A DNA stretch of 64,000 nucleotides from NCBI GenBank assembly GCA_964620125.1, contig CAZUGQ010000011.1, positions 14,307-78,306 on the forward strand, written 5' to 3'. Of the stretch, positions 1 through 64,000 are shown piece by piece. A program made the position numbers and the translations under genes. The notes beneath the pieces were generated by a model. The model was not told the DNA's origin. It worked only from the letters and a program-made list of their open reading frames with translations, and did no database searches. The stretch comes from an uncultured Hyphomicrobiales bacterium. Lineage in GTDB: Bacteria > Bacteroidota > Ignavibacteria > Kapaibacteriales > Kapaibacteriaceae. Numbering within the stretch: the stretch's first letter is position 1; each line of letters starts with the position of its first letter.

Positions 1-9
1 ACGTGCCTT

Positions 10-1191
10 ATGAACTCCTCCGGCAAACGGCCGATGATCTACGCAGACTATGCTGCCACCACGCCTCTCGACAAGCGCGTCCTCGAGGCGATGATGCCGT
101 ACCTGACCAACGTGTTTTTTAACGCATCGAGCACGCATGCAGCAGGCATGGAGGCACAACGTGCCGTGATGAAGGCACGCATGACGGTGGCAAAACACAT
201 TGCTGCACGCATGGACGAAATCGTATTTACCAGCGGTGCTACCGAAGCCATCTCCCTTGCCGTGCTAGGACTCTTCCGCAAGCAAGCCACACCCAGCCGC
301 CAAACCTTTGTGACCTGTGCCACAGAGCACATGGCCATGATCGACGTTGCTCACCAACTGGAAGCAGAAGGGTACTCTGTTCGGTTTGTAGGCGTGGACG
401 AGCATGGTGTTGTTGATATGGACGAGGTGCGTAGTGTTCTCGACGAGTCAACCCTCCTGCTCTCTGTAATGGCTGTGAACAACGAAACGGGGGTAAAGCA
501 GGATTTGAAGACTCTTGCAGAGCTCGCACACAATGTTGGTGCGCTGTTCATGACCGATGCCACGCAGGCATACGGTAAGATGCCAATCCATGTGGACGAA
601 CTTGGCATCGACCTGATGAGCTTTTCTGCACATAAGATTTACGGGCCCAAGGGCGTAGGGGCACTGTTCCAACGAAAGCGTGATCGTGACTGTACACTTC
701 AACCACTGCAGTATGGCGGTGGCCAGGAAGGCGGCGTGCGCAGCGGCACGTTGAACGTTCCAGGCGTTGTGGGTCTGGCCGAGGCAGGTAGCCTTGCCCT
801 AAGCCAATTGGAGCAGGAACAAGAGAGAATCGGTGCCTTGCGCGACGCCTTCGAGCGAGGACTAACGTCTCTTGGCGTCACTATCAACGGATTCGGAGCG
901 CCGCGGAGCTACAACATCAGCAATATCACCGTTCCCGATGCCACAGCTCACGAGTTGCAGAATATTCTTGATCATGTGGCCTGTAGCCAGGGTAGTGCCT
1001 GTTCGTCAGCAAAAACCACTCCGAGTCATGTGCTCACAGCCATGGGCCGAACACCTGAGCAGACCGATCATTCACTACGCTTCTCGTTCGGCCGTTATAG
1101 CACCCAGCAAGAAGTAGCCGATCTTGTTCTCGACATCACGTCGGCACTTGAGCACATCCGCGCAACACACGCGGAACACCACACAACCTGA
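10..1191 (+). CDS. iscS: Cysteine desulfurase (IscS/NifS group I, PLP-dependent)
   Basis: YADYAATTP N-terminus, FTSGATE, SAHKIYGPKGVG (PLP lysine) and QGSAC (catalytic Cys) motifs. Confidence 0.88.
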   Translation: MNSSGKRPMIYADYAATTPLDKRVLEAMMPYLTNVFFNASSTHAAGMEAQRAVMKARMTVAKHIAARMDEIVFTSGATEAISLAVLGLFRKQATPSRQTFVTCATEHMAMIDVAHQLEAEGYSVRFVGVDEHGVVDMDEVRSVLDESTLLLSVMAVNNETGVKQDLKTLAELAHNVGALFMTDATQAYGKMPIHVDELGIDLMSFSAHKIYGPKGVGALFQRKRDRDCTLQPLQYGGGQEGGVRSGTLNVPGVVGLAEAGSLALSQLEQEQERIGALRDAFERGLTSLGVTINGFGAPRSYNISNITVPDATAHELQNILDHVACSQGSACSSAKTTPSHVLTAMGRTPEQTDHSLRFSFGRYSTQQEVADLVLDITSALEHIRATHAEHHTT

Positions 1192-1207
1192 GCCCCCTAC
1201 CAGTCCC

Positions 1208-2176
1208 ATGAATGATTTGGAACACATCCAGCACCTCGCTGGACGCATGAAAGACGTTCGCGCCGAGATTGCCAAGGTCATTGTTGGTCAGCGCGATGCC
1301 ATTGATCAGCTCCTTGTTTCGCTGTTTGCCCGGGGGCATTGCCTACTGGTGGGTGTGCCCGGTTTGGCCAAGACCTTGCTTATCAGAACGTTGGCAAGCA
1401 CTCTTGACCTTACGTTCTCGCGTGTGCAGTTTACACCGGATTTGATGCCCGGCGACATTACAGGCACCGAGGTTATCGAGGACGACAGGTCAACTGGACA
1501 GAAGGCATTTCGGTTTGTGAAAGGTCCGGTGTTTGCCAACATCGTCCTTGCCGACGAGGTGAACCGCACCCCACCCAAGACGCAGGCTGCCTTGCTCGAG
1601 GCCATGCAGGAGCACAACGTAACTGTAGCCGGCGTTACGTATCACCTGCCGGAACCGTTCTTTGTGCTGGCCACCCAGAACCCGATCGAGCAAGAAGGCA
1701 CCTACCCGCTGCCCGAAGCGCAGTTGGACAGGTTCATGTTCAACCTTCGGCTGGAGTATCCTTCGTTCGACGAGGAAGTGGAGGTTGTGCGGAGCACCAC
1801 ACTTGAGCGCATGACGGAGGTTAGGCACATCATGGGTGCCGAAGAGATTATTGCTGCGCAAAACCTTGTGCGGCGTGTACCAGTGGCCGACAACGTCCTG
1901 CAGTATGCGGTGAAACTTGTGCATGCCACCAGACCCGGTGAAGGGGCTTCGAAACGTGTGAATGACTTTATCTCCTACGGGGCAGGACCTCGTGCTTCGC
2001 AGTACCTGATTCTTGGTGCCAAGGCGCGAGCTGCTCTGGATGGTAGGCCAACTCCCGAGATTGCAGATGTGAATGCAGTTGCTCTGCCGGTGCTGCGTCA
2101 CCGAATCGTGACGAACTTTAACGCCGAAGCCGAAGGAGTGAATGCAGACGACATCGTGAAGACCTTGTCCGCCTAG
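1208..2176 (+). CDS. MoxR family AAA+ ATPase
   Basis: GVPGLAKT Walker A, RVQFTPDLMPGD, LADEVNR, ATQNPIEQEGTYPLPEAQLDRF; start placed at ATG 1208, downstream of the iscS stop. Confidence 0.93.
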   Translation: MNDLEHIQHLAGRMKDVRAEIAKVIVGQRDAIDQLLVSLFARGHCLLVGVPGLAKTLLIRTLASTLDLTFSRVQFTPDLMPGDITGTEVIEDDRSTGQKAFRFVKGPVFANIVLADEVNRTPPKTQAALLEAMQEHNVTVAGVTYHLPEPFFVLATQNPIEQEGTYPLPEAQLDRFMFNLRLEYPSFDEEVEVVRSTTLERMTEVRHIMGAEEIIAAQNLVRRVPVADNVLQYAVKLVHATRPGEGASKRVNDFISYGAGPRASQYLILGAKARAALDGRPTPEIADVNAVALPVLRHRIVTNFNAEAEGVNADDIVKTLSA

Positions 2177-2241
2177 CGCTTACCGAATCAACAATCAAGT
2201 ACCATGGTGCCGATCGAAAAAACGTGTAGTGCATAGAGGCA

Positions 2242-2685
2242 TCATACTGTTGCATGAACGCTCCAGTACACCATGGTTACCAGTGCCGATTCATCGTTAA
2301 CGAATTCGCCGTACACCTCCACACATGGGTGCGCATAGCTAAGCCCCCTGCGTATAATTTCTTCGCGCATGGCAGCGTTAACATCCAGGAGCTGCTGATA
2401 TGGCCCAACATGCCGATACGACGCATGGTGATCCATCTGGAGATGGTGAGTTTCCAAGCCTGATCGTTCGGGTGGTGCAACATCTAATGGAACTCCCACG
2501 AATTGGATGTGCCGTGGAAGATATATCCAGTGAAGTGATCCCGACGGCTGCAGTCCATACTCCTCAAGCAGCGGAAACAGGTGCTGCATAATCTTGGTAC
2601 CTGTGTACCCATAGTCAACCTCGAATGGCGCGTAGAGTCCGTAAAGTGTTGCTGCGTAGGGTTCCATCGACAGGACGACATCCAT
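2242..2685 (-). CDS. GyrI-like small-molecule-binding domain protein
   Basis: 147 aa; H-x-G-P-Y motif (HVGPYQQL) and C-terminal EVY segment typical of the GyrI-like fold. Confidence 0.6.
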   Translation of the reverse strand: MDVVLSMEPYAATLYGLYAPFEVDYGYTGTKIMQHLFPLLEEYGLQPSGSLHWIYLPRHIQFVGVPLDVAPPERSGLETHHLQMDHHASYRHVGPYQQLLDVNAAMREEIIRRGLSYAHPCVEVYGEFVNDESALVTMVYWSVHATV

Positions 2686-2726
2686 AAATTCAGTCCATCT
2701 GTTTCGATCAATGGTGAGATGTTGCG

Positions 2727-4760
2727 ATGAACGCTACCTGTGTGTCACTTTTAGTGCTGATGTTCTTTGGCAGGCTTGCCGCTCAAACATACACGTACAC
2801 GCAAACAACGGGGGAGCAGCCCTACACGGCCAGTATCCGACCCTCAGCGAGTCTGTTGTTGAAAGGACCGGCAAATCAGGTTCTGAGTTCATGGCAACAG
2901 GTACCCTTTGACTGCACGTTCTATGGCGAACCGGTTACAGGGTATTATGCCAGCGACAACGGGTACATCACGTTCGACAGCAGTGCCCGTGGATCGGTTT
3001 CTCCTGTTGGCATGGTAGGTGGCACTACGGATCCACCAAACAACTGCATCTACGGTTTTTGGGAGGAGCTGGCATTGTATTCGGGGCAACCAGCCTGGTC
3101 GCATGAAGTTCGCAGCATTACGATTGGTACGGCACCCAACAGATACCATGTGGTTATGTGGATCAGCGCCGTATCGCGCACTGCTAGCAGTACCAGCGGC
3201 ATTTCTTTTGCAATCGTATTAAAAGAGGCAGGGGGCTTTGCAATCGTACAGGTTGCCGGAAATCACAACAACACCTTTGCTGGTAGTATCGGTGCTGAGA
3301 ATGCCGATGGAACAAACGCCGTGTTTGTAGATGGCAGTGGTTCGCTTGATTTTCCACCCCTAGGTCCGATGGGGTATGATGACGTAACGTACGATTTCAC
3401 GTTCACAACCTCGTTGCGTGATTTAGCCATCAAGCAGATCGTGGTTCCGCCAACCGTGATCGTAGGCTCGCAGTTCGATGCTTCGGTCGTGGTAACGAAT
3501 TCCGGTGCCGAAGCCATCACGTTGGCAACCGTACAGGTCCAGGCTGATGGCATTGAGCCTATGCAGTTGCTTTTGAATAAGGTCCTGGCAAGTGGGCACA
3601 GCGACACTCTGCAGCTGGGAGTAAAGATCTCGGCAGCAAGCGCCGGTGCTTTCATTACCGTAACCGCAGCAATCGTTGATGTGAATGGAGAAGGTGCCGA
3701 CGACAGACCCAGTAACGATGTGCTATCAACACGTGTTATGTCTCGCCGGGGAGTTTCGGTGCCACGTAGGCCGCTCGTTGAGGAGTTTACCGGAGCATGG
3801 TGTGGGTGGTGTCCCGATGGTGCACTGATCATGAAGTCCATCGAGCAGCAGTATCCGCAGGCTGTGCTTGTAGCCATCCATGCCAATCAGGTTGACAGCA
3901 TGGTTATCCCAACGGGACAGGAGCTGGCTACGATGTATCGGCCCTCATTTCCCACAGCCATGATTGACCGCACGAAGTTCGATGGATCTACAGGTGTGCC
4001 CATTTCTCGAAGTGGAGGTGCTTGGCAGAAGCGTGTGGCTGAGCAGCTGACGAAGGAGAGCGTTGTGTTGATTGCAATCGAACCTCGCTCTTCGAAGGAA
4101 ATGGAATTGATTGCGGCAACCGTTCGCGTAACGTTTGTTGACGACGTACCTGCCGATCGGTACAGTCTGCATGTGTGGCTTACGGAGGATGGTATCAGCA
4201 AACCCATACCGGGGTATCGCCAGCGTAACTATTACAGTTCGAATCCAGATTATCCCTATCATCCGCTGTATTCGCAACCACCATACATCGATGATTGGCA
4301 GCACAACCACGTTCTGCGCGAAAGTTTTACAGGCACATTTGGTGACACCCTGATCATTCCGTTTCAACCAGTTGTGGGAGATACGTATTCGCTGGTGGTG
4401 AGTACAACGGCATTGGCATCATACATCCCGGAGAACAGTAGGATTGTTGCCTTCGTTGCAAGACATCATTCTACCGACAACACGCAGCGCCAAGTACTCA
4501 ATGCGCAGGAGGCGATAGTATTGGGAAAAACCAGTTCCGTGGAGCATGAAGGCAAGGATGCCAAGACCATCTATCCAAATCCATCGAGCAAGGGATACTT
4601 CCGCCTGTTACATTCGGAGCATGCCGTAGTTGCCGACCTCATGGGCAGGGTGTTGTGGCAAGGAGGCGGAGATGTTCAGGTGGACTGTTCTGCATGGCCG
4701 TCAGGTGTTTATGTGGTACGGCAGGGAACGGCAACAACGTTGCTTACCGTGATGCGGTAG
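2727..4760 (+). CDS. Secreted Omp28-related thioredoxin-like protein with CARDB-like Ig domain and T9SS type-A sorting domain
   Basis: Signal peptide; LVEEFTGAWCGWCP, FPTAMIDR and HNHVLR motifs; C-terminal IYPNPS...DLMGR...SGVYVVR. Confidence 0.8.
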   Translation: MNATCVSLLVLMFFGRLAAQTYTYTQTTGEQPYTASIRPSASLLLKGPANQVLSSWQQVPFDCTFYGEPVTGYYASDNGYITFDSSARGSVSPVGMVGGTTDPPNNCIYGFWEELALYSGQPAWSHEVRSITIGTAPNRYHVVMWISAVSRTASSTSGISFAIVLKEAGGFAIVQVAGNHNNTFAGSIGAENADGTNAVFVDGSGSLDFPPLGPMGYDDVTYDFTFTTSLRDLAIKQIVVPPTVIVGSQFDASVVVTNSGAEAITLATVQVQADGIEPMQLLLNKVLASGHSDTLQLGVKISAASAGAFITVTAAIVDVNGEGADDRPSNDVLSTRVMSRRGVSVPRRPLVEEFTGAWCGWCPDGALIMKSIEQQYPQAVLVAIHANQVDSMVIPTGQELATMYRPSFPTAMIDRTKFDGSTGVPISRSGGAWQKRVAEQLTKESVVLIAIEPRSSKEMELIAATVRVTFVDDVPADRYSLHVWLTEDGISKPIPGYRQRNYYSSNPDYPYHPLYSQPPYIDDWQHNHVLRESFTGTFGDTLIIPFQPVVGDTYSLVVSTTALASYIPENSRIVAFVARHHSTDNTQRQVLNAQEAIVLGKTSSVEHEGKDAKTIYPNPSSKGYFRLLHSEHAVVADLMGRVLWQGGGDVQVDCSAWPSGVYVVRQGTATTLLTVMR

Positions 4761-4765
4761 CTTTG
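4758..4765 (+). promoter_or_regulatory. Bacteroidota-type -7 promoter element TAGCTTTG, 3 nt before the der ATG
   Basis: Exact match to TAnnTTTG; overlaps the upstream stop codon. Confidence 0.5.
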
Positions 4766-4768
4766 TGA

Positions 4769-6079
4769 ATGGGATTGGTAGCTATCGTTGGCCGACCGAA
4801 TGTTGGCAAGAGCACGTTGTTCAACCGCATCATCGAAGAACGGCATGCCATCGTTGAGAGCGTGCCTGGTGTAACGCGCGACCGATTATATGCCAAGGCA
4901 GAGTGGGCTGGCAAGAGTTTTCAGCTTGTTGACACCGGCGGCATCGTTCCCGACAGCGAAGAATTGTTCGACAAGGCCATTCGGGAACAAGCCGTGCTGG
5001 CCATTGAAGAGGCTGATCACATCCTCTTTGTTGTTGATGGACGAGACGGCCTAACCCCGACGGATAGAGATATTGCCGACATGCTTCGGCAAAGCCGCAA
5101 GCCTGTAACTCTTGTTGTGAACAAGTGTGATGCACCACATAGCGACTTGATGGCAGCCGAGTTCTACGAACTTGGATTGGGCGAACCATTCCCAATAAGT
5201 GCACTCAACGGTAGGAGCACTGGAGACTTTCTGGATGAAGTAGTGAAAGGTCTGCCGAACGTTGAAGAGCAAGTAGACACTCGCCTGAAGATTGCAGTGG
5301 TAGGCCGACCGAATGTTGGCAAGAGTTCACTAACCAATGCGCTGCTTGGCAAAGACCGGATGGTGGTTACACCGATTGCTGGAACCACGCGAGACGCTAT
5401 AGACAGCGTGGTTACGTACTACGGACAGGAAATCGTCCTTATTGATACAGCCGGACTGCGCCGCAAGAGCCAGATCAAGGAAAGCGTTGAGCTGTACTCC
5501 ACCATGCGTACATCCCGAGCCATCGACAGGTGTGACGTTGCCATCGTTATGCTGGATGCAACGCAAGGGCTGGAGCAGCAGGACAAACGGATTCTCAGTG
5601 AGGTTGAAGAAGCGCGTAAGGGAATCATCATAGCCGTAAACAAGTGGGACTTGGTGGAGAAGGACACCAAGACGGCCGATGCCTTTACCACCACCATCCG
5701 TGAGGAGCTCCGCACGCTGGATTATGCTCCCGTGGTGTACATCAGTGCAGCAACCCGACAGCGAATCACCAAGGTGCTGGAGATGGCCATCGCAATTCAG
5801 GAACGAAGAGAAGCACGCATCCCAACCCACGAAATCAATGAACGGCTCATCGAGATCCTCGAGAAGACGCCCCCGCCAAGCATTCGTGGTCGCGACTTAC
5901 GGATCAACTACGTTACCCAGGTTCGCAGTGCACCACCGGTTTTTGCATTCTTCCTGAACTTTCCTGACCTGCTGCCCGACAGTTACAAGCGGTACATCGA
6001 GCGGCAGCTTCGCAAGCTGTATGACTTCGAAGGCGTACCCATTTCCTTCCTGTTTCGAAAGAAGAGTTCGCGAGACTAG
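4769..6079 (+). CDS. der: Ribosome biogenesis GTPase Der (EngA)
   Basis: Two GTPase domains, each with GRPNVGKS, DTGG/DTAG and NKCD/NKWD, plus a C-terminal KH-like domain. Confidence 0.97.
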   Translation: MGLVAIVGRPNVGKSTLFNRIIEERHAIVESVPGVTRDRLYAKAEWAGKSFQLVDTGGIVPDSEELFDKAIREQAVLAIEEADHILFVVDGRDGLTPTDRDIADMLRQSRKPVTLVVNKCDAPHSDLMAAEFYELGLGEPFPISALNGRSTGDFLDEVVKGLPNVEEQVDTRLKIAVVGRPNVGKSSLTNALLGKDRMVVTPIAGTTRDAIDSVVTYYGQEIVLIDTAGLRRKSQIKESVELYSTMRTSRAIDRCDVAIVMLDATQGLEQQDKRILSEVEEARKGIIIAVNKWDLVEKDTKTADAFTTTIREELRTLDYAPVVYISAATRQRITKVLEMAIAIQERREARIPTHEINERLIEILEKTPPPSIRGRDLRINYVTQVRSAPPVFAFFLNFPDLLPDSYKRYIERQLRKLYDFEGVPISFLFRKKSSRD

Positions 6080-6822
6080 GCTGACAGCATCTCGACAGTG
6101 AGCACCACAACACCGATACTCACAACAACCCAGCCAAAGATGGTGCGAAGCTTTTGGGCATCAATACGGTGTGCAGCCACAAGCCCAATCGCGATACCAG
6201 CACATGCACAAGCCGTGAAGGTGAGAACAACCGGCCAATCATAGGATACGCTGGCCGAGAGATCGCCAATCACACCCACTGCGCTGTTCACGCAGATCAA
6301 GGCTAGTGATGTTGCTACGGCCGACTTCATATCCAACCCAGCCCATATCACCAGTGCGGGCGTCATCAGGAACCCCCCCCCAACGCCAAGGAATCCTGCA
6401 ACGATACCAACCACGATTCCCAAAGCTGCAAGTCGGATCGGATGGGAAGGGGCTTGAGTTCCTGGCTTTTGAGCGTCACGGAGCATTGCGCTGCCAGCAA
6501 GCAGCAGGACAATCCCAAAGCACACCATTAGCACTGTGTTGAGTTCTAGGTTTATCGAACCCACCACAATATTCTGTGGCAGCGCGGGAAGAATCCACCG
6601 GCGGATGGTGAAAATGGTTAGCATCGTGGTGAGGCCAAACAACCAGAATGCCGACCAATGAATGGTGCCACGCCAGATGTGAGGAATGCAGGCCACTCCC
6701 GTGGCAACCATCACGGCAAAGAAGGCGTAGCCACTTGCTAAGGTTGGTTCGATACCTCCGATATACACGAATGCAGGAACGGCTACGATGGCCCCACCCG
6801 CACCCAAGAGCCCAAGTGACAT
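6076..6822 (-). CDS. Sulfite exporter TauE/SafE family membrane protein
   Basis: Duplicated GLLGAGG...VP and GFLGVGGG...P motifs, AVATSL, multiple TM helices; the true start may lie slightly upstream. Confidence 0.88.
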   Translation of the reverse strand: MSLGLLGAGGAIVAVPAFVYIGGIEPTLASGYAFFAVMVATGVACIPHIWRGTIHWSAFWLFGLTTMLTIFTIRRWILPALPQNIVVGSINLELNTVLMVCFGIVLLLAGSAMLRDAQKPGTQAPSHPIRLAALGIVVGIVAGFLGVGGGFLMTPALVIWAGLDMKSAVATSLALICVNSAVGVIGDLSASVSYDWPVVLTFTACACAGIAIGLVAAHRIDAQKLRTIFGWVVVSIGVVVLTVEMLSA

Positions 6823-6851
6823 TCCAAAGAGAACAGCGATGATGTACAGCG

Positions 6852-7145
6852 CTACCAGGAGAGCAGTCCACCTTTCAGGTTTACAGGATTCTTGAAGTCC
6901 ATCATTTCAAGGAACATGCACGCTTGGGCAGAGCGGTTCCCGGACCGACAGTAAACGATGAGCTCCTGATCTCGAAGGTGCTCAAGTTCACCGATGCGTT
7001 GCTCAAGCTCGTGGAGTGGGATGTGTATTGCGCCTTCGATATGTCCGGCATCCCACTCCTCCTGCCGACGTACGTCGAGCAGGTGAACAGATTCTCCATT
7101 CTCAATTCTTCGCTTCAGGATCTCCGGTGTTGTTTGTTGTTGCAT
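6852..7145 (-). CDS. Single-domain rhodanese (sulfurtransferase)
   Basis: LLDVRRQEEW..GHIEGA, active-site YCRSGNRS, NLKGG. Confidence 0.92.
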   Translation of the reverse strand: MQQQTTPEILKRRIENGESVHLLDVRRQEEWDAGHIEGAIHIPLHELEQRIGELEHLRDQELIVYCRSGNRSAQACMFLEMMDFKNPVNLKGGLLSW

Positions 7146-7152
7146 GCTACTC

Positions 7153-8571
7153 CTATGCGACCAAGGTATCGCCGACTTCGACGGGTGCCTGAGCCCCCTT
7201 CCAGCCGTTAAAACCAAGTGGGAAGTTCTTTACGTTATGAAAGCCCTTATGCAGCAGAAGGCTAGCAGCTATGCTTGACCTGTCGCCAGCAGTGCAGCTG
7301 AGAACCACTGTACCGTGATGTGGTATCGCATCGAGTTGTGTGAGGATGTAACCGGTGTGAATGTTCTTCGAGCCGGGGATGTGTGCCTGTTCAAAGTCAA
7401 CGGCATTTCTCACATCAATAATCGTAACATCCGGGTTGCCCAGGCTCTGGTGCAACTGATCGAGCGAGATCTGCTCCACAATCTCCAGCTTTCTACCTGC
7501 TTGGGTCCAAGCCTGAATATCCGGTAGGTATCCAGCCACCGAATCGAGACCAATGCGCATCAGTTTTCGCATCAGATCGTCGGTTGTGGATGGATGGGCG
7601 ATGAGCAGAAATGGTTCATCATACGACAGTATCCAGCCCGCCCAGGTGCTAAACGTTTTGTTGTTGGGTATGCTGATCGTTCCAGGAATGTGTCCGGCCG
7701 CGTAATCCGCCTTGTTTCGAGTATCTACCACCAGCTTGTTCGATTGCAAAGCTTCGGCTATGTCGGCCACGGTTACTTCACTGATTGATGGTACACTGGT
7801 AAGTAGCGGCCTAGGCACCTTGTTCAAGTGTTTCATCTTGGCAAAGTAGAATGGTGGCTCAGGCTGCCCATGAAGCAGATCCTGGACAAAGTCATCTTCG
7901 TTGGTATGCTTAAAGGCCCAGTTAACTAGCTTCTCATAACCCACCGTGCTGGAGGGTACGGATCCAAGAGCCTTTCCACACGCGCTACCAGCACCGTGAG
8001 CAGGGTGAACTTGCACATGATCCGGTAGGGCTCGAAACCGCTCGAGTGATTTCCAGAGTTGCCGAGCACCTGCATCCATGGTGTTCTTGTAGCCTGCGGC
8101 TTTTTCGAGAAGATCGGGCCGACCGACATCACCGACGAACACGAAGTCGCCAGTGAAAATCATCACTGGTACCTCCGGACTTGCAGGAGTATCGGTTACC
8201 AGAAACGAGATGTGTTCTGGAGTGTGTCCCGGCGTGTGGAGTACCTGAATCTTCAGGTTGCCAACCATGAAGACGTCTCCATCACGAAGGCCCACATGGT
8301 CGAATTCATACTGCCAATCGGCACCTCCTTCGTCACTCAGGTACATGGGCGCCTTGGTAAGCTCGTGCAGTTCTCGCGTTCCTGCTAAAAAATCGGCATG
8401 GATATGCGTTTCGGCGAGGTGGGTGATGTTCAGACGTTCCTTGCGTGCAACGTCCAAGTACGTATCCACATCACGCTTTGCATCGATCACCAGGCATTCG
8501 CCCGTTTGCTGACAACCCACCATGTAGGAAGCATGCGCCAGACCTGGTTCGTATATCTGTTTGAAGAACAT
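7153..8571 (-). CDS. MBL-fold persulfide dioxygenase fused to two rhodanese domains (CstB-like)
   Basis: ETHIHADF, HTPGHTPEH, TGDFVFVGDVGRPDL, HGAGSACG; two rhodanese repeats, the last with CTAGDRS. Confidence 0.88.
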   Translation of the reverse strand: MFFKQIYEPGLAHASYMVGCQQTGECLVIDAKRDVDTYLDVARKERLNITHLAETHIHADFLAGTRELHELTKAPMYLSDEGGADWQYEFDHVGLRDGDVFMVGNLKIQVLHTPGHTPEHISFLVTDTPASPEVPVMIFTGDFVFVGDVGRPDLLEKAAGYKNTMDAGARQLWKSLERFRALPDHVQVHPAHGAGSACGKALGSVPSSTVGYEKLVNWAFKHTNEDDFVQDLLHGQPEPPFYFAKMKHLNKVPRPLLTSVPSISEVTVADIAEALQSNKLVVDTRNKADYAAGHIPGTISIPNNKTFSTWAGWILSYDEPFLLIAHPSTTDDLMRKLMRIGLDSVAGYLPDIQAWTQAGRKLEIVEQISLDQLHQSLGNPDVTIIDVRNAVDFEQAHIPGSKNIHTGYILTQLDAIPHHGTVVLSCTAGDRSSIAASLLLHKGFHNVKNFPLGFNGWKGAQAPVEVGDTLVA

Positions 8572-8637
8572 GAATGCTCCGTTTCTTTGTGACGAGGTAG
8601 AACCTATGCGAACCTAGTGAGAACGCGAGTGGCGTTT

Positions 8638-8653
8638 AGGGACGAATGTCACT
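8638..8653. promoter_or_regulatory. Putative Crp/Fnr-family binding site (AGTGA-N6-TCCCT on the minus strand)
   Basis: Near-palindrome with CRP-like GTGA-N6-TCAC geometry, between the Crp/Fnr gene and the persulfide operon. Confidence 0.35.
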
Positions 8654-8660
8654 ACAATAC

Positions 8661-9344
8661 TTACAAGACTGAGGAACGGGAGGAACTTATTCTAGCCAGG
8701 CCCTTGCGATCAATAATCTGAATGTGGCCTCGGGAGAGTTTTACATAACCGCGCTGATTAAAGTCATGGAGGAGTCTGGTAACAACCTCTCGAGCAGTTC
8801 CGGCTTCTTCGGCCAACTGTTCATGAGTGATAACGATTACATCGCTGTGATGTCGAGCCCCATACTCCAGTAAGATTGCTGCCAGTCGCTCATCCATGCG
8901 GTGGAAGGCAATTTCCTCGATTAACATCATGGCATCAGTAAGCCTTGTGGCAAAGGATGCATAGAGGTACTCCCGTGCCTCGCGGCTCTTGTCAACCAGG
9001 TGCTGGAATGCTTCAATGCTCACCGTGAGCACTCGGGCTTCCTCCTCCACGATGGCCGATGCCTGGTGAATTGGGTTGTTGAGCGCACAGCTCATTGCTA
9101 ATGCACAGGCATCCCCGGGTCCTAGGCGATACAACGTGATAGACCGCCCTGTAGAGTGTTCCTTGTATACGCGTATGGTGCCGGAAACCACGAATCCCAC
9201 TCGCCCGCAGCCTTCGTGCTCACGGAACACGAAGGTGCCCACAGGCATGAGCACTAGTTCCGGATTAGCACTGCGTACAAAAGCTAACTCCTCGGGAACA
9301 TCGTTGGCGTTTAATGGAAGAACGTGCGACATAGCTCCTGACAC
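8661..9344 (-). CDS. Crp/Fnr family transcriptional regulator
   Basis: cNMP-binding-like N-domain and C-terminal HTH THEQLAEEAGTAREVVTRLL. Confidence 0.93.
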   Translation of the reverse strand: MSGAMSHVLPLNANDVPEELAFVRSANPELVLMPVGTFVFREHEGCGRVGFVVSGTIRVYKEHSTGRSITLYRLGPGDACALAMSCALNNPIHQASAIVEEEARVLTVSIEAFQHLVDKSREAREYLYASFATRLTDAMMLIEEIAFHRMDERLAAILLEYGARHHSDVIVITHEQLAEEAGTAREVVTRLLHDFNQRGYVKLSRGHIQIIDRKGLARISSSRSSVL

Positions 9345-9471
9345 CGTGCTGAATTGGGTTTCAGTGAAAATTACGCTATGTCTATCAGGCGAAATGAACT
9401 GTTCGTCAATTCCGGGTGGCTTGGCTTAGCGTATCAACGTTGATTGCACTCCAACATCTTTTGGAGCAACG

Positions 9472-9996
9472 ATGCAGCTGAACACCAGGATGGTCCACCA
9501 ATACATCACAAAACGGTACAGTGATGCTAGCAGCGACGATATTGATGATGCTGTGAGCTACTCCTTCATTACCGTTTGGAAGGCTACCGAGGCGGGAGTA
9601 GTAATACGCTGCCCCGAAGCATTTGCCATCACTGTGGCCAAGCGTGCTATAACGGCACAAATCAGGTGGCGTGAAAAGTACGTTCATCCTGACGACGATT
9701 CACGTTATGACTGGCCTATAGAATCAAGCAGGTTCTTTGGATATGAACTACCTGACCCGACCACACGCATGGATGCCGAGCAGATTCTTCGCGAAGCACC
9801 CGCAACGTACGCTACGGTACTCCGAAAACACTACCTGGAAGGACAGTCCTTTAACGATATTGCCACGTCTGACGGCATTACCCCTGCCTGTGTTCGTAAA
9901 CGTCATGAGCGTGCACTAAAGTGGGCTCGAAAACACTTTGCAGAACAACGGTCAGATGGCAGTGAAGCCGAGGAGCAACGTGCAGTCGATGAGTAG
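9472..9996 (+). CDS. Sigma-70 ECF-like RNA polymerase sigma factor (divergent)
   Basis: Region 2-like DIDDAVSYSFITVW and region 4 HTH YLEGQSFNDIA...TPACVRKRHERA. Confidence 0.7.
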   Translation: MQLNTRMVHQYITKRYSDASSDDIDDAVSYSFITVWKATEAGVVIRCPEAFAITVAKRAITAQIRWREKYVHPDDDSRYDWPIESSRFFGYELPDPTTRMDAEQILREAPATYATVLRKHYLEGQSFNDIATSDGITPACVRKRHERALKWARKHFAEQRSDGSEAEEQRAVDE

Positions 9997-10776
9997 TCGC
10001 GCATTGTCGATGTTCTGCCAGCGCCGCTCCAGCATGAGTGCATACGAAGTAGTGATGACCATGAATGCAATACCAATTCTGTGCACCTTCGGTTGTGCGA
10101 TAAGAAGTAGTCCGATACTTGCTATAAGCAACAAACAGACCACGAGAGTGAGATTGATCGAATTCCGTGGTAGGGAGCGGGCAATACTCGGCATTTTGCT
10201 GACGACGTCTGTTGCTTCATCAAGGATGCTGAGCAACATGACATCAACTAGAACACACAGGCAACACCCGATGAATGCCAGCAGTGGCACCGCGAGTGCA
10301 TAAGCGAAGTGTGAGTTCGTATCGAGCACATAAAGAACGTACGGAATGCACCATGCCGCGAGTGTATAGGTAACGGCAACGTTTACATCCTTAACTACCC
10401 CAACCCATAGCAATCGAGATCTTTGCCAGATCACATGTGATAGAGTGAGCATCCCTATCATACATCCAGCAACAATGCCCTGCCATGGCATAAACCAGGC
10501 CGCAAGGAGCAAGGCGGCAACACCACTCGCAATAGCTGCTAGAAAGAGTACACGTTTGTGCCTGGCATGAAACCGATGCCGCGAGGTATCTGGCTGGTGA
10601 CTGGCGTTGCGAGTGTCAATCAACCTATCCAGGGTATACACACACCAAGAAGCCAGTGCGGCAATGACAAACCACCACCACGGCATGGAGATAGCGAAAG
10701 CTCGAGCAGCAACTAGACCTATTGCTATCACACCAAGTGCAACCTCGATGTTTAGATATCGAAGTACACGTATCAT
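9952..10776 (-). CDS. Polytopic membrane protein, UbiA prenyltransferase-like
   Basis: About 8 TM segments; YTLDRLID and D...D...PS acidic motifs. Confidence 0.5.
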   Translation of the reverse strand: MIRVLRYLNIEVALGVIAIGLVAARAFAISMPWWWFVIAALASWCVYTLDRLIDTRNASHQPDTSRHRFHARHKRVLFLAAIASGVAALLLAAWFMPWQGIVAGCMIGMLTLSHVIWQRSRLLWVGVVKDVNVAVTYTLAAWCIPYVLYVLDTNSHFAYALAVPLLAFIGCCLCVLVDVMLLSILDEATDVVSKMPSIARSLPRNSINLTLVVCLLLIASIGLLLIAQPKVHRIGIAFMVITTSYALMLERRWQNIDNARLLIDCTLLLGFTAI

Positions 10777-10782
10777 TCGCTG

Positions 10783-11211
10783 CTAGCGCTGCAGATCCTT
10801 GATCCTGGCAAGGTCGTGTCCCAAGTCTACAAGGTTTCTGATAACACCCTGTGTGAGCCCAAAGTAGATATCATCAAATCGGTTTAGTACATCGTTCGAT
10901 GCTGTGCTCACCATGGTTGCCAGGTTCTCGCGCAGATCATTTAACTGCTGGCCGAATTCCTGTTCCAGCAGTTTGTATCCCTCAGCACCGGGCTTGGTTC
11001 TCCTTAGCAAGGTATAAACCTTCCAAACGGCAGTGCCCGATGTTACGATGGTGTTGAACAGCTCAGGTTGGTTCGTTTGTGCACCAAGTTCCAACAGTAT
11101 CCCCACATCACTGCGTTTACGCAAGCCCCCTTCGATAGCCTCATCGAGAAAACCGAGTACAGCCTCCGTGTCAGGTGATAAAGAATTCATGCTGGTGTTT
11201 GCGTTCGACAT
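10783..11211 (-). CDS. Hypothetical helical protein
   Basis: Open frame co-directional with its neighbours, protein-like composition; start uncertain. Confidence 0.6.
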   Translation of the reverse strand: MSNANTSMNSLSPDTEAVLGFLDEAIEGGLRKRSDVGILLELGAQTNQPELFNTIVTSGTAVWKVYTLLRRTKPGAEGYKLLEQEFGQQLNDLRENLATMVSTASNDVLNRFDDIYFGLTQGVIRNLVDLGHDLARIKDLQR

Positions 11212-11283
11212 TCGAGGTGGTGGGTATGTACACAATGCATGGATAGCGGTAAACCATTCGCTGAGCGGCTCTGATGCAGTCCA

Positions 11284-11964
11284 TCAGTACTGAATGGTGG
11301 CAAGTATGCTGCGGAATGCTTGCTCCTGCTCTCTGTCTGCAGGGATCTCCCGCCCTGTTGACGCCAAGGGCACAAGTGCAAACTCATAGTGGCTCCCGGT
11401 GGTACTTGTGAACACGGCACATCGGGCACGCAAGCTTCCGGTTGTGGAGAAAGAGTACGTTCCAAACAGCCGTGTGCCCAGGGTGTCTACGGCGTAACTA
11501 TCAACCAGCTTAACCGCGCCACCACTCTTGCGTGCGTGAATGCCGAAGGCCACACGCGCCAATCCGAGCAGACCTTCGGTTTGCAGCACATCCTTGAACG
11601 AGGCTGCAGAAGGTACTGTGCTGAACACCGCGCTGAGCGTGTAATCTGGATTCACTGCCACTGTGATGATGTCTTCCGACGCAGTCGTGCCAACGTCAAG
11701 GAACAGCCATCCTTTCGGCAGCAGCGCAATCATGTCACCCGATCGACTTCGCACGAGCTCGTCTCCCATATCAAGAAGTGGAAGGGGGCTTGGAGCCTCG
11801 TGTTCGGCTACTGGTGGCTTCTGCTCTGGAGCTTTTACGAACAGACACGATGGCAGCAACACCAGGGCTAACAGTGATGCCCTGACTAGTGTGCCTAGTG
11901 CCACGACTGTTCTCCTGCCGTGATGGGAATACTCAGGGTATTGTAATAGGGAACGAGTGGACAC
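11284..11964 (-). CDS. Hypothetical lipoprotein (PsbP/DcrB-like fold possible)
   Basis: Hydrophobic stretch ending in lipobox-like LPSC; PKGW motif and terminal F..ILATI; start uncertain because it overlaps the DUF1684 gene. Confidence 0.55.
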   Translation of the reverse strand: MSTRSLLQYPEYSHHGRRTVVALGTLVRASLLALVLLPSCLFVKAPEQKPPVAEHEAPSPLPLLDMGDELVRSRSGDMIALLPKGWLFLDVGTTASEDIITVAVNPDYTLSAVFSTVPSAASFKDVLQTEGLLGLARVAFGIHARKSGGAVKLVDSYAVDTLGTRLFGTYSFSTTGSLRARCAVFTSTTGSHYEFALVPLASTGREIPADREQEQAFRSILATIQY

Positions 11965-12536
11965 GAGTAGTCGTAGTTATAGGCGCAGTATGGGTTGTAT
12001 GCGGTGTTGAAGTCAATGGTGTACGATCCGTCGGAAGCGCGTACTACTTCTACATACCTGCCGAGCTCGTAGGTTTCGGCACCATTGGTAGCATCACGGA
12101 AGGGCACGAAGAACGTTTCTGCCGGTGCAGGTTCAATGAATTGAAACACCCACAGCGTATGCTCAGCCCCCTGCACACTGAAAACAAGTCTGCCGGAGCG
12201 TATTGCCGTGCGCAGTTCATCCGTCGAGGTGCTCATGAGCACGGTGTCTATGTGTTCGGCTGCGATGAATGTTGCTGGGATAGCCCATGCTGCCGTGATT
12301 GGAAAGTAGTGGAGGCCTTTGAAGCCGATCCTGTCGTCGATCACCAGTGGACTCCACGATTCTTCGACGAAGGCGCGATCTTTCGCTGCACGAAACTCAC
12401 GGATACGGTCAACATCATAGCCATCAGCCGAGCGTGAGCCGCAGCCCATGAGCACGAGCAGGCACAGGCTGCACCATAGGACGATGTTCTTTGCAAGGTG
12501 TGCCGGTGATGTTTGATGATGGAAATGGTGCAGCAC
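11895..12536 (-). CDS. DUF1684 domain-containing lipoprotein
   Basis: LMGC lipobox; FVPFRDATNG.ETY..GRY and DFNTAYNPYCAYN..YSCP. Confidence 0.9.
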   Translation of the reverse strand: MLHHFHHQTSPAHLAKNIVLWCSLCLLVLMGCGSRSADGYDVDRIREFRAAKDRAFVEESWSPLVIDDRIGFKGLHYFPITAAWAIPATFIAAEHIDTVLMSTSTDELRTAIRSGRLVFSVQGAEHTLWVFQFIEPAPAETFFVPFRDATNGAETYELGRYVEVVRASDGSYTIDFNTAYNPYCAYNYDYSCPLVPYYNTLSIPITAGEQSWH

Positions 12537-12548
12537 GCGCGGTTAACC

Positions 12549-13085
12549 CTAGAAGGAGTTGCGGAACATCATGGATTCTACCGGAAGCGGAGTACGAGCC
12601 GTATACTTTGCCGATGACTTCTGATTGTACGGGTTGAGTACGCTGCCACTCACCTCGAAATAGATGAGCTGACCAATGGGCATACCGGCATATACACGGA
12701 CGGGCATTTTTACACTGATCTCCAGTGTCCAGTAGTTGCAGAAACCGATATCGCCCTTGCCTGCCGTTGCATGAATGTCGATACCCAGTCGGCCAACACT
12801 ACTCTTACCTTCAAGGAAGGGCACATGTTTATGGGTTTCGGTGTATTCGTGTGTGACGCCCAGGTAGAGGACGTTGGGCTGCAACACGATTCCCTCGGTA
12901 GGGATTTCGAACGTGGTGATGTGGTTGTGTTGCCGAGCGTCCAAAACCTCGTCGTTATACGTTGCCAGTGTCTTACCCAGGTGAACGTCGTAGGAATTAC
13001 TTCCTAGTCGAGCAGGATCGAAGGGCTCGATAACGATTGAGCCTTCGGCCATGCAGGCAAGGATTTGGGAGTCGGTGAGGATCAT
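12549..13085 (-). CDS. dcd: dCTP deaminase
   Basis: MILTD, NSYDVHLG, LEGKSSVGRLG, AGKGDIGF, WTLEI, GQLIYF. Confidence 0.95.
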   Translation of the reverse strand: MILTDSQILACMAEGSIVIEPFDPARLGSNSYDVHLGKTLATYNDEVLDARQHNHITTFEIPTEGIVLQPNVLYLGVTHEYTETHKHVPFLEGKSSVGRLGIDIHATAGKGDIGFCNYWTLEISVKMPVRVYAGMPIGQLIYFEVSGSVLNPYNQKSSAKYTARTPLPVESMMFRNSF

Positions 13086-13088
13086 GGG

Positions 13089-13096
13089 CAAATGTA
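13089..13096 (-). promoter_or_regulatory. -7 promoter element TACATTTG, 3 nt before the dcd ATG
   Basis: Exact TAnnTTTG match on the minus strand. Confidence 0.55.
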
Positions 13097-13097
13097 C

Positions 13098-13160
13098 AGG
13101 GACTGGAGGGACTGGAGGGACTGGAGGGACTGGAGGGACTGGAGGGACTAGAGGGACTAG
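13098..13160 (+). repeat. 9-bp tandem repeat: (AGGGACTGG)x5 followed by (AGGGACTAG)x2
   Basis: Read directly from the sequence. Confidence 0.97.
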
Positions 13161-13179
13161 AGGTGAGGGGGTAGGGGGT

Positions 13180-13238
13180 AGGGTTATGGGGTTATAGGGT
13201 TATAGGGTTATAGGGTTAAGAGGGTTATAGGGTTAAGA
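13180..13238 (+). repeat. About 7 copies of an 8-9 bp repeat AGGGTTAT/AGGGTTAAG (GGGTTA core)
   Basis: Read directly from the sequence. Confidence 0.93.
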
Positions 13239-13264
13239 GGGTGGTGGTGGATAGGTGAGTGAGG

Positions 13265-13999
13265 TTACTCCATTTCGAAGGTGGCGTTCACTGTGGCGCG
13301 GATGGTGAGTTCGCCGGCTTCGACGGGTGTGCCTGCATCGGATGCGGCGAGTTCTGCTATGGCGTACGACTTACGAAGGTATGCTGGTTGGTATCCTACG
13401 TTGTCTTCGAGTTTGACGACCTTGCCTAGGCGGGCCCCGGCGGCGGTGGCCATAGCTTCTGCGCGGGAGCGAGCGTTGCGTGTTGCCTCAACACGTAGGC
13501 TATCGCGGATGGCAGTTTCCTTACTTGAGCTGAAGAAAACACCGTGGAGGAGATTGCTGCCACCGGCTACACCAAGGTTAACAACGTCATCAACGTTGGA
13601 GAGATCCCTTACGGTAATCGTAACCACGTTACGCATACGGTAGCGCAGCAACTCTTGTCGGCCATCCTTGTAGTTGTAAACAGGCTCGATAGTAAGCTGC
13701 GAGGTTTGCACGTCCTTGTCGGCAATACCGAGCTTCTTCACTCCATCGATAATGGCGCGCACCCGTTGATCATTGGCTGCCTTGAGCTTGGTAACGTCGA
13801 GGCCATCCGTCTCGACGCCGATGGAAACCGACGCACGGTCGGGCGTTACCACGGCCTCCGCTTCGCCGGAAACGAGGACAAGGCGGCGGGGGTCGAAGGG
13901 TTGCGCTGAGAGAGGGACTAGAGGGACTAGAGGGACTAGAGGGAGAAGAGGGGAGATACCGAGGGAGAGGAGGAGAGAGGTGATGATGATTCGAATCAT
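13265..13999 (-). CDS. SIMPL (DUF541) domain periplasmic protein
   Basis: Signal peptide; V.GEAE..VTPDRA, G...KDVQT, A..NA..RAEAMA.AAG..LG, P..AGE motifs; ATGA overlap with the ABC-F stop. Confidence 0.9.
   Translation of the reverse strand: MIRIIITSLLLSLGISPLLPLVPLVPLVPLSAQPFDPRRLVLVSGEAEAVVTPDRASVSIGVETDGLDVTKLKAANDQRVRAIIDGVKKLGIADKDVQTSQLTIEPVYNYKDGRQELLRYRMRNVVTITVRDLSNVDDVVNLGVAGGSNLLHGVFFSSSKETAIRDSLRVEATRNARSRAEAMATAAGARLGKVVKLEDNVGYQPAYLRKSYAIAELAASDAGTPVEAGELTIRATVNATFEME
13913..13939 (+). repeat. (AGGGACTAG)x3 inside the SIMPL signal peptide, encoding PLV repeats
   Basis: Same unit as the last two copies at 13143-13160. Confidence 0.95.
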
Positions 14000-15966
14000 G
14001 AGTTTGCCTCCAGTGTTTTTTGTGCTGATTCCCATTCTGCCATGAGCGTATCAAGTAACATACGGGCGGTTTCGTAGCGTTGAGTGGTTTTGTGTTGCAG
14101 GACTGGATCCTTGTACAGTTCTGGGTTTGCGAGTGCTGACTCGCATTCAAGAATGGTTCGTTCTTGTACAGATACCTGACGTTCGATGTCAACGATTCGT
14201 TGTTCCAGTTTCTTCCTTTCGCGTGCCAGAGCCTTCTGCTCCTCGCGAGAGGTTCTGATTTGAACCGTGGTTGACTCCGAGTGCCGGGGACTTACGTCCC
14301 CGGCACTCGTATCGTGGCCAGAGTGCCGGGAACTTATGTTCCCGGCACTCTGGCCAACCTTCAAATCTGCACGATACGCATCCTCATAATCCCCTACAAC
14401 CTCGCGAATATGCCCGCCACGGAACACATACACCCTGTCTGTTAACCCATCAAGAAAGTCCCGGTCATGGCTTACTACAATCATAGCTCCATCGTAATCC
14501 ATAAGTGCCTGCTTGAGCACCTCCTTGCTTAACATGTCCAAGTGGTTGGTGGGCTCGTCGAGCACTAAAAGATTTACAGGCTGGAGAAGAAGCCGGGCAA
14601 GGGCAAGCCGACTCTTCTCGCCACCACTTAACACACTGACTCGTTTGTTTACATCATCCCCACTAAACAGAAACGCACCCAGGAGGGATCGGACACGTGC
14701 TCTCATCTCGGCCGGTGCTGCCTGCTCAAGTGATTCAAGCACGGTGTTCTGCCCTACCAGCAAATCAGCCTGCTGCTGAGCATAGTAGCCGATGTTCACT
14801 CCATAGCCATGCCGAACTTCACCAGCAGTGGCGTGCTCCTGCTGAATGATGATCTTACTTAGCGTAGACTTACCCTCACCGTTCCGACCGAGAAAAGCTA
14901 CCTTCTCTCCACGCTCTAAGGCAAAATCTACTCCACGCAACACATGCTTTTCACCGTAGTGCTTATGCACGCCAATACACTCAACAACAACTCTTCCCGA
15001 TCGAGGGGCCGGTGGAAAGTGGAAACGCATGGCGCTTACGTCAACATCCTCTACTTCCACCTGCTCCATCCGCTGCAGGTGCTTTATGCGACTCTGCACT
15101 CGAGACGCCAGTGAAGCTTTGTATCGAAAACGATCGATGAACTTCTGCACATGTGCGCGCTCGCGCGCCTGCTTGATCGCTGCACTGCGCTGCTGCTCAA
15201 GGCGTTCGTCGCGGATCTCCTCGTAATCGCTGTATGATGCGGGAACGTCGTGTATGCGCGACTGCGTGATCTCGATGGTTCGGTTGGTAACGTTGTCCAG
15301 AAAGGTGCGGTCGTGAGAAACAAGTACCACAACACCGTCATACGCAGATAGGAATTCCTCCAACCACTGCACACTCTCGATGTCCAGATGGTTGGTGGGC
15401 TCGTCGAGCAAGAGCACGTCCGGACGGCTTAACAGAAGCTTGCCAAGCTCTGCACGCATTTGCCAGCCTCCTGAAAAACTTGTAAGTGGCTTGTCCAGAT
15501 CGGTTGGCTCAAATCCTAAACCAGTAAGTACACGTTCAACATCGGCATGCATGGTAAGGCCACCCCTACGCTCGAACTGCTCATGCGCATCGGTTAGACG
15601 CTGCACGGTTTGCATGTAGTCGTCGGACTCATAGTCCGTCCGGTTGTCAATGTTCTTATGCAGTTCGTCAATCCGCTGCTGAATGCGCAGCACATCCGTA
15701 AATGCGAGCATGGCAGTTTCGCGGAGGCTTAGGCCAACATCAACCGTGAGATCCTGACTCAGCAATCCAATGCGAATGTTGTTCTGCCTGTGAACTTCCC
15801 CCCCCGTTGGCTGCCGGTCTCCGTGCATGATGCCAAGCATGGTGCTCTTTCCGGCACCGTTTCGACCAACAAGCCCAACACGGTCGCCACGCTGCAACAG
15901 AAAACTCACATTCCGAAACAACAGGCGGGTACCAAGGTCTAACTCAACGTTTTGAAGTGTGATCAT
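13996..15966 (-). CDS. ABC-F family ATP-binding protein (Uup/YheS-like)
   Basis: Two ABC domains (GRNGAGKS, FSGGWQMR, LLLDEPTNHLD; GRNGEGKS, LSGGEKSR), no TM segments, C-terminal coiled coil. Confidence 0.93.
   Translation of the reverse strand: MITLQNVELDLGTRLLFRNVSFLLQRGDRVGLVGRNGAGKSTMLGIMHGDRQPTGGEVHRQNNIRIGLLSQDLTVDVGLSLRETAMLAFTDVLRIQQRIDELHKNIDNRTDYESDDYMQTVQRLTDAHEQFERRGGLTMHADVERVLTGLGFEPTDLDKPLTSFSGGWQMRAELGKLLLSRPDVLLLDEPTNHLDIESVQWLEEFLSAYDGVVVLVSHDRTFLDNVTNRTIEITQSRIHDVPASYSDYEEIRDERLEQQRSAAIKQARERAHVQKFIDRFRYKASLASRVQSRIKHLQRMEQVEVEDVDVSAMRFHFPPAPRSGRVVVECIGVHKHYGEKHVLRGVDFALERGEKVAFLGRNGEGKSTLSKIIIQQEHATAGEVRHGYGVNIGYYAQQQADLLVGQNTVLESLEQAAPAEMRARVRSLLGAFLFSGDDVNKRVSVLSGGEKSRLALARLLLQPVNLLVLDEPTNHLDMLSKEVLKQALMDYDGAMIVVSHDRDFLDGLTDRVYVFRGGHIREVVGDYEDAYRADLKVGQSAGNISSRHSGHDTSAGDVSPRHSESTTVQIRTSREEQKALARERKKLEQRIVDIERQVSVQERTILECESALANPELYKDPVLQHKTTQRYETARMLLDTLMAEWESAQKTLEANS
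14278..14356. repeat. Two tandem perfect palindromes (REP-like) inside the ABC-F CDS
   Basis: 14278-14309: CGAGTGCCGGGGAC-ttac-GTCCCCGGCACTCG (14-bp stem); 14315-14356: TGGCCAGAGTGCCGGGAAC-ttat-GTTCCCGGCACTCTGGCCA (19-bp stem). Confidence 0.95.
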
Positions 15967-17252
15967 GATTCCTTCTTCTCACGCAACAAACTCAGTGCGG
16001 CATCAAGCACAACTTCAGCGCAAGCACGCTTCGACATGGGTGGGTAGGGGGCTTGGGTATCGCGAGTAACGAGTGTAATGGTGTTCATTCCTGGTCCGAA
16101 ACCTCCATGCTCCACACCGGCTTGATTGGCAACGATCATGTCGGCACGTTTGGTGTGAAGTTTTCGTGCAGCATTCTCCAGAACGTGATCCGTTTCGAGG
16201 GCAAATCCAACAACGACCTGACTCTCGCTCTTGTTCTCTCCCAGCCAGGCAAGAATGTCGGGTGTGCGCTCAAGGTGCAGTGTGAGTCCTTCGCGGTTGG
16301 CATCGGTCTTCTTCAACTTGCCTTCCATGGGTTCGGATGGTGTAAAGTCGGCCACGGCTGCAGCCATCAATATCACGTCGGCATTAGCATGAATGCGCAC
16401 AGCTTCAAACATGTCCTGTGCGGTTCGAACATCAATCCTGTGAACTCCTCGAGGTGTGGCCTTGTGGACTGGACCTGCGATAAGCGTTACAAGGTAGCCA
16501 CGCTCGGCAGCTGCTTCTGCAAGAGCAAAACCCATGGTGCCTGTGCTGTGATTCACAATGCTCCGAACAGCATCAATAGGCTCCACGGTGGGTCCGGCAG
16601 TAACCAGTACTGTGCGGCTGCCAGGTGTATTGCCACTGGCCGGTAGCTGCTCAGTGTTCTGCTCTGCACGGGCTGATGTGCGCAGGTTCACGCTACGGGT
16701 ATGGTCGGTACCAAGGGGTGCATGGATGGATACAACCGTGAGGATGTCGGCAACATCGGGGAGGCGTCCGGTACCTGTAAGTCCAGATGCAAGTTCTCCC
16801 GACTGCGGTTCGATGAGGATGGCACCATCCTTTTTCAACTGCGCGATGTTGCGCTGAGTGGCGGGGTGCTCCCACATGTCTGCATCCATTGCGGGGGCGA
16901 TAATCAACGGCGTTGATTTTGGCAACGAACAAGCAACAAGGGTAACGGCACTGTCGGCCTGAGCAACCACCAACCGGGCAAGCGTGGAAGAGCTGCAAGG
17001 GGCGATGAGCATGGCGTGAGCCCACTGTGCCATGTGCACATGCCAAGAGCCCCCTTCCTGAATCTCTGGGTCGAAGGGATCCATGATAACGTGATGCCTA
17101 CTCGTTGCCTCCAATGCAAGCGGAGCAACGAAGTGGGCAGCGGATGCCGTCATCACAACACGAACGTCATGGCCTGCTCGCCGAAGGTCGCGCACGATCC
17201 ACGGTGCCTTGTAGGCCGAAACGGAGCCGGAGATTCCAAGAACGATGTTCAT
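15963..17252 (-). CDS. coaBC: Bifunctional phosphopantothenoylcysteine decarboxylase / phosphopantothenate-cysteine ligase
   Basis: GISGSVSAYK, APAMD..MW, G.LAS...G.GRL, VTAGPT.E.ID.VR...N.STG.MG, AAVADF, VGFALET. Confidence 0.95.
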   Translation of the reverse strand: MNIVLGISGSVSAYKAPWIVRDLRRAGHDVRVVMTASAAHFVAPLALEATSRHHVIMDPFDPEIQEGGSWHVHMAQWAHAMLIAPCSSSTLARLVVAQADSAVTLVACSLPKSTPLIIAPAMDADMWEHPATQRNIAQLKKDGAILIEPQSGELASGLTGTGRLPDVADILTVVSIHAPLGTDHTRSVNLRTSARAEQNTEQLPASGNTPGSRTVLVTAGPTVEPIDAVRSIVNHSTGTMGFALAEAAAERGYLVTLIAGPVHKATPRGVHRIDVRTAQDMFEAVRIHANADVILMAAAVADFTPSEPMEGKLKKTDANREGLTLHLERTPDILAWLGENKSESQVVVGFALETDHVLENAARKLHTKRADMIVANQAGVEHGGFGPGMNTITLVTRDTQAPYPPMSKRACAEVVLDAALSLLREKKES

Positions 17253-17289
17253 GGCGTTTCCCTGTATCCTAGTGAGGTGTGGTACCAAC

Positions 17290-17321
17290 AAAAAAAGCCA
17301 TCGCGGTGAACCGGATGGCTT
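17290..17321 (-). terminator. Intrinsic terminator downstream of rpoZ
   Basis: Minus strand AAGCCATC-loop-GATGGCTT running into a T-tract. Confidence 0.7.
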
Positions 17322-17339
17322 CATGAGTTGGTAATGCTG

Positions 17340-17636
17340 TTACTCCGTAGCGTCGGACTTAACGTGGATCTGCCCGCCAACCATTTCCTTCATGGCAAGA
17401 AACGTTGGCTTCGGAATGCGATCAAACTCCTTGCTGATGGCAATCTGATCTAGGTTTGGGCCCTCGGCTTCGTCCGAGTCAATGATCACGTCGGCAAGCC
17501 GCTCATAAATCTGCGTTTTGATCTGGTCGTTGATCTGCCGTGCGCGCAAGCCCATGGCTACGATGCTTTCGTAGATGGATCCCTTGGCGCTTTCTTCCAT
17601 GCGAACAACAACCGGGTTTACGATATAGGTGCTCAT
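17340..17636 (-). CDS. rpoZ: RNA polymerase omega subunit (Bacteroidota type)
   Basis: SIYESIV....RARQIN, QIAISKEF...PKPT..A; lies directly upstream of coaBC, the usual context. Confidence 0.85.
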   Translation of the reverse strand: MSTYIVNPVVVRMEESAKGSIYESIVAMGLRARQINDQIKTQIYERLADVIIDSDEAEGPNLDQIAISKEFDRIPKPTFLAMKEMVGGQIHVKSDATE

Positions 17637-17663
17637 TGGTCTCCGGGGGATTGAAGCGAACGG

Positions 17664-17671
17664 CAAAGATA
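17664..17671 (-). promoter_or_regulatory. -7 promoter element TATCTTTG upstream of rpoZ
   Basis: Exact TAnnTTTG match. Confidence 0.55.
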
Positions 17672-17748
17672 AGGAGAGCTACAAAAGGATCAATGGCGTT
17701 TCTTTTCGGCCGAGATGCCAGGTTCCTTGGGTACGGGTGGACCAGCGG

Positions 17749-18150
17749 CTACCTGTCCAGGAATCGAGATGCTTCGGCTTGGGTTGGCAAGCGGCATGAG
17801 GAGCGCCGTCCAAACCATCGGTATCGATTGCGTGCTACCCACCGATAAACAGCGTTGGCAAGCCACACAGGGATGATGCTGGCGATGCTGCCAAACAGTC
17901 GTATCCACCAGGGACGCATACGGTGGGCGAGGAAGAGAACGGCTGCTGATTCCATGAAGAGTTCACCGTTGTGAACAACGTACACGGTGTGGGGTGCATC
18001 GAACACGCCATGCTCGCGCAGCAGCTTGGAGCCGCGTTCGCCTTGGAAGGACGCAAACAGGATTTCATCCGTCCGGTCATGTCGAAGGATGAAGTCTACA
18101 GCACTGTTGCACAGGTTACAGACTCCGTCGAAAATCACAATGGTACTCAT
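17749..18150 (-). CDS. DCC1-like thiol-disulfide oxidoreductase (DUF393)
   Basis: IFDGVCNLCN and YRWVARNRYRWFGR..SC. Confidence 0.92.
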   Translation of the reverse strand: MSTIVIFDGVCNLCNSAVDFILRHDRTDEILFASFQGERGSKLLREHGVFDAPHTVYVVHNGELFMESAAVLFLAHRMRPWWIRLFGSIASIIPVWLANAVYRWVARNRYRWFGRRSSCRLPTQAEASRFLDR

Positions 18151-18344
18151 GGTTATGGGAGCAAATCTCTTACACGCATCACAAAGTACTCTGCGTCTTA
18201 ACCCGAGTACCACACATTTGGTATCGTTGGCAAACAGTACGCTGACGGTTGGTGTGGAGAACAAAATCAACGTGGAGTAACAAAGTTGGCCTTCTGTTTG
18301 TTATCTCGTAGAGGGCCAAACACATTGTGAACCAGGAGGTCGAG

Positions 18345-19058
18345 ATGGCAGCACTTGATCTGGAGATGTTCACCAACGGCGCTCACGATCCTGAACGGGC
18401 GCAAGTGGAGATCCAGGCGGCACTACAGAACATCACCGCCGCTTTTCGTAGAAACCGATTGTATCCAGGCCTTGGTGAGTTGATCGAACTCACCTCAGCC
18501 CTGGAAACGATCAGAACAAACCGCAGCCAGTACACGTCCGTGCTCCCGCGAAAACTTTCCGGCGTGGACTTCGAGACGAAGACACTGAAGTTTGAATCAG
18601 TGCCAGCCGGTCCCGAAATCATCAACAAAATGTTTGCACTGGTTGACTGGGCACTTCCCGTGTTGAACAGCGTGACTGAAGAAGGTGTTGCGATGTTTGA
18701 TTTCGTAACGCAGAATGTGAGCGTGGACGTTGTTGGCATCATGCCCATGTATCGTGATGAAGGATATGCACTGATACCAGATCTGCGCGCAAACCTCATG
18801 CACATCCTGCGGTATGAGATGAGTTTGTATGCTGGTGATGGTGACCGGTATCGAGCACTGAAAACCATCGAACTGGAACCCCGACGTCTGTCTAACTGGG
18901 TTGGTACACCCGAAGACATCAAGATTTCGCTGGTGAAGGATCACACCGATCTGCCCAACCCGGCCACGTACTACATGAACACGGATCTGGATTTTCCATA
19001 CGAGGAAACCATATTACCAGTGGCCAAGCGGAAGCTTATGCGTGTGCTGATCTCGTAA
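18345..19058 (+). CDS. Conserved hypothetical protein
   Basis: AGGAGG RBS before ATG 18345; LYP, GIMPMY.DEGY, LPNPATY and ETILPVAKR segments. Confidence 0.7.
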   Translation: MAALDLEMFTNGAHDPERAQVEIQAALQNITAAFRRNRLYPGLGELIELTSALETIRTNRSQYTSVLPRKLSGVDFETKTLKFESVPAGPEIINKMFALVDWALPVLNSVTEEGVAMFDFVTQNVSVDVVGIMPMYRDEGYALIPDLRANLMHILRYEMSLYAGDGDRYRALKTIELEPRRLSNWVGTPEDIKISLVKDHTDLPNPATYYMNTDLDFPYEETILPVAKRKLMRVLIS

Positions 19059-19078
19059 CGGGTGGCCCGGTGTTCCGT

Positions 19079-20125
19079 TCACTTGCGCAGTATCGTCATC
19101 ACAAATCCATCACCGCCAGAATCTCCGATGGCCGTTTCCCATCGATGGAGTAGCGTGAGCCCTACCTCCTGCGGTGCAACTGGCAGTGCTTCTTCATCAA
19201 GAATGCTGCACGTTGCATAGCCTATCACACCTCCCGGTTTGCACATGCGCACGGCATGCAGAAAGATGTTTGCCTGAATGGCAAGCAGCTCCTGCAATCC
19301 TTGTTCGGTGAGATGCAGTGCGATGTCGGGATTCCGGCGTAGCACACCCGTGCCGCTGCATGGTGCGTCGACCAGAACAACGTCTGCCGTATCATACAAC
19401 CGCTTGTAGATCTTTGTTGAGGTTATGTGCCTAGCTTCCACGTTGTGAGCTCCCGCTCTCGCAGCACGTTTGGCTAGCTGGCTAAGCTTATGGGAAACAA
19501 TATCCAGTGCGATGATGGTACCGGTACCTGAGCTCAGTGCTGCCATGTGCAGGGTTTTCCCGCCTGCTCCGGCACAAAGATCAACACAGCGTTTCCAGCG
19601 AGCCTTTGCGAAGCGGAGCAACTCCCTGCTTACACGCTGTGAGTTGATGTCCTGTTGTTCAAACCAACCCATCTGAAAGGCTCTGCTGCGGAACAAGCCA
19701 AAGGGTGCGTTTACACGCAGGCACTCATGCTCAACATGTTCTGGCTGGAATGGAGCCAATGCCTCCATGGCTTTGGCAACTGTGGTTTTGAGTGTGTTTA
19801 CCCGAACAAAGGTTGGAGCGTCCTGCAGCGATGCTACAAGTGCATGGGAATTCTTTTGCAGCAGCCGTTCGCGCAACCATAGTGGTATTGCCATGCGAGC
19901 TTCGTCAATAACACCATCCAGCGCGCCTTGCCAAGCCCCTTCCCAGTTTGTGTATCGAATGGCCTGGTACAAACGATGTCGGATCAGGGATGCGTCGGCA
20001 CCCTGCACTCCAACAGACTGAAAGAGGGACTCGAGCTCTGACGAAAGGTGGCTGCCTTTGGTAACGCGTTCGTATGCGTTACGAAATGCGTCACGTGGTG
20101 ATGGTGAGGATCTGACTCGTTGCAT
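19079..20125 (-). CDS. RsmB/NOP family SAM-dependent RNA m5C methyltransferase
   Basis: RVNTLK, FEQQD..SQ, DLCAGAGGKT, VDAPCSGTG..RRNPD, YATCS. Confidence 0.9.
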   Translation of the reverse strand: MQRVRSSPSPRDAFRNAYERVTKGSHLSSELESLFQSVGVQGADASLIRHRLYQAIRYTNWEGAWQGALDGVIDEARMAIPLWLRERLLQKNSHALVASLQDAPTFVRVNTLKTTVAKAMEALAPFQPEHVEHECLRVNAPFGLFRSRAFQMGWFEQQDINSQRVSRELLRFAKARWKRCVDLCAGAGGKTLHMAALSSGTGTIIALDIVSHKLSQLAKRAARAGAHNVEARHITSTKIYKRLYDTADVVLVDAPCSGTGVLRRNPDIALHLTEQGLQELLAIQANIFLHAVRMCKPGGVIGYATCSILDEEALPVAPQEVGLTLLHRWETAIGDSGGDGFVMTILRK

Positions 20126-20585
20126 CGTAGGATGATGCAAACTTCGGCAGGTCGGTTGCGCTGCCACTGATGGGTTGCACAACATTGCGTCCGTCCGTTG
20201 CCGAGTACTGTGCCCCGTGGCAAGGGCACATGCAGTTTTCGCCAGGTGCAACAGGTAGATCAACGGTGCACGACTGATGGGTGCAGATGGCACTGAATAC
20301 AACAAAGGCTGAGTCGGCCACGCGCGAAATAAACACCGGCAGGTTGCTGTTCAGGCCGGAAATTACCGTGATGGTAATGCCTCCAACAACAGCGAGCTCG
20401 GGGCTTTTGGACACATCAAACGTTACGGTTGTAGATCCCGGGGGAGTCGGGGATGATTCGTCAACTTCACAACTCTGAACGAGTGCACTGATGGTTGCTG
20501 CACTGAACACGAGACCGATGGAGGATGTTGCGGCACGCAGAAATTCGCGCCGGCTCGAGGCATCGTTGGTAGGGGGCTTTGCCAT
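20091..20585 (-). CDS. Rieske [2Fe-2S] lipoprotein with Tat signal
   Basis: SRREFL twin-arginine motif, LVQSC lipobox, CTHQSC and CPCHG ligand motifs. Confidence 0.9.
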   Translation of the reverse strand: MAKPPTNDASSRREFLRAATSSIGLVFSAATISALVQSCEVDESSPTPPGSTTVTFDVSKSPELAVVGGITITVISGLNSNLPVFISRVADSAFVVFSAICTHQSCTVDLPVAPGENCMCPCHGAQYSATDGRNVVQPISGSATDLPKFASSYDATSQILTITT

Positions 20586-20606
20586 GGTGGATTCGTGAAG
20601 TGAATG

Positions 20607-20909
20607 CTACGGTACGGAACGGCGGCGAAGCATGAACACGCTAAGCAGGATGGTCATTCCCGATACACCGAGAACGAACACATATCCGCGGTGAACAACG
20701 CTTACGTCTGCATCATCAGGCAACAATCCGTACTTGAACGTTGGTTCCCACTTTACAACCTGTTGTGTTGTGCCGAACAGTTCGTCCTTCACCTCCGTGA
20801 CCACCTTTTCCCGCGTCTTGGTATAGATCTCCATACCATCACCGACCCAGACAATGCCTCCAACAATGATGGCGATGACGGCTGCAACGATTAGGAGCTT
20901 CCACATCAT
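20607..20909 (-). CDS. Small membrane protein with two hydrophobic segments
   Basis: N- and C-terminal TM-like stretches flanking a ~55-aa loop containing DELFGT. Confidence 0.65.
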   Translation of the reverse strand: MMWKLLIVAAVIAIIVGGIVWVGDGMEIYTKTREKVVTEVKDELFGTTQQVVKWEPTFKYGLLPDDADVSVVHRGYVFVLGVSGMTILLSVFMLRRRSVP

Positions 20910-20923
20910 AACGATACCCCGCA

Positions 20924-22096
20924 TTAATAGAACAGGTGCAGTTGCAAATTCCAACGTGTGGCAACGCCATCCTTGAAGGTGTCGAACAGACGGTATTCAG
21001 GCCGTAACTCAACAAATGGCATCACAAACACCTGCGCTCCGATGATGCCGGCGTTGAGTGTGGTTTCTTCCAGCAACTTTGTTTGGTTAGTAGTGCCGTG
21101 CTCATAACGAACGTAGGCGATAAGTGGAGGAGTGATTTGCCATCCTAGCTCGGCCATCGACATGGTACTGTACATCACATACTCCTTCTCCGTTCGAGTT
21201 ACGTCCAGCATTACGTAGAGCTGATCCGTAAGCCCCCCCCCAGCAAACACACTGATCATGCGAAAGTCGTTGTTGATGAGAACGGATCCACCAGCGTACG
21301 TGTTCACCATGTTCTCAAAAAATCTTGGCCATGCAACCACTCGAGCCGTGATCGTGGGACTGTTTCCCATGATTGCACTGTGCGAGGTGAGTCCGTCGCT
21401 GAGTTGCACTTGTCCAAGGCCTTCAGAGCCGAACAGCCCAAGCTGAACTGTAAGCCACTTTTCTCGTTCCCAGGTGATCTCGGAGCCCCATTCTCCCCAA
21501 TCGGGTGCCAGGTAGTTGCGCCGCGTTGTTGGCTCTGCATAACTCACAGGAAACACGGTATGGTCGTCGTATCGTGTGCCGATACCCGGACGGAACATAC
21601 CGATGCGTATCGACGGCAACTCCGCTATGGGCTGTAGGATGAGGCTGACTGAGCCCGCGCGTTGACCCGGAAACCGTACTTGTTGATTGTTACTCTTTCG
21701 GAGAGACGCGAAGTTGAAGCCCCCTTCCAGAGTTACTCCCTTCCACGGGCGAACTGCACCGTATAGTGTTGCCTGCATGGGAAAGTAAACGCGGCTGGCA
21801 GCGCTATCGGTAAATGATCTGGTTGTCTGTACCCGTATATCGGTGCCTAACACTACCTTGCCGTCGAAGTAGGCATTGCTTTGATCCTCGGGGTACAGAA
21901 ACGGAATGGATTCTCGTGGTATCAGGCCTACATCAGAATAGCTGTACCAGCCAAGATCATTCCGAATGCCGCCACCCTGCGGTGCTACATGGCATCCACT
22001 GCACCGATTGCCGCTCAGCAACGCAAACTGCGGCAGTGCATGCACCTGCACCACCGCAGCGATCATCATCAGCAGTACAATCGGGCGCTTGATCAT
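20924..22096 (-). CDS. Monoheme cytochrome c / outer-membrane beta-barrel fusion (Cyc2-like architecture)
   Basis: Signal peptide, then LPQFA....N.CSGCH; amphipathic strands; aromatic C-terminus WNLQLHLFY. Confidence 0.65.
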   Translation of the reverse strand: MIKRPIVLLMMIAAVVQVHALPQFALLSGNRCSGCHVAPQGGGIRNDLGWYSYSDVGLIPRESIPFLYPEDQSNAYFDGKVVLGTDIRVQTTRSFTDSAASRVYFPMQATLYGAVRPWKGVTLEGGFNFASLRKSNNQQVRFPGQRAGSVSLILQPIAELPSIRIGMFRPGIGTRYDDHTVFPVSYAEPTTRRNYLAPDWGEWGSEITWEREKWLTVQLGLFGSEGLGQVQLSDGLTSHSAIMGNSPTITARVVAWPRFFENMVNTYAGGSVLINNDFRMISVFAGGGLTDQLYVMLDVTRTEKEYVMYSTMSMAELGWQITPPLIAYVRYEHGTTNQTKLLEETTLNAGIIGAQVFVMPFVELRPEYRLFDTFKDGVATRWNLQLHLFY

Positions 22097-22162
22097 ACAG
22101 CGGCCAAGACCGATGAGTTTCTGTTTGGTTACGACAAAGCGGCAGGCCGTGTGCGTGGCCGA

Positions 22163-23182
22163 CTACTTAAACGTTACCGTCTTCAAACACTTCTCGAAAA
22201 TGGGTAGGTATACATTCTGTTCCGGCTTGAACCAGTTCACGGTTATGCGGAACATCTTGTCGCCCTTTACGGCAAAGTATGCCCGCGAGCTAACGGTGCC
22301 ACTTGGATTGTAGGAGAAGTATGCCGCCTTTACACCGCCCAGGGTAACCCCTGTTGGATTACCGCCACCATAGTTCGGTTTGTTTTGAAGGAGTATCTTT
22401 TCAAGGTTCTTCTGTTTCGAGGCATCGAATACATCAACCTGAATGTTGCAGTCCAGGCGAGACCCAAAGAAGTTCACGCTTGAGAGCCCACCACCAGAGA
22501 GTTTCTTGCCTTCGAAATTTTGAGGAATCTGGATCGTGAAATCAGGTGCGCTATACGAACGCAAGGTATCGGAAGGGGGCTCTGGTCCAGTGGGAGCAAG
22601 CGTATCCGGTTTTTTGGGAGCATCTGGTCTGCGAGCCAGTTTTACGGAAGCCACGATTTCCTTGAACTGCTCGGCGTAATCATCGAAGTTGTTGCCAAAA
22701 GATGCCAGCGTGAGGATCGTGACAACGCTATCATTCTCGGCGAAGTAAGCCTCTGATTTGAAGTTGCCATCTTCCTGACCGAACTCTACCCACAGCTTCA
22801 TGGCCGGTTTGCCGCCAAGTGTAGCTTTCTCCAGTTTGTACCGATCCAGCTTGTCTTCGAATTCAAGCTTGCTATTCTTAATCAGTGAATCCATGTTCCG
22901 AGTACTGTCGATCTCGATGGCACGAAGCTCCACCTTGGCACCACCTTCACCCTTGCTGAAATCCAGGAACCTGCGTCCAACACCTGGCTTGGAGAGAGCA
23001 AGAATCAAGTCACCCTTTTGAACCTGCTTTATCCAGTTCTTGGGGACCTTGACCTCGAACTTGCGAACGTCGTCCTTCATGAGCTCAAGGCCTTCGATAG
23101 GAGTGGGTGTGGCCTTGCGGGCGCACCCTGCTGCAACCAGTGCAGCAAGAGACAGCATAAGGAGAGAACGGAACAGAGACAT
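22163..23182 (-). CDS. Lipoprotein with two tandem PsbP-like domains
   Basis: AAGC lipobox; repeated F...VP.NW / FTIQIPQNF, TLGG..A and F....SVK/TVTF units joined by a Pro-rich linker. Confidence 0.6.
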   Translation of the reverse strand: MSLFRSLLMLSLAALVAAGCARKATPTPIEGLELMKDDVRKFEVKVPKNWIKQVQKGDLILALSKPGVGRRFLDFSKGEGGAKVELRAIEIDSTRNMDSLIKNSKLEFEDKLDRYKLEKATLGGKPAMKLWVEFGQEDGNFKSEAYFAENDSVVTILTLASFGNNFDDYAEQFKEIVASVKLARRPDAPKKPDTLAPTGPEPPSDTLRSYSAPDFTIQIPQNFEGKKLSGGGLSSVNFFGSRLDCNIQVDVFDASKQKNLEKILLQNKPNYGGGNPTGVTLGGVKAAYFSYNPSGTVSSRAYFAVKGDKMFRITVNWFKPEQNVYLPIFEKCLKTVTFK

Positions 23183-23212
23183 GGTAGAATCCTTGTGGTG
23201 ATGATCCGTAGC

Positions 23213-23602
23213 CTAGTTGTTCTGCGCGCCTTCCGAAATCCAGGTTCGCATACCGCGCGTCTGGGCCGAAGGTACGTTTTCAATGTTACCTGAAGTATGA
23301 AGAACCTGCCGTTCGAGAACTTTTATCAGCAAGCTCTCGTCTGGCCGGTATGGTACCGCAAGGTTCGGCCTGTCGAACATCACGGTTGAATACGAGCTTA
23401 ATCTAATTCCACCGGCGGCATTATACTCGTCGTGGCATGGGTAGCACCGGAGTGTAAAAAACGGCAATACGTGATTTCGGAAGCTCACCGCTGAGTCTGG
23501 AAACACGATGGCGTCGGGATTGTTCACATTGCCGGACGGGCACCCCACAAGCATGGAGCAGCAGCAGAAAACAGCCATCGGGAGGAGTATGGCGGGCATC
23601 AA
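23213..23602 (-). CDS. Monoheme c-type cytochrome lipoprotein (planctomycete cytochrome c-like domain)
   Basis: LVGC lipobox; VSF..HVLPFF...CYPCH....AGG..L; P..PDESLL; WISEGA. Confidence 0.75.
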
Positions 23603-24417
23603 TAGCTCTCCTCGGCGGATGGGAAATCTTTCGAGCGAACATCGGCTACATAGCGCTGCACGGCATTGGTCATGATCTCATGGAGTTCCGCATACCGGCG
23701 AACGAATCGCGGACGGAAATTGGTAGACATGCCCATCATATCCGTCCATACGAGCACCTGACCATCACAGCCGGATCCAGCTCCAATGCCGATAGTGGGC
23801 ACGGTGAGTGAGGCCGTGATACTAGCTGCCAGCGCTGAGGGTACTTTTTCAAGGACGATAGCAAAAACGCCAGCGTCTTGAAGCAGCAGCGCATCCTCGG
23901 CAATTCGTTGTGCTTCCTCTTCTTCGGTACCCCGCTGTTTGTACGAGCCAAACTGGTGAATGCTTTGAGGTGTAAGCCCCAGATGTCCCATCACGGGGAT
24001 GCCATTCTCTGTCATCAATCGAATGGCTTCCACGCTTCGTGAGCCCCCTTCCAACTTCACCGCACCACAGCCCGCTTCCTTCATGAGTCTGCCAGCATTG
24101 CGAAAGGCTTCGCGTGGAGACGCCTGGTAGCTCATGAATGGCATGTCTGTGACCACCATAGCGCTATCCACCGATCGAACCACAGCTTGTGTGTGGTAGA
24201 TCATCTGCTCCAGCGTAACGGGGATGGTTGTGTCGTGGCCCTGCACAACGTTGCCAACGCTGTCACCAACTAGCAACAGGTCCACCCCGGCGGCATCCAT
24301 GATGCCAGCCGTAAGAGCATCGTAGGCGGTGAGGCAGGCAATCGGGATGCCGGCCTGCTTCATCTCCACCAAGCGGAGCGTAGTAACGCGCTTGCGCGTG
24401 GTTGTGGTTTGTGGCAT
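23599..24417 (-). CDS. panB: 3-methyl-2-oxobutanoate hydroxymethyltransferase
   Basis: [45 protein letters not shown]. Confidence 0.97.
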
Positions 24418-24439
24418 GCAGGAAGTGTTGGAAGAGCGG

Positions 24440-24478
24440 CAAAGATAGCCGCCACCTTCCTTCCCTGCGTTATCTTTC
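24440..24478. promoter_or_regulatory. Back-to-back -7 elements for panB (TATCTTTG, minus, 24440-24447) and lpxH (TATCTTTC, plus, 24471-24478)
   Basis: One exact and one single-mismatch TAnnTTTG in a 65-bp divergent gap. Confidence 0.5.
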
Positions 24479-24482
24479 CGTC

Positions 24483-25256
24483 ATGTTCTCGCCCGTAGTT
24501 GCCCTTCGACACCTTACCGTGCCGGTCCCCGCAGGGCAACGTGTGGTATTCGTATCTGACGTACACCTTGGCTTGGGCGAAGCAGCCGCCGATAGGCTTC
24601 GTGAGCGGCGTTTTGTGGAGCTTCTCCGGTCGTTGCCTGGCTCATGCGCCCATCTTTTTATCGTGGGCGACCTATTTGACTATTGGTTTGATTACCAAAG
24701 GGTGATACCCCGAAAACACATTCGCGCACTTGCTGCCTTGGCGGATGTGCGCGAGGGCGGCCTACCCATCACATATCTGATGGGGAACCACGACTTCGGG
24801 CACCACACGTTCTTCCGCGATGAGCTGGGCATCCCTGTGGATCGGGGCGACGTGTCGGCACAGATTGCCGACCTGAAGTTCTACATAAGCCATGGCGATG
24901 GTAAGGTGGCGAATGACCGCGGTTACCTCGTTCTGCGTTCGATACTGCGAAATCGGTTTACGCAGTCAGTGTATCGCATGCTCCACCCCAACTGGGGAAT
25001 CGGCCTTGCCGCACGCACATCGCATGAGAGCCGCGTATACACAGATCAGAAGCACTATGGACACGATGGCCTGCGCGACTTTGCGGCTGCACGCATTGCC
25101 GAAGGGTACGATGTAGTGGTTATGGGACATCGGCACCGTGCTACCCATGAGAACGTGGGCGCTGGGCTCTACCTGAACCTTGGTGATTGGCTTGGGCAAA
25201 ACCCAACCTATGCGATATTCGCCCCACCAATGGCTCCGCAACTGGTTGCACTGTAG
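24483..25256 (+). CDS. lpxH: UDP-2,3-diacylglucosamine hydrolase (metallophosphoesterase)
   Basis: FVSDVHLG, GDLFDYW, GNHD, HGDG, GHRH, NLGDW. Confidence 0.85.
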   Translation: MFSPVVALRHLTVPVPAGQRVVFVSDVHLGLGEAAADRLRERRFVELLRSLPGSCAHLFIVGDLFDYWFDYQRVIPRKHIRALAALADVREGGLPITYLMGNHDFGHHTFFRDELGIPVDRGDVSAQIADLKFYISHGDGKVANDRGYLVLRSILRNRFTQSVYRMLHPNWGIGLAARTSHESRVYTDQKHYGHDGLRDFAAARIAEGYDVVVMGHRHRATHENVGAGLYLNLGDWLGQNPTYAIFAPPMAPQLVAL

Positions 25257-25335
25257 TCACCAACGGCGCAAGGCCCAGGAATCGAAGACCAGCATTAGGC
25301 AGCGTATGTTCGCACATCACCAAACGAGGGCTGAG

Positions 25336-26271
25336 ATGAAGAAAGTCGGGCTGTTATTCGGAATGGAACAATCGTTCCCACCGGCACTTGTGGAAGAGAT
25401 CAACAGTCGCGATGCTGGCGTCGCGGCGGAATTCGTGAAGATTGGTGGAGTAACACTCGAAGAAATGTTCGAGTATGATGTGATCTTGGATCGAATCTCG
25501 CAGGATGTTCCGTATTACCGTTCCATGCTCAAGATTGCTGCTCTGAATGGTGTGCGTGTGGTAAATAATCCGTTCTGGTGGACGGCTGACGACAAGTTCT
25601 TCAACTACGCCGTGGCCCATAAGGCTGGCATTCCCGTGCCCCGAACAGTGTTGTTACCTAGCAAGCAGCACCCACCAGATACATCCGCAGAAAGTTTTCG
25701 TAATCTGTTCTATCCACTGAACTGGCAGGAATTGTTCGATTATGTAGGCTTCCCAGCCTATCTGAAGCCTCATGATGGGGGGGGATGGAAACATGTGTAC
25801 AAGGTGAACTCTATTGACGAGTTTTTTGACCGGTACAGCGAAACGGGCACAATCGTGATGACGTTGCAGGAGTCCATAGAATTCACCGAGTATTATCGCT
25901 GTTACTGCATCGGCAAGAAGCATGTGCACATCATGCCCTACGAGCCGCGTAATCCTCATCACCTACGATACAAGGCCGGCTTCGCTCCAACGGATGCCAT
26001 GCGTTCGATGCTCACAGAGCTGTGTATCAAGATCTGCAACATCTTGGGCTATGACTTTAACACGATTGAGTTTGCAGTTCGGGATGGCATCCCGTATGCC
26101 ATTGACTACATGAATCCAGCACCTGATGCCGAACGCACAAGTGTGCAGGAAGAAAACTTTGCCTGGGTGTTGGATACTACGGCAACCTTTCTCATCGAGT
26201 TGGCTCAGGAAGGCAGAAAGATCCCTGCCGAATTCCACTGGAGCGAGTTCATAGGTAAAGGTCGGGGATGA
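25336..26271 (+). CDS. ATP-grasp ligase (RimK/glutathione synthase-like)
   Basis: NNPFWW..DDKF, P.TVLLP, FPAYLKP.DGGGWK.VY, LQE.I, NT.EFA, AIDYMNPAPD. Confidence 0.8.
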   Translation: MKKVGLLFGMEQSFPPALVEEINSRDAGVAAEFVKIGGVTLEEMFEYDVILDRISQDVPYYRSMLKIAALNGVRVVNNPFWWTADDKFFNYAVAHKAGIPVPRTVLLPSKQHPPDTSAESFRNLFYPLNWQELFDYVGFPAYLKPHDGGGWKHVYKVNSIDEFFDRYSETGTIVMTLQESIEFTEYYRCYCIGKKHVHIMPYEPRNPHHLRYKAGFAPTDAMRSMLTELCIKICNILGYDFNTIEFAVRDGIPYAIDYMNPAPDAERTSVQEENFAWVLDTTATFLIELAQEGRKIPAEFHWSEFIGKGRG

Positions 26272-27761
26272 CATTGGAAGTGAACGGCCGGTCGCTTACC
26301 GTAGAGCAGGTAGCAGCCGTTGCCAGAGATACTTCGAGTAGAGTTACACTTACAGCCGATGCCGAGGCTGACGTGCTTCGTGCACGTCAGGTAGTGGAAC
26401 GGTGGATAGCCGAAGGTCGGGTGATTTACGGCCTCACAACCGGTTTTGGCGAATTCTCGAACGTTGTGATTCCAGCCGAGAAAGCTGCCGAGCTGCAGGT
26501 GAACCTTATCCGGTCGCACAGCGCTGGTGTGGGCGACTTGCTGCCGCGCGACGTTGTGCGTGCCATGATGCTCCTGCGAGTGAATGCTCTTGCGGGAGGC
26601 TATAGTGGCATACGCCTGGAAACGCTTCATACCCTGCTCCAGATGCTGAATGCCAACCTGATTCCTGACATTCCAAGTCAGGGTTCCGTTGGATCCAGTG
26701 GCGACCTTGCTCCGCTATCACACCTGGCCCTTGCGTTGATTGGCGAGGGAACCATCGAAGGGTGGCCGTCTGGCCAGGTGATGCGCAAAAGGAACATCGA
26801 ACCAGTTCAGCTTGCTGCCAAAGAAGGATTGGCACTCATCAACGGCACGCAGATGATGTGTGCAATAGGCTGCCTGTGTTTGGATAGAGTGCAGTACCTG
26901 CTCGAGGTTGCGGATATCGCAGGTGCGCTCTCGTGTGATGCATTACGCGGAACCGATAATGCCTTCGACGCCCGATTGCACCAGCAACGTCCACACCCAG
27001 GCCAAAGCACCGTTGCAGCCAATCTGAAGCGATTGCTGCACGGCAGCCAGATTCGCGAATCTCATCGCACAGGTGATGATCGTGTTCAGGATGCTTATTC
27101 CATCCGCTGCATGCCGCAGGTTCATGGAGCCTCTAGAGATGCTACGGAGTACGTTCGAACAGTTCTTGAACGAGAGATCAATAGTGTTACGGATAATCCA
27201 CTCGTTTTTGCCGCGGATGACGTAGCCATCGAAGGGGGCAACTTTCACGGTCAGCCGTTAGCCTTGGCACTCGACTTCCTGGCCATAGCCACCTGCGAAC
27301 TAGCCAGCATCAGCGAGCGCCGAACAGAGCGCCTGGTAAATGCAATGCTTGGTGGACTGCCCCGCTTTCTTACACCGAATGGTGGGCTGCATAGCGGTAT
27401 GATGATTGCTCAATACACTGCAGCTTCGTTAGTGAGCGAGAATAAGGTGTTAGCACATCCAGCCAGCGTGGATAGCATACCCACAAGTGCAAACCAAGAA
27501 GATCACAACAGCATGGGCAGCATAGCCGCACGAAAGCTGCAGACCATTGTTACTAATGTTGAACGCGTGCTGGCTATTGAACTGATGTGTGCGGCACAAG
27601 GGATTGACCTGTTAAAGCCCCTTCAAACCAGCGCACGCTTGCAAGAGGTTGTGGCTTCAATTCGAGAACACGTGCCGTTTGCGGATGTGGATCGAGTATT
27701 GTCTGTCGACATTCAGGCAGTACACAACCTGATCCGGGATCGCACGTTTACTGCGTCATAG
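26268..27761 (+). CDS. hutH: Histidine ammonia-lyase
   Basis: YGLTTGFG, LIRSHSAGVG, GSVGSSGDLAPL (MIO-forming), KEGLALINGTQ, QDAYSIRC, GGNFHG, SANQEDH. Confidence 0.95.
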   Translation: MTLEVNGRSLTVEQVAAVARDTSSRVTLTADAEADVLRARQVVERWIAEGRVIYGLTTGFGEFSNVVIPAEKAAELQVNLIRSHSAGVGDLLPRDVVRAMMLLRVNALAGGYSGIRLETLHTLLQMLNANLIPDIPSQGSVGSSGDLAPLSHLALALIGEGTIEGWPSGQVMRKRNIEPVQLAAKEGLALINGTQMMCAIGCLCLDRVQYLLEVADIAGALSCDALRGTDNAFDARLHQQRPHPGQSTVAANLKRLLHGSQIRESHRTGDDRVQDAYSIRCMPQVHGASRDATEYVRTVLEREINSVTDNPLVFAADDVAIEGGNFHGQPLALALDFLAIATCELASISERRTERLVNAMLGGLPRFLTPNGGLHSGMMIAQYTAASLVSENKVLAHPASVDSIPTSANQEDHNSMGSIAARKLQTIVTNVERVLAIELMCAAQGIDLLKPLQTSARLQEVVASIREHVPFADVDRVLSVDIQAVHNLIRDRTFTAS

Positions 27762-28497
27762 GTACGTCGATCACCACTGCATACGCTTCTTCATCGGCAC
27801 GCAGCAGTATGTGGGCAGTATCGGTGAATCCCACACTATCCCGGCTCTCCAGTTGCTGGCTGGCTGCTGACTGCTGATCGTTGCCAGGTGCTGCTGTTGC
27901 ACGTACGTCCAACCGGCCACTGATCACAAACACGAACAAACCGTTGCCGTCGCGCTGGCTCGTGTAGGTGCATTCGAAGCCTTTGTGTAGCCGCACAAGA
28001 GATAGCCAGGCATGTTGGTTGATCCACAGTGGAGAACCATCGCCCTTGGGCCCAACTACAGGTGTAATCTTGTTCGTGAGTAGTTCAATGTGCTTCTGGT
28101 CGTACCGAGGCTCTACACCAGCTTGGTTTGGAATGATCCAAATCTGGAGGAACTTGAGTGGGTCGGTTTCGGAAGCATTATACTCACTGTGGGTAAGTCC
28201 ACTTCCTGCACTCATCACCTGAACCTCGCCCGGTTCAAGAGTTTGAATGTTGCCCATACTGTCCTTATGAGCAATCGTACCCTCCAATGGAATGGATATG
28301 ATTTCCATGTTCCGATGCGGGTGAGTGCCGAAACCTGAGCCCCCTTCCACTACGTCATCATTGAACACGCGGAGCAAACCAAAACCCATTCGCTCTGGTG
28401 CATAGTATTCGCCAAAACTGAAAACATGGCGAGTGTCGAGCCAACCAAAGTTGTAGTGGCCACGGCTGGAAGCCGGGAAGAGGATGGAGTGTGCCAT
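27748..28497 (-). CDS. Pirin family protein
   Basis: FG.LRVFNDD, GFGTHPHRNMEI, H.DSMGN, MSAGSG..HSEYN, LQIWI. Confidence 0.93.
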   Translation of the reverse strand: MAHSILFPASSRGHYNFGWLDTRHVFSFGEYYAPERMGFGLLRVFNDDVVEGGSGFGTHPHRNMEIISIPLEGTIAHKDSMGNIQTLEPGEVQVMSAGSGLTHSEYNASETDPLKFLQIWIIPNQAGVEPRYDQKHIELLTNKITPVVGPKGDGSPLWINQHAWLSLVRLHKGFECTYTSQRDGNGLFVFVISGRLDVRATAAPGNDQQSAASQQLESRDSVGFTDTAHILLRADEEAYAVVIDVPMTQ

Positions 28498-28558
28498 GAA
28501 CAAAAAACGGACTGTCAACATGATGTTGAGCAGCCCGTGGTTTAGTGGTTACAGGTTG

Positions 28559-29431
28559 CTATCGCGTGACGGCGAGCGATGACGAACGTCTGCCGGTAGG
28601 AGTGTTCACACTTACCATGTAGTTGCCTTCGGCAAGTCCGGTGGTGGGTATGGTAGCGTCAAGCCTTCCGTTCTGAGTGGTTGCGGTGTGGCTGGACACA
28701 AGCGTACCATTCATGTCGAACACATCAATTTTCACGGTTGATTGTTCTACGTTGTCAAGGCTTATGCGAGCAGAGGTGCCACTTGGGTTCGGAAAAACGC
28801 TCAGCGGGGCAGAGGTCGACGTCAAACGATCAACTCCTGACGTGAGGCCCTCCTGTCCGAATGTGGGTGGTGGATTGCTTGGCAGAGATCCATCCCACAA
28901 CACGAATCTCAAAACAATCCTTCGTGGATTGCCGCGGAACATGTCCATGGTAGGGTCGGAACCTTTTCCGCGCATATCCTCCACCTTTTCCTTCCATGCC
29001 TCAATGTCGTCTTCATGAGCGTCAAAGATGGCCTTCAGTTTTTCCTTGCTACGCTCGATGATAGGCCGCACCTGCTCGGCAAGGTCATACATGTCATCGT
29101 GACTCTGTTCGCGTATTTGATGAAGACGCTTGCGAGCTTCTTCTTTGTCGAGATCCTGGTCTTTTACGGACTTCATCTCTAACAGGATCTTTTCCTTTAC
29201 CTGCTTGGCTTGGTTGCGCAAGGCAGTGAGTTTCGTTAGATCTTCTGCCGAGAGTGAAGCATCATACTCGTCGTGCATCTTCTTGAGTGTTGGATAAACC
29301 TCATTCTTAAACCATTCACGCAGCTCCTTCGCTTGTTCGGGATCAATCTTGTGGCGACGGCTGCGATCATCGGCACGTGTTGTTTGCAGCGTGGCGCATA
29401 CCAGGGCCACGACTATCAGAATGTACTTCAT
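28559..29431 (-). CDS. Secreted helical protein with T9SS type-A sorting domain
   Basis: Signal peptide, charged helical core, VFPNPS...VFDMNG...LAEGNYMV. Confidence 0.75.
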   Translation of the reverse strand: MKYILIVVALVCATLQTTRADDRSRRHKIDPEQAKELREWFKNEVYPTLKKMHDEYDASLSAEDLTKLTALRNQAKQVKEKILLEMKSVKDQDLDKEEARKRLHQIREQSHDDMYDLAEQVRPIIERSKEKLKAIFDAHEDDIEAWKEKVEDMRGKGSDPTMDMFRGNPRRIVLRFVLWDGSLPSNPPPTFGQEGLTSGVDRLTSTSAPLSVFPNPSGTSARISLDNVEQSTVKIDVFDMNGTLVSSHTATTQNGRLDATIPTTGLAEGNYMVSVNTPTGRRSSSLAVTR

Positions 29432-29512
29432 GAGAGAACTCCGTTGTGTTTGGAACGGGCGCGCTGTCAGGCGGTAAGGGGCTTGGGTTTAAGTGGTATC
29501 CACATATCAGAA

Positions 29513-30244
29513 TCATTCATGCAGGAATGCAGCCTTGCGCGCCAGCACGGCCTGCCTTCGACTGCGTAACTCGCCTGTGGCAAGCTTGGATGCAAGGATG
29601 CGCTGAACGTCGGATAGTGTGCGATACGGATGATGTGGAATACGCTGCTCTGTACACCATGCTGCAAGAAAGCCCTTAGCGAACACCACATCGGCATGCC
29701 GAACGGCGCACGTGTCGGAGCGACCGTCACCCACATACACGATCACATCTTCATCGGCAGCTGCGTTGATCACAGCATTGCGTTTACAACTGGCACAAAA
29801 GCAGGAACAACTTTCCGATGCACCGGGGTAAGTGCCTTTCCACGTGCTGCCATCATGTGTCATGATATTGCAGACTACCGGAAGCCTCACTGTACCAATG
29901 CGTTCAAGTATTGGCATGATGTAGGCATCAAAACCATCGCTCACCACCAGAGTGCGAATGTTCTTCGTGGTGAGCCAAGCAATGAGTTGCTTGAAGCTGG
30001 GGTCAACGTCGCGAGCTCCACACCATGACAACAAGGCCGAAGGTGTGCACCGCTGATCCAACGACTCAAGTGCTGCTGAATAATACTCTGCCACGGTAAT
30101 CGCACCACTCATGAGTTGCGATGTGAGTGTGCGATCGTTGCCGAATTCTTCAAACAAGGCATCGCTGGTATCGTGAACGGTGATCGTACCGTCGAAGTCT
30201 AGAACAACGATGAGTTTGGCCGCGACATTGCCTGACTGTAGCAT
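29513..30244 (-). CDS. MtnX-like HAD-IB family phosphatase
   Basis: DFDGTIT, VVSDG, C..CK, YVGDG.SD.C....D.VFAK. Confidence 0.85.
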   Translation of the reverse strand: MLQSGNVAAKLIVVLDFDGTITVHDTSDALFEEFGNDRTLTSQLMSGAITVAEYYSAALESLDQRCTPSALLSWCGARDVDPSFKQLIAWLTTKNIRTLVVSDGFDAYIMPILERIGTVRLPVVCNIMTHDGSTWKGTYPGASESCSCFCASCKRNAVINAAADEDVIVYVGDGRSDTCAVRHADVVFAKGFLAAWCTEQRIPHHPYRTLSDVQRILASKLATGELRSRRQAVLARKAAFLHE

Positions 30245-30270
30245 GCCTTTGGTGGATGCAGTTGCCGTGG

Positions 30271-31134
30271 TTAATACTGATAGAAACCCTTGCCTGCTGA
30301 TTTTCCGATCCACCCTGCGCGCATATACTGCTTGAGCAAGACACACGGACGGTATCGTTCCTGCTGATACTCTCGGTACAATCCATCCAGGATTAAGGTA
30401 ATCACGGCCAGACCAATCTCGTCGGCCCAGGCGAGAAGACCTTTAGGGTAGTTCACGCCCAGCTTCATGGCCTGATCAATGTCCGACGGTGTTGCCAGGC
30501 CTTCCATCACCGCAAACGCAGCTTCGTTGATAAGCATGGCCAGTACGCGCATCTGCACCAGACCAACTCTGTCCTGCACCACCTGCGTTTCGTACCCGAC
30601 GGTTCGGAGCAAGGACAGAGCACGTTCAACGTGTTCCTGGCGCGTATTCAAGCCCCCTGCCACGTCAATGCATGTGGCCCAGCTCATGGTGCCTGGTACA
30701 AGCGTAATGCCAACAACGCGTTGTGCGATACCACCAAGAACTCCCATTTCTGTAACAGTATTTGTGAGGGCAGAAACAACGACGGTGGCCTTGGGATTGA
30801 TGGTGCTCGCAATCTCGAGTGTTGTTTTCCGAGTAATTGATGGGGCTACGGAGAGTTCCACGATATGTGTAAACGCACCCGCATCATTGCGCACGTCGCC
30901 CACAACGTGAGAGGCAAATGATCCGTATTCGTCGGCATCCAAGGCGGCCTCGCCGATCTCGGGATCTACCATGTCGAGTTCCATGTCGAGCTCATCGAAC
31001 TCGTCCATGGGTGGTAGGATGCGAAAGGGAACGCTGGCAGCATCTAGTTTGCGAGCAAACTCAATCACAAAGTCCGTATCTCCCGTAAGGAGCACGTTAA
31101 ACTGTCGGGTGTCTGGCAGAGTGAATACTTGCAT
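30271..31134 (-). CDS. 3-hydroxyacyl-CoA dehydrogenase family protein (C-terminal domain intact, NAD-binding domain degenerate)
   Basis: R.LAMLINEA, DIDQAMKLGVNYPKG, D.IGL, G..GK..GKGFYQY; no GxGxxG motif. Confidence 0.75.
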   Translation of the reverse strand: MQVFTLPDTRQFNVLLTGDTDFVIEFARKLDAASVPFRILPPMDEFDELDMELDMVDPEIGEAALDADEYGSFASHVVGDVRNDAGAFTHIVELSVAPSITRKTTLEIASTINPKATVVVSALTNTVTEMGVLGGIAQRVVGITLVPGTMSWATCIDVAGGLNTRQEHVERALSLLRTVGYETQVVQDRVGLVQMRVLAMLINEAAFAVMEGLATPSDIDQAMKLGVNYPKGLLAWADEIGLAVITLILDGLYREYQQERYRPCVLLKQYMRAGWIGKSAGKGFYQY

Positions 31135-31170
31135 GGCATGCGAACATACGGGAGTAGTTTTGTTGCTTCT

Positions 31171-32037
31171 ATGAGCAATGTATGGGTTCGCATTCTTGCT
31201 GGTGCCGTAGGCATTCCGCTTGCTGTTGCACTTATCTGGGCCGGGGGCTGGTGGTTCAATACTGGCGTGATACTGGTTACCGTGCTGGCGCTGCGAGAGT
31301 TTTACATCCTGGCTGCCTCAAAGAATGCCACAGCAAACGTAAGTGTGGGATTTGTGTGGAGTGTTGTTGTGCAGGTCCTGGTGGCTATTGGGGTAGAAGC
31401 GCAAGGCATGTACGGACTCATGTGGTTTGGCTTTGCGATACTGGCCTTTCTGATGGGCATGCTCACAACGTTGATTGCTGAGTTGGGTCGGAATCGGTTG
31501 AATCCCATACTCAATACAGGTATCACCATTACTGGCGTTACCTACGTTAGTTCCTGTATGAGCACGCTGTTCGTTCTGCGCTCCACGCACTGGCAACTCA
31601 GTCAGGGCATCATTGGTTCGAAGGGTGCTGCTCTAGTGCTTGTGCTTTTTGCAAGCGTGTGGGCCTGTGATACAGTTGCCTACTTTGTTGGTATCAGCTT
31701 CGGAAAACACAAGCTCTTTCCCCGTGTTAGCCCGAACAAGAGCTGGGAAGGGGCTGTGGCAGGCTTTGTAGCGTGTGTGTTGTGTTTCTCACTCATGGCA
31801 CCCTGGCTTATGCCCACCTTTCCTCTGTGGCTTGCTGTTGTTTGTGGTGGTACACTTGGCGTTGTGGGGCAACTGGGCGACCTAGTGGAGTCCCTGCTTA
31901 AACGCGATGCAACCATCAAGGATAGCTCGCACATCATTCCGGGTCACGGTGGTCTGCTTGACCGGTTCGACTCGATGCTCTTTGCTGCTCCGATGCTGTT
32001 GATTCTCCTCTCCATCGTTTCATCCGTTCTGTACTGA
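31171..32037 (+). CDS. cdsA: Phosphatidate cytidylyltransferase
   Basis: WACDTVAYFVG, SPNKSWEG, GDLVES.LKR...IKDS...IPGHGG.LDRFDS; TAGTTTTG element at 31155-31162. Confidence 0.95.
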   Translation: MSNVWVRILAGAVGIPLAVALIWAGGWWFNTGVILVTVLALREFYILAASKNATANVSVGFVWSVVVQVLVAIGVEAQGMYGLMWFGFAILAFLMGMLTTLIAELGRNRLNPILNTGITITGVTYVSSCMSTLFVLRSTHWQLSQGIIGSKGAALVLVLFASVWACDTVAYFVGISFGKHKLFPRVSPNKSWEGAVAGFVACVLCFSLMAPWLMPTFPLWLAVVCGGTLGVVGQLGDLVESLLKRDATIKDSSHIIPGHGGLLDRFDSMLFAAPMLLILLSIVSSVLY

Positions 32038-32040
32038 TTC

Positions 32041-32946
32041 ATGCTCCTGCATATGCATACCGGGCATGCTCATGATCATGCCATCCACGATCATCGAGAC
32101 GTTCGTCCGCTTCGTATCGCCATCGTACTTACGAGCACCGTGCTGGCTGTGCAGATCGTTGGCGGTGTGATCTCGAATAGTTTGGCGTTGCTTAGCGACG
32201 CTGGACATGTGTTCGTGGACCTAGCCTCGCTTCTGATCGCCTACTTTGGGCTGAAGTTCGCGGCACAAGCAAGAGAGAAGCACGACATCCGCTACACCTT
32301 CGGGCTACGCAGGCTTGAGATTCTGGCTGCACTCACGAATGGATTCTTACTTGTAGGAATCTGTATTTACATCGTAATCGAAGCCGTTCGAAGGATTGCT
32401 GATCCGCAACACGTGCACGCCGAGTCAATGTTCGCAATAGCCGTAATCGGATTCATTGCCAATGCGATTAGCGCACTGTACCTCCATAAGAGTGAGCACA
32501 TCACAACACGAAGTGCGTATCTCCATGTGCTAACAGATCTGATGTCAAGCGGCGGCGTCATCATTGCTGCCGTGGTTTTAGCGATTACGGATTGGGAATG
32601 GATTGACCCAGCCATCAGCATTGTGATTGCAATCCTTATCACTCGTGGGGCTTTAAGGGTGATTCGAGAATCATCGGTGATTCTGATGGAGAGCGCACCG
32701 TCCCGCATCAATGTGGGTGAAGTACAAGCGGAACTTGAGGCTATAGCTGGTGTGTTGAACGTGCACGATGTGCACGTATGGCAATTGGGGCAGCATGACG
32801 TTACAGCCACGGTGCACGTGGTTACAGATGCTCCGAATGACGCCATGGTTACTACTGTGCGCGATGTACTCAGAAGCAGATTCGGCATCGAACACGCTAC
32901 CGTGCAGGTTGAGCGGAAGAACATGAACGATGACTGCGGCGCATGA
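32041..32946 (+). CDS. Cation diffusion facilitator (CzcD/ZitB-like Zn/Co/Cd exporter)
   Basis: His-rich N-terminus, SLALLSDAGH..VD, TFG..R.E.LAA, AYLHV..D, HDVHVW, HATVQVE. Confidence 0.92.
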   Translation: MLLHMHTGHAHDHAIHDHRDVRPLRIAIVLTSTVLAVQIVGGVISNSLALLSDAGHVFVDLASLLIAYFGLKFAAQAREKHDIRYTFGLRRLEILAALTNGFLLVGICIYIVIEAVRRIADPQHVHAESMFAIAVIGFIANAISALYLHKSEHITTRSAYLHVLTDLMSSGGVIIAAVVLAITDWEWIDPAISIVIAILITRGALRVIRESSVILMESAPSRINVGEVQAELEAIAGVLNVHDVHVWQLGQHDVTATVHVVTDAPNDAMVTTVRDVLRSRFGIEHATVQVERKNMNDDCGA

Positions 32947-33302
32947 ATGATCTTCTTTCGAATACGTTCCTGATTACGGCCCCGCTCATGGTGCTTACGG
33001 CAGAGTGTACGGTAACTGCCATACGCCGATTCTATCCAGAGTCAACAGCCAAGGTGCTGTGGCGCTGGGTGCGACTGTTGTACGGTGTTAGTCTGATTCT
33101 CGTGCCATCGATCGCTGGCATTGTTACCGTTAGCATTGCATGGTTTGGTGCAGGTTTGCTCATGAGCATGGCATTCAGCAACCTCCGCGTACCGAGTGGT
33201 CGAGGGAGAGCACTCGGCCTTACGGCTTGCGCTGTTGCCCTTGGTTTAACGGGAGCACTTCCGCTTGTGGTTAGTAGCAGAGTGCTGGACGTAGCAGCGT
33301 AG
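32943..33302 (+). CDS. Hypothetical membrane protein
   Basis: ATGA overlap with the CDF gene; 3-4 hydrophobic segments. Confidence 0.55.
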   Translation: MNDLLSNTFLITAPLMVLTAECTVTAIRRFYPESTAKVLWRWVRLLYGVSLILVPSIAGIVTVSIAWFGAGLLMSMAFSNLRVPSGRGRALGLTACAVALGLTGALPLVVSSRVLDVAA

Positions 33303-33422
33303 TGGCCGTAGTTTGCAGCGTTGGCCAAACCTGGTTGCTTTGCACCGTAATGGCACAACACAGAGACAACCATCCCAAGGATGCGTGAACATGCAGGCTT
33401 TTATTGGTGATTCAGTAAGGCA

Positions 33423-33854
33423 ATGATTCCAATCCTTCTCATCATCGCCTCCTTCGTCGCGATGGAGTTTTTTACCGGCTGGTTCCACCGGTACGTGATG
33501 CATGGCCTCTTATGGTCCGTCCATGAAAGCCACCATCGGCCTCCTCGTTCCTTCTGGCAGCGAAACGACTTGTTTGTGCTGTTCTTTACCACAACCTCGA
33601 TGACGCTCATCTTTCTTGGTATACCAAACGGACCTACCTTGTGGATGGGCATTGGTGTTGCCATGTATGGAATGTGTTATTTCTACGTGCACGACTTTCT
33701 CATACACAAGCGATTGGGTAAGCCCCCTGCTCCCAAAAGCCGGTATCTGCGTGCCATTCACCGAGCCCATCTGGCACATCACCGGCATTTGGATGCTCGT
33801 CCTGGAGAGGCATTCGGTCTGTTGTGGGTGCCCTTGCGTTATTGGCCGGAGTAA
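33423..33854 (+). CDS. crtZ: Beta-carotene hydroxylase (sterol desaturase family)
   Basis: HRYVMHG, HESHH, RNDLF, HD.LIH.R, AH.AHH, FG.L His boxes. Confidence 0.85.
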   Translation: MIPILLIIASFVAMEFFTGWFHRYVMHGLLWSVHESHHRPPRSFWQRNDLFVLFFTTTSMTLIFLGIPNGPTLWMGIGVAMYGMCYFYVHDFLIHKRLGKPPAPKSRYLRAIHRAHLAHHRHLDARPGEAFGLLWVPLRYWPE

Positions 33855-35323
33855 AATCGTTTTGCACCGTCCTTCATGCCTACCAGTTCGGACTTGAGCA
33901 GATACATCATGTGCCCCGCCTTATAGTAGCTCATGGTTACGTTGTTGCGAAGGGGCTTTGGCAGGCCCATGTGGTCGAACGTGTACTCAGCGGCATAGAA
34001 CGGGGTTGCCAGATCGTAGTAGCCGTTTAACACCCACACCTTGAGGTGAGGATTGCTGAGCATTGCATTGCGCAAGCTCGGTGCAACATTCAGGTATTCA
34101 TTTTTGGCGTTACCGTAGTCCCACGGCCAGACTCTTCCGGTCAGGACTTCGTAAGGAAGTGTGGTGTTTACGTTGAGCTCACGTGTAAGGTAGTCGTTGA
34201 TGCACGTTGCAAAACATCCTGCAATGGTTGGATGGTGACTTGGATCTCGTTCCATCCACTCGCTGAGTTTGTTGGCAACAGTGCCCTTGTATCGGCTATC
34301 GAAACGTCCGATAACCATGCCACTATCTCGAAGCAGTTCTGCGCAGAACTTGTGAATGTTGATTCGCAGATCAGTTTTATCCAGATAGTCAGTTCCAAGT
34401 CCAGTTAACTCTTGCAGCTGGTTCACGGTTTGTGTTCGTTCGGTTGCCGAAAGTTTGTCGCCAGCCATGAGAGCAAGGGTGTAATTCTTGGAGGCATAAT
34501 CTCGTGCCTGCTGTGCAAGAGCTTCAACGGATGATGCACTGCCTGCCGGGCCAAGCCTTCCATGGTACTGAGCGGTAACGGCGTACGTGGGCAGGAAGAG
34601 GGCGAAGGGGAGGTCATTGCCTTCAGCAAAATCAATCGTCTGAAAGTTGAGTACTGCACTAACGAGAATCACTCCATTCAGGTACATGCCATAGCGGTCT
34701 TGCAGGTGGTTGCTTAGGCCAGCAGCCCGTGTAGTGCCATAGGATTCTCCAATGAGATACTTTGGAGAAGCCCAGCGCTTGTTGTCTGCAATCCAACGCC
34801 GGATGAATGCACCAACACTTTCGATGTCTTGCTGGACGCCATGAAAATCCTGTCCGGCTGTTTTTTCGTCGGCTGCACGCGAGAATCCTGTGCTTACCGG
34901 GTCAATGAAGACAAGGTCTGTGAGATCCAGCCATGAGTAGTCATTGTCAACCAACCGATAAGGTGGGGGAAGCGTTGTGCCATCATCATTCATCAGCACA
35001 CGCCGCGGTCCAAGTACTCCCAGGTGCAGCCACACGCTGGAGGAGCCGGGACCACCGTTGAAGGAGAACGTGAGAGGGCGTTTTGATGGATCCGCCTCAC
35101 CCTTCTTCGTGTAGGCCACGAAGAACACTCGTGCCCTGATGGTGCCATCTTCTTTTGTTAAGGTTAGATGCCCAGCTGTTGCATCGTACTCCACAACCGT
35201 ACCACCAATTGTTAGCCGATGGGTTGTGGTGATTGGCTCCTGGTAGATTGGCAAAGGGGCTTTGGTTGTGTCGGCTGCATGCATGCACGTGACCGACAGC
35301 AGGAGAATGACGAACGATATCAT
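33839..35323 (-). CDS. Peptidase S10 (serine carboxypeptidase)
   Basis: Signal peptide; FNGGPGSSS, FIDPV.TGFS, GESYG, G.YDLATP, Y.AGHMMY. Confidence 0.92.
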   Translation of the reverse strand: MISFVILLLSVTCMHAADTTKAPLPIYQEPITTTHRLTIGGTVVEYDATAGHLTLTKEDGTIRARVFFVAYTKKGEADPSKRPLTFSFNGGPGSSSVWLHLGVLGPRRVLMNDDGTTLPPPYRLVDNDYSWLDLTDLVFIDPVSTGFSRAADEKTAGQDFHGVQQDIESVGAFIRRWIADNKRWASPKYLIGESYGTTRAAGLSNHLQDRYGMYLNGVILVSAVLNFQTIDFAEGNDLPFALFLPTYAVTAQYHGRLGPAGSASSVEALAQQARDYASKNYTLALMAGDKLSATERTQTVNQLQELTGLGTDYLDKTDLRINIHKFCAELLRDSGMVIGRFDSRYKGTVANKLSEWMERDPSHHPTIAGCFATCINDYLTRELNVNTTLPYEVLTGRVWPWDYGNAKNEYLNVAPSLRNAMLSNPHLKVWVLNGYYDLATPFYAAEYTFDHMGLPKPLRNNVTMSYYKAGHMMYLLKSELVGMKDGAKRFYSGQ

Positions 35324-35445
35324 CAGACGTGTGCAGTGGTGGGTATGTGATGTTTCAAAACCAGAAGGGAGCACGAATACGGTCTGTGGTATGCAGGCGG
35401 GCATACGATCAGAATCTTGTTGTGAGCCCCCTTCATAGTCAGAGG

Positions 35446-36696
35446 TCATGTGGGATCGCTCTCACTTCGGATAGACGAAACCTTTTCAGCAAGAGCATCG
35501 GCTGAAGGTGGCTGTATGGTGTCGAGAAACGGCGTTACGTCACTGAACAGGCCGTGTGTGGTTTCTGACTGAATGTATCGCGCAACAGCTTCGATGCTTT
35601 GTGTTTCGTGGTATACACGCAACTGACGATCGGCACCGCTACCATTCTCAAGGATCGTGTTGATGTACTCGATTTCTGCGCGGGATCCAAGATCGTCCAC
35701 AACATCATCAACAAATTCTAGCAGCTCGCGAATGAGATCGCGGGCAGGGAGCTCAACTTGCCGACCCCAGTCAATAAGTTTTCCGTCGAGGCCATATCGA
35801 ACGGCGCGCCACTTGTTTTCCATGAGGAGTGATCGGCGGTATTGCCGGAAGGAGAGGTTGCGCTGGTACAGGGAGTACAGCTTGGCGGCGATGGCCTGAC
35901 AGAGTGCGGCAATTGCTATTGTTTCCTCGATACGCATGGGTAGGTCGCAGATACGCACTTCGAGGGTAGGAAAGAACGGGTGTGGCCGAATGTCCCACCA
36001 GATTTTCTTGGCATTATCTATCGAACCCGTCTTTACCAGAAGGTTAACATAGTGTTGGTACTCACTCCAATCGGAAAACAAGTCGGGCAAGGCCGTGCGG
36101 GGGAATCGTTCAAAGATCTTCGATCGGAAGCTCTTTAGCCCAGTATCCGCTCCTTCCCAGAACGGACTGTTTGTGGAGATGGCCAACACGTGCGGCATGA
36201 AGTAGCGCATCTCGTTCATGAGCTGTATCTGTACCTCGCGGCTTTCGATGCCGATGTGAATGTGCATGCCGAAGATTAGCAGGGAGCGCGCCAGCAGCTG
36301 CATGTCTTCGAGGATGATCTGATATCTGTCATCCGGATAAATGTCCTGATCCTCCCAATGGGCAAATGGGTGTGTGGATGCCGCACCGATGAGCAGGCCG
36401 TTCTGTTTGGCCAGGTGATGAACAATGCTGCGAATCTTTGTAACCTCGAATCGGGCCTCCTTGATATCCCGGCACACAGCGGTTCCGATTTCCAGCATTG
36501 ACCCATGCATCTCCGGCTTGATATGCTCATGGAGGAGAACTCGACCCTTGCTGATCAACTCCAGGTTCACATGTGAACGCAGGTTGAAGGTTTGCGGGTC
36601 GAGTACCATGTACTCTTCCTCGATGCCAAGCGTGAAGGACGGACGTTCGTAGGGGTTTCCCGGATTGAAGAACACTCCCGGATCTTCTGCAGCCAT
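35446..36696 (-). CDS. Carboxylate-amine ligase, YbdK/GCS2 family
   Basis: FTLGIEEE, STHPF, FGMHIHIG, NSPFW.G, WWDIRPHP...TLEVRICD, ENKWRA.RYG. Confidence 0.92.
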   Translation of the reverse strand: MAAEDPGVFFNPGNPYERPSFTLGIEEEYMVLDPQTFNLRSHVNLELISKGRVLLHEHIKPEMHGSMLEIGTAVCRDIKEARFEVTKIRSIVHHLAKQNGLLIGAASTHPFAHWEDQDIYPDDRYQIILEDMQLLARSLLIFGMHIHIGIESREVQIQLMNEMRYFMPHVLAISTNSPFWEGADTGLKSFRSKIFERFPRTALPDLFSDWSEYQHYVNLLVKTGSIDNAKKIWWDIRPHPFFPTLEVRICDLPMRIEETIAIAALCQAIAAKLYSLYQRNLSFRQYRRSLLMENKWRAVRYGLDGKLIDWGRQVELPARDLIRELLEFVDDVVDDLGSRAEIEYINTILENGSGADRQLRVYHETQSIEAVARYIQSETTHGLFSDVTPFLDTIQPPSADALAEKVSSIRSESDPT

Positions 36697-36767
36697 GAAC
36701 ACCTCAGTGAAAATGTGCGTGAAGATAGCGCAACACACGCACGTGCCGAACGTTGTAGTTTTCCGCT

Positions 36768-37193
36768 ATGCCAGAACTTAGTATCGAGAGCAACGGCCTG
36801 CTCGAAACAACGGCCGTCTATTACAATGGTGAGCAGCTTCGCGGTGTTCGCGAGTTACTCCTGAATATGGATGAAAATGGTACGTTCGATGCCATCCTCC
36901 AGTACAAAGGGGCCGACGGTGAGATGTACACTAGAAACGTACTGGAAGAATACCTGGACAACGTAGCGACGGGTGAACCGTCTTTTACGGAGGAGGAGGC
37001 CCAATCACTCCGATTGTTAACCATCGACAGTGACGGATCTCTGGAGAACACCATCGTGGCGTTGGACGGAGTAGCACAGGGAGGTATCGTAAGCCTCTAT
37101 GTTCACATAAAGGCACCGCCAGAGGTGGAGTTTACAGCAGAAATCACCTACCGTGAAGAAGACGGACAACTAACTCGAGAGAAAGTGTTTTGA
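36768..37193 (+). CDS. Hypothetical acidic protein with an internal duplication
   Basis: LSIESNGLLETT..YYNGEQ..G resembles LTIDSDGSLENT..ALDGVA..G. Confidence 0.65.
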   Translation: MPELSIESNGLLETTAVYYNGEQLRGVRELLLNMDENGTFDAILQYKGADGEMYTRNVLEEYLDNVATGEPSFTEEEAQSLRLLTIDSDGSLENTIVALDGVAQGGIVSLYVHIKAPPEVEFTAEITYREEDGQLTREKVF

Positions 37194-37194
37194 A

Positions 37195-37899
37195 ATGAAC
37201 ATTGCAAAGCCCCTTTCCACTGCGATACTCATTGGCGCGATCATTTTCATGACCGTTCCATTCGACGCGTTTGCACAACGAAGCCGTGGTGGCGGATCAT
37301 TTGGCGGAAGTCGGTCATCTGGTAGGTCGTATTCCGCGCCTCGCTCTGCACCACGGTCGAGTCCAGGCGGATCGTTCGGCGGCACCCGCCGTTCACCGTC
37401 GACATCGCCAACCACCACACCACGCAACTACTCTGCACCAAGGGCCCGAAGCACCTCACCAACGGGAGCACCCGTTTCCAGTCGGCCGAATTCGTTTGGT
37501 GGGTCGCGGCTAAACAGCAGTCAGGAGTACACCAGCAGATACGGAACACCTCGCAGGGTTGAAACTGCACGAGTGCCTACTGCAAACGGTGCACAGAACT
37601 ACGTTGTTCACCGGTACGGCGGACTCGGCGATAGCTTTATGATGGGTTACCTAATGGGATCGATTCCGTGGTACTTCAGCATGCCATTCCACCCGGCGTT
37701 CTACTACTCGAGACCGTACACAGTAGCTAATCCCGATGGTACTACTAGCGTATATCCGGGCACGTTTCAGTGGGGACAATTCTTCTTTGTACTCCTACTC
37801 GTAGGAGGTGCGGGATACATCCTGTACGTGTGGCTACGATCGAGAAGAAAACGCCACCTGCAAGGTGGCGTTGACATGTCGCGGTCGTCGTTCAGTTAA
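37195..37899 (+). CDS. Hypothetical exported/membrane protein with a Gly/Ser/Arg-rich N-terminal region
   Basis: Signal peptide (AFA), RGGGSFGGSRSS low-complexity tract, C-terminal TM helix and basic tail. Confidence 0.65.
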   Translation: MNIAKPLSTAILIGAIIFMTVPFDAFAQRSRGGGSFGGSRSSGRSYSAPRSAPRSSPGGSFGGTRRSPSTSPTTTPRNYSAPRARSTSPTGAPVSSRPNSFGGSRLNSSQEYTSRYGTPRRVETARVPTANGAQNYVVHRYGGLGDSFMMGYLMGSIPWYFSMPFHPAFYYSRPYTVANPDGTTSVYPGTFQWGQFFFVLLLVGGAGYILYVWLRSRRKRHLQGGVDMSRSSFS

Positions 37900-37901
37900 C
37901 G

Positions 37902-40900
37902 TTATCGAGCAATGACCAGGGGTAAGGTGGCGCGGTAAGCGTCACCTTCGATAACAACGCGGTATGCTCCTTGCGGGAGGTCCCGAATAGATAACATGGT
38001 GGTGCCAGCCTGTACGTAACCGGCTACGTACACGGTGGCGCCCACAACGTCAACAACAGACACATGGGCAGGCGTCGGTAACTGCAGGTGGGCTTCGGAC
38101 TCGGCGGGGTTGGGGTAGAGAGCAATCGAGGTCAGCACGTCCTGCTCGGCAACTGACGTTGCTGCTCGTACGACTGCAGAAAGATGGACCTGAATGGGGT
38201 CTCCCTGTGCATTAGAGTACACGTGTATAGTTGCGTTGTACGCACCGGTGTCAGTGGCATAGATGCGGACGCTAACGTTCTCGGATGTTCCCGGGTCAAT
38301 TAGTTCTGGTACTCGCGTAAGGACGAAGGCGTCTGGCGGCGTTCCACCTAAGGGCTTAACCACCACTGAGTCAATCGCCACGGTGCTTTCGCCGGTACTC
38401 GTCAATTGAACAGTTCTAAGCCTGTTCTGGCCACTTGCAACCGTTCCAAAGTCGACTGAGTCAGTGGCAGCGGAAAGGATGCGCGTGCCATTCGGTCCCG
38501 AATATCGATAGGATAGAATGCCAATCCCTTCGCCAACGGTAGCAAGTACAGAGGTTGTCGATGTTCTTGCCACGGCCCTTGCCGTTACGCCAGCAGGCTT
38601 GGAAAGAATAACCTGCCAGTTAGCACCGGCATCATCCGATCCGAACACCTCGCTGTTTGATCCCACCATCACCAGGTGCTTGCCAGGACTTGCCAGGGCA
38701 ACGGCAGTGATGCCGAGTGTTGTTGGATCAAAGGTGTTCGCCGTCCACGGGCCGTTGTTCCTGCTTGATGCAACCAAGGTTTTGCCACCGAATTTGTAGA
38801 GGAGGGCACCATTTTCATCATCAGCCATTGCTAACGAGGTAATGCTGGCATTGTTTACTAGGAACACCGTGCTTGACCACGTGGCTCCTTTGTCCTTGGA
38901 ATAAACAATGCGGCGAGATGATGTGGCGAACCATATTCCATTGCTGGTGTTGCAGGCGGTTCCTGGAATCACGGTCTCGCCCGAGTTGGCAGCAAGTGCG
39001 TTGGTTGCCTTGAACCACGTGGCACCGCCATCGGTGGTACGTGCAATACCCAACTTCCCTCCAACAGGATTCCCAACTGAGACGCCGTTTGTGGCGTCGA
39101 ACATGCAGATTCCAGCAACGGTTGCCATGCTACTGCTTACGTCGACCTTCGTCCAGCTCTGCGCATTGCGCGTGTAGGCAATGGTTGCCTTATTAGCGTC
39201 AAGACCTCCAACAAGGACGTTCTTGCTAGACAGTGCTCGAATGGCCGTAGGCAGTAGTGGACTGGTAACGAGTGTGCTGCTTCCTACCGCACTGCCAGTG
39301 ATTAAGGCATTCTGACCGAAGAATCGAGCGGTTACCCATAATGTACCATCCGAGGTAAGGTCAACTAAATCATAGGTCATGTATTCATTAGGGCCAGCAT
39401 AATCGTGGGTGTTCTTGGATGGTAGCTTGACGGGAACCTTCACTATTGCATAGTTGAGATAGGCTCCGCTTGTAATGGTAACAAGCAACTTCAGGCTGGT
39501 TTCGTACCATGGAAATAAGGGCTGCAGCTGTACAACAAGTTCCATGCGCGCCGAGTCGTCATGCAGCATCACGGGTATCGCTGCTTGGCTGCCACTTGCG
39601 AGAAGCACGCCAGTGCCGATGTTCGTCACGCTGATGTTCACGTTTGTAGCATCGCCAAGAAGATTCTTGAGGTCTATTGAAACGGTCGTTGGGTCGTAAC
39701 TGGTGATCAGACCAATTCCACCAACCTGTACTGAGCTCACGGCAATACCAGGCACTCGGTCGCCACTGCTAAAGCTGTTGTTGTAGCGGATTGCCGTGTT
39801 TGCGTTTGCCCGGCCGAAGTACAATGGACGGTTTGCAGATGGTACTCCGTTAAGTGCATCGCTAGTTGATCGAATCTGTTGGATGATCATGTCGGGCGTC
39901 CAATCAGGATGTTTAGCCTTGATCAGGGCACATATACCAGCAACGAGAGGGCAAGAGAACGACGTACCTGTGGATGCCTGGTATTTGTTGCCAGGAAAGG
40001 TGCTGTAAATGTCTTCGCCAGGAGCGTACGTGGTTACATCATATCCGTAATTGGAGAAGTCACTGGCTTGATCGGAGTTGTTGCTTGATCCAACAGAGAG
40101 GACTCCATCGAATGAGCTTGGATAGTGAGGAGTAGTCTCGGTGAAAAGACCACTATTTCCAGAAGCACACACAACCACAGCCCCTTTTGCCCGGGCATAG
40201 TTGATGATGTCCTGTCCCTGTGGATTTGCAGTAGTTCCGCCCCACGAGCAATTGATTACATCAGCACCCATGTCGGCCGCATACTTGATGGCTTCATAGC
40301 CGGCCAGGAGTCCGCCAATGTTGGGGTTATCAGAGCCAACCTTGATAGGCAGTATGCTGCAATTGAATGCCGGGCTGGCAATACCCTTTGCATTATTGGT
40401 TTGTGCGGCGGCACACCCAGCCACGATGGTGCCATGGCCGTTTACTTGGTTGATGGTTGGGTACGAAACCTTGGGATCATTATCGGGCTTTAGTACTCCA
40501 TACTGAACGTCCTGCAAGCTTACGTTACCAACGAAGTCCCAGCCGCGTATGTCGTCCACAAATCCATTCTTGTCATCATCAACTCCATTGTTCGGAACCT
40601 CGGCAGTGTTGTTGAAGATCTGCGCTGCAAGGTCTTCGTGAGACCAGTCCGTTCCACTGTCGATGATGGCTATCAAAACATCTTTCGAGCCCTTGCTCAC
40701 CTCCCAGGCTTCTTCCATTTTGAGTGTCTTTAGCCATGGCTGTTTTGTGGCATAATCAGGGTCATTCGGGATGAAGTTGGGCTTGAAGATCTCCATAGGA
40801 ACGGCATACTCAACATCGGGTGATTCCATCAATCGCTTACATACGTCAAACGGATCCATGCCATCGTTGTATCGAATGGTGTACATCCTGTCCAAGCCGA

Positions 40901-41249
40901 TTTCCGAGGCTAGTGCTGCGTTTTCCGCGTTTGCGGTTTCCGGAAAGGTGCTGGTGATAGCGGCAACGTCGATAGAGGCCAATGCGATGTTCAGCGGACT
41001 CGTTCCAAGAGCCTTGTCCTCACGAAGAACTCCATGAGTGGCACGGGTCTTTACCACTATCATGCCTTGTGCATAGGTGCCTGCCTCGGGGCGGGTTACA
41101 ACCAATGCACTCGCTGGAAGGCGTGTACTATTTGACAAGGTGCGTTCTGACGTGCGAACGATGTACGCATCCCTTCCGGACAAAACCTGGGCATCGATGG
41201 TGACCGCAGTGAGAAGGCTAGCAATAAGAAGAAGGGATAATCTGAACAT
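37902..41249 (-). CDS. S8 family serine peptidase with BNR-type propeller, Ig-like domain and T9SS sorting domain
   Basis: Catalytic triad IIDSG / NGHGT / GTSFS; T.DGG.TW and S.D.G..W repeats; LYPNPA...DVVG...GAYRV. Confidence 0.9.
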   Translation of the reverse strand: MFRLSLLLIASLLTAVTIDAQVLSGRDAYIVRTSERTLSNSTRLPASALVVTRPEAGTYAQGMIVVKTRATHGVLREDKALGTSPLNIALASIDVAAITSTFPETANAENAALASEIGLDRMYTIRYNDGMDPFDVCKRLMESPDVEYAVPMEIFKPNFIPNDPDYATKQPWLKTLKMEEAWEVSKGSKDVLIAIIDSGTDWSHEDLAAQIFNNTAEVPNNGVDDDKNGFVDDIRGWDFVGNVSLQDVQYGVLKPDNDPKVSYPTINQVNGHGTIVAGCAAAQTNNAKGIASPAFNCSILPIKVGSDNPNIGGLLAGYEAIKYAADMGADVINCSWGGTTANPQGQDIINYARAKGAVVVCASGNSGLFTETTPHYPSSFDGVLSVGSSNNSDQASDFSNYGYDVTTYAPGEDIYSTFPGNKYQASTGTSFSCPLVAGICALIKAKHPDWTPDMIIQQIRSTSDALNGVPSANRPLYFGRANANTAIRYNNSFSSGDRVPGIAVSSVQVGGIGLITSYDPTTVSIDLKNLLGDATNVNISVTNIGTGVLLASGSQAAIPVMLHDDSARMELVVQLQPLFPWYETSLKLLVTITSGAYLNYAIVKVPVKLPSKNTHDYAGPNEYMTYDLVDLTSDGTLWVTARFFGQNALITGSAVGSSTLVTSPLLPTAIRALSSKNVLVGGLDANKATIAYTRNAQSWTKVDVSSSMATVAGICMFDATNGVSVGNPVGGKLGIARTTDGGATWFKATNALAANSGETVIPGTACNTSNGIWFATSSRRIVYSKDKGATWSSTVFLVNNASITSLAMADDENGALLYKFGGKTLVASSRNNGPWTANTFDPTTLGITAVALASPGKHLVMVGSNSEVFGSDDAGANWQVILSKPAGVTARAVARTSTTSVLATVGEGIGILSYRYSGPNGTRILSAATDSVDFGTVASGQNRLRTVQLTSTGESTVAIDSVVVKPLGGTPPDAFVLTRVPELIDPGTSENVSVRIYATDTGAYNATIHVYSNAQGDPIQVHLSAVVRAATSVAEQDVLTSIALYPNPAESEAHLQLPTPAHVSVVDVVGATVYVAGYVQAGTTMLSIRDLPQGAYRVVIEGDAYRATLPLVIAR

Positions 41250-41308
41250 GGGGAGTTTCTCGATATGTGAGGCAGCATTGACTTGCCAGAAGCCATTATG
41301 ATACAGAA

Positions 41309-43357
41309 TCATTTCCAGACCAGGTGCCCAAGCCCCTTTCCATCAGTCGGTTGTGCTAACCAGAGTCCATGTGGGAGGAGTGAATCTGTTTGCCCAACCA
41401 GGCGTCCGAGCAGATCAAAGTACAAGTACGAGACAGACTCATCATGTTCTCGCACACTTGTAATTCCTATAGGCACCGGTGCCGTGATACCATGGCCTGG
41501 TAGGGGGCTTGGGCGGCGGATAGCTGTATACAGCGGTCGAACGCGTACCAACGACTCTGCCGGATACGGTATTACAGCCGAGGTATCGGCCGTAACGAGC
41601 ACCGTTCGAAAGAGATCCGAGGCATCGCCTACTTCAATTATGTAGGCAACATCATCGAGCCCCTTTCCTTCGTGAACTATTGCTGGATTCCATTGTAGCG
41701 TGAGTGTTGTACCAGATTGGCGTGAAAGGAAGAGATCACCGTTCATGATTGGACCCTGTAAACGAATCGTCGGGTCGCCCAATAACATTACGTGGATACC
41801 ACGGTGCCCCAGCGGGTAGATTCCACCCTGGCCAGATGCCTGATCGATGTACGTTGCCCCTACATAGTCCACGCCGTTGTTTGCGGACAAACGTGCTGCC
41901 TGACCGATGGTGGCACCTGCAGCCAGGGAGTGAATGAACCAGTGTGGTCTTCCAGACCATCCAACGGTGAGCGACCACCCTTCGCGAGCAAGTACGGCTC
42001 GCATGATGTTGTTGGAACTGGCCACATCACCGAAGTAACTACCGAACAGAAAGTTGATAACAGAATAGCCGGGCAGAGTGGCTAACTCTGTAGTAGTAGC
42101 CACATAACTGCAATGCTCATATCCCCCCCCACCACAGGCATAGGATAGTAGGGCGGGGTAGTTGGTAAGCGTTGGTCGGTTTTGTGTGTTATCTGGTACC
42201 CAGTCACCCAGCACAATGTTATCCGTTCCAACTATCGGTGAAAATGAACGCCAGGCTGATGCAGCAAAAGCTTCGGTGATGCGAACGTCTTGCTGCACAC
42301 GGGAGAACAATCCAAAATTGTCATCAATCAGGGCTCTGAGCGGCGGCATGATGGTACCTGTGCGGTAGGCAACGTTGCGTTCCAGGTACGTTCGCAGCAA
42401 CTCCAGCTCTCGGCTTCGGTTAGTAACCGACGTACCAAACGCCTGAAGGTCGCGCATGTCAACACGCCCTACACAGAGTTCAACATCTGTGGGGATCATG
42501 GAGTTGTCGAACTTCCCATCGTTAGGTTCATTCCTGTTCTGCTCTCTTTGAGCAAACTCCGGATCGGAAAGAGAAACGCTGTAGTCCGTCCATTGATATT
42601 CAGCATCAACGCCAGGACTGGTCTCTACGTCTGCATAGTAGGCATCCGATGCCCACGCACCGCCGTGTTCTTTATGGAAGTCGGGATTCGGGTAGGCACC
42701 TTCAACAGAAAAACCACCGGATGTTGCGTATGGCACATCACCAAGGAGAAGCAGATGCGTGAGCTTTCCTCTGTTTCCATGCGGTGAGAGGTGGTCCATC
42801 ACTACTGACTTCACTTCTGGTGGTGATGCAGAGGGTGGAATGTGGGCAAGGTCAACCACCCATCCATCGTCGATCAGGGTAGCAACGTATCTGTCGAGTA
42901 CTGTGCGCAGCGCGGTGTATGCTTCCGAATCAATAATCACGAGCATGCGCTCCGACTGCAGTGCCGCTGCTACATCCACTGTTCTATGAATCGCCACGTA
43001 TCCGCTGGCTAGTATGGGCACACTACTCACGATCCACCGATGTTGCACTTCAACCTCAAGTGAGTGAGTATCCGAAAGATCAACAAACCAGGGAGGGCCG
43101 TGCACCGTTTGTGAAAGCCGCCACTCCACATCGCCCATGTATCGCACCCGCACAATGGCGGGCTCTGCGTTCGGGGGTGCATCCCAGTGAATGCGAGTTT
43201 GCGATGGTGAAAGCAGGTCAATGTTCAGCAACGCACATGCTTCGCGTGGGGTTTGCGCCATGAGCGTGCCATCGACGCACACGAGGCACATAAGGATGAT
43301 GCACACAAGAAAGCTCACAAGCTGTAACCTAGTATCGGGGTCTGGATTGTTGCACAT
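41309..43357 (-). CDS. Secreted protein with a peptidase C25 (gingipain)-like domain and FN3-like segments
   Basis: LLLLGDVP, ASDAYYAD, EL.VGRVD, LLGDPT; degenerate sorting-domain-like YFDLLGRLV; start uncertain. Confidence 0.6.
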   Translation of the reverse strand: MCNNPDPDTRLQLVSFLVCIILMCLVCVDGTLMAQTPREACALLNIDLLSPSQTRIHWDAPPNAEPAIVRVRYMGDVEWRLSQTVHGPPWFVDLSDTHSLEVEVQHRWIVSSVPILASGYVAIHRTVDVAAALQSERMLVIIDSEAYTALRTVLDRYVATLIDDGWVVDLAHIPPSASPPEVKSVVMDHLSPHGNRGKLTHLLLLGDVPYATSGGFSVEGAYPNPDFHKEHGGAWASDAYYADVETSPGVDAEYQWTDYSVSLSDPEFAQREQNRNEPNDGKFDNSMIPTDVELCVGRVDMRDLQAFGTSVTNRSRELELLRTYLERNVAYRTGTIMPPLRALIDDNFGLFSRVQQDVRITEAFAASAWRSFSPIVGTDNIVLGDWVPDNTQNRPTLTNYPALLSYACGGGGYEHCSYVATTTELATLPGYSVINFLFGSYFGDVASSNNIMRAVLAREGWSLTVGWSGRPHWFIHSLAAGATIGQAARLSANNGVDYVGATYIDQASGQGGIYPLGHRGIHVMLLGDPTIRLQGPIMNGDLFLSRQSGTTLTLQWNPAIVHEGKGLDDVAYIIEVGDASDLFRTVLVTADTSAVIPYPAESLVRVRPLYTAIRRPSPLPGHGITAPVPIGITSVREHDESVSYLYFDLLGRLVGQTDSLLPHGLWLAQPTDGKGLGHLVWK

Positions 43358-43407
43358 GTCCGGCCGACAGATCGTTAGAACGACACCAACAACTCAAGAG
43401 GCTTATC

Positions 43408-44079
43408 ATGAAAGACGCACGTTTTCTCTTCGCGGCAGTAGCAACCGCTATGGCGGTTCTGGTGCTCACGAGTTGCAGCGATGTTGCAACAACAGAACCA
43501 GAGGACAATGGTTCCGCATTGTATGTGGACGCAACAACCACAACAGCCGACCTTGTTGCGATGCCTGTTGAATTCGAAGATGCTTCCATCGAGAATGCAG
43601 TTCGCGTAAAACCGCACCCATCTGACAGTGTGAAACCCAATGTTCGTGATGCAAAGGTTCCGCATCCTTTTGCACGCCTGTTGGCAGCATTGGATCTCAC
43701 AGCTGAGCAACGTGAGCAGGTGGCTGGTTTCCTTGAAACACATAAGGCTTGCGTATCAGAGGCCATGCAGCTTCTTCGTGAGTATGCCAGCACAATCATC
43801 GAGGAAGCCAAGGCAGCCCGTGCGGAGGTGCTGGCAAAGCTAGAAGCAGGAGAGATCACGCGAGAGGAAGCAGTCGAGGCTATTCGCGCCATCAACGCTC
43901 GGGCACGTGCAGCACTGAAGAATAGCGAAGTGTTTACTCGGATTCGCGAGATGATCAAGGCCTGCGACGAAGAATTCCTCCGCTCCCTTGCCAGTATCCT
44001 AAACGAAGAACAGATGGCGATTTTACAACGCTATCTAAACCACCGCAACGGCAACCCGCCAGTTGGCACACGCGGCTAA
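43408..44079 (+). CDS. Lipoprotein with a Spy/CpxP-like helical domain
   Basis: LTSC lipobox; LDLTAEQREQ and ILNEEQ motifs. Confidence 0.6.
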   Translation: MKDARFLFAAVATAMAVLVLTSCSDVATTEPEDNGSALYVDATTTTADLVAMPVEFEDASIENAVRVKPHPSDSVKPNVRDAKVPHPFARLLAALDLTAEQREQVAGFLETHKACVSEAMQLLREYASTIIEEAKAARAEVLAKLEAGEITREEAVEAIRAINARARAALKNSEVFTRIREMIKACDEEFLRSLASILNEEQMAILQRYLNHRNGNPPVGTRG

Positions 44080-44103
44080 CCCGAAAACCCATCCTACCTC
44101 AAT

Positions 44104-44142
44104 TACTGCGCCTGCCGATACCTCCCTTCGGCGGGCGCAGTA
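44104..44142 (+). terminator. GC-rich stem-loop after the lipoprotein gene
   Basis: TACTGCGCCTGCCGA pairs with TCGGCGGGCGCAGTA (one G-U pair); weak U-tract. Confidence 0.55.
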
Positions 44143-44181
44143 CTATTTGGGGGGCAATGACGGTCGTAGATTGCGAATCAG

Positions 44182-44964
44182 ATGGTTACGAAGATTATCG
44201 CAGGCGTCGGCCGTGTTACGTTGAACATCCTGACGGAGGTGGGCCAGGTGGTAACGCTGCTGGTATCCACACTGCGTTATGGTGGCAGGGTTTTCAAGGA
44301 TCGAGCTCTGGTCTTCGACCAGATGCGCATTGTTGGGGCTGAGTCGCTTCCACTTGTGCTGCTTGTAGGCTCCTTTACCGGAGCCATTGCCGCACTCCAA
44401 GCCACGAACCTTTTCGCGAAGTTTAATCTGATTGCAATAGCTCGTCCATTTATCGGTGGATCCATCGCCACCGTGGTGTTCACCGAGTTAACCCCTGTGC
44501 TCACGGCTTTGGTGATTGCCGGCCGTGTTGGGGGCTCCATAGCAGCTCAGATAGGGACCATGCAGGTAAGCGAGCAGATCGATGCCTTGGAGATGATGGC
44601 TATCGACAAGAATCGGTATTTAGCCATGCCCCGTGCCGTTGCAGCCCTGACCATGATGCCAGTGCTGGCCGTGTTTTCCAACGTTGTTGCTCTCGTAGGC
44701 GCATTCCTGCTCACGTATGTGAAGTTCGACTTCAACGCTTCTACCTTTTTCACCTCCGTTCAGCAGTTCTTTAGCACCGACGAGATTATGACGGGGATCT
44801 GGAAGTCGTTTGTATTTGGCGGGTTTACGGCGCTCATCGGTGTGCACGTTGGTTTTCACACAGACGGCGGAGCGGAAGGTGTGGGCAAAAGTACCGTGAG
44901 AGCATTCACCATTTCCGCAGCAGGCATCCTGGTGATCGACGCATTGTTCGGCGTGATCCTGTAG
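44182..44964 (+). CDS. mlaE: MlaE family ABC transporter permease
   Basis: ELTPVLTAL..AGRVG...AAQIGTM.VSEQIDALE.M, GGAEGVG..T. Confidence 0.9.
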   Translation: MVTKIIAGVGRVTLNILTEVGQVVTLLVSTLRYGGRVFKDRALVFDQMRIVGAESLPLVLLVGSFTGAIAALQATNLFAKFNLIAIARPFIGGSIATVVFTELTPVLTALVIAGRVGGSIAAQIGTMQVSEQIDALEMMAIDKNRYLAMPRAVAALTMMPVLAVFSNVVALVGAFLLTYVKFDFNASTFFTSVQQFFSTDEIMTGIWKSFVFGGFTALIGVHVGFHTDGGAEGVGKSTVRAFTISAAGILVIDALFGVIL

Positions 44965-45045
44965 TCTAGTAGGCTGAGTTCACTCACCCGACCTGTAAGC
45001 AGGCAGATTTCCTGTCCATCACTTGACCGCGAACTCGCCACTAGC

Positions 45046-45053
45046 TACTTTTG
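45046..45053 (+). promoter_or_regulatory. -7 promoter element TACTTTTG of the groE operon
   Basis: TAnnTTTG match 10 nt upstream of CIRCE; TTG at 45023-45025 is a candidate -33 element. Confidence 0.65.
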
Positions 45054-45063
45054 CGCTCCTCCG

Positions 45064-45090
45064 TTAGCACTCAAACACGAAGAGTGCTAG
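45064..45090 (+). promoter_or_regulatory. CIRCE element (HrcA operator)
   Basis: TTAGCACTC-N9-GAGTGCTAG, one mismatch to TTAGCACTC-N9-GAGTGCTAA, upstream of groES. Confidence 0.95.
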
Positions 45091-45143
45091 CAAATTCGTC
45101 AATGCGACCCGTTTTCCTCAATCATCACATTCGGAGTCCAATT

Positions 45144-47104
<1,961 letters not shown>

Positions 47105-47168
47105 AAACCAGTGCGCACCATACCGTTACCAACGGCAAGTGGTGCCAATCTGGCGATGCAATCAAACG

Positions 47169-47203
47169 AAGGCCCGGTCCCGAAAGCGATCGGGCCTTTG
47201 TTG
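47169..47203 (+). terminator. Intrinsic terminator after groEL
   Basis: AAGGCCCG...CGGGCCTT stem followed by TGTTG. Confidence 0.7.
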
Positions 47204-47254
47204 TGAAGAGTGCTCTCGTATCTTTGGCTGAACCTACGCCGCGCAATACCTGGC

Positions 47255-47914
47255 ATGACGTACCTCGATATTCTTGCACACAAACGGTCTGACGACCCAG
47301 ATGTTCAGACCATTCTAAGCATCAATGTTGACGCATCAACGGAAGATCTCGAAGATGATCTTCCGTGCTGTGTTGGCGTTCACCCGAAATCCATCGACGA
47401 TGATGTAGACGATGTGCTCTTCATCGCACGCGACCTTGCTCACGAGTCAACCGTGATTGCTGTTGGTGAATGCGGACTCGACAGAGCCATCCCCGTTGGT
47501 TGGGTTGATCAGATGCGTGTGTTCGAGGATCAGATTTCCTTTAGCGAACTCCTTTGCAAACCAATGATTGTGCATTGTGTGCGAGCACATGCCGACGTGG
47601 TAACGCTGCACCGCGAACTTCAGGTGGAACAACCGTGGGTGATGCATGCGTTTAACAAAGGTCCGGATACGTTGGATCGCGTTACCGACGCTGGTTTGTA
47701 CGTATCCTTTGGTGCCGACATTATGGCGGACAACAGTCCTGCCGCCGAGTCGGTAAAGTCTGTTTCCATACACAAGATGTTTCTCGAAACCGGTCATCAA
47801 ACGGAGTTTACCATTAAGCAGTTGTACAACAGAGCGGCCACGCTACGTGGGGTAGATGTAGGCGAGTTGTGTTTGCAGTTGCAGCAAAATTTCGACAGCG
47901 TGTTCAAGCAGTAA
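47255..47914 (+). CDS. TatD family hydrolase (degenerate motifs)
   Basis: GVHP, AVGECGLD, P.IVHCVRA, VMHAF, LET; TATCTTTG element at 47219-47226. Confidence 0.85.
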   Translation: MTYLDILAHKRSDDPDVQTILSINVDASTEDLEDDLPCCVGVHPKSIDDDVDDVLFIARDLAHESTVIAVGECGLDRAIPVGWVDQMRVFEDQISFSELLCKPMIVHCVRAHADVVTLHRELQVEQPWVMHAFNKGPDTLDRVTDAGLYVSFGADIMADNSPAAESVKSVSIHKMFLETGHQTEFTIKQLYNRAATLRGVDVGELCLQLQQNFDSVFKQ

Positions 47915-47962
47915 GGTAGGCAGTTCGCTGCCTGCATCTTCATACAACATTCACGGTGGGGC

Positions 47963-48979
47963 GTGAACGTAACCATTGTTGGCAGAGGACTGGCCGGCGC
48001 ATGGCTTGCCCATGAATTGCTCGGCCGAGGCGTAACCGTTCACATTATAGATAACGGAACTCCTGATTCCGCATCGCGCATTGCGGCAGGTCTTATCAAT
48101 CCTACCACCGGAACGCGTCCGCGTTCTTCATGGCGAAGCAACATCCTGCTTCCGCATGCAACCATGGCTTACCAGGAACTGGAACGCCTAACGGGTGTAA
48201 AGCTCCTGGTCGAGAGGCCCATACGTCGGATCTTCCGAACACCAGATGACGAACGGCTCTGGCGGCTGGCTGCTGATCGAGGGGTTGGCGTGAAATGGCA
48301 ACCACTTGAGCAAGGAAGTATTGACGGTGTGCCGCTGCCATTCGGGGGTGTGGAGTACCTAGGTGCCGTTGTTGACACGGCTGCAACGCTTATGGTTCTG
48401 GAAGCACTCGACGGGATCAGAGTCGAGCCGGGTACGGTTGAACAACTCAATCCTGGTGAACTGGAAACCGTTGTATGGTGCAATGGCTGGGAAGCTTCGC
48501 ACCATGCGCTGTGGAGTTGGTTGCCCTTCCAGCCCGTGAAAGGCGAAATCATTGATGCGCAGATTGGAGGCCCTGCACTTACGGCAGTGTACCTACGCAG
48601 CATCTGGATCATTCCAGCGAGTGGTCAGCCCCCTTCCAAAGGCATGCAGAATGTGCGTATCGGTTCTACTCACGATTGGGACGATCTTACACCACAACCA
48701 ACACAGGCTGCACGAGAGCATCTCGTTGAAACGGCACAAATTCTGCTGGATCGGGAAATGGTGGTAACAGGGCATCGCGCGGCAATCCGTCCGGCTATGC
48801 AAAGCAAGCGACCAGTCATCGGACGGCACCCGGAGCATCCTTCGCACATAATCCTTAACGGACTCGGATCGAAAGGGGCATTGTGGGCTCCGTGGGCTGC
48901 GTTGCAACTTGCAGATCATCTGGTGGATGGATTACCGCTAGATCCTGAAGTTTCAACGCAACGCTGGTGGAAACCATGA
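47963..48979 (+). CDS. FAD-dependent oxidoreductase (DAO / MnmC C-terminal-like)
   Basis: IVGRGLAG, AS.IAAGLINP, PVKGE, IGST, AAIRP....RPVIG, NGLGSKG...AP. Confidence 0.85.
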   Translation: MNVTIVGRGLAGAWLAHELLGRGVTVHIIDNGTPDSASRIAAGLINPTTGTRPRSSWRSNILLPHATMAYQELERLTGVKLLVERPIRRIFRTPDDERLWRLAADRGVGVKWQPLEQGSIDGVPLPFGGVEYLGAVVDTAATLMVLEALDGIRVEPGTVEQLNPGELETVVWCNGWEASHHALWSWLPFQPVKGEIIDAQIGGPALTAVYLRSIWIIPASGQPPSKGMQNVRIGSTHDWDDLTPQPTQAAREHLVETAQILLDREMVVTGHRAAIRPAMQSKRPVIGRHPEHPSHIILNGLGSKGALWAPWAALQLADHLVDGLPLDPEVSTQRWWKP

Positions 48980-49572
48980 CCTTCGACAGTGCCGTTCGAT
49001 ACGTTCACTATCTCCTTGCCGCTCACCTCAAGCCATCCGACGTGGCAGTTGATGCCACCATTGGCAATGGCTGGGATACAACGTTTATGGCAGAACTGGT
49101 AGGTGCCTCAGGCGTTGTGTACGGCTTTGATGTGCAGCCAGTAGCGATAGAGGTTACCCGTTCCCGAATAACGGGCTTGCAGTCCGATGTTCGCCTGCAC
49201 CTACAAGGCCATGAAACGATGGCCTCCATCGTGGAGCCGCACCATCACAAAGCAGTCCGCGCAATCACATTCAATCTTGGCTATCTACCCGGCGGCGATA
49301 AAAACGTTACCACCACGGTTGAAACAACTGTTAAGGGGCTTGAGCAAGCGCGAGATATTCTTGCACCGGACGGACTCATTACGGTTGTCTGTTATCGCCA
49401 CTCCGAGGGTGAGCATGAACTTTTAGCGGTGCGTGAGTTGTTAACCTCCTGGTCGCAGGACGCGTTTACTGTTGTTGAATCGCAGTTTATCAATCACGTG
49501 GCCAAACCGCCTCTGGTATTCGTTGTTGCTGGCCGACCTTCACCTTCAGCATCTCTTACCTTGAGTGGCTGA
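48976..49572 (+). CDS. Class I SAM methyltransferase, YtqB/MnmM-like
   Basis: VDATIGNGWDT, VYGFDVQ, FNLGYLPGGDK..TT...TT, Y.H..G..E; ATGA overlap with the upstream gene. Confidence 0.85.
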   Translation: MTFDSAVRYVHYLLAAHLKPSDVAVDATIGNGWDTTFMAELVGASGVVYGFDVQPVAIEVTRSRITGLQSDVRLHLQGHETMASIVEPHHHKAVRAITFNLGYLPGGDKNVTTTVETTVKGLEQARDILAPDGLITVVCYRHSEGEHELLAVRELLTSWSQDAFTVVESQFINHVAKPPLVFVVAGRPSPSASLTLSG

Positions 49573-49616
49573 TCTCTGTGGTGTACTCAACAAACCAATT
49601 GTAACCTACTGAAACC

Positions 49617-50156
49617 ATGCACTCCTTTGTCACCGCTTCTATCTTGATCCTAGCCATGATGTTCCCCACGCCAACACTACACAACTTTTCACTTGCCGAC
49701 GTAGACGGTAAAACCACAAACCTGTCGGATTTCGAAGGAAAGGTGGCACTGGTTGTGAATGTAGCCTCCATGTGTGGTTACACCTACCACTATGAATATC
49801 TGGAGCAGTTGTACCAGAAATACAAAGCAAAGGGCTTCACTGTTCTTGCATTTCCTGCGAACGACTTTGGTGAACAGGAACCCGGTACGAATCAGGAGAT
49901 CAAGCAGTTTTGCACGGCAACCTATGGGGTGAGCTTTCCGCTGTTCAGCAAGATTTCCGTTAAAGGGGCCAACAAACATCCGCTGTACGCATGGCTAACC
50001 AGTGGTGACGGTAAGAAAGAATTTGCTGGAGAGATACCCTGGAATTTTGAGAAGTTTCTTATTGACCGTAACGGGCATATCATCGCCCGCTTTAATTATC
50101 GAACCCGACCTGACGACCCGGCAGTTGTTGAAGCCATCGAAAAGGCACTTCGGTAG
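49617..50156 (+). CDS. Glutathione peroxidase family protein (Cys type)
   Basis: VNVASMCGYT, FPANDFGEQEPG, HPLY.WL, WNFEKFLI; hydrophobic N-terminus. Confidence 0.93.
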   Translation: MHSFVTASILILAMMFPTPTLHNFSLADVDGKTTNLSDFEGKVALVVNVASMCGYTYHYEYLEQLYQKYKAKGFTVLAFPANDFGEQEPGTNQEIKQFCTATYGVSFPLFSKISVKGANKHPLYAWLTSGDGKKEFAGEIPWNFEKFLIDRNGHIIARFNYRTRPDDPAVVEAIEKALR

Positions 50157-50437
50157 GATGACACCGAGTCGACAACGCAAACGTTCGGTAAACCGTTACG
50201 TGATGCAGGGTGCGAATTGATGGATGCGTAACCCTTGTTCTGCCAACCATAGTGGGGCGAGAAGGCGGTGCGTGCGATGGCACTCGCCTATCACCAACGT
50301 CGCATACGGGTGTACTGCGAAGGGTGGCGTAGATTGAATGCAGAACGTGGCTCATTTCAACGTGCCGCTTTCTTCTGTTTGTTGAGTAATCTCGCAAACA
50401 AGCACGCCACTGCCAACGATACCAGCCCTTGCAACGC

Positions 50438-51058
50438 ATGACATCGCTCAACTCTCTTCTGCACCTACCTGTACCATTGGTACTCGCCTCGCAGTCTCCT
50501 CGCAGACAACGTCTCCTACGCGATTTGGGATTTGTGTTCGATGTGGTTGTCCCGGAAGTTGATGAAGACGCCGTAGTGCCACAAGCACCCTTCCACACCT
50601 ATGTAACCACATTGGCCATGTTGAAGGCTCGGAGAGGGGCGGAATTGATGCCTGGAGAAAAGATTGTGATCGGCTCCGATACCACTGTTGTCTTTGGGCA
50701 AACCGTTCTGAACAAGCCGACTGACGCGGTCCATGCACAACAGATGCTTCGTGAGCTTAGTGGTAAGACGCATGTTGTACACACTGGATTAGCACTATCT
50801 GCTTACATCAATGGTGTTGCGTACGAAACAACACAAGCTCGCGCTACCGAAGTAACGTTTCGCGAGCTCGAAGACGATGAAATCGAAGCCTATGTGCGCG
50901 GTGGTTCCCCGCTTGACAAGGCCGGAGCATACGGAATACAGGATGACTTCGGCGCTGTGTTCGTGAGCAAGGTGAACGGTTGCTATTATACTGTGGTGGG
51001 ACTGCCCTTGGAGCTGCTGTATACCTCGCTTCGAGATCTGGTTCGATCGTTGCAATGA
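50438..51058 (+). CDS. maf: Maf family nucleoside triphosphate pyrophosphatase
   Basis: LASQSPRR, GSDTTV, KP.D, LSGKTH.V.TG, DKAGAYGIQ, VVGLP. Confidence 0.93.
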   Translation: MTSLNSLLHLPVPLVLASQSPRRQRLLRDLGFVFDVVVPEVDEDAVVPQAPFHTYVTTLAMLKARRGAELMPGEKIVIGSDTTVVFGQTVLNKPTDAVHAQQMLRELSGKTHVVHTGLALSAYINGVAYETTQARATEVTFRELEDDEIEAYVRGGSPLDKAGAYGIQDDFGAVFVSKVNGCYYTVVGLPLELLYTSLRDLVRSLQ

Positions 51059-51921
51059 CGTCGCGTTCCCTCCATCACACTGTACTTCTCATACCATGGG
51101 TGATAACTCTGGTGGTGTTCTGGGTGTATCCACTTGGCTACGCCTTTGTATTGAGCTTGATGGACTATCAGACACTTACGAACACCATGAGTTGGGCGGG
51201 ACTTTCCAATTATCATCGAGTGCTGAACAGTGAAGCATTCTGGCAAGCGCTGCAGAACACGTTAGTGTTTACTGTAGGTACAGTACCTATTACAACGGCG
51301 TTAGCTCTCCTATTGGCAAGTGCTGTGCGTTCGCGTACAGCACGATTTGCTGATCTGCTGCGCGCCAGCTTCTTTCTGCCTTCGGTTACGTCGCTCGTTG
51401 TGATCTCGCTCATCTTCACCAACCTGTACGCTCGTGACGGCTACGTAAATGCCTTACTTGCCCTTGCCAATCTTCCCTTTCCTGAACACGGATGGTTGCT
51501 AACGCAGCAAACAGCCCTGCCAGCCATTATGGCAATGGACGTTTGGATGAGTGTTGGTTACTATATGGTTCTGTTCCTTGCGGCAATGGAGGCCGTTCCG
51601 CGCGACCTGTATGAGTACGCAACCCTAAGTGGCGCTTCGGCTTGGCAACAGTTCTGGAAGATTACATTGCCGATGATCAGACCAACGTTGGTGTTCGTAC
51701 TCGTTATCAACACCATCAAGAGCTTCCAGATTTTTGTTGAAGTGTATGTGATGACCAAGGGTGGACCTCTTGGTGCGACAACTACTCTTGTCTACAGTGT
51801 GTATCAGCATGCTTTTGAACAAAGTGACACCATGGGACTTGCTTCTGCATTGGCTTGGATTGTGTTCCTGATCATTCTTGGCTTTTCTCTCCTGCAACTC
51901 CGTCTATTGCGTGCTCGATGA
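51055..51921 (+). CDS. Carbohydrate ABC transporter permease (CUT1 family)
   Basis: GLSNY, FFLPSV, EAA-like loop VPRDLYEYA..SGAS.WQ.F..ITLP, MTKGGP. Confidence 0.9.
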   Translation: MTSRSLHHTVLLIPWVITLVVFWVYPLGYAFVLSLMDYQTLTNTMSWAGLSNYHRVLNSEAFWQALQNTLVFTVGTVPITTALALLLASAVRSRTARFADLLRASFFLPSVTSLVVISLIFTNLYARDGYVNALLALANLPFPEHGWLLTQQTALPAIMAMDVWMSVGYYMVLFLAAMEAVPRDLYEYATLSGASAWQQFWKITLPMIRPTLVFVLVINTIKSFQIFVEVYVMTKGGPLGATTTLVYSVYQHAFEQSDTMGLASALAWIVFLIILGFSLLQLRLLRAR

Positions 51922-52565
51922 ATCCCATTCTCCTGCTTATGGTCTTACTGGGTTACGCGCTGGGGCTGCTTAATGCAGCGTGGCTCGTGCATCGCATTGC
52001 CACCGGATTGGATTTATCTGGCATGGGTAGCGGCAACCTGGGTGCTCGAAACCTCTATGATGTAACTGGTAAGATTGCGCCGGCTGTGTTGGCCGGAATG
52101 TTGGACGTGGCAAAAGGTTCAGCCGCAGTTCTCCTTGCTCACGCTCTTCATCCGCACTGGTATGAAGCCTTGGTGTGCGCGGGCATAGGTGTAATTCTTG
52201 GTCACAATTACAACATACTTCTCAAGTGGAAGGGAGGCAGGGGGCTAGCCACTGCGCTGGGAGTGGGTGTGGTGTGTTTTCCAGCCTTCGTTGTAACGTG
52301 GGGAACGATGTATCTGGTTGGGTACTTCATCATTCGGCGCAACATTCACGTGGCATGCATGACTGCGATCATTGCCACGTTCTTCATTGCCTTCAGTGTA
52401 CCTCAGCTTGTTATTGAACGCATTACCGTGTTCGCCGTGCACGATACCACCCTGGTTCGACTGTTTGTGGCCGGCATGTGTGTGCTGCTATTTCTTCGGC
52501 ATATCGAACCCATCAGAGAGCTACTACGGCAGAACGCTGACGCTGACGATGAGGATGACGACTAG
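51918..52565 (+). CDS. plsY: Glycerol-3-phosphate acyltransferase
   Basis: GSGNLGARN, LDVAKG, GHNY....KWKGGRGLATALG, RH..PI. Confidence 0.9.
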   Translation: MNPILLLMVLLGYALGLLNAAWLVHRIATGLDLSGMGSGNLGARNLYDVTGKIAPAVLAGMLDVAKGSAAVLLAHALHPHWYEALVCAGIGVILGHNYNILLKWKGGRGLATALGVGVVCFPAFVVTWGTMYLVGYFIIRRNIHVACMTAIIATFFIAFSVPQLVIERITVFAVHDTTLVRLFVAGMCVLLFLRHIEPIRELLRQNADADDEDDD

Positions 52566-53881
52566 TGAGTGAGCTCATGCAGTGCTGTTAGGCATGCTGT
52601 AGCATTTTCAAGTGGAGCAACAACAAACAGGCTATGCGGACTCACGCCATGCAGTGTAGCTAGTGGAGCGTGCTGCTTGAGTGCCAGTGTGATCTTGTGA
52701 AGAGTTGACATCTCCTGAACTGCAGAGCCGATAAGCACTATCACACCAACGTTCTGTAGCTCGAGGTTCAACTCGACGGTAGCAACCCGAACGTCGGTAC
52801 CAATTTCTCTCGTGGGAGTAAACAACACCGCCATCGCATGTTCTACCGACGATGCACTAAGCAGTAGCTGTTGCATCATCGCATCATGCGCGAGCACGTT
52901 TCGAACATCAGCTCTTGGCCCTGAGAGCATGATGCATGGACGCATGAGGGAGACGGCGTGGACGTCGGCATGGTTCGTGCTGTGAGTACGAATTGTGGTG
53001 CCCACGTCACTTGGTGCGAATGTGTTACGGATCACCACTGGGATGTTGGCTTCAACGGCAGGGATGATGGTGTCGGGATGGATCACCTTTGCCCCGTACA
53101 ATGCCAGTTCTCGAACCTCACCAAACGTGAGCTCGGGAATGGGTCGAGCACTGGCAATCAACCGCGGGTCAGCCGAGTACACGCCGCTTACATCCGTCCA
53201 GATTTCAATGCGTTCCGCCTGTATTGCCGCTCCGATGATTGCTGCCGAAGCATCCGAACCACCGCGGCCTAGAGTGGTTGTGTTGCCCAGTGCATCGCTA
53301 CCGGCAAATCCCTGCGTTACCACAACGGTTTTCGAGGCAAGTCGTGGCAAGAGTTCTGCTCTGCAGAGCTGGGAAGTAACTGCCATATCAACAGTGGCAC
53401 GCTGAAAGGTGCTGTCGGTTCGGATCAGCTCTGTTGCCATGACTTCGGCCACGGTTACCCCAACTGCTCTGAGCGCGTGAACGAAGATGCTTGTGCTTAA
53501 CCGTTCACCGATGGCGGCAACGGCGTCGAGAGATTGTGGAGTGCATTCCTCGAGTACCTGCATGGCCGTACACAGTCGGCGCAGTACTTGCATCGTGGCA
53601 TCAAGTTGCTGGTTGGCAGCCCTTGCATGATGTTCATCTGTTATGAGTTCAGTGATCACCAACCGGTGTCGTGTGTGCAGAGCATCACACCGATCAGCGA
53701 TGTTGGTAGAAGGCAGTACGCAGGCCTGTGCCAATGCAAGCAGTTCATTCGTAGTCCCGGCAGTGGCACTAAGTACCACAACAACGCTGCTTTGAGCCGC
53801 TTGGGCAGATACAATCTCAGCTACTCGTTTCAAGGCGGATGCATCCTGCACGGATGTTCCGCCGAACTTCATAACAACCAT
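52562..53881 (-). CDS. lysC: Aspartate kinase
   Basis: VMKFGGTSV, VVLSA, GERLS, TQGF, TTLGRGGSD, IWTDV.GVY.ADP, GAKVIHP. Confidence 0.92.
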   Translation of the reverse strand: MVVMKFGGTSVQDASALKRVAEIVSAQAAQSSVVVVLSATAGTTNELLALAQACVLPSTNIADRCDALHTRHRLVITELITDEHHARAANQQLDATMQVLRRLCTAMQVLEECTPQSLDAVAAIGERLSTSIFVHALRAVGVTVAEVMATELIRTDSTFQRATVDMAVTSQLCRAELLPRLASKTVVVTQGFAGSDALGNTTTLGRGGSDASAAIIGAAIQAERIEIWTDVSGVYSADPRLIASARPIPELTFGEVRELALYGAKVIHPDTIIPAVEANIPVVIRNTFAPSDVGTTIRTHSTNHADVHAVSLMRPCIMLSGPRADVRNVLAHDAMMQQLLLSASSVEHAMAVLFTPTREIGTDVRVATVELNLELQNVGVIVLIGSAVQEMSTLHKITLALKQHAPLATLHGVSPHSLFVVAPLENATACLTALHELTH

Positions 53882-53883
53882 GG

Positions 53884-54483
53884 CTACCGGACGTTAAAGA
53901 TGGCAGCCAAATGTTCGGCACTTGGTACATGAACCAGGATGTGGTCGTCGACCAATTGCCGCACGGCAAGTTTCATCGTTAAAACTGGAAGCTTATATCG
54001 GTAAGCAAGGTGCCAGATATCAACGGGACCGGTACTTGCTTCTAGGGCAAGGAGTTGTGCAGCCGAGAGCGGCTGTCCACCGGCAAATCGGTCGCGCACT
54101 GCCGCCAGATATACGGCACTCTCCTTATCAACAAGCATGTCGGGCGCGAAGTAGTAGTTGTCTACGGATTTGAGGTCTCGTATGTCGAACGTACCCCGGC
54201 GCGAACCCGTGAATGCTGGCAAGTAGGCAAAACTTACCAGGTAGGGGGCTCTGGTATCGCCGGCCCACAAATCGTTCCACACCTCGGCATCTTCACTACG
54301 CAGCCAATCGAAGAATGCGATTTCATACGAAGGAAGCCTGAGTAACTCGTGAGTGCCGTATCGGTTTTGTAATAACTCAACGTGGTATTGCGATAGCGAC
54401 TGCAGAACATCATCATCCAACACAATGTGCCCATGTTCTGCAAGCGATGACTCGCAATGTGCTATGAGTTCTTCTGTGGTCAT
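53884..54483 (-). CDS. Hypothetical protein (possible C-terminal winged helix)
   Basis: ATGA-coupled to the YfhO gene; EIAFFDWL...D..VW.DLW and DIWH.AY segments. Confidence 0.65.
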   Translation of the reverse strand: MTTEELIAHCESSLAEHGHIVLDDDVLQSLSQYHVELLQNRYGTHELLRLPSYEIAFFDWLRSEDAEVWNDLWAGDTRAPYLVSFAYLPAFTGSRRGTFDIRDLKSVDNYYFAPDMLVDKESAVYLAAVRDRFAGGQPLSAAQLLALEASTGPVDIWHLAYRYKLPVLTMKLAVRQLVDDHILVHVPSAEHLAAIFNVR

Positions 54484-56969
54484 GCTGTCTGCTGCGTACG
54501 ATTCCTTCCGCGCCACAACATTGCAAAGGCACCAAACCCGATGAGAATGATGATGGCATTCGATGCTATGCTCACAGTTTTTCCTGTTTGGAAGGCTGGG
54601 CTGATGAATCGGAACGATACGGTGTGTTCTCCTGCAGGAACAACCACACCACGCAGCAGGAAGTTGGTGCGATGAATGGGTACTTCCTTGCCATCAACGA
54701 AACAATGCCATTCCTTGTAAAACACCTCGCTAACCACAAGCAGTCGCTGCACGTCTGTTGAACATGCGAATGTGAGGTGCTGATTGCCTTTGTGTGTAAC
54801 ACGCACGGAGGTGCCGATTGCTCCTGATGCGGGAGGCACTCCGAGGTCTTTCATGGTAAAAGCTGTAGCCCGAGCATCGAAGTCGCCATCGCGAAGGTGA
54901 TTCAACGTTGTGCGGGCATTGCTCTCGACTCGAACGGTATCAACAAACCACGCACGTGGCAGCACGCTGGGATTGCTGTATACGTAGGTGCCGGTGCTTG
55001 AACGGAATGCGGGTTCGCCGTTGAATACGGGCTGATTTGCAACGATGTACTTAACGTTGAGCAGGTTCCAGAGGAAGGGATTCACGATCACACTATTGCC
55101 CGGGACAGGTTCACTACCCGGACCACGGGCTGCAACGTCCAACATGTCCTGGTACACTCGAATCTTGGCAGACGAATAGCCGTGAACGTTCTCAACGAAA
55201 TGGTATGCCCACCAGTTGGCTGGATTATTCGTGAGGTCGGCAATGCGGAACACCCCTTTGTCTGACTTGATGAAGTCTACCACTTCCGTACGTCGAAACA
55301 CTCGTTGCTCGGGCGAGCCCTCGGATGGTTCGTATGGTCTCGAGGCAACGCGCCATAGATCGATCACGGTAATTCCGATTGCGGCATACATGGCAACATT
55401 CGGTTTGATGGAGCCGCGTACGGTAAGGAGAATCAAGCCCCCAAAGCACAATGCAAGAAAGCCCGTGCCAAGCCAGTCTCCCTTCATTTCATCAAACACA
55501 AGTTGCGTGTAGCCACTGCTGATCTGCTTTGGGTCTGTGAGCTTGTCGTCTGCATCCTTGTCGACCAGCGTTTGTGCTACCGTGGCTTGATAGTCTTCCT
55601 CGGCAATGTTGGTGTACACGAAACCGATAACGAGAAAGGCTGCCGCTACACCGGCAATACCCAAAGCAAGTTTTTGCCTCTGCTTGTCTCCAGCCCACGA
55701 GAGAACTGTCGTAAGGCCGTACCCCGCAAGAACAGGCATGGCAAACTGCATCAGGTGCAGAGCCATGGAAGGTGCTCGGAATTTGTTGAAGGCTGGCACG
55801 TAGTTAAAGAACACGTCGTACAGTACGCTGAAGTTCTTGCCGAACGATAGCAATAGCGAGAAGACCGATAGAACGATGAGGAAAATCACGAAGGGATCGC
55901 GCCGATTGAACCATGCTCCCAACACACCAAGTAGTAGCACACCAATGCCCATGTAGTTGGCAGCATCGGTAAACGGCATCTGTCCCCAGTAGAGAGTCTG
56001 AACAGATTCCTTTCCTCCACGGCCACTCTCCACCTTGAGCTTGCCGAATCCATAGTAATTGGGAACGAAGAAGGTGATCACTTCTTCTGGTGAGAAACTC
56101 CAGTTGGTGGCATACTCATAGTCGTTCCCACCATCCTCTTGCTGGGTGCCCTTTGCCTGCACCAGTGGGGCAGAGCCACGAGTGCTGCTTGGAGTATACT
56201 CTCGGGATGCCAGAAACATGTCGGCATGGGTTGCCAATGCCAAAATTGTAGCCACTCCCAATGCCGCACCAGCTTTCAGGACATCGAGGGCTCCTTCCTT
56301 GCGGATGATCCTTGTTATCAATTCAGTAACCAAATACAATGCGGCAGCACAGCCTATGTAGAACATCATCTGTGGGTGTGTTGCCGTGACGAGTGTTACC
56401 ATTGCCAACGTAAGCACAAAGAACATCTGCAGAGATAAGCGTTCGCGCAAGCGCTCCAGTGCAAACAGGATCCAGGGCAAGGTGGCGAATGACACAGGCT
56501 TGGTACTATGCCCGATCATGATCCAAACAAGTACCCACGTGGAGAATACTGCCGACAGGGCAGTAAAGAGGGCCACACCTTGTGACGTGTTCTTCGATCG
56601 CATGAGCGTATACACGCCAAAACCGTAGATGGCATACCACAGAACCAGTCTCCACGTGTCGTTGCCGGTACCTTCACCAATGATTTTTGGAATGAACAGA
56701 ACAGCATTCCCTACCACATCCCATGAGCGTTCCCCTGCGGCCAGAAAGGAAGCGAGTGATGGCATTCCACTGAAGATGTAGGGCACCCATAACGGAAACT
56801 CGCCCGTCTCCTTAGCAGCATTCAGGTAGGGGATAAACGAGTAGAAGGCCACATTGTCGCCCTCGGCCAGAAAATTCTTACCTGTAAACAGCGCATCGCC
56901 AAAGAACACCAGCAATGCAGCCAGGATGAGTCCTGCCGAAACAAGCCACTCTCTTGTTGATTGGGTCAT
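54480..56969 (-). CDS. YfhO family membrane protein (GT-C-like glycosyltransferase)
   Basis: W.PY.FSGMP, H.QM..Y, WS..PEE, YWG..PFT....Y.G, NKFRAP, GYS.AK, LPRAWFV, N..LRG..VP.G.H; TACCTTTG element at 56995-57002. Confidence 0.87.
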   Translation of the reverse strand: MTQSTREWLVSAGLILAALLVFFGDALFTGKNFLAEGDNVAFYSFIPYLNAAKETGEFPLWVPYIFSGMPSLASFLAAGERSWDVVGNAVLFIPKIIGEGTGNDTWRLVLWYAIYGFGVYTLMRSKNTSQGVALFTALSAVFSTWVLVWIMIGHSTKPVSFATLPWILFALERLRERLSLQMFFVLTLAMVTLVTATHPQMMFYIGCAAALYLVTELITRIIRKEGALDVLKAGAALGVATILALATHADMFLASREYTPSSTRGSAPLVQAKGTQQEDGGNDYEYATNWSFSPEEVITFFVPNYYGFGKLKVESGRGGKESVQTLYWGQMPFTDAANYMGIGVLLLGVLGAWFNRRDPFVIFLIVLSVFSLLLSFGKNFSVLYDVFFNYVPAFNKFRAPSMALHLMQFAMPVLAGYGLTTVLSWAGDKQRQKLALGIAGVAAAFLVIGFVYTNIAEEDYQATVAQTLVDKDADDKLTDPKQISSGYTQLVFDEMKGDWLGTGFLALCFGGLILLTVRGSIKPNVAMYAAIGITVIDLWRVASRPYEPSEGSPEQRVFRRTEVVDFIKSDKGVFRIADLTNNPANWWAYHFVENVHGYSSAKIRVYQDMLDVAARGPGSEPVPGNSVIVNPFLWNLLNVKYIVANQPVFNGEPAFRSSTGTYVYSNPSVLPRAWFVDTVRVESNARTTLNHLRDGDFDARATAFTMKDLGVPPASGAIGTSVRVTHKGNQHLTFACSTDVQRLLVVSEVFYKEWHCFVDGKEVPIHRTNFLLRGVVVPAGEHTVSFRFISPAFQTGKTVSIASNAIIILIGFGAFAMLWRGRNRTQQTA

Positions 56970-57104
56970 GATGCAATCCTGTGTGAAGGAACCGCAAAGG
57001 TACGACGCCTCCGTGCCCAAGCCCCCTGGCATGCTCTACTTCCATGAGCGGTAACTCGAACGCCGTTTGTAAGTTATTGTCAGCAAACCAGTAGGAGAAG
57101 GCGC

Positions 57105-58487
57105 ATGGATCTTTCGCTTCGCACCATTCCGCTATCACAAAGCGATGCATTTCACCTGTTACGCCGGTGCACCTATCATCCAACCTGGGCACAAATGTCC
57201 AGTCTTGCTGGTAAAACCCCGGCCGAAGCCATAGACCTGCTGATGAGCCTGAATCCAGCCATCCCCCCCCCGGAGTGGGCTGATGACCCACCGTCAGGCA
57301 ATTTCCAGGATGCACAGCGGTTGTGGCCAGAACTGCAAAGCTGGTGGATCTCGCACTGCCTGCAGCATACGTCTTTTCGTGAGCGTTTGGTGGCCATGTG
57401 GCATAACCACTTTACCAGCGACTACATCACCGTGTACTGGGCTCAGTGGATGGTGGCGCAAAGCAACTTTTTGCGTCAGAACTGTTACAACTTCAAGGCT
57501 CTAGGCGAAGGAATCGTTGGCGATCCTGCCATGCTCATCTATCTGAATGGTAACCAGAGCGTGAAAGGTAACCCAAATGAAAACTTTGGAAGAGAGTGGT
57601 TCGAACTCTTCTCGCTTGGTATCGGCAACTATACCGAGTTCGATATCGTGGAGGCTTCACGCGCCTTTACAGGGTGGCGGGTAAGTGGTTTAAACGCAAC
57701 CTACACACGTCAGCTAGCCGACCTTGGACAGAAGACCATCCTTGGACAGACGGGGAACTGGGAGTACAAGGACGTGATTCGCATCACCCTTGAGCAGCCC
57801 GCATGCGCCCGATTCATTGCTGCAAAGCTTCTCCGAACGTTCGTTGAGTACTACCCGTCGGAGGAGTCGGTGAACAGCGTGGCAGACCTCATTGTTGCCA
57901 ATCAGTATAACCTTAAGCCTGTGCTGCGAACTATCCTGTGCAGTGAAGGCTTTTACAACGAAGCAATCCGGGGAGCGCTGATCAAGGATCCAATGTCCGT
58001 TACGATTGGCCTAGCAAGTACGGTTGGTCTGCCTACCGTAGCTGCCAGTATCATCATTGCCGCCATGACAGGACTGACCATGATTCCGTTCTACCCACCA
58101 ACAGTTCAAGGGTGGGTGGGACACCACAACTGGATCACCAGTAGCACCTTCCCACTTCGCCAGCGATTTGCGGAAGCATTCCTTGAAGGACGCCAAACGG
58201 CATCGTCGAATCCGTTGGTTGATTCTGCAGGCAACGTTATCAAGCCCGATCTCGTTGCATTGGTTCGACAGTTTCCGGACCATGACAAAGCCGAGGAGGT
58301 TGTTGCGAACATGACGAAGCTTCTGCTACCAGTTGCTACGAACAAGGAGCAGAAGGCCATCCTCCTAGAGATCATGATGGCCGGTGCACCTTCGTATGAG
58401 TGGAACATCGAAAGTCCGACGGCTGCAAGCCGCATTAAGCTTCTCATGCAGGCCATTGTGCGCATGCCAGAATTTCAACTCACGTAG
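57105..58487 (+). CDS. DUF1800 domain-containing protein
   Basis: HLLRR, ER....WHNHF, DPAML.YL, NENF.RE..ELF.LG, Y.E.DI....RAFTGW, PP.V.GW. Confidence 0.92.
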   Translation: MDLSLRTIPLSQSDAFHLLRRCTYHPTWAQMSSLAGKTPAEAIDLLMSLNPAIPPPEWADDPPSGNFQDAQRLWPELQSWWISHCLQHTSFRERLVAMWHNHFTSDYITVYWAQWMVAQSNFLRQNCYNFKALGEGIVGDPAMLIYLNGNQSVKGNPNENFGREWFELFSLGIGNYTEFDIVEASRAFTGWRVSGLNATYTRQLADLGQKTILGQTGNWEYKDVIRITLEQPACARFIAAKLLRTFVEYYPSEESVNSVADLIVANQYNLKPVLRTILCSEGFYNEAIRGALIKDPMSVTIGLASTVGLPTVAASIIIAAMTGLTMIPFYPPTVQGWVGHHNWITSSTFPLRQRFAEAFLEGRQTASSNPLVDSAGNVIKPDLVALVRQFPDHDKAEEVVANMTKLLLPVATNKEQKAILLEIMMAGAPSYEWNIESPTAASRIKLLMQAIVRMPEFQLT

Positions 58488-58495
58488 GAAACGCC

Positions 58496-60079
58496 ATGAA
58501 CCGCAGACGATTCATCAGAAATCTGGGCGCCTCTGGACTTGCAGTGACGGCGTTGCCAGTGTTCATCGACAGGTTTGCCGTTAGGGCGCTTGCAGGGGGC
58601 GATGGTTCCGTTGGAACGCTGCTGGGTACCACCGATCGCATCCTGGTACTTATACAGCTTGCTGGCGGTAATGACGGTTTGAATACAATCATTCCTGTGG
58701 AGAACGGACAGTATTACGCGAACAGACCGAACCTTGCCATACCCAAGAATCAGACTCTGAAGCTGACCGACACTCTTGGTTGGCACCCAGCCCTTGCTGG
58801 ATTTCGTGATCTCTATGCCAATGGGCAATTGGCCGTTGTGCAAGGGGTAACGTATCCAAATCCTGATCGATCGCACTTTAGAGGTACAGACATCTGGCTC
58901 ACCGCTACTGATGCGGACGTTTTCGGAACGACTGGCTGGGTAGGGAGGTACATGGATGTTCTTGCTCCAGGCTACCCAACGGTGTTGCCCGAACAGCCAC
59001 TTGCCGTGCAGATCGGAAGCTCGCTATCGCTGGGTTTGCAAGGGCCCGGTGGAGCAATGGGTATCACATTCCGTAATCCCGACGAGTTCTACCGCCTGGT
59101 GAATGCAGGTGGAGCCATCGAGGAGGTACCAAGCGCTGATCTTGGCGATACCCCTGCCGCGCGCGAAGTGGAGTTCATGCGCAACGTTGCTAAATCGGCT
59201 GATGTCTATGCAAAGGTTGTTAAGGAGGCTGCGGACAAAGCACCAGCATCTAGTGTGCAATATCCTGGAACGGAGTTAGCATCAGCATTACGCGTTGTAG
59301 CGCAGTTGATTTCCGGAGGGCTCACAAGTAAGGTGTATTTGGTGAGCCTGTCTAACGGATCATTCGACACACACGCAAACCAGTCGAACGGAACAAACCC
59401 AACGGCTGGCCTTCATGCAAACTTGCTGACTGAACTTGATGGTGCCGTGAGTGCCTTCATGGCCGACATGACCAATCAGGGTCACGCCGATCGAATCGCT
59501 GGGATGACGTTCAGTGAGTTTGGCAGGCGAGTGGCCGAGAATGGGTCAATGGGAACTGACCATGGCACGGCTGCACCCCTTCTCGTTTTCGGTTCCAAGG
59601 TAAATGGAGCAGTGTACGGTGCCGATCCGGACTTGGTGAACCTGGACGAACGAGGAGATCTGCTTATGAATTACGATTTCCGAGACGTGTACGCCTCCGT
59701 ACTCCTGCAGTGGTTTGCGGAGCCATCGTCACTTGCGTCGCAGATACTATACAAGGATTTCAGTTCATCGGCATTACCACTGTTCCAAACACCCAGTTCT
59801 GTTTCAGACTCGAGTGGATCGCGCGCACATATCGGCATTACCTCTGTTTCGCCCAATCCTGCGATGGCCGACGTGGCGGTTCGCGTGCACGTTGACCCTC
59901 TGGCGGATGCCGGTATTGATGTTTGTGACCTTGTTGGCAGAGTGGTGATGTCCGTGGCTGTTGACTCTTTTTCGGGTACGGCTCGATTCACGGTACAGCA
60001 TCTACCTGTTGGCACGTATGTACTGTCGTTGCGAAGTGGCAAGGCAGCAGCCCACACATTGCTTTATGTTGGAAGGTAG
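58496..60079 (+). CDS. DUF1501 domain protein with Tat signal and T9SS sorting domain
   Basis: MNRRRFI, QLAGGNDGLN, RSHF, FDTHANQ, FSEFGRR..ENG..GTDHG, DFRDVYA; C-terminal VSPNPA...DLVGR...GTYVL. Confidence 0.92.
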   Translation: MNRRRFIRNLGASGLAVTALPVFIDRFAVRALAGGDGSVGTLLGTTDRILVLIQLAGGNDGLNTIIPVENGQYYANRPNLAIPKNQTLKLTDTLGWHPALAGFRDLYANGQLAVVQGVTYPNPDRSHFRGTDIWLTATDADVFGTTGWVGRYMDVLAPGYPTVLPEQPLAVQIGSSLSLGLQGPGGAMGITFRNPDEFYRLVNAGGAIEEVPSADLGDTPAAREVEFMRNVAKSADVYAKVVKEAADKAPASSVQYPGTELASALRVVAQLISGGLTSKVYLVSLSNGSFDTHANQSNGTNPTAGLHANLLTELDGAVSAFMADMTNQGHADRIAGMTFSEFGRRVAENGSMGTDHGTAAPLLVFGSKVNGAVYGADPDLVNLDERGDLLMNYDFRDVYASVLLQWFAEPSSLASQILYKDFSSSALPLFQTPSSVSDSSGSRAHIGITSVSPNPAMADVAVRVHVDPLADAGIDVCDLVGRVVMSVAVDSFSGTARFTVQHLPVGTYVLSLRSGKAAAHTLLYVGR

Positions 60080-60100
60080 GGTGTTGTGGTGTGTAGCGCT

Positions 60101-60140
60101 CAGTGCAGAAGCCGGTCACATAATTCTGGCTTTTGTATTG
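60101..60140 (+). terminator. Imperfect stem-loop after the DUF1501 gene
   Basis: CAGTGCAGAAGCCGG pairs with CTGGCTTTTGTATTG using G-U pairs. Confidence 0.45.
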
Positions 60141-60296
60141 AATAACCTACCAGAAGATTGAATACGGTTTTGCAGAACGAGTTTGCAGTCCTGTCTATCA
60201 TCGGTTGCTGTGTCCCAAAGCCGCACCAACAATGACGGATGGTCATCGACTACGGAGATTCTCTTCATGCGTTCAACGTCCACTTTACAACCCTCT

Positions 60297-63182
60297 ATGC
60301 GCATAACGTTCATCACGTTACTACTGCTAACAAGCGCCCTTGCGAAAGCTCAGCCCCTTACCAATCCGTACGACTTTTTCATGGGCCCGAACATGGAGAT
60401 GGACACTGGACTGGTGGTGGGTTCATGGGATGGCCCGGACCCTGATCGCATTACGGTCAAGGACGGACACTTTGTGTATCCTGATGGCAGGCCATTTCGA
60501 ATGGTTGGCACAACCATCCAGTATGGAGGATGTTTTCCGGACAGTGCGGCGGCCATTGCCATTGCAAGCCGACTACGAGCTTTGGGAATCAACACAGTGA
60601 GGTTTACCGGATTCGACTATCCGCACTACACTCCCATATCGATTCTTGCTGAAGGGACCAGCACAACAGAAAACGGCTTGCATCCATTTCAGATGGCACT
60701 GTTCGACTGGTTCACGTTTCAGCTGCGACAACGAGGAATTCGATACGGGTTTTCATTTCAGAGTGCATGGGTACCCCGACCGAATGATGGTGTGCGCCAA
60801 CCGGATAGCACTGGCTTTGGTGCACGGATGACCGTGATCTTTGATCCTGTAATCCAGCGCATCCATCGGGATGTGATTCGGCTGCTGCTTTCACACGTGA
60901 ATCCTCACACGGGCTTGGCTTACAAGGATGACCCTGGCTTGATGTTCGTTATGCCACTGGACGATAGTCCGCTCACTGCCTACTGGCTATACACAAAGGA
61001 TATCGTTGAAAACAATCCCAACGGTAATCGCTCGATTGGTTTGCAACATCAGCGATGGATGGATACCTTGTTCTATCAGTATCTGGCTAGTAAGGGGCTT
61101 GCCAACGATGCAGCATTACGAAGTGCGTGGTCGATCACACCTACCAATCCCGTACAACAGATTCGAAATAGTGGCTTTGAAGATCCATTCGATCCCGCAT
61201 GGACGCTGAATGTTAACACAACGAATGGCGGCCAAGCCATCTTGCAGTACACGGAAAGCGACAAGGTGAGCGGCCAGCAAGCCGGTCGGGTACGTATCGG
61301 ACGTTTACCCACACCGGTGAGTGATGGAACCATCAATCTTCTGCAGACCCTGGGCAGTGTACAGCGGCTGCATAAGTACAGGTTATCACTGCATATGAAG
61401 ACATCGTCAACCAAGGGTACCAGAAGGGTTCGTTTGATCATTTACAACAATGGGTATCCATACAACTCCTATGGTCTGAATACAGAGGTAACCATCTCTG
61501 CCACGTGGGCAAAGTACCAGTATGAGTTTCTTGCTTCTTCACTGGATGCCGGCACTGCGGCACTACAGATTCAGATGGGGGGGGATACTGGTGACGTATA
61601 CCTGGACGATGTAACGTTTACCGAAATCGGCGCCGATGGATTACGACCTGGTGAAAGTATCATGAATGGAACGTTGAAGCGCGACGTGTTCTGGGATCCC
61701 AACACGACGCCAGCACGTTTCAAGGCCAATGCTGACTTCTATCGAAACACCTTCGAGAAGATGCTAACCGCTGATCTACGTCTGATTCGCGATACTTTAA
61801 AGAGCCAGACGCTTCTTGTGCCATCATCTCGAACCTACTTTCGGCTTGACCACCAGGCAGCGATGAACTATGATTTCTTTTCGAGTACGGACTGGCGAAA
61901 CTCTAGGACCTCCATGCTGTCGGAACAATACGGTGGTACACTCGCAGCACATGCACAAAACAAGTACGATACAAAGCCACTTGTTTTATGTTTTGTTGGG
62001 ATAGCCTACCCGCTCCCGTATCAGCATGAAGAGGGAATCATCATGCCCGCGTATGCTGGCCTACAGAACTGGGATGGTGTGTTCTTCTCCGTGTTCAACG
62101 AGCAACCTCGTGCCGGTTCGAACAAGGTTGATAGTTTGGGAGTATGGACTATTTATGACAAACCCAACGTGCTCACCCAGCTACCTGCAGCAAGCAACTT
62201 GATACGTAGGCGTGATGTGGTTGAGTCAGAGAAGGTTGTATCCATAAACAACAACCAGGAAACCTTAGACTTCTTTCAGTTTCATCCCAACCCGTATTCG
62301 CTAAGTGTCTTTACAGACAGTCGGCTGCCCTTATATCGCAGAGTTGAAATACGGGAGGCGTTGCAACCAGAAGAGAGTATAACACCGCACCGAGAAGTAA
62401 GTGCGTTAAGTGGTACAACGGTTGACCCCACAACCATGGATGGCGAGAACGGGCAAATCTTCTTTGACGCCAGCAGAGGCGTACTCCGCACTATCAGCCC
62501 TAATTACATCTGCATTGCCGGAAGGCTGCAGGGGCAGATCGTATCGGAGGAGAACATCATTGTTGAGCAAACGAGTGGTACAGCCAACTCTGCAGTAACC
62601 ATTAGTTCACTCACTGATAAGCCCGTGCTGGAGAGTTCTCGCAATCTGCTCGTGATCGGTGGTAGAGGATTAAATGCCGGGTCCGTGCTAGCTGCCGACG
62701 GTACACTGTCATCATGGGGACAAGGCCCGTTTCAACTTGAAGGTAGCTCCCTGCGCATCACTTTGCGAGCACCACAATTTGATAGCTGCCGTGTTTTACC
62801 TCTTGGTTCGGATGCGCGTCCAATAAATCGCGGTGTTGTTGTGGCCAAATCACAAACAGGTCGGTTTAGTCTTGCAATCAACACAGCAACCGACCAAACA
62901 CCGTGGTACCGTGTGGAGTTTTTCAACGTGGCTACGGGTATAGATGAAGATGGTGGCGGTACGATTGTTGTAGCTCCGAACCCGGTTAGCGATCGCTTGT
63001 TCATTCGCTCGGACGGAGTTATCCGATCCTCGCTTCTAGACATGTTTGGCGCTCCGGTGGTTGTGGGTGAAGGGGCCGACGGCATGATGCTTGATGTTTC
63101 GCATGTAGCATCCGGAACCTACGTTTTAGAAACCTTCTGTAACGGAACCCGGAATGTTCAGAAGGTACATGTTGTGCACTAG
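60297..63182 (+). CDS. Secreted GH5-like (clan GH-A) TIM-barrel protein with an inserted CBM4/9-like domain and T9SS sorting domain
   Basis: Signal peptide; DGHF...DG, G.N.VRF, H.NP.TG..YKDDP; NSGFE...W, VYLDDV (CBM); AYAGLQNWDG; VAPNPV...GTYVL. Confidence 0.7.
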   Translation: MRITFITLLLLTSALAKAQPLTNPYDFFMGPNMEMDTGLVVGSWDGPDPDRITVKDGHFVYPDGRPFRMVGTTIQYGGCFPDSAAAIAIASRLRALGINTVRFTGFDYPHYTPISILAEGTSTTENGLHPFQMALFDWFTFQLRQRGIRYGFSFQSAWVPRPNDGVRQPDSTGFGARMTVIFDPVIQRIHRDVIRLLLSHVNPHTGLAYKDDPGLMFVMPLDDSPLTAYWLYTKDIVENNPNGNRSIGLQHQRWMDTLFYQYLASKGLANDAALRSAWSITPTNPVQQIRNSGFEDPFDPAWTLNVNTTNGGQAILQYTESDKVSGQQAGRVRIGRLPTPVSDGTINLLQTLGSVQRLHKYRLSLHMKTSSTKGTRRVRLIIYNNGYPYNSYGLNTEVTISATWAKYQYEFLASSLDAGTAALQIQMGGDTGDVYLDDVTFTEIGADGLRPGESIMNGTLKRDVFWDPNTTPARFKANADFYRNTFEKMLTADLRLIRDTLKSQTLLVPSSRTYFRLDHQAAMNYDFFSSTDWRNSRTSMLSEQYGGTLAAHAQNKYDTKPLVLCFVGIAYPLPYQHEEGIIMPAYAGLQNWDGVFFSVFNEQPRAGSNKVDSLGVWTIYDKPNVLTQLPAASNLIRRRDVVESEKVVSINNNQETLDFFQFHPNPYSLSVFTDSRLPLYRRVEIREALQPEESITPHREVSALSGTTVDPTTMDGENGQIFFDASRGVLRTISPNYICIAGRLQGQIVSEENIIVEQTSGTANSAVTISSLTDKPVLESSRNLLVIGGRGLNAGSVLAADGTLSSWGQGPFQLEGSSLRITLRAPQFDSCRVLPLGSDARPINRGVVVAKSQTGRFSLAINTATDQTPWYRVEFFNVATGIDEDGGGTIVVAPNPVSDRLFIRSDGVIRSSLLDMFGAPVVVGEGADGMMLDVSHVASGTYVLETFCNGTRNVQKVHVVH

Positions 63183-63261
63183 AGTGCTTGGCATGTAGAT
63201 GTTTGGTAGGAGATCCGGGAACGTGATTGAAGGCGTCGGGCGCTATCTAGAGGGTTGATGC

Positions 63262-63765
63262 CTAGTCCATGAACAGGTATGGTCGCCACGTATCGTCAAC
63301 CTTCCCAGCATAGTGCTTTAGGAAGAGCACGTGATGCGGTTTACGCGGAATCGTAAGCAGCTTCATATGAGCTTCTTCCGGTGTTCGGTTGCCCTTTCGG
63401 TTGTTACACCGCACGCAGGCACAAACGAGGTTTTCCCACTGATCAGCACCACCGCGAGACCGAGGAATCACGTGGTCAACCGTAAGTGGTGGCCGGTGAT
63501 CTCCGCAGTACTGGCATTTGAATCCATCTCTGCGAAGGATGTTTTTGCGACTCAGCTCGATCTTCTTGAACGGAACGCGCAGGTAAGCACTCAGGCGGAT
63601 AACACTTGGAAAGGGGAATGTGTCTCGCACGGAGCGGATGGCAACTGCGGAGCGTTGTTCCACCATTTCGGCTTTGGTTAGGAAGAGCAGCAGGAGAGCC
63701 TTCTTGGCGCTACACACGCTGATCGGTTCGTAGCTCTGATTGAGAACCAGTACCTTGCCGTTAAG
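63262..63765 (-). CDS. HNH endonuclease (HNH_5/McrA-like)
   Basis: RDGFKCQYCG, TVDHVIPRSRGG..WENLV.AC..CN..KG.RTP; the family-like LNGKVLVLNQSYEP lies in frame upstream of the GTG at 63717, so the start is uncertain. Confidence 0.88.
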   Translation of the reverse strand, partial: LNGKVLVLNQSYEPISVCSAKKALLLLFLTKAEMVEQRSAVAIRSVRDTFPFPSVIRLSAYLRVPFKKIELSRKNILRRDGFKCQYCGDHRPPLTVDHVIPRSRGGADQWENLVCACVRCNNRKGNRTPEEAHMKLLTIPRKPHHVLFLKHYAGKVDDTWRPYLFMD

Positions 63766-63926
63766 AGAGTACGCCGTTTCCGCCGACTGGCGGTTACCAA
63801 ATGGATGGAGATGAGTTACGGCTATACTGAAGGCTGCTTTCTCCTTTCCGCTAAAATAGTATCAGCAACGGTATTTTCGTGCGATTGGTAGAAGGTGATT
63901 TCGTACTCTTCACACTTAGGAGAACA

Positions 63927-64000
63927 TGGAGCGGGTACCAGCAGTTCTGGCCTTGGAAAACGGACGTGTCTTTCATGGTGAGGCCATCGGGGCCATCGGT
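63927..64000 (+). CDS. carA: Carbamoyl-phosphate synthase small subunit (5' end only, truncated by the window edge)
   Basis: AGGAGA RBS, then MERVPAVLALENGRVFHGEAIGAI, matching the CarA N-terminal A.L.LE.G..F.G...GA pattern. Confidence 0.75.

Follow-up and report, generated by a model that had tools for sequence, protein, structure and literature searches.

A run of five closely spaced minus-strand genes in the window, the 64,000-nucleotide stretch of DNA analysed here, raises the question of which of their products belong together and whether these could carry electrons across the outer membrane. The original prediction had read all five as one trans-envelope electron-transfer module. We recovered the run exactly as it had been described from the ORF coordinates, with intergenic gaps of 30, 66, 14 and 21 bp (Table 1), and Pfam matches confirmed panB (PF02548, E 7e-117) and RsmB (PF01189, E 3e-31) as the flanking genes. 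The source bacterium is an inhabitant of a heat spring.

Table 1. Positions and main features of the five clustered genes, in coordinates of the window
Gene	Position	Strand	Features of the product
PSCyt1-like lipoprotein (gene 1)	23213..23602	-	129 aa, LVGC lipobox, CYPCH
Tandem PsbP/DcrB-fold lipoprotein (gene 2)	22163..23182	-	339 aa, AAGC lipobox
Cytochrome-porin (barrel)	20924..22096	-	390 aa, predicted 16-strand barrel, C-terminal LHLFY
2-TM protein	20607..20909 (ORF 20607-20954)	-	ATG at 20909, giving 100 aa; two hydrophobic stretches
Rieske lipoprotein (gene 5)	20091..20585	-	164 aa, SRREFLR Tat motif, LVQSC lipobox, CTHQSC...CPCHGAQY

A functional unit smaller than the cluster

The first gene had been described as a CYPCH lipoprotein. 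Lipobox and CYPCH are both present, and the protein matches Pfam PSCyt1 at 25.3 bits (cut-off 22), but the CxxCH pattern is not a fixed one: C53, C56 and H57 are invariant among 29 aligned orthologues, yet the spacing between the two cysteines varies from one to four residues (four in 17 sequences, two in 10, three in one and one in one). This putative monohaem c-type cytochrome lipoprotein is a lineage-specific neighbour and may serve as a downstream electron carrier. For the second gene, the proposed tandem PsbP-like lipoprotein is borne out by an AF2 model (pLDDT 87.3) with two alpha/beta domains and a disordered linker at residues 189-198, and by its best Foldseek matches in the PDB, PsbP/CyanoP (TMt 0.59-0.68 per domain, E about 1e-5). 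Its Pfam DcrB score of 16.7 bits lies below the cut-off of 27.2, and its two halves resemble each other weakly (E 0.056).

The small membrane protein is predicted to adopt an N-in/C-in topology around a loop of about 55 residues that bears the pattern I[FY]TKD...DELFGT...W..F.LGLLP, and searches found in it no cofactor motif, no Pfam or NCBIfam family and no longer fused forms. Its gene lies beside the barrel gene in 63 of 80 related loci by tblastn; in 67 of 97 loci it is on the barrel's strand and no more than 3 kb away.

Comparison with relatives did not sustain a module of five genes. Rather, only close relatives have the CYPCH and PsbP-like lipoproteins alongside the barrel (the PsbP-like gene is confined to the 43 of the 80 loci that also keep panB), and because panB and RsmB are kept in those close relatives as well, synteny there is uninformative. 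In G070, a genome of the same genus that is contained in one contig and 100% complete, we found no match to the barrel or to the Rieske protein, whereas panB, the PSCyt1-like, PsbP-like and 2-TM genes and RsmB are retained in unchanged order. Since the 2-TM gene that intervenes between the two missing genes is still there, two separate deletions must flank it. The functional unit is thus smaller than five genes, and its core would be the barrel and Rieske pair plus the small membrane protein.

The barrel protein and its relation to Cyc2

By inspection, residues 1-20 of the barrel protein, MIKRPIVLLMMIAAVVQVHA, appear to form a signal peptide that ends in VHA and is cut before LPQF, after which the chain continues as LPQFALLSGNRCSGCHVAPQGGG. 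The haem module reads A-x-P-x-F-A-x6-CSGCH-x4-GGGxR. Throughout the family, CxxCH occurs exactly once per protein (126 of 126 aligned members, at identities down to 22%), and C32, C35 and H36 are invariant, so that the motif is conserved among homologues just as had been anticipated. A barrel is likewise predicted: AF2 built 16 long strands (pLDDT 92.5, pTM 0.87; pLDDT below 50 at residues 1-3 and 13-20), and the top Foldseek matches in the PDB are 16-strand porins, OprO (4rjw) and OprP (2o4v) among them, with TMq of 0.54-0.57 for 4rjw, 4rjx and 2o4v. OprO and OprP are also the templates reported for Cyc2 (PMC8406198). Conservation in the alignment points to M107, H179 and H387 as candidate distal haem ligands.

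The family to which this protein belongs is large and lacks annotation. Neither the protein nor the 2-TM protein has a Pfam match; a word-indexed search returned 175 relatives at E<=0.001, in which every given name is 'hypothetical', and a search of 1.84 billion cluster representatives yielded 320. Of 151 genomes sampled from the class, 112 carry a family member, 97 of them at E<=1e-30. Because the lineages of this class are mainly heterotrophs, a housekeeping role fits better than iron lithotrophy.

To place the family relative to Cyc2, we scanned metagenome contigs with the back-translated motif AxPxFAR[QK][TY]xxxCxxCH, which matched at least 120 stretches where, by our own estimate, fewer than one was expected by chance, and which gave a canonical comparison set of 53 full-length proteins with the Cyc2 motif. 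In a full-length profile-profile comparison (hhalign), the barrel family aligned with these 53 proteins at 97.3% probability (E 2.7e-11, 334 columns). The barrel by itself gave a weak match (score 34.9, E 4.6e-4, probability 32.7%), with reversed and block-shuffled controls at scores of 14.4-17.6 (E 0.2-0.35). The N-terminal profile matched Cyc2 at 96.1% (E 2.8e-9, 33 columns) and an unrelated PSCyt1-like alignment at 53.6% (E 1.3e-4, 18 columns); part of the N-terminal likeness is common to haem motifs in general. The frame A(-12)-x-P(-10)-x-aromatic(-8)-small(-7)...G(-3)..CxxCH has identical spacing in the barrel family and in canonical Cyc2, and what the two have in common upstream of CxxCH is only A-x-P-x-[F/Y/M]-[S/A/T] and G(-3).

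By contrast, the signature motifs of Cyc2 set the family apart. AXPXFAR[Q/K][T/Y] upstream of CXXCH is found in 0 of 126 family members versus 53 of 53 canonical proteins, the latter figure holding by construction because the set was selected by this motif. PXL, four residues after CXXCH, is found in 0 of 126 versus 32 of 53 at the exact spacing, and a glycine run stands in its place in 125 of the 126. An HMM built from the canonical set scored the window's barrel protein at 16.5 bits (median of the 126 family members, 10.5 bits), and in the tree the family stands as a separate, long-branched clade (SH-aLRT 100%). We therefore rejected canonical Cyc2 identity and filed the family, which lacks both motifs, as a deep sister clade.

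In the part of Keffer et al. 2021 drawn on here (PMC8406198), the criteria for Cyc2 include both motifs, Fe(II) oxidase activity and the cut-offs of the FeGenie Cyc2 cluster HMMs, for which our HMM of the canonical set serves as a proxy; among the other criteria, the barrel protein has the signal peptide, the single N-terminal CXXCH, the 16-strand OprO/OprP-like porin and a length of at least 365 aa. It thereby resembles Mariprofundus Cyc2PV-1, Acidithiobacillus ferrooxidans Cyc2 and Leptospirillum Cyt572, which likewise have a signal peptide, a single N-terminal CxxCH and about 400 aa, and with which it has the A-x-P-x-F-A...G-x-x-C frame and the OprO/OprP-like 16-strand barrel in common (PMC8406198). 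Unlike Cyc2, the barrel family has LL[T/S]GN[R/K] ahead of the haem site and GGGxRxxLGWY behind it. With the full-length profile match, the modelled barrel and the shared N-terminal frame, the idea of a monohaem cytochrome-porin distantly related to Cyc2 has held up, and we consider homology to Cyc2 very probable.

The Rieske lipoprotein as companion of the barrel

The Rieske protein matches Pfam Rieske (33 bits, cut-off 20.3, E 5.6e-8) and the Tat-signal model UCR_Fe-S_N (E 6.7e-4), and its NCBIfam matches, namely bc1, b6f, arsenite-oxidase and sulredoxin models, all stay far below cut-off (TIGR01416 at 43.6 bits and TIGR02694 at 30.2 bits). It combines an RREF Tat motif and a lipobox cysteine, Cys39, with the cluster boxes CTHQSC and CPCHGAQY, which include the disulfide cysteines of bc-type Rieske proteins. 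Among 49 Rieske sequences RR, F, Cys39, C101, H103, C120 and H123 are invariant, and the proteins of two loci (L022 and L052) have joint substitutions at the two disulfide cysteines. Rieske proteins of this type also exist in genomes that have no barrel, for example G089.

With the Tat-exported Rieske subunits of bc1/b6f and of arsenite oxidase (AioB), the protein shares the twin-arginine signal, the CxH...CxxH ligands and the disulfide pair. Unlike these, it has a lipobox lipid anchor instead of a TM helix, and instead of cytochrome b or a molybdopterin partner its partner gene encodes an outer-membrane barrel. The earlier remark that no cytochrome b is encoded nearby extends to the entire genome: PF00033 found none in the whole 100%-complete assembly, whereas the same model matches 8 of 14 control genomes, and there is none near the window cluster or in the related loci examined. 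Thus, although the bc-type ligands and disulfide pair are present, we rejected the role of a bc-complex subunit for this Rieske protein.

By tblastn, a Rieske gene is present in 61 of the 80 related loci, and in 67 of 97 loci one lies no farther than 3 kb from the barrel gene on its strand; Rieske-linked barrels occur in two of the three basal clades of the tree. In the high-scoring barrel clade, made up of the 31 genomes from 8 families whose barrel match scores 250 bits or more, an A4-type Rieske match lies within about 2.5 kb at E<=1e-15 in 30 genomes, and the remaining one, G087, has a nearby Rieske match at 57.9 bits, making 31 of 31. Gene order differs from family to family (barrel-TM-(YceI)-Rieske versus Rieske(-Rieske)-barrel), and the adjacency persists. 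A Rieske neighbour is absent in other barrel sub-clades (12 of 20 family-level loci), where some barrels (L212, L220, L227 and L228) are adjoined by a PSCyt1-like gene. The barrel's neighbour is a stand-alone Rieske lipoprotein, whereas among canonical-motif Cyc2 loci only 3 of 80 have any Rieske match, and in the two of these three that were inspected (L103 and L130) the Rieske protein belongs to a Rieske/cytochrome b6/subunit IV set. The proposed partnership of barrel and Rieske lipoprotein is upheld by this conserved companionship and by the loss of both in G070, and the pairing recurs across 8 families.

Co-folding of barrel residues 21-390 with Rieske residues 40-164 gave a score of 0.36 (runs 0.36, 0.51 and 0.22), against 0.03 for the best of three controls. 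The runs share at least 90% of contacts, with partner pLDDT of at least 84. The mark that we used passes 58 of 80 solved complexes along with 2 of 110 mismatched pairs, but at scores of 0.60 or lower it takes in only 7 of the 80 solved complexes and both of the mismatches that pass, so that the model lends weak support to the partnership. Our literature search found no paper describing a cytochrome-porin/Rieske pairing. Taking these lines together, the barrel and the Rieske protein probably work together.

A proposed electron path and its alternatives

What such a pair would do is less firm, and we lean, if only somewhat, toward a conduit of the Cyc2 type that passes single electrons across the outer membrane and has the Rieske protein as its periplasmic partner. 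The barrel protein would bind one c-type haem at C32 and C35, with H36 as proximal ligand, on an N-terminal module of about 55 residues situated at or inside the periplasmic mouth of the 16-strand outer-membrane barrel. The Rieske protein would fold and acquire its [2Fe-2S] cluster in the cytoplasm, leave by the Tat route, be lipid-anchored at Cys39 and exchange single electrons with the barrel from the periplasmic side. A small soluble external reductant, Fe(II) by analogy with Cyc2, would reduce the pore haem, from which electrons would pass to the Rieske cluster and next to a c-type cytochrome, for which the adjacent PSCyt1-like lipoprotein is a candidate in this lineage, before ending at a haem-copper oxidase. 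The genome encodes two COX1-family (haem-copper) oxidases, and its CcmF- and CcmC-like genes match the expectation of a cytochrome c maturation system. Fe(II) as substrate with inward flow, argued from Cyc2, is a tentative choice that falls a little short of probable: reported Cyc2 haem potentials spread from +208 mV (PMC8406198) to -130 mV (PMC13692758), and thermodynamics thus leaves the direction of flow unfixed. Rather doubtful is the fuller picture, in which a Rieske protein anchored under the outer membrane would form a stable, cytochrome b-free complex of haem and [2Fe-2S] cluster with the cytochrome-porin in most of the class.

In the rus system, the genes for a monohaem porin of the outer membrane and for small periplasmic carriers of single electrons stand together, and the carriers feed an oxidase. 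The conduit proposed here would follow the same logic as the A. ferrooxidans rus operon (Cyc2 - Cyc1 - rusticyanin - aa3 oxidase; reference 72 in PMC13594681), except that a [2Fe-2S] Rieske lipoprotein would take the place of the blue copper protein as high-potential carrier and that the window cluster contains no oxidase genes. MtrCAB and MtoAB/PioAB likewise use a cytochrome inside a barrel for electron transfer across the outer membrane, but there a separate decahaem protein is reported to sit inside a 26-strand barrel (PMC8406198), whereas the protein described here carries a single haem motif on a barrel of 16 strands, which rules out an MtrAB/PioAB-type complex.

The same molecules might instead handle iron for uptake or detoxification, either by oxidizing incoming Fe(II), in the pore or in the periplasm, or by reducing Fe(III). 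Such a role would suit a barrel gene that occurs nearly throughout the class, in single copy, and lies amid housekeeping genes, and it gains from two paralogous operons of the same genome, on contigs C45 and C38, in which a di-haem DHOR (PF06537), a Tat Rieske lipoprotein, a BBP2-like porin and a DtxR-type iron-dependent repressor with a FeoA domain stand together, making Rieske lipoprotein, porin and haem protein a recurring set that is there placed beside an iron regulator. However, the Rieske proteins of these operons score 42.6 and 36.4 bits versus 217.7 for the window's own and belong to another sub-family, and no transporter, siderophore or iron-regulator gene occurs at the window locus or in the 80 related loci. 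G070, moreover, has lost all of these Rieske types, so that the function is dispensable, and we regard iron handling as unlikely. The metal/haem uptake alternative of the original prediction accordingly divides, its metal part receiving some indirect support from the C45 and C38 operons and its haem part none.

Rieske proteins of the bc type classically oxidize quinol, and a CPCH-x-A box instead of CPCHGS, as seen here, is typical of lower-potential, menaquinol-type Rieske proteins. Both points favour an outward flow from menaquinol to the Rieske protein, helped by a YceI-like polyisoprenoid-binding protein, and from there to the barrel haem and an extracellular acceptor. A YceI gene (PF04264, E 6e-26) indeed lies inside the cluster in 16 of 97 loci, many relatives having it between the 2-TM and Rieske genes, and in 10 of 38 loci the Rieske gene is followed by one for a large T9SS-type surface protein with an N-terminal C-x(1-4)-CH. 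The window cluster, however, has no YceI gene, the two of the genome being located elsewhere, and it offers neither cytochrome b nor another known quinol-site partner. As far as the portions of two reports drawn on here extend, the characterised relatives of Cyc2 all take electrons in, not out (PMC8406198, PMC13692758), and outward flow strikes us as quite improbable. It could also be that there is no functional module, only a porin of the ordinary kind whose haem motif is a relic, beside neighbours kept by inherited synteny. The panB-to-RsmB stretch is entirely syntenic in the closest 42 loci, where adjacency therefore proves nothing, and the co-fold is weak. Against this, the CxxCH motif stays invariant across such divergent members, the Rieske adjacency outlasts changes of gene order across the families, G070 carries a double deletion, and in other sub-clades another redox protein, the PSCyt1-like cytochrome, is the neighbour; this already disfavoured reading is very improbable.

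Our preferred reading, a Cyc2-type conduit with a Rieske partner, suggests that the pair is an undescribed route for electrons across the outer membrane. If the fuller picture of a stable haem and [2Fe-2S] complex is true, a class of Bacteroidota-related heterotrophs would gain an unrecognised electron exchange with extracellular iron or other redox-active solutes, and the Rieske lipoprotein would be the first named periplasmic partner for a Cyc2-type protein outside the acidophile rus system.

The five-gene cluster and its bounds

We recovered the five closely spaced minus-strand ORFs of the original prediction with the same gaps (30, 66, 14 and 21 bp), flanked by panB and RsmB. The ORFs, their Pfam and NCBIfam matches and a two-domain model of the PsbP-like protein together confirm what had been observed there. 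Across the five proteins, the only NCBIfam matches were sub-threshold ones to Rieske families (bc1, b6f, arsenite oxidase and sulredoxin). AlphaFold2 modeled the PsbP-like tandem (pLDDT 87.3) as two PsbP-like domains whose top Foldseek matches are PsbP/CyanoP, and a search of solved structures with this protein gave a chance match only. The CxxCH ascribed to the first protein stood as a Cys...CH motif but not in its spacing, which in orthologues reads C-x(1-4)-CH: the Cys-Cys spacing among 29 PSCyt1-like orthologues is 4 in 17, 2 in 10, and 3 and 1 in one each.

Genes of the cluster (window coordinates) and two paralogous operons elsewhere in the same genome (G000)
Feature	Location	Strand	Annotation
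PSCyt1-like protein	23213-23602	minus	Pfam PSCyt1, 25.3 bits (cut-off 22)
Tandem PsbP-like protein	22163-23182	minus	Pfam: DcrB only, sub-threshold
390-aa barrel protein	20924-22096	minus	no Pfam match
Small 2-TM protein	20607-20909	minus	start is the ATG giving MMWKLL; no Pfam match
Rieske protein	20091-20585	minus	Pfam Rieske and Tat-signal model
L230 operon	contig C45, 201-3807		paralogue of L229 operon
L229 operon	contig C38, 8755-13536		paralogue of L230 operon

At the upstream edge, the panB stop runs 4 bp into the PSCyt1-like ORF, which begins with TTG (23599-23602), and panB may therefore share a transcript with the cluster. At the other edge, the final 215 bp of the Rieske gene (20091-20305) fall within the longest RsmB ORF, and the true RsmB start therefore probably lies further downstream. 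A promoter and terminator scan of 18800-25400 found no more sites than in shuffled sequence and gave no help in delimiting the operon. Among 8000 scored candidates, no version of the 2-TM protein was longer through fusion, which is weak evidence. In two DNA runs from one study labelled hot springs metagenome, the share of sampled words present was 0.91 and 0.76.

The barrel family and its relation to Cyc2

The beta-barrel proposed for the 390-aa protein was borne out by an AlphaFold2 model built on the family alignment (pLDDT 92.5, pTM 0.87), in which 16 long strands come after some 60 residues of N-terminal module. Searched against the PDB with Foldseek, the model matched 16-strand porins, including OprO (4rjw, 4rjx) and OprP (2o4v), at TMq 0.54-0.57; the family profile matched nothing at E<=10 among the sequences of solved structures. 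We found 175 relatives at E<=0.001 and 320 among 1.84 billion cluster representatives. Among the 120 of the 175 matches listed, any name given was 'hypothetical protein', and most came from Kapabacteria, Ignavibacteria or Bacteroidota MAGs. The Protein Atlas likewise held clusters without names, plus one 'phosphate-selective porin' cluster as a lead. Across 126 full-length members with identities down to 22%, C32, C35, H36, R88 and G166 are invariant, and conservation is 90% or higher at further positions, M107, H179 and H387 among them. Within the class of the window genome, 112 of 151 sampled genomes match the family profile, 97 of them at E<=1e-30. In one family of this class, ORFs of 220-275 aa lie directly upstream of the full-length barrel (L223:6290-6958; also G150, G036 and G142) and match the profile at the N-terminal haem module only; they may represent a truncated or mini-barrel paralogue.

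Cyc2 is the marker gene in use for neutrophilic iron oxidation. Keffer et al. (PMC8406198) list among its criteria a signal peptide, a single CXXCH, a length of at least 365 aa, the motif AXPXFAR[Q/K][T/Y], a PXL after the haem site, and an OprO/OprP-like porin with 16 strands. For comparison we scanned metagenome contigs with the back-translated AXPXFAR[Q/K][T/Y] motif, which yielded at least 120 stretches, of which 80 loci were kept; 53 full-length canonical proteins from these loci form alignment A2. Aligned profile to profile, the barrel family (alignment A3) matched A2 over the full length (97.3%, E 2.7e-11, 334 columns), over the mature N-terminal module (96.1%, E 2.8e-9, 33 columns) and over the barrel alone (32.7%, E 4.6e-4, score 34.9), for which reversed or block-shuffled controls gave 0.2-0.3%, E 0.2-0.35 and scores of 14.4-17.6. 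Because the family's N-terminal module also matched an unrelated PSCyt1-like alignment (53.6%, E 1.3e-4, 18 columns), some of the N-terminal similarity reflects haem motifs in general.

Upon comparison of the two N-termini, we noticed that A(-12), P(-10), an aromatic residue at -8, a small residue at -7 and G(-3) are common to both groups, at identical spacing to the first cysteine. By contrast, neither FAR[Q/K][T/Y] nor PxL occurs in any of the 126 family members, and 125 of them carry instead a Gly run followed by R..LGWY. An HMM from the canonical set scored the window barrel at 16.5 bits only. A quick maximum-likelihood tree, for which loci L001-L042 and the canonical set were each thinned to one sequence in four, split 68 family rows from 14 canonical ones with 100% SH-aLRT and long branches. 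Our reading of these sequence comparisons is that the barrel is a Cyc2 homologue of the same architecture; since two defining motifs were tested and both are absent, we place the family as a sister clade rather than within Cyc2 proper.

Linkage of the barrel to the Rieske lipoprotein

We searched with the window's neighbour genes by tblastn in the best 80 genome loci. The 2-TM protein (63 loci) and the Rieske protein (61) matched most often, followed by the PSCyt1-like protein (45), panB (43), the PsbP-like protein (43) and RsmB (41). The last four co-occur in the closest relatives only (barrel identity of at least 45%), where the entire stretch is syntenic; this portion of the proposed five-gene module, with the PSCyt1-like and PsbP-like lipoproteins as members, is therefore left without independent support. 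At more distant loci the order is barrel, 2-TM, (YceI), Rieske, often followed by large T9SS-type Ig-repeat proteins. Of 20 loci from 19 families of the class, 8 have a Rieske gene adjoining the barrel and 6 have a PSCyt1-like cytochrome there.

The linkage of Rieske gene and barrel, by contrast with those lipoproteins, did hold elsewhere. The barrel match scores 250 bits or more in 31 genomes from 8 families. Thirty of these have a Rieske match of the A4 type (A4 being our Rieske alignment) within about 2.5 kb at E<=1e-15, and in the 31st, G087, the neighbouring Rieske ORF scores 57.9 bits. The position varies by family, downstream or as one or two copies upstream of the barrel, while adjacency is kept. 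As related genomes are not independent, we put the weight on the 8 families and the changes of order, not on the 31 genomes. Canonical-motif Cyc2 differs in this respect: any Rieske match occurs in only 3 of the 80 kept loci, two of which, L103 and L130, have the Rieske protein in a set with cytochrome b6 and subunit IV. At these two metagenome loci (L103:2496-6789 and L130:6105-13928), Rieske, cytochrome b6 and subunit-IV-like genes follow the Cyc2 gene, and at L130 ResB/CcsA-like genes and a PSCyt1-like protein (CxCH) precede it.

Some loci have further arrangements. In records titled Latescibacterota (L066-L079), the barrel is accompanied by the 2-TM gene with no Rieske gene nearby; upstream of it comes a helical lipoprotein (about 185 aa, no Pfam family) that is conserved, and in L068, L077 and L079 TIR-domain genes are inserted between barrel and 2-TM gene. 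At L045:8985-11774 and, as cluster c2, in 10 of 38 loci (e.g. L047, L050, L052, L059), proteins of about 920 aa with Ig/PKD repeats and a T9SS sorting tail lie directly 3' of the Rieske gene. Their N-terminal domain, for which Pfam has no family, carries a conserved GI[T/S]G...C-x(1-4)-CH of varying spacing (CGGVDCH, CGSCH, CTCH).

A natural deletion illuminates the linkage. G070, a single-contig, 100% complete genome of the same genus, gave no match to the barrel profile (2 candidates scored) or to the Rieske profile (22 candidates scored), and it keeps panB, the PSCyt1-like, PsbP-like and intact 2-TM genes and RsmB in unchanged order. Because the 2-TM gene sits between barrel and Rieske gene in relatives, their loss takes two deletions. 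This co-loss, the strongest single case and from one lineage only, hints that barrel and Rieske protein depend on each other, and in that same lineage it indicates that the other three genes are independent of the pair.

Co-folding was also run on residues 21-390 of the barrel (from alignment A3) together with residues 40-164, the mature form, of the Rieske protein (from alignment A4). This scored 0.36 (runs 0.36, 0.51 and 0.22), against 0.03 for the best of three controls; at least 90% of contacts agree between runs, and partner pLDDT is at least 84. Of 80 solved complexes 58 reach the mark used, as do 2 of 110 mismatched pairs, and passing scores of 0.60 or below comprise only 7 of the 80 solved complexes and both passing mismatches. 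The verdict is 'weak support', which we count as a small addition only.

In the Rieske alignment, an acidic stretch, CE[T]DE[T], follows the lipid-anchor cysteine and resembles Bacteroidota lipoprotein export signals. We dropped the idea of a surface-exposed Rieske protein, since passage across the outer membrane is unlikely for a protein that Tat exports with its cluster already in place. At L022 and L052 both disulfide cysteines are replaced together (CTHSGN...CPFH; CNHEGR...CPYH), and such a joint replacement fits with the other orthologues having a disulfide.

Proposed electron flow, possible iron handling and wider meaning

Cofactor sites, fold, homology, linkage and co-loss all come from computation. 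The haem attachment, localisation, electron transfer, its direction and its substrate that we infer would combine as follows. The barrel would serve as a Cyc2-type outer-membrane conduit for one electron, with the Rieske lipoprotein as its periplasmic partner, an arrangement that we consider somewhat probable. Electrons would most likely flow inward from Fe(II) and end at an oxidase, with the PSCyt1-like lipoprotein as a possible intermediate carrier. The window genome (2.62 Mb, 58 contigs, 100% complete) has one barrel copy, two COX1-family oxidases and no PF00033 cytochrome b; it also has CcmF- and CcmC-like genes, whereas the original prediction would have been refuted by a genome lacking a cytochrome c maturation system.

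Of five Rieske-domain ORFs in this genome, two others are likewise Tat lipoproteins, encoded in the paralogous operons on C45 and C38. Both operons run from a di-haem DHOR (PF06537) through the Rieske lipoprotein and a BBP2-like porin to a DtxR-type iron-dependent repressor with a FeoA domain (in the C38 copy a 273-aa membrane protein comes next), and each resembles a redox set of the outer membrane under iron or metal control. The main argument for assigning the barrel-Rieske module to iron homeostasis or handling instead of respiration, a reading that we judge rather unlikely, is that porin, Rieske lipoprotein and haem protein recur as a triad here, next to a regulator of iron. Outward flow from menaquinol, assisted by YceI, a gene that intervenes in the distant loci, appears improbable, and we give very little credence to a barrel and Rieske protein without functional link, set beside their linkage and co-loss. 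Haem uptake, one half of the metal/haem uptake alternative offered originally, is rejected: transporter and haem-handling genes are absent from all loci examined.

As far as their accessible text goes, FeGenie metagenome surveys note 'iron oxidation genes' for Ignavibacteriales MAGs and give no particulars, flagging Ignavibacteria-/Kapabacteria-like genomes for iron oxidation without explanation (PMC8478452; PMC13594681). The searchable text of the Cyc2 phylogeny papers mentions neither Bacteroidota, Ignavibacteria and Kapabacteria nor a Rieske partner. In the full-text literature we found no description of the barrel family or of a Rieske/cytochrome-porin pairing; supplementary trees and tables, outside that search, might list such sequences, for instance as simple members of Cyc2 cluster 3, or exclude them.

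The Cyc2 architecture thus extends far beyond the reach of motif-based definitions, in a family that is close to a core gene of a large, mostly uncultured class and brings a defined candidate partner, a stand-alone Rieske iron-sulfur lipoprotein. This bears on the role of Cyc2 homologues in organisms that do not oxidise iron and on which protein accepts Cyc2's electron. If the partnership is true, it would be a new wiring of an outer-membrane cytochrome to the respiratory chain, and the metagenomic 'iron oxidation potential' of Ignavibacteria-/Kapabacteria-like genomes would have to be read differently.
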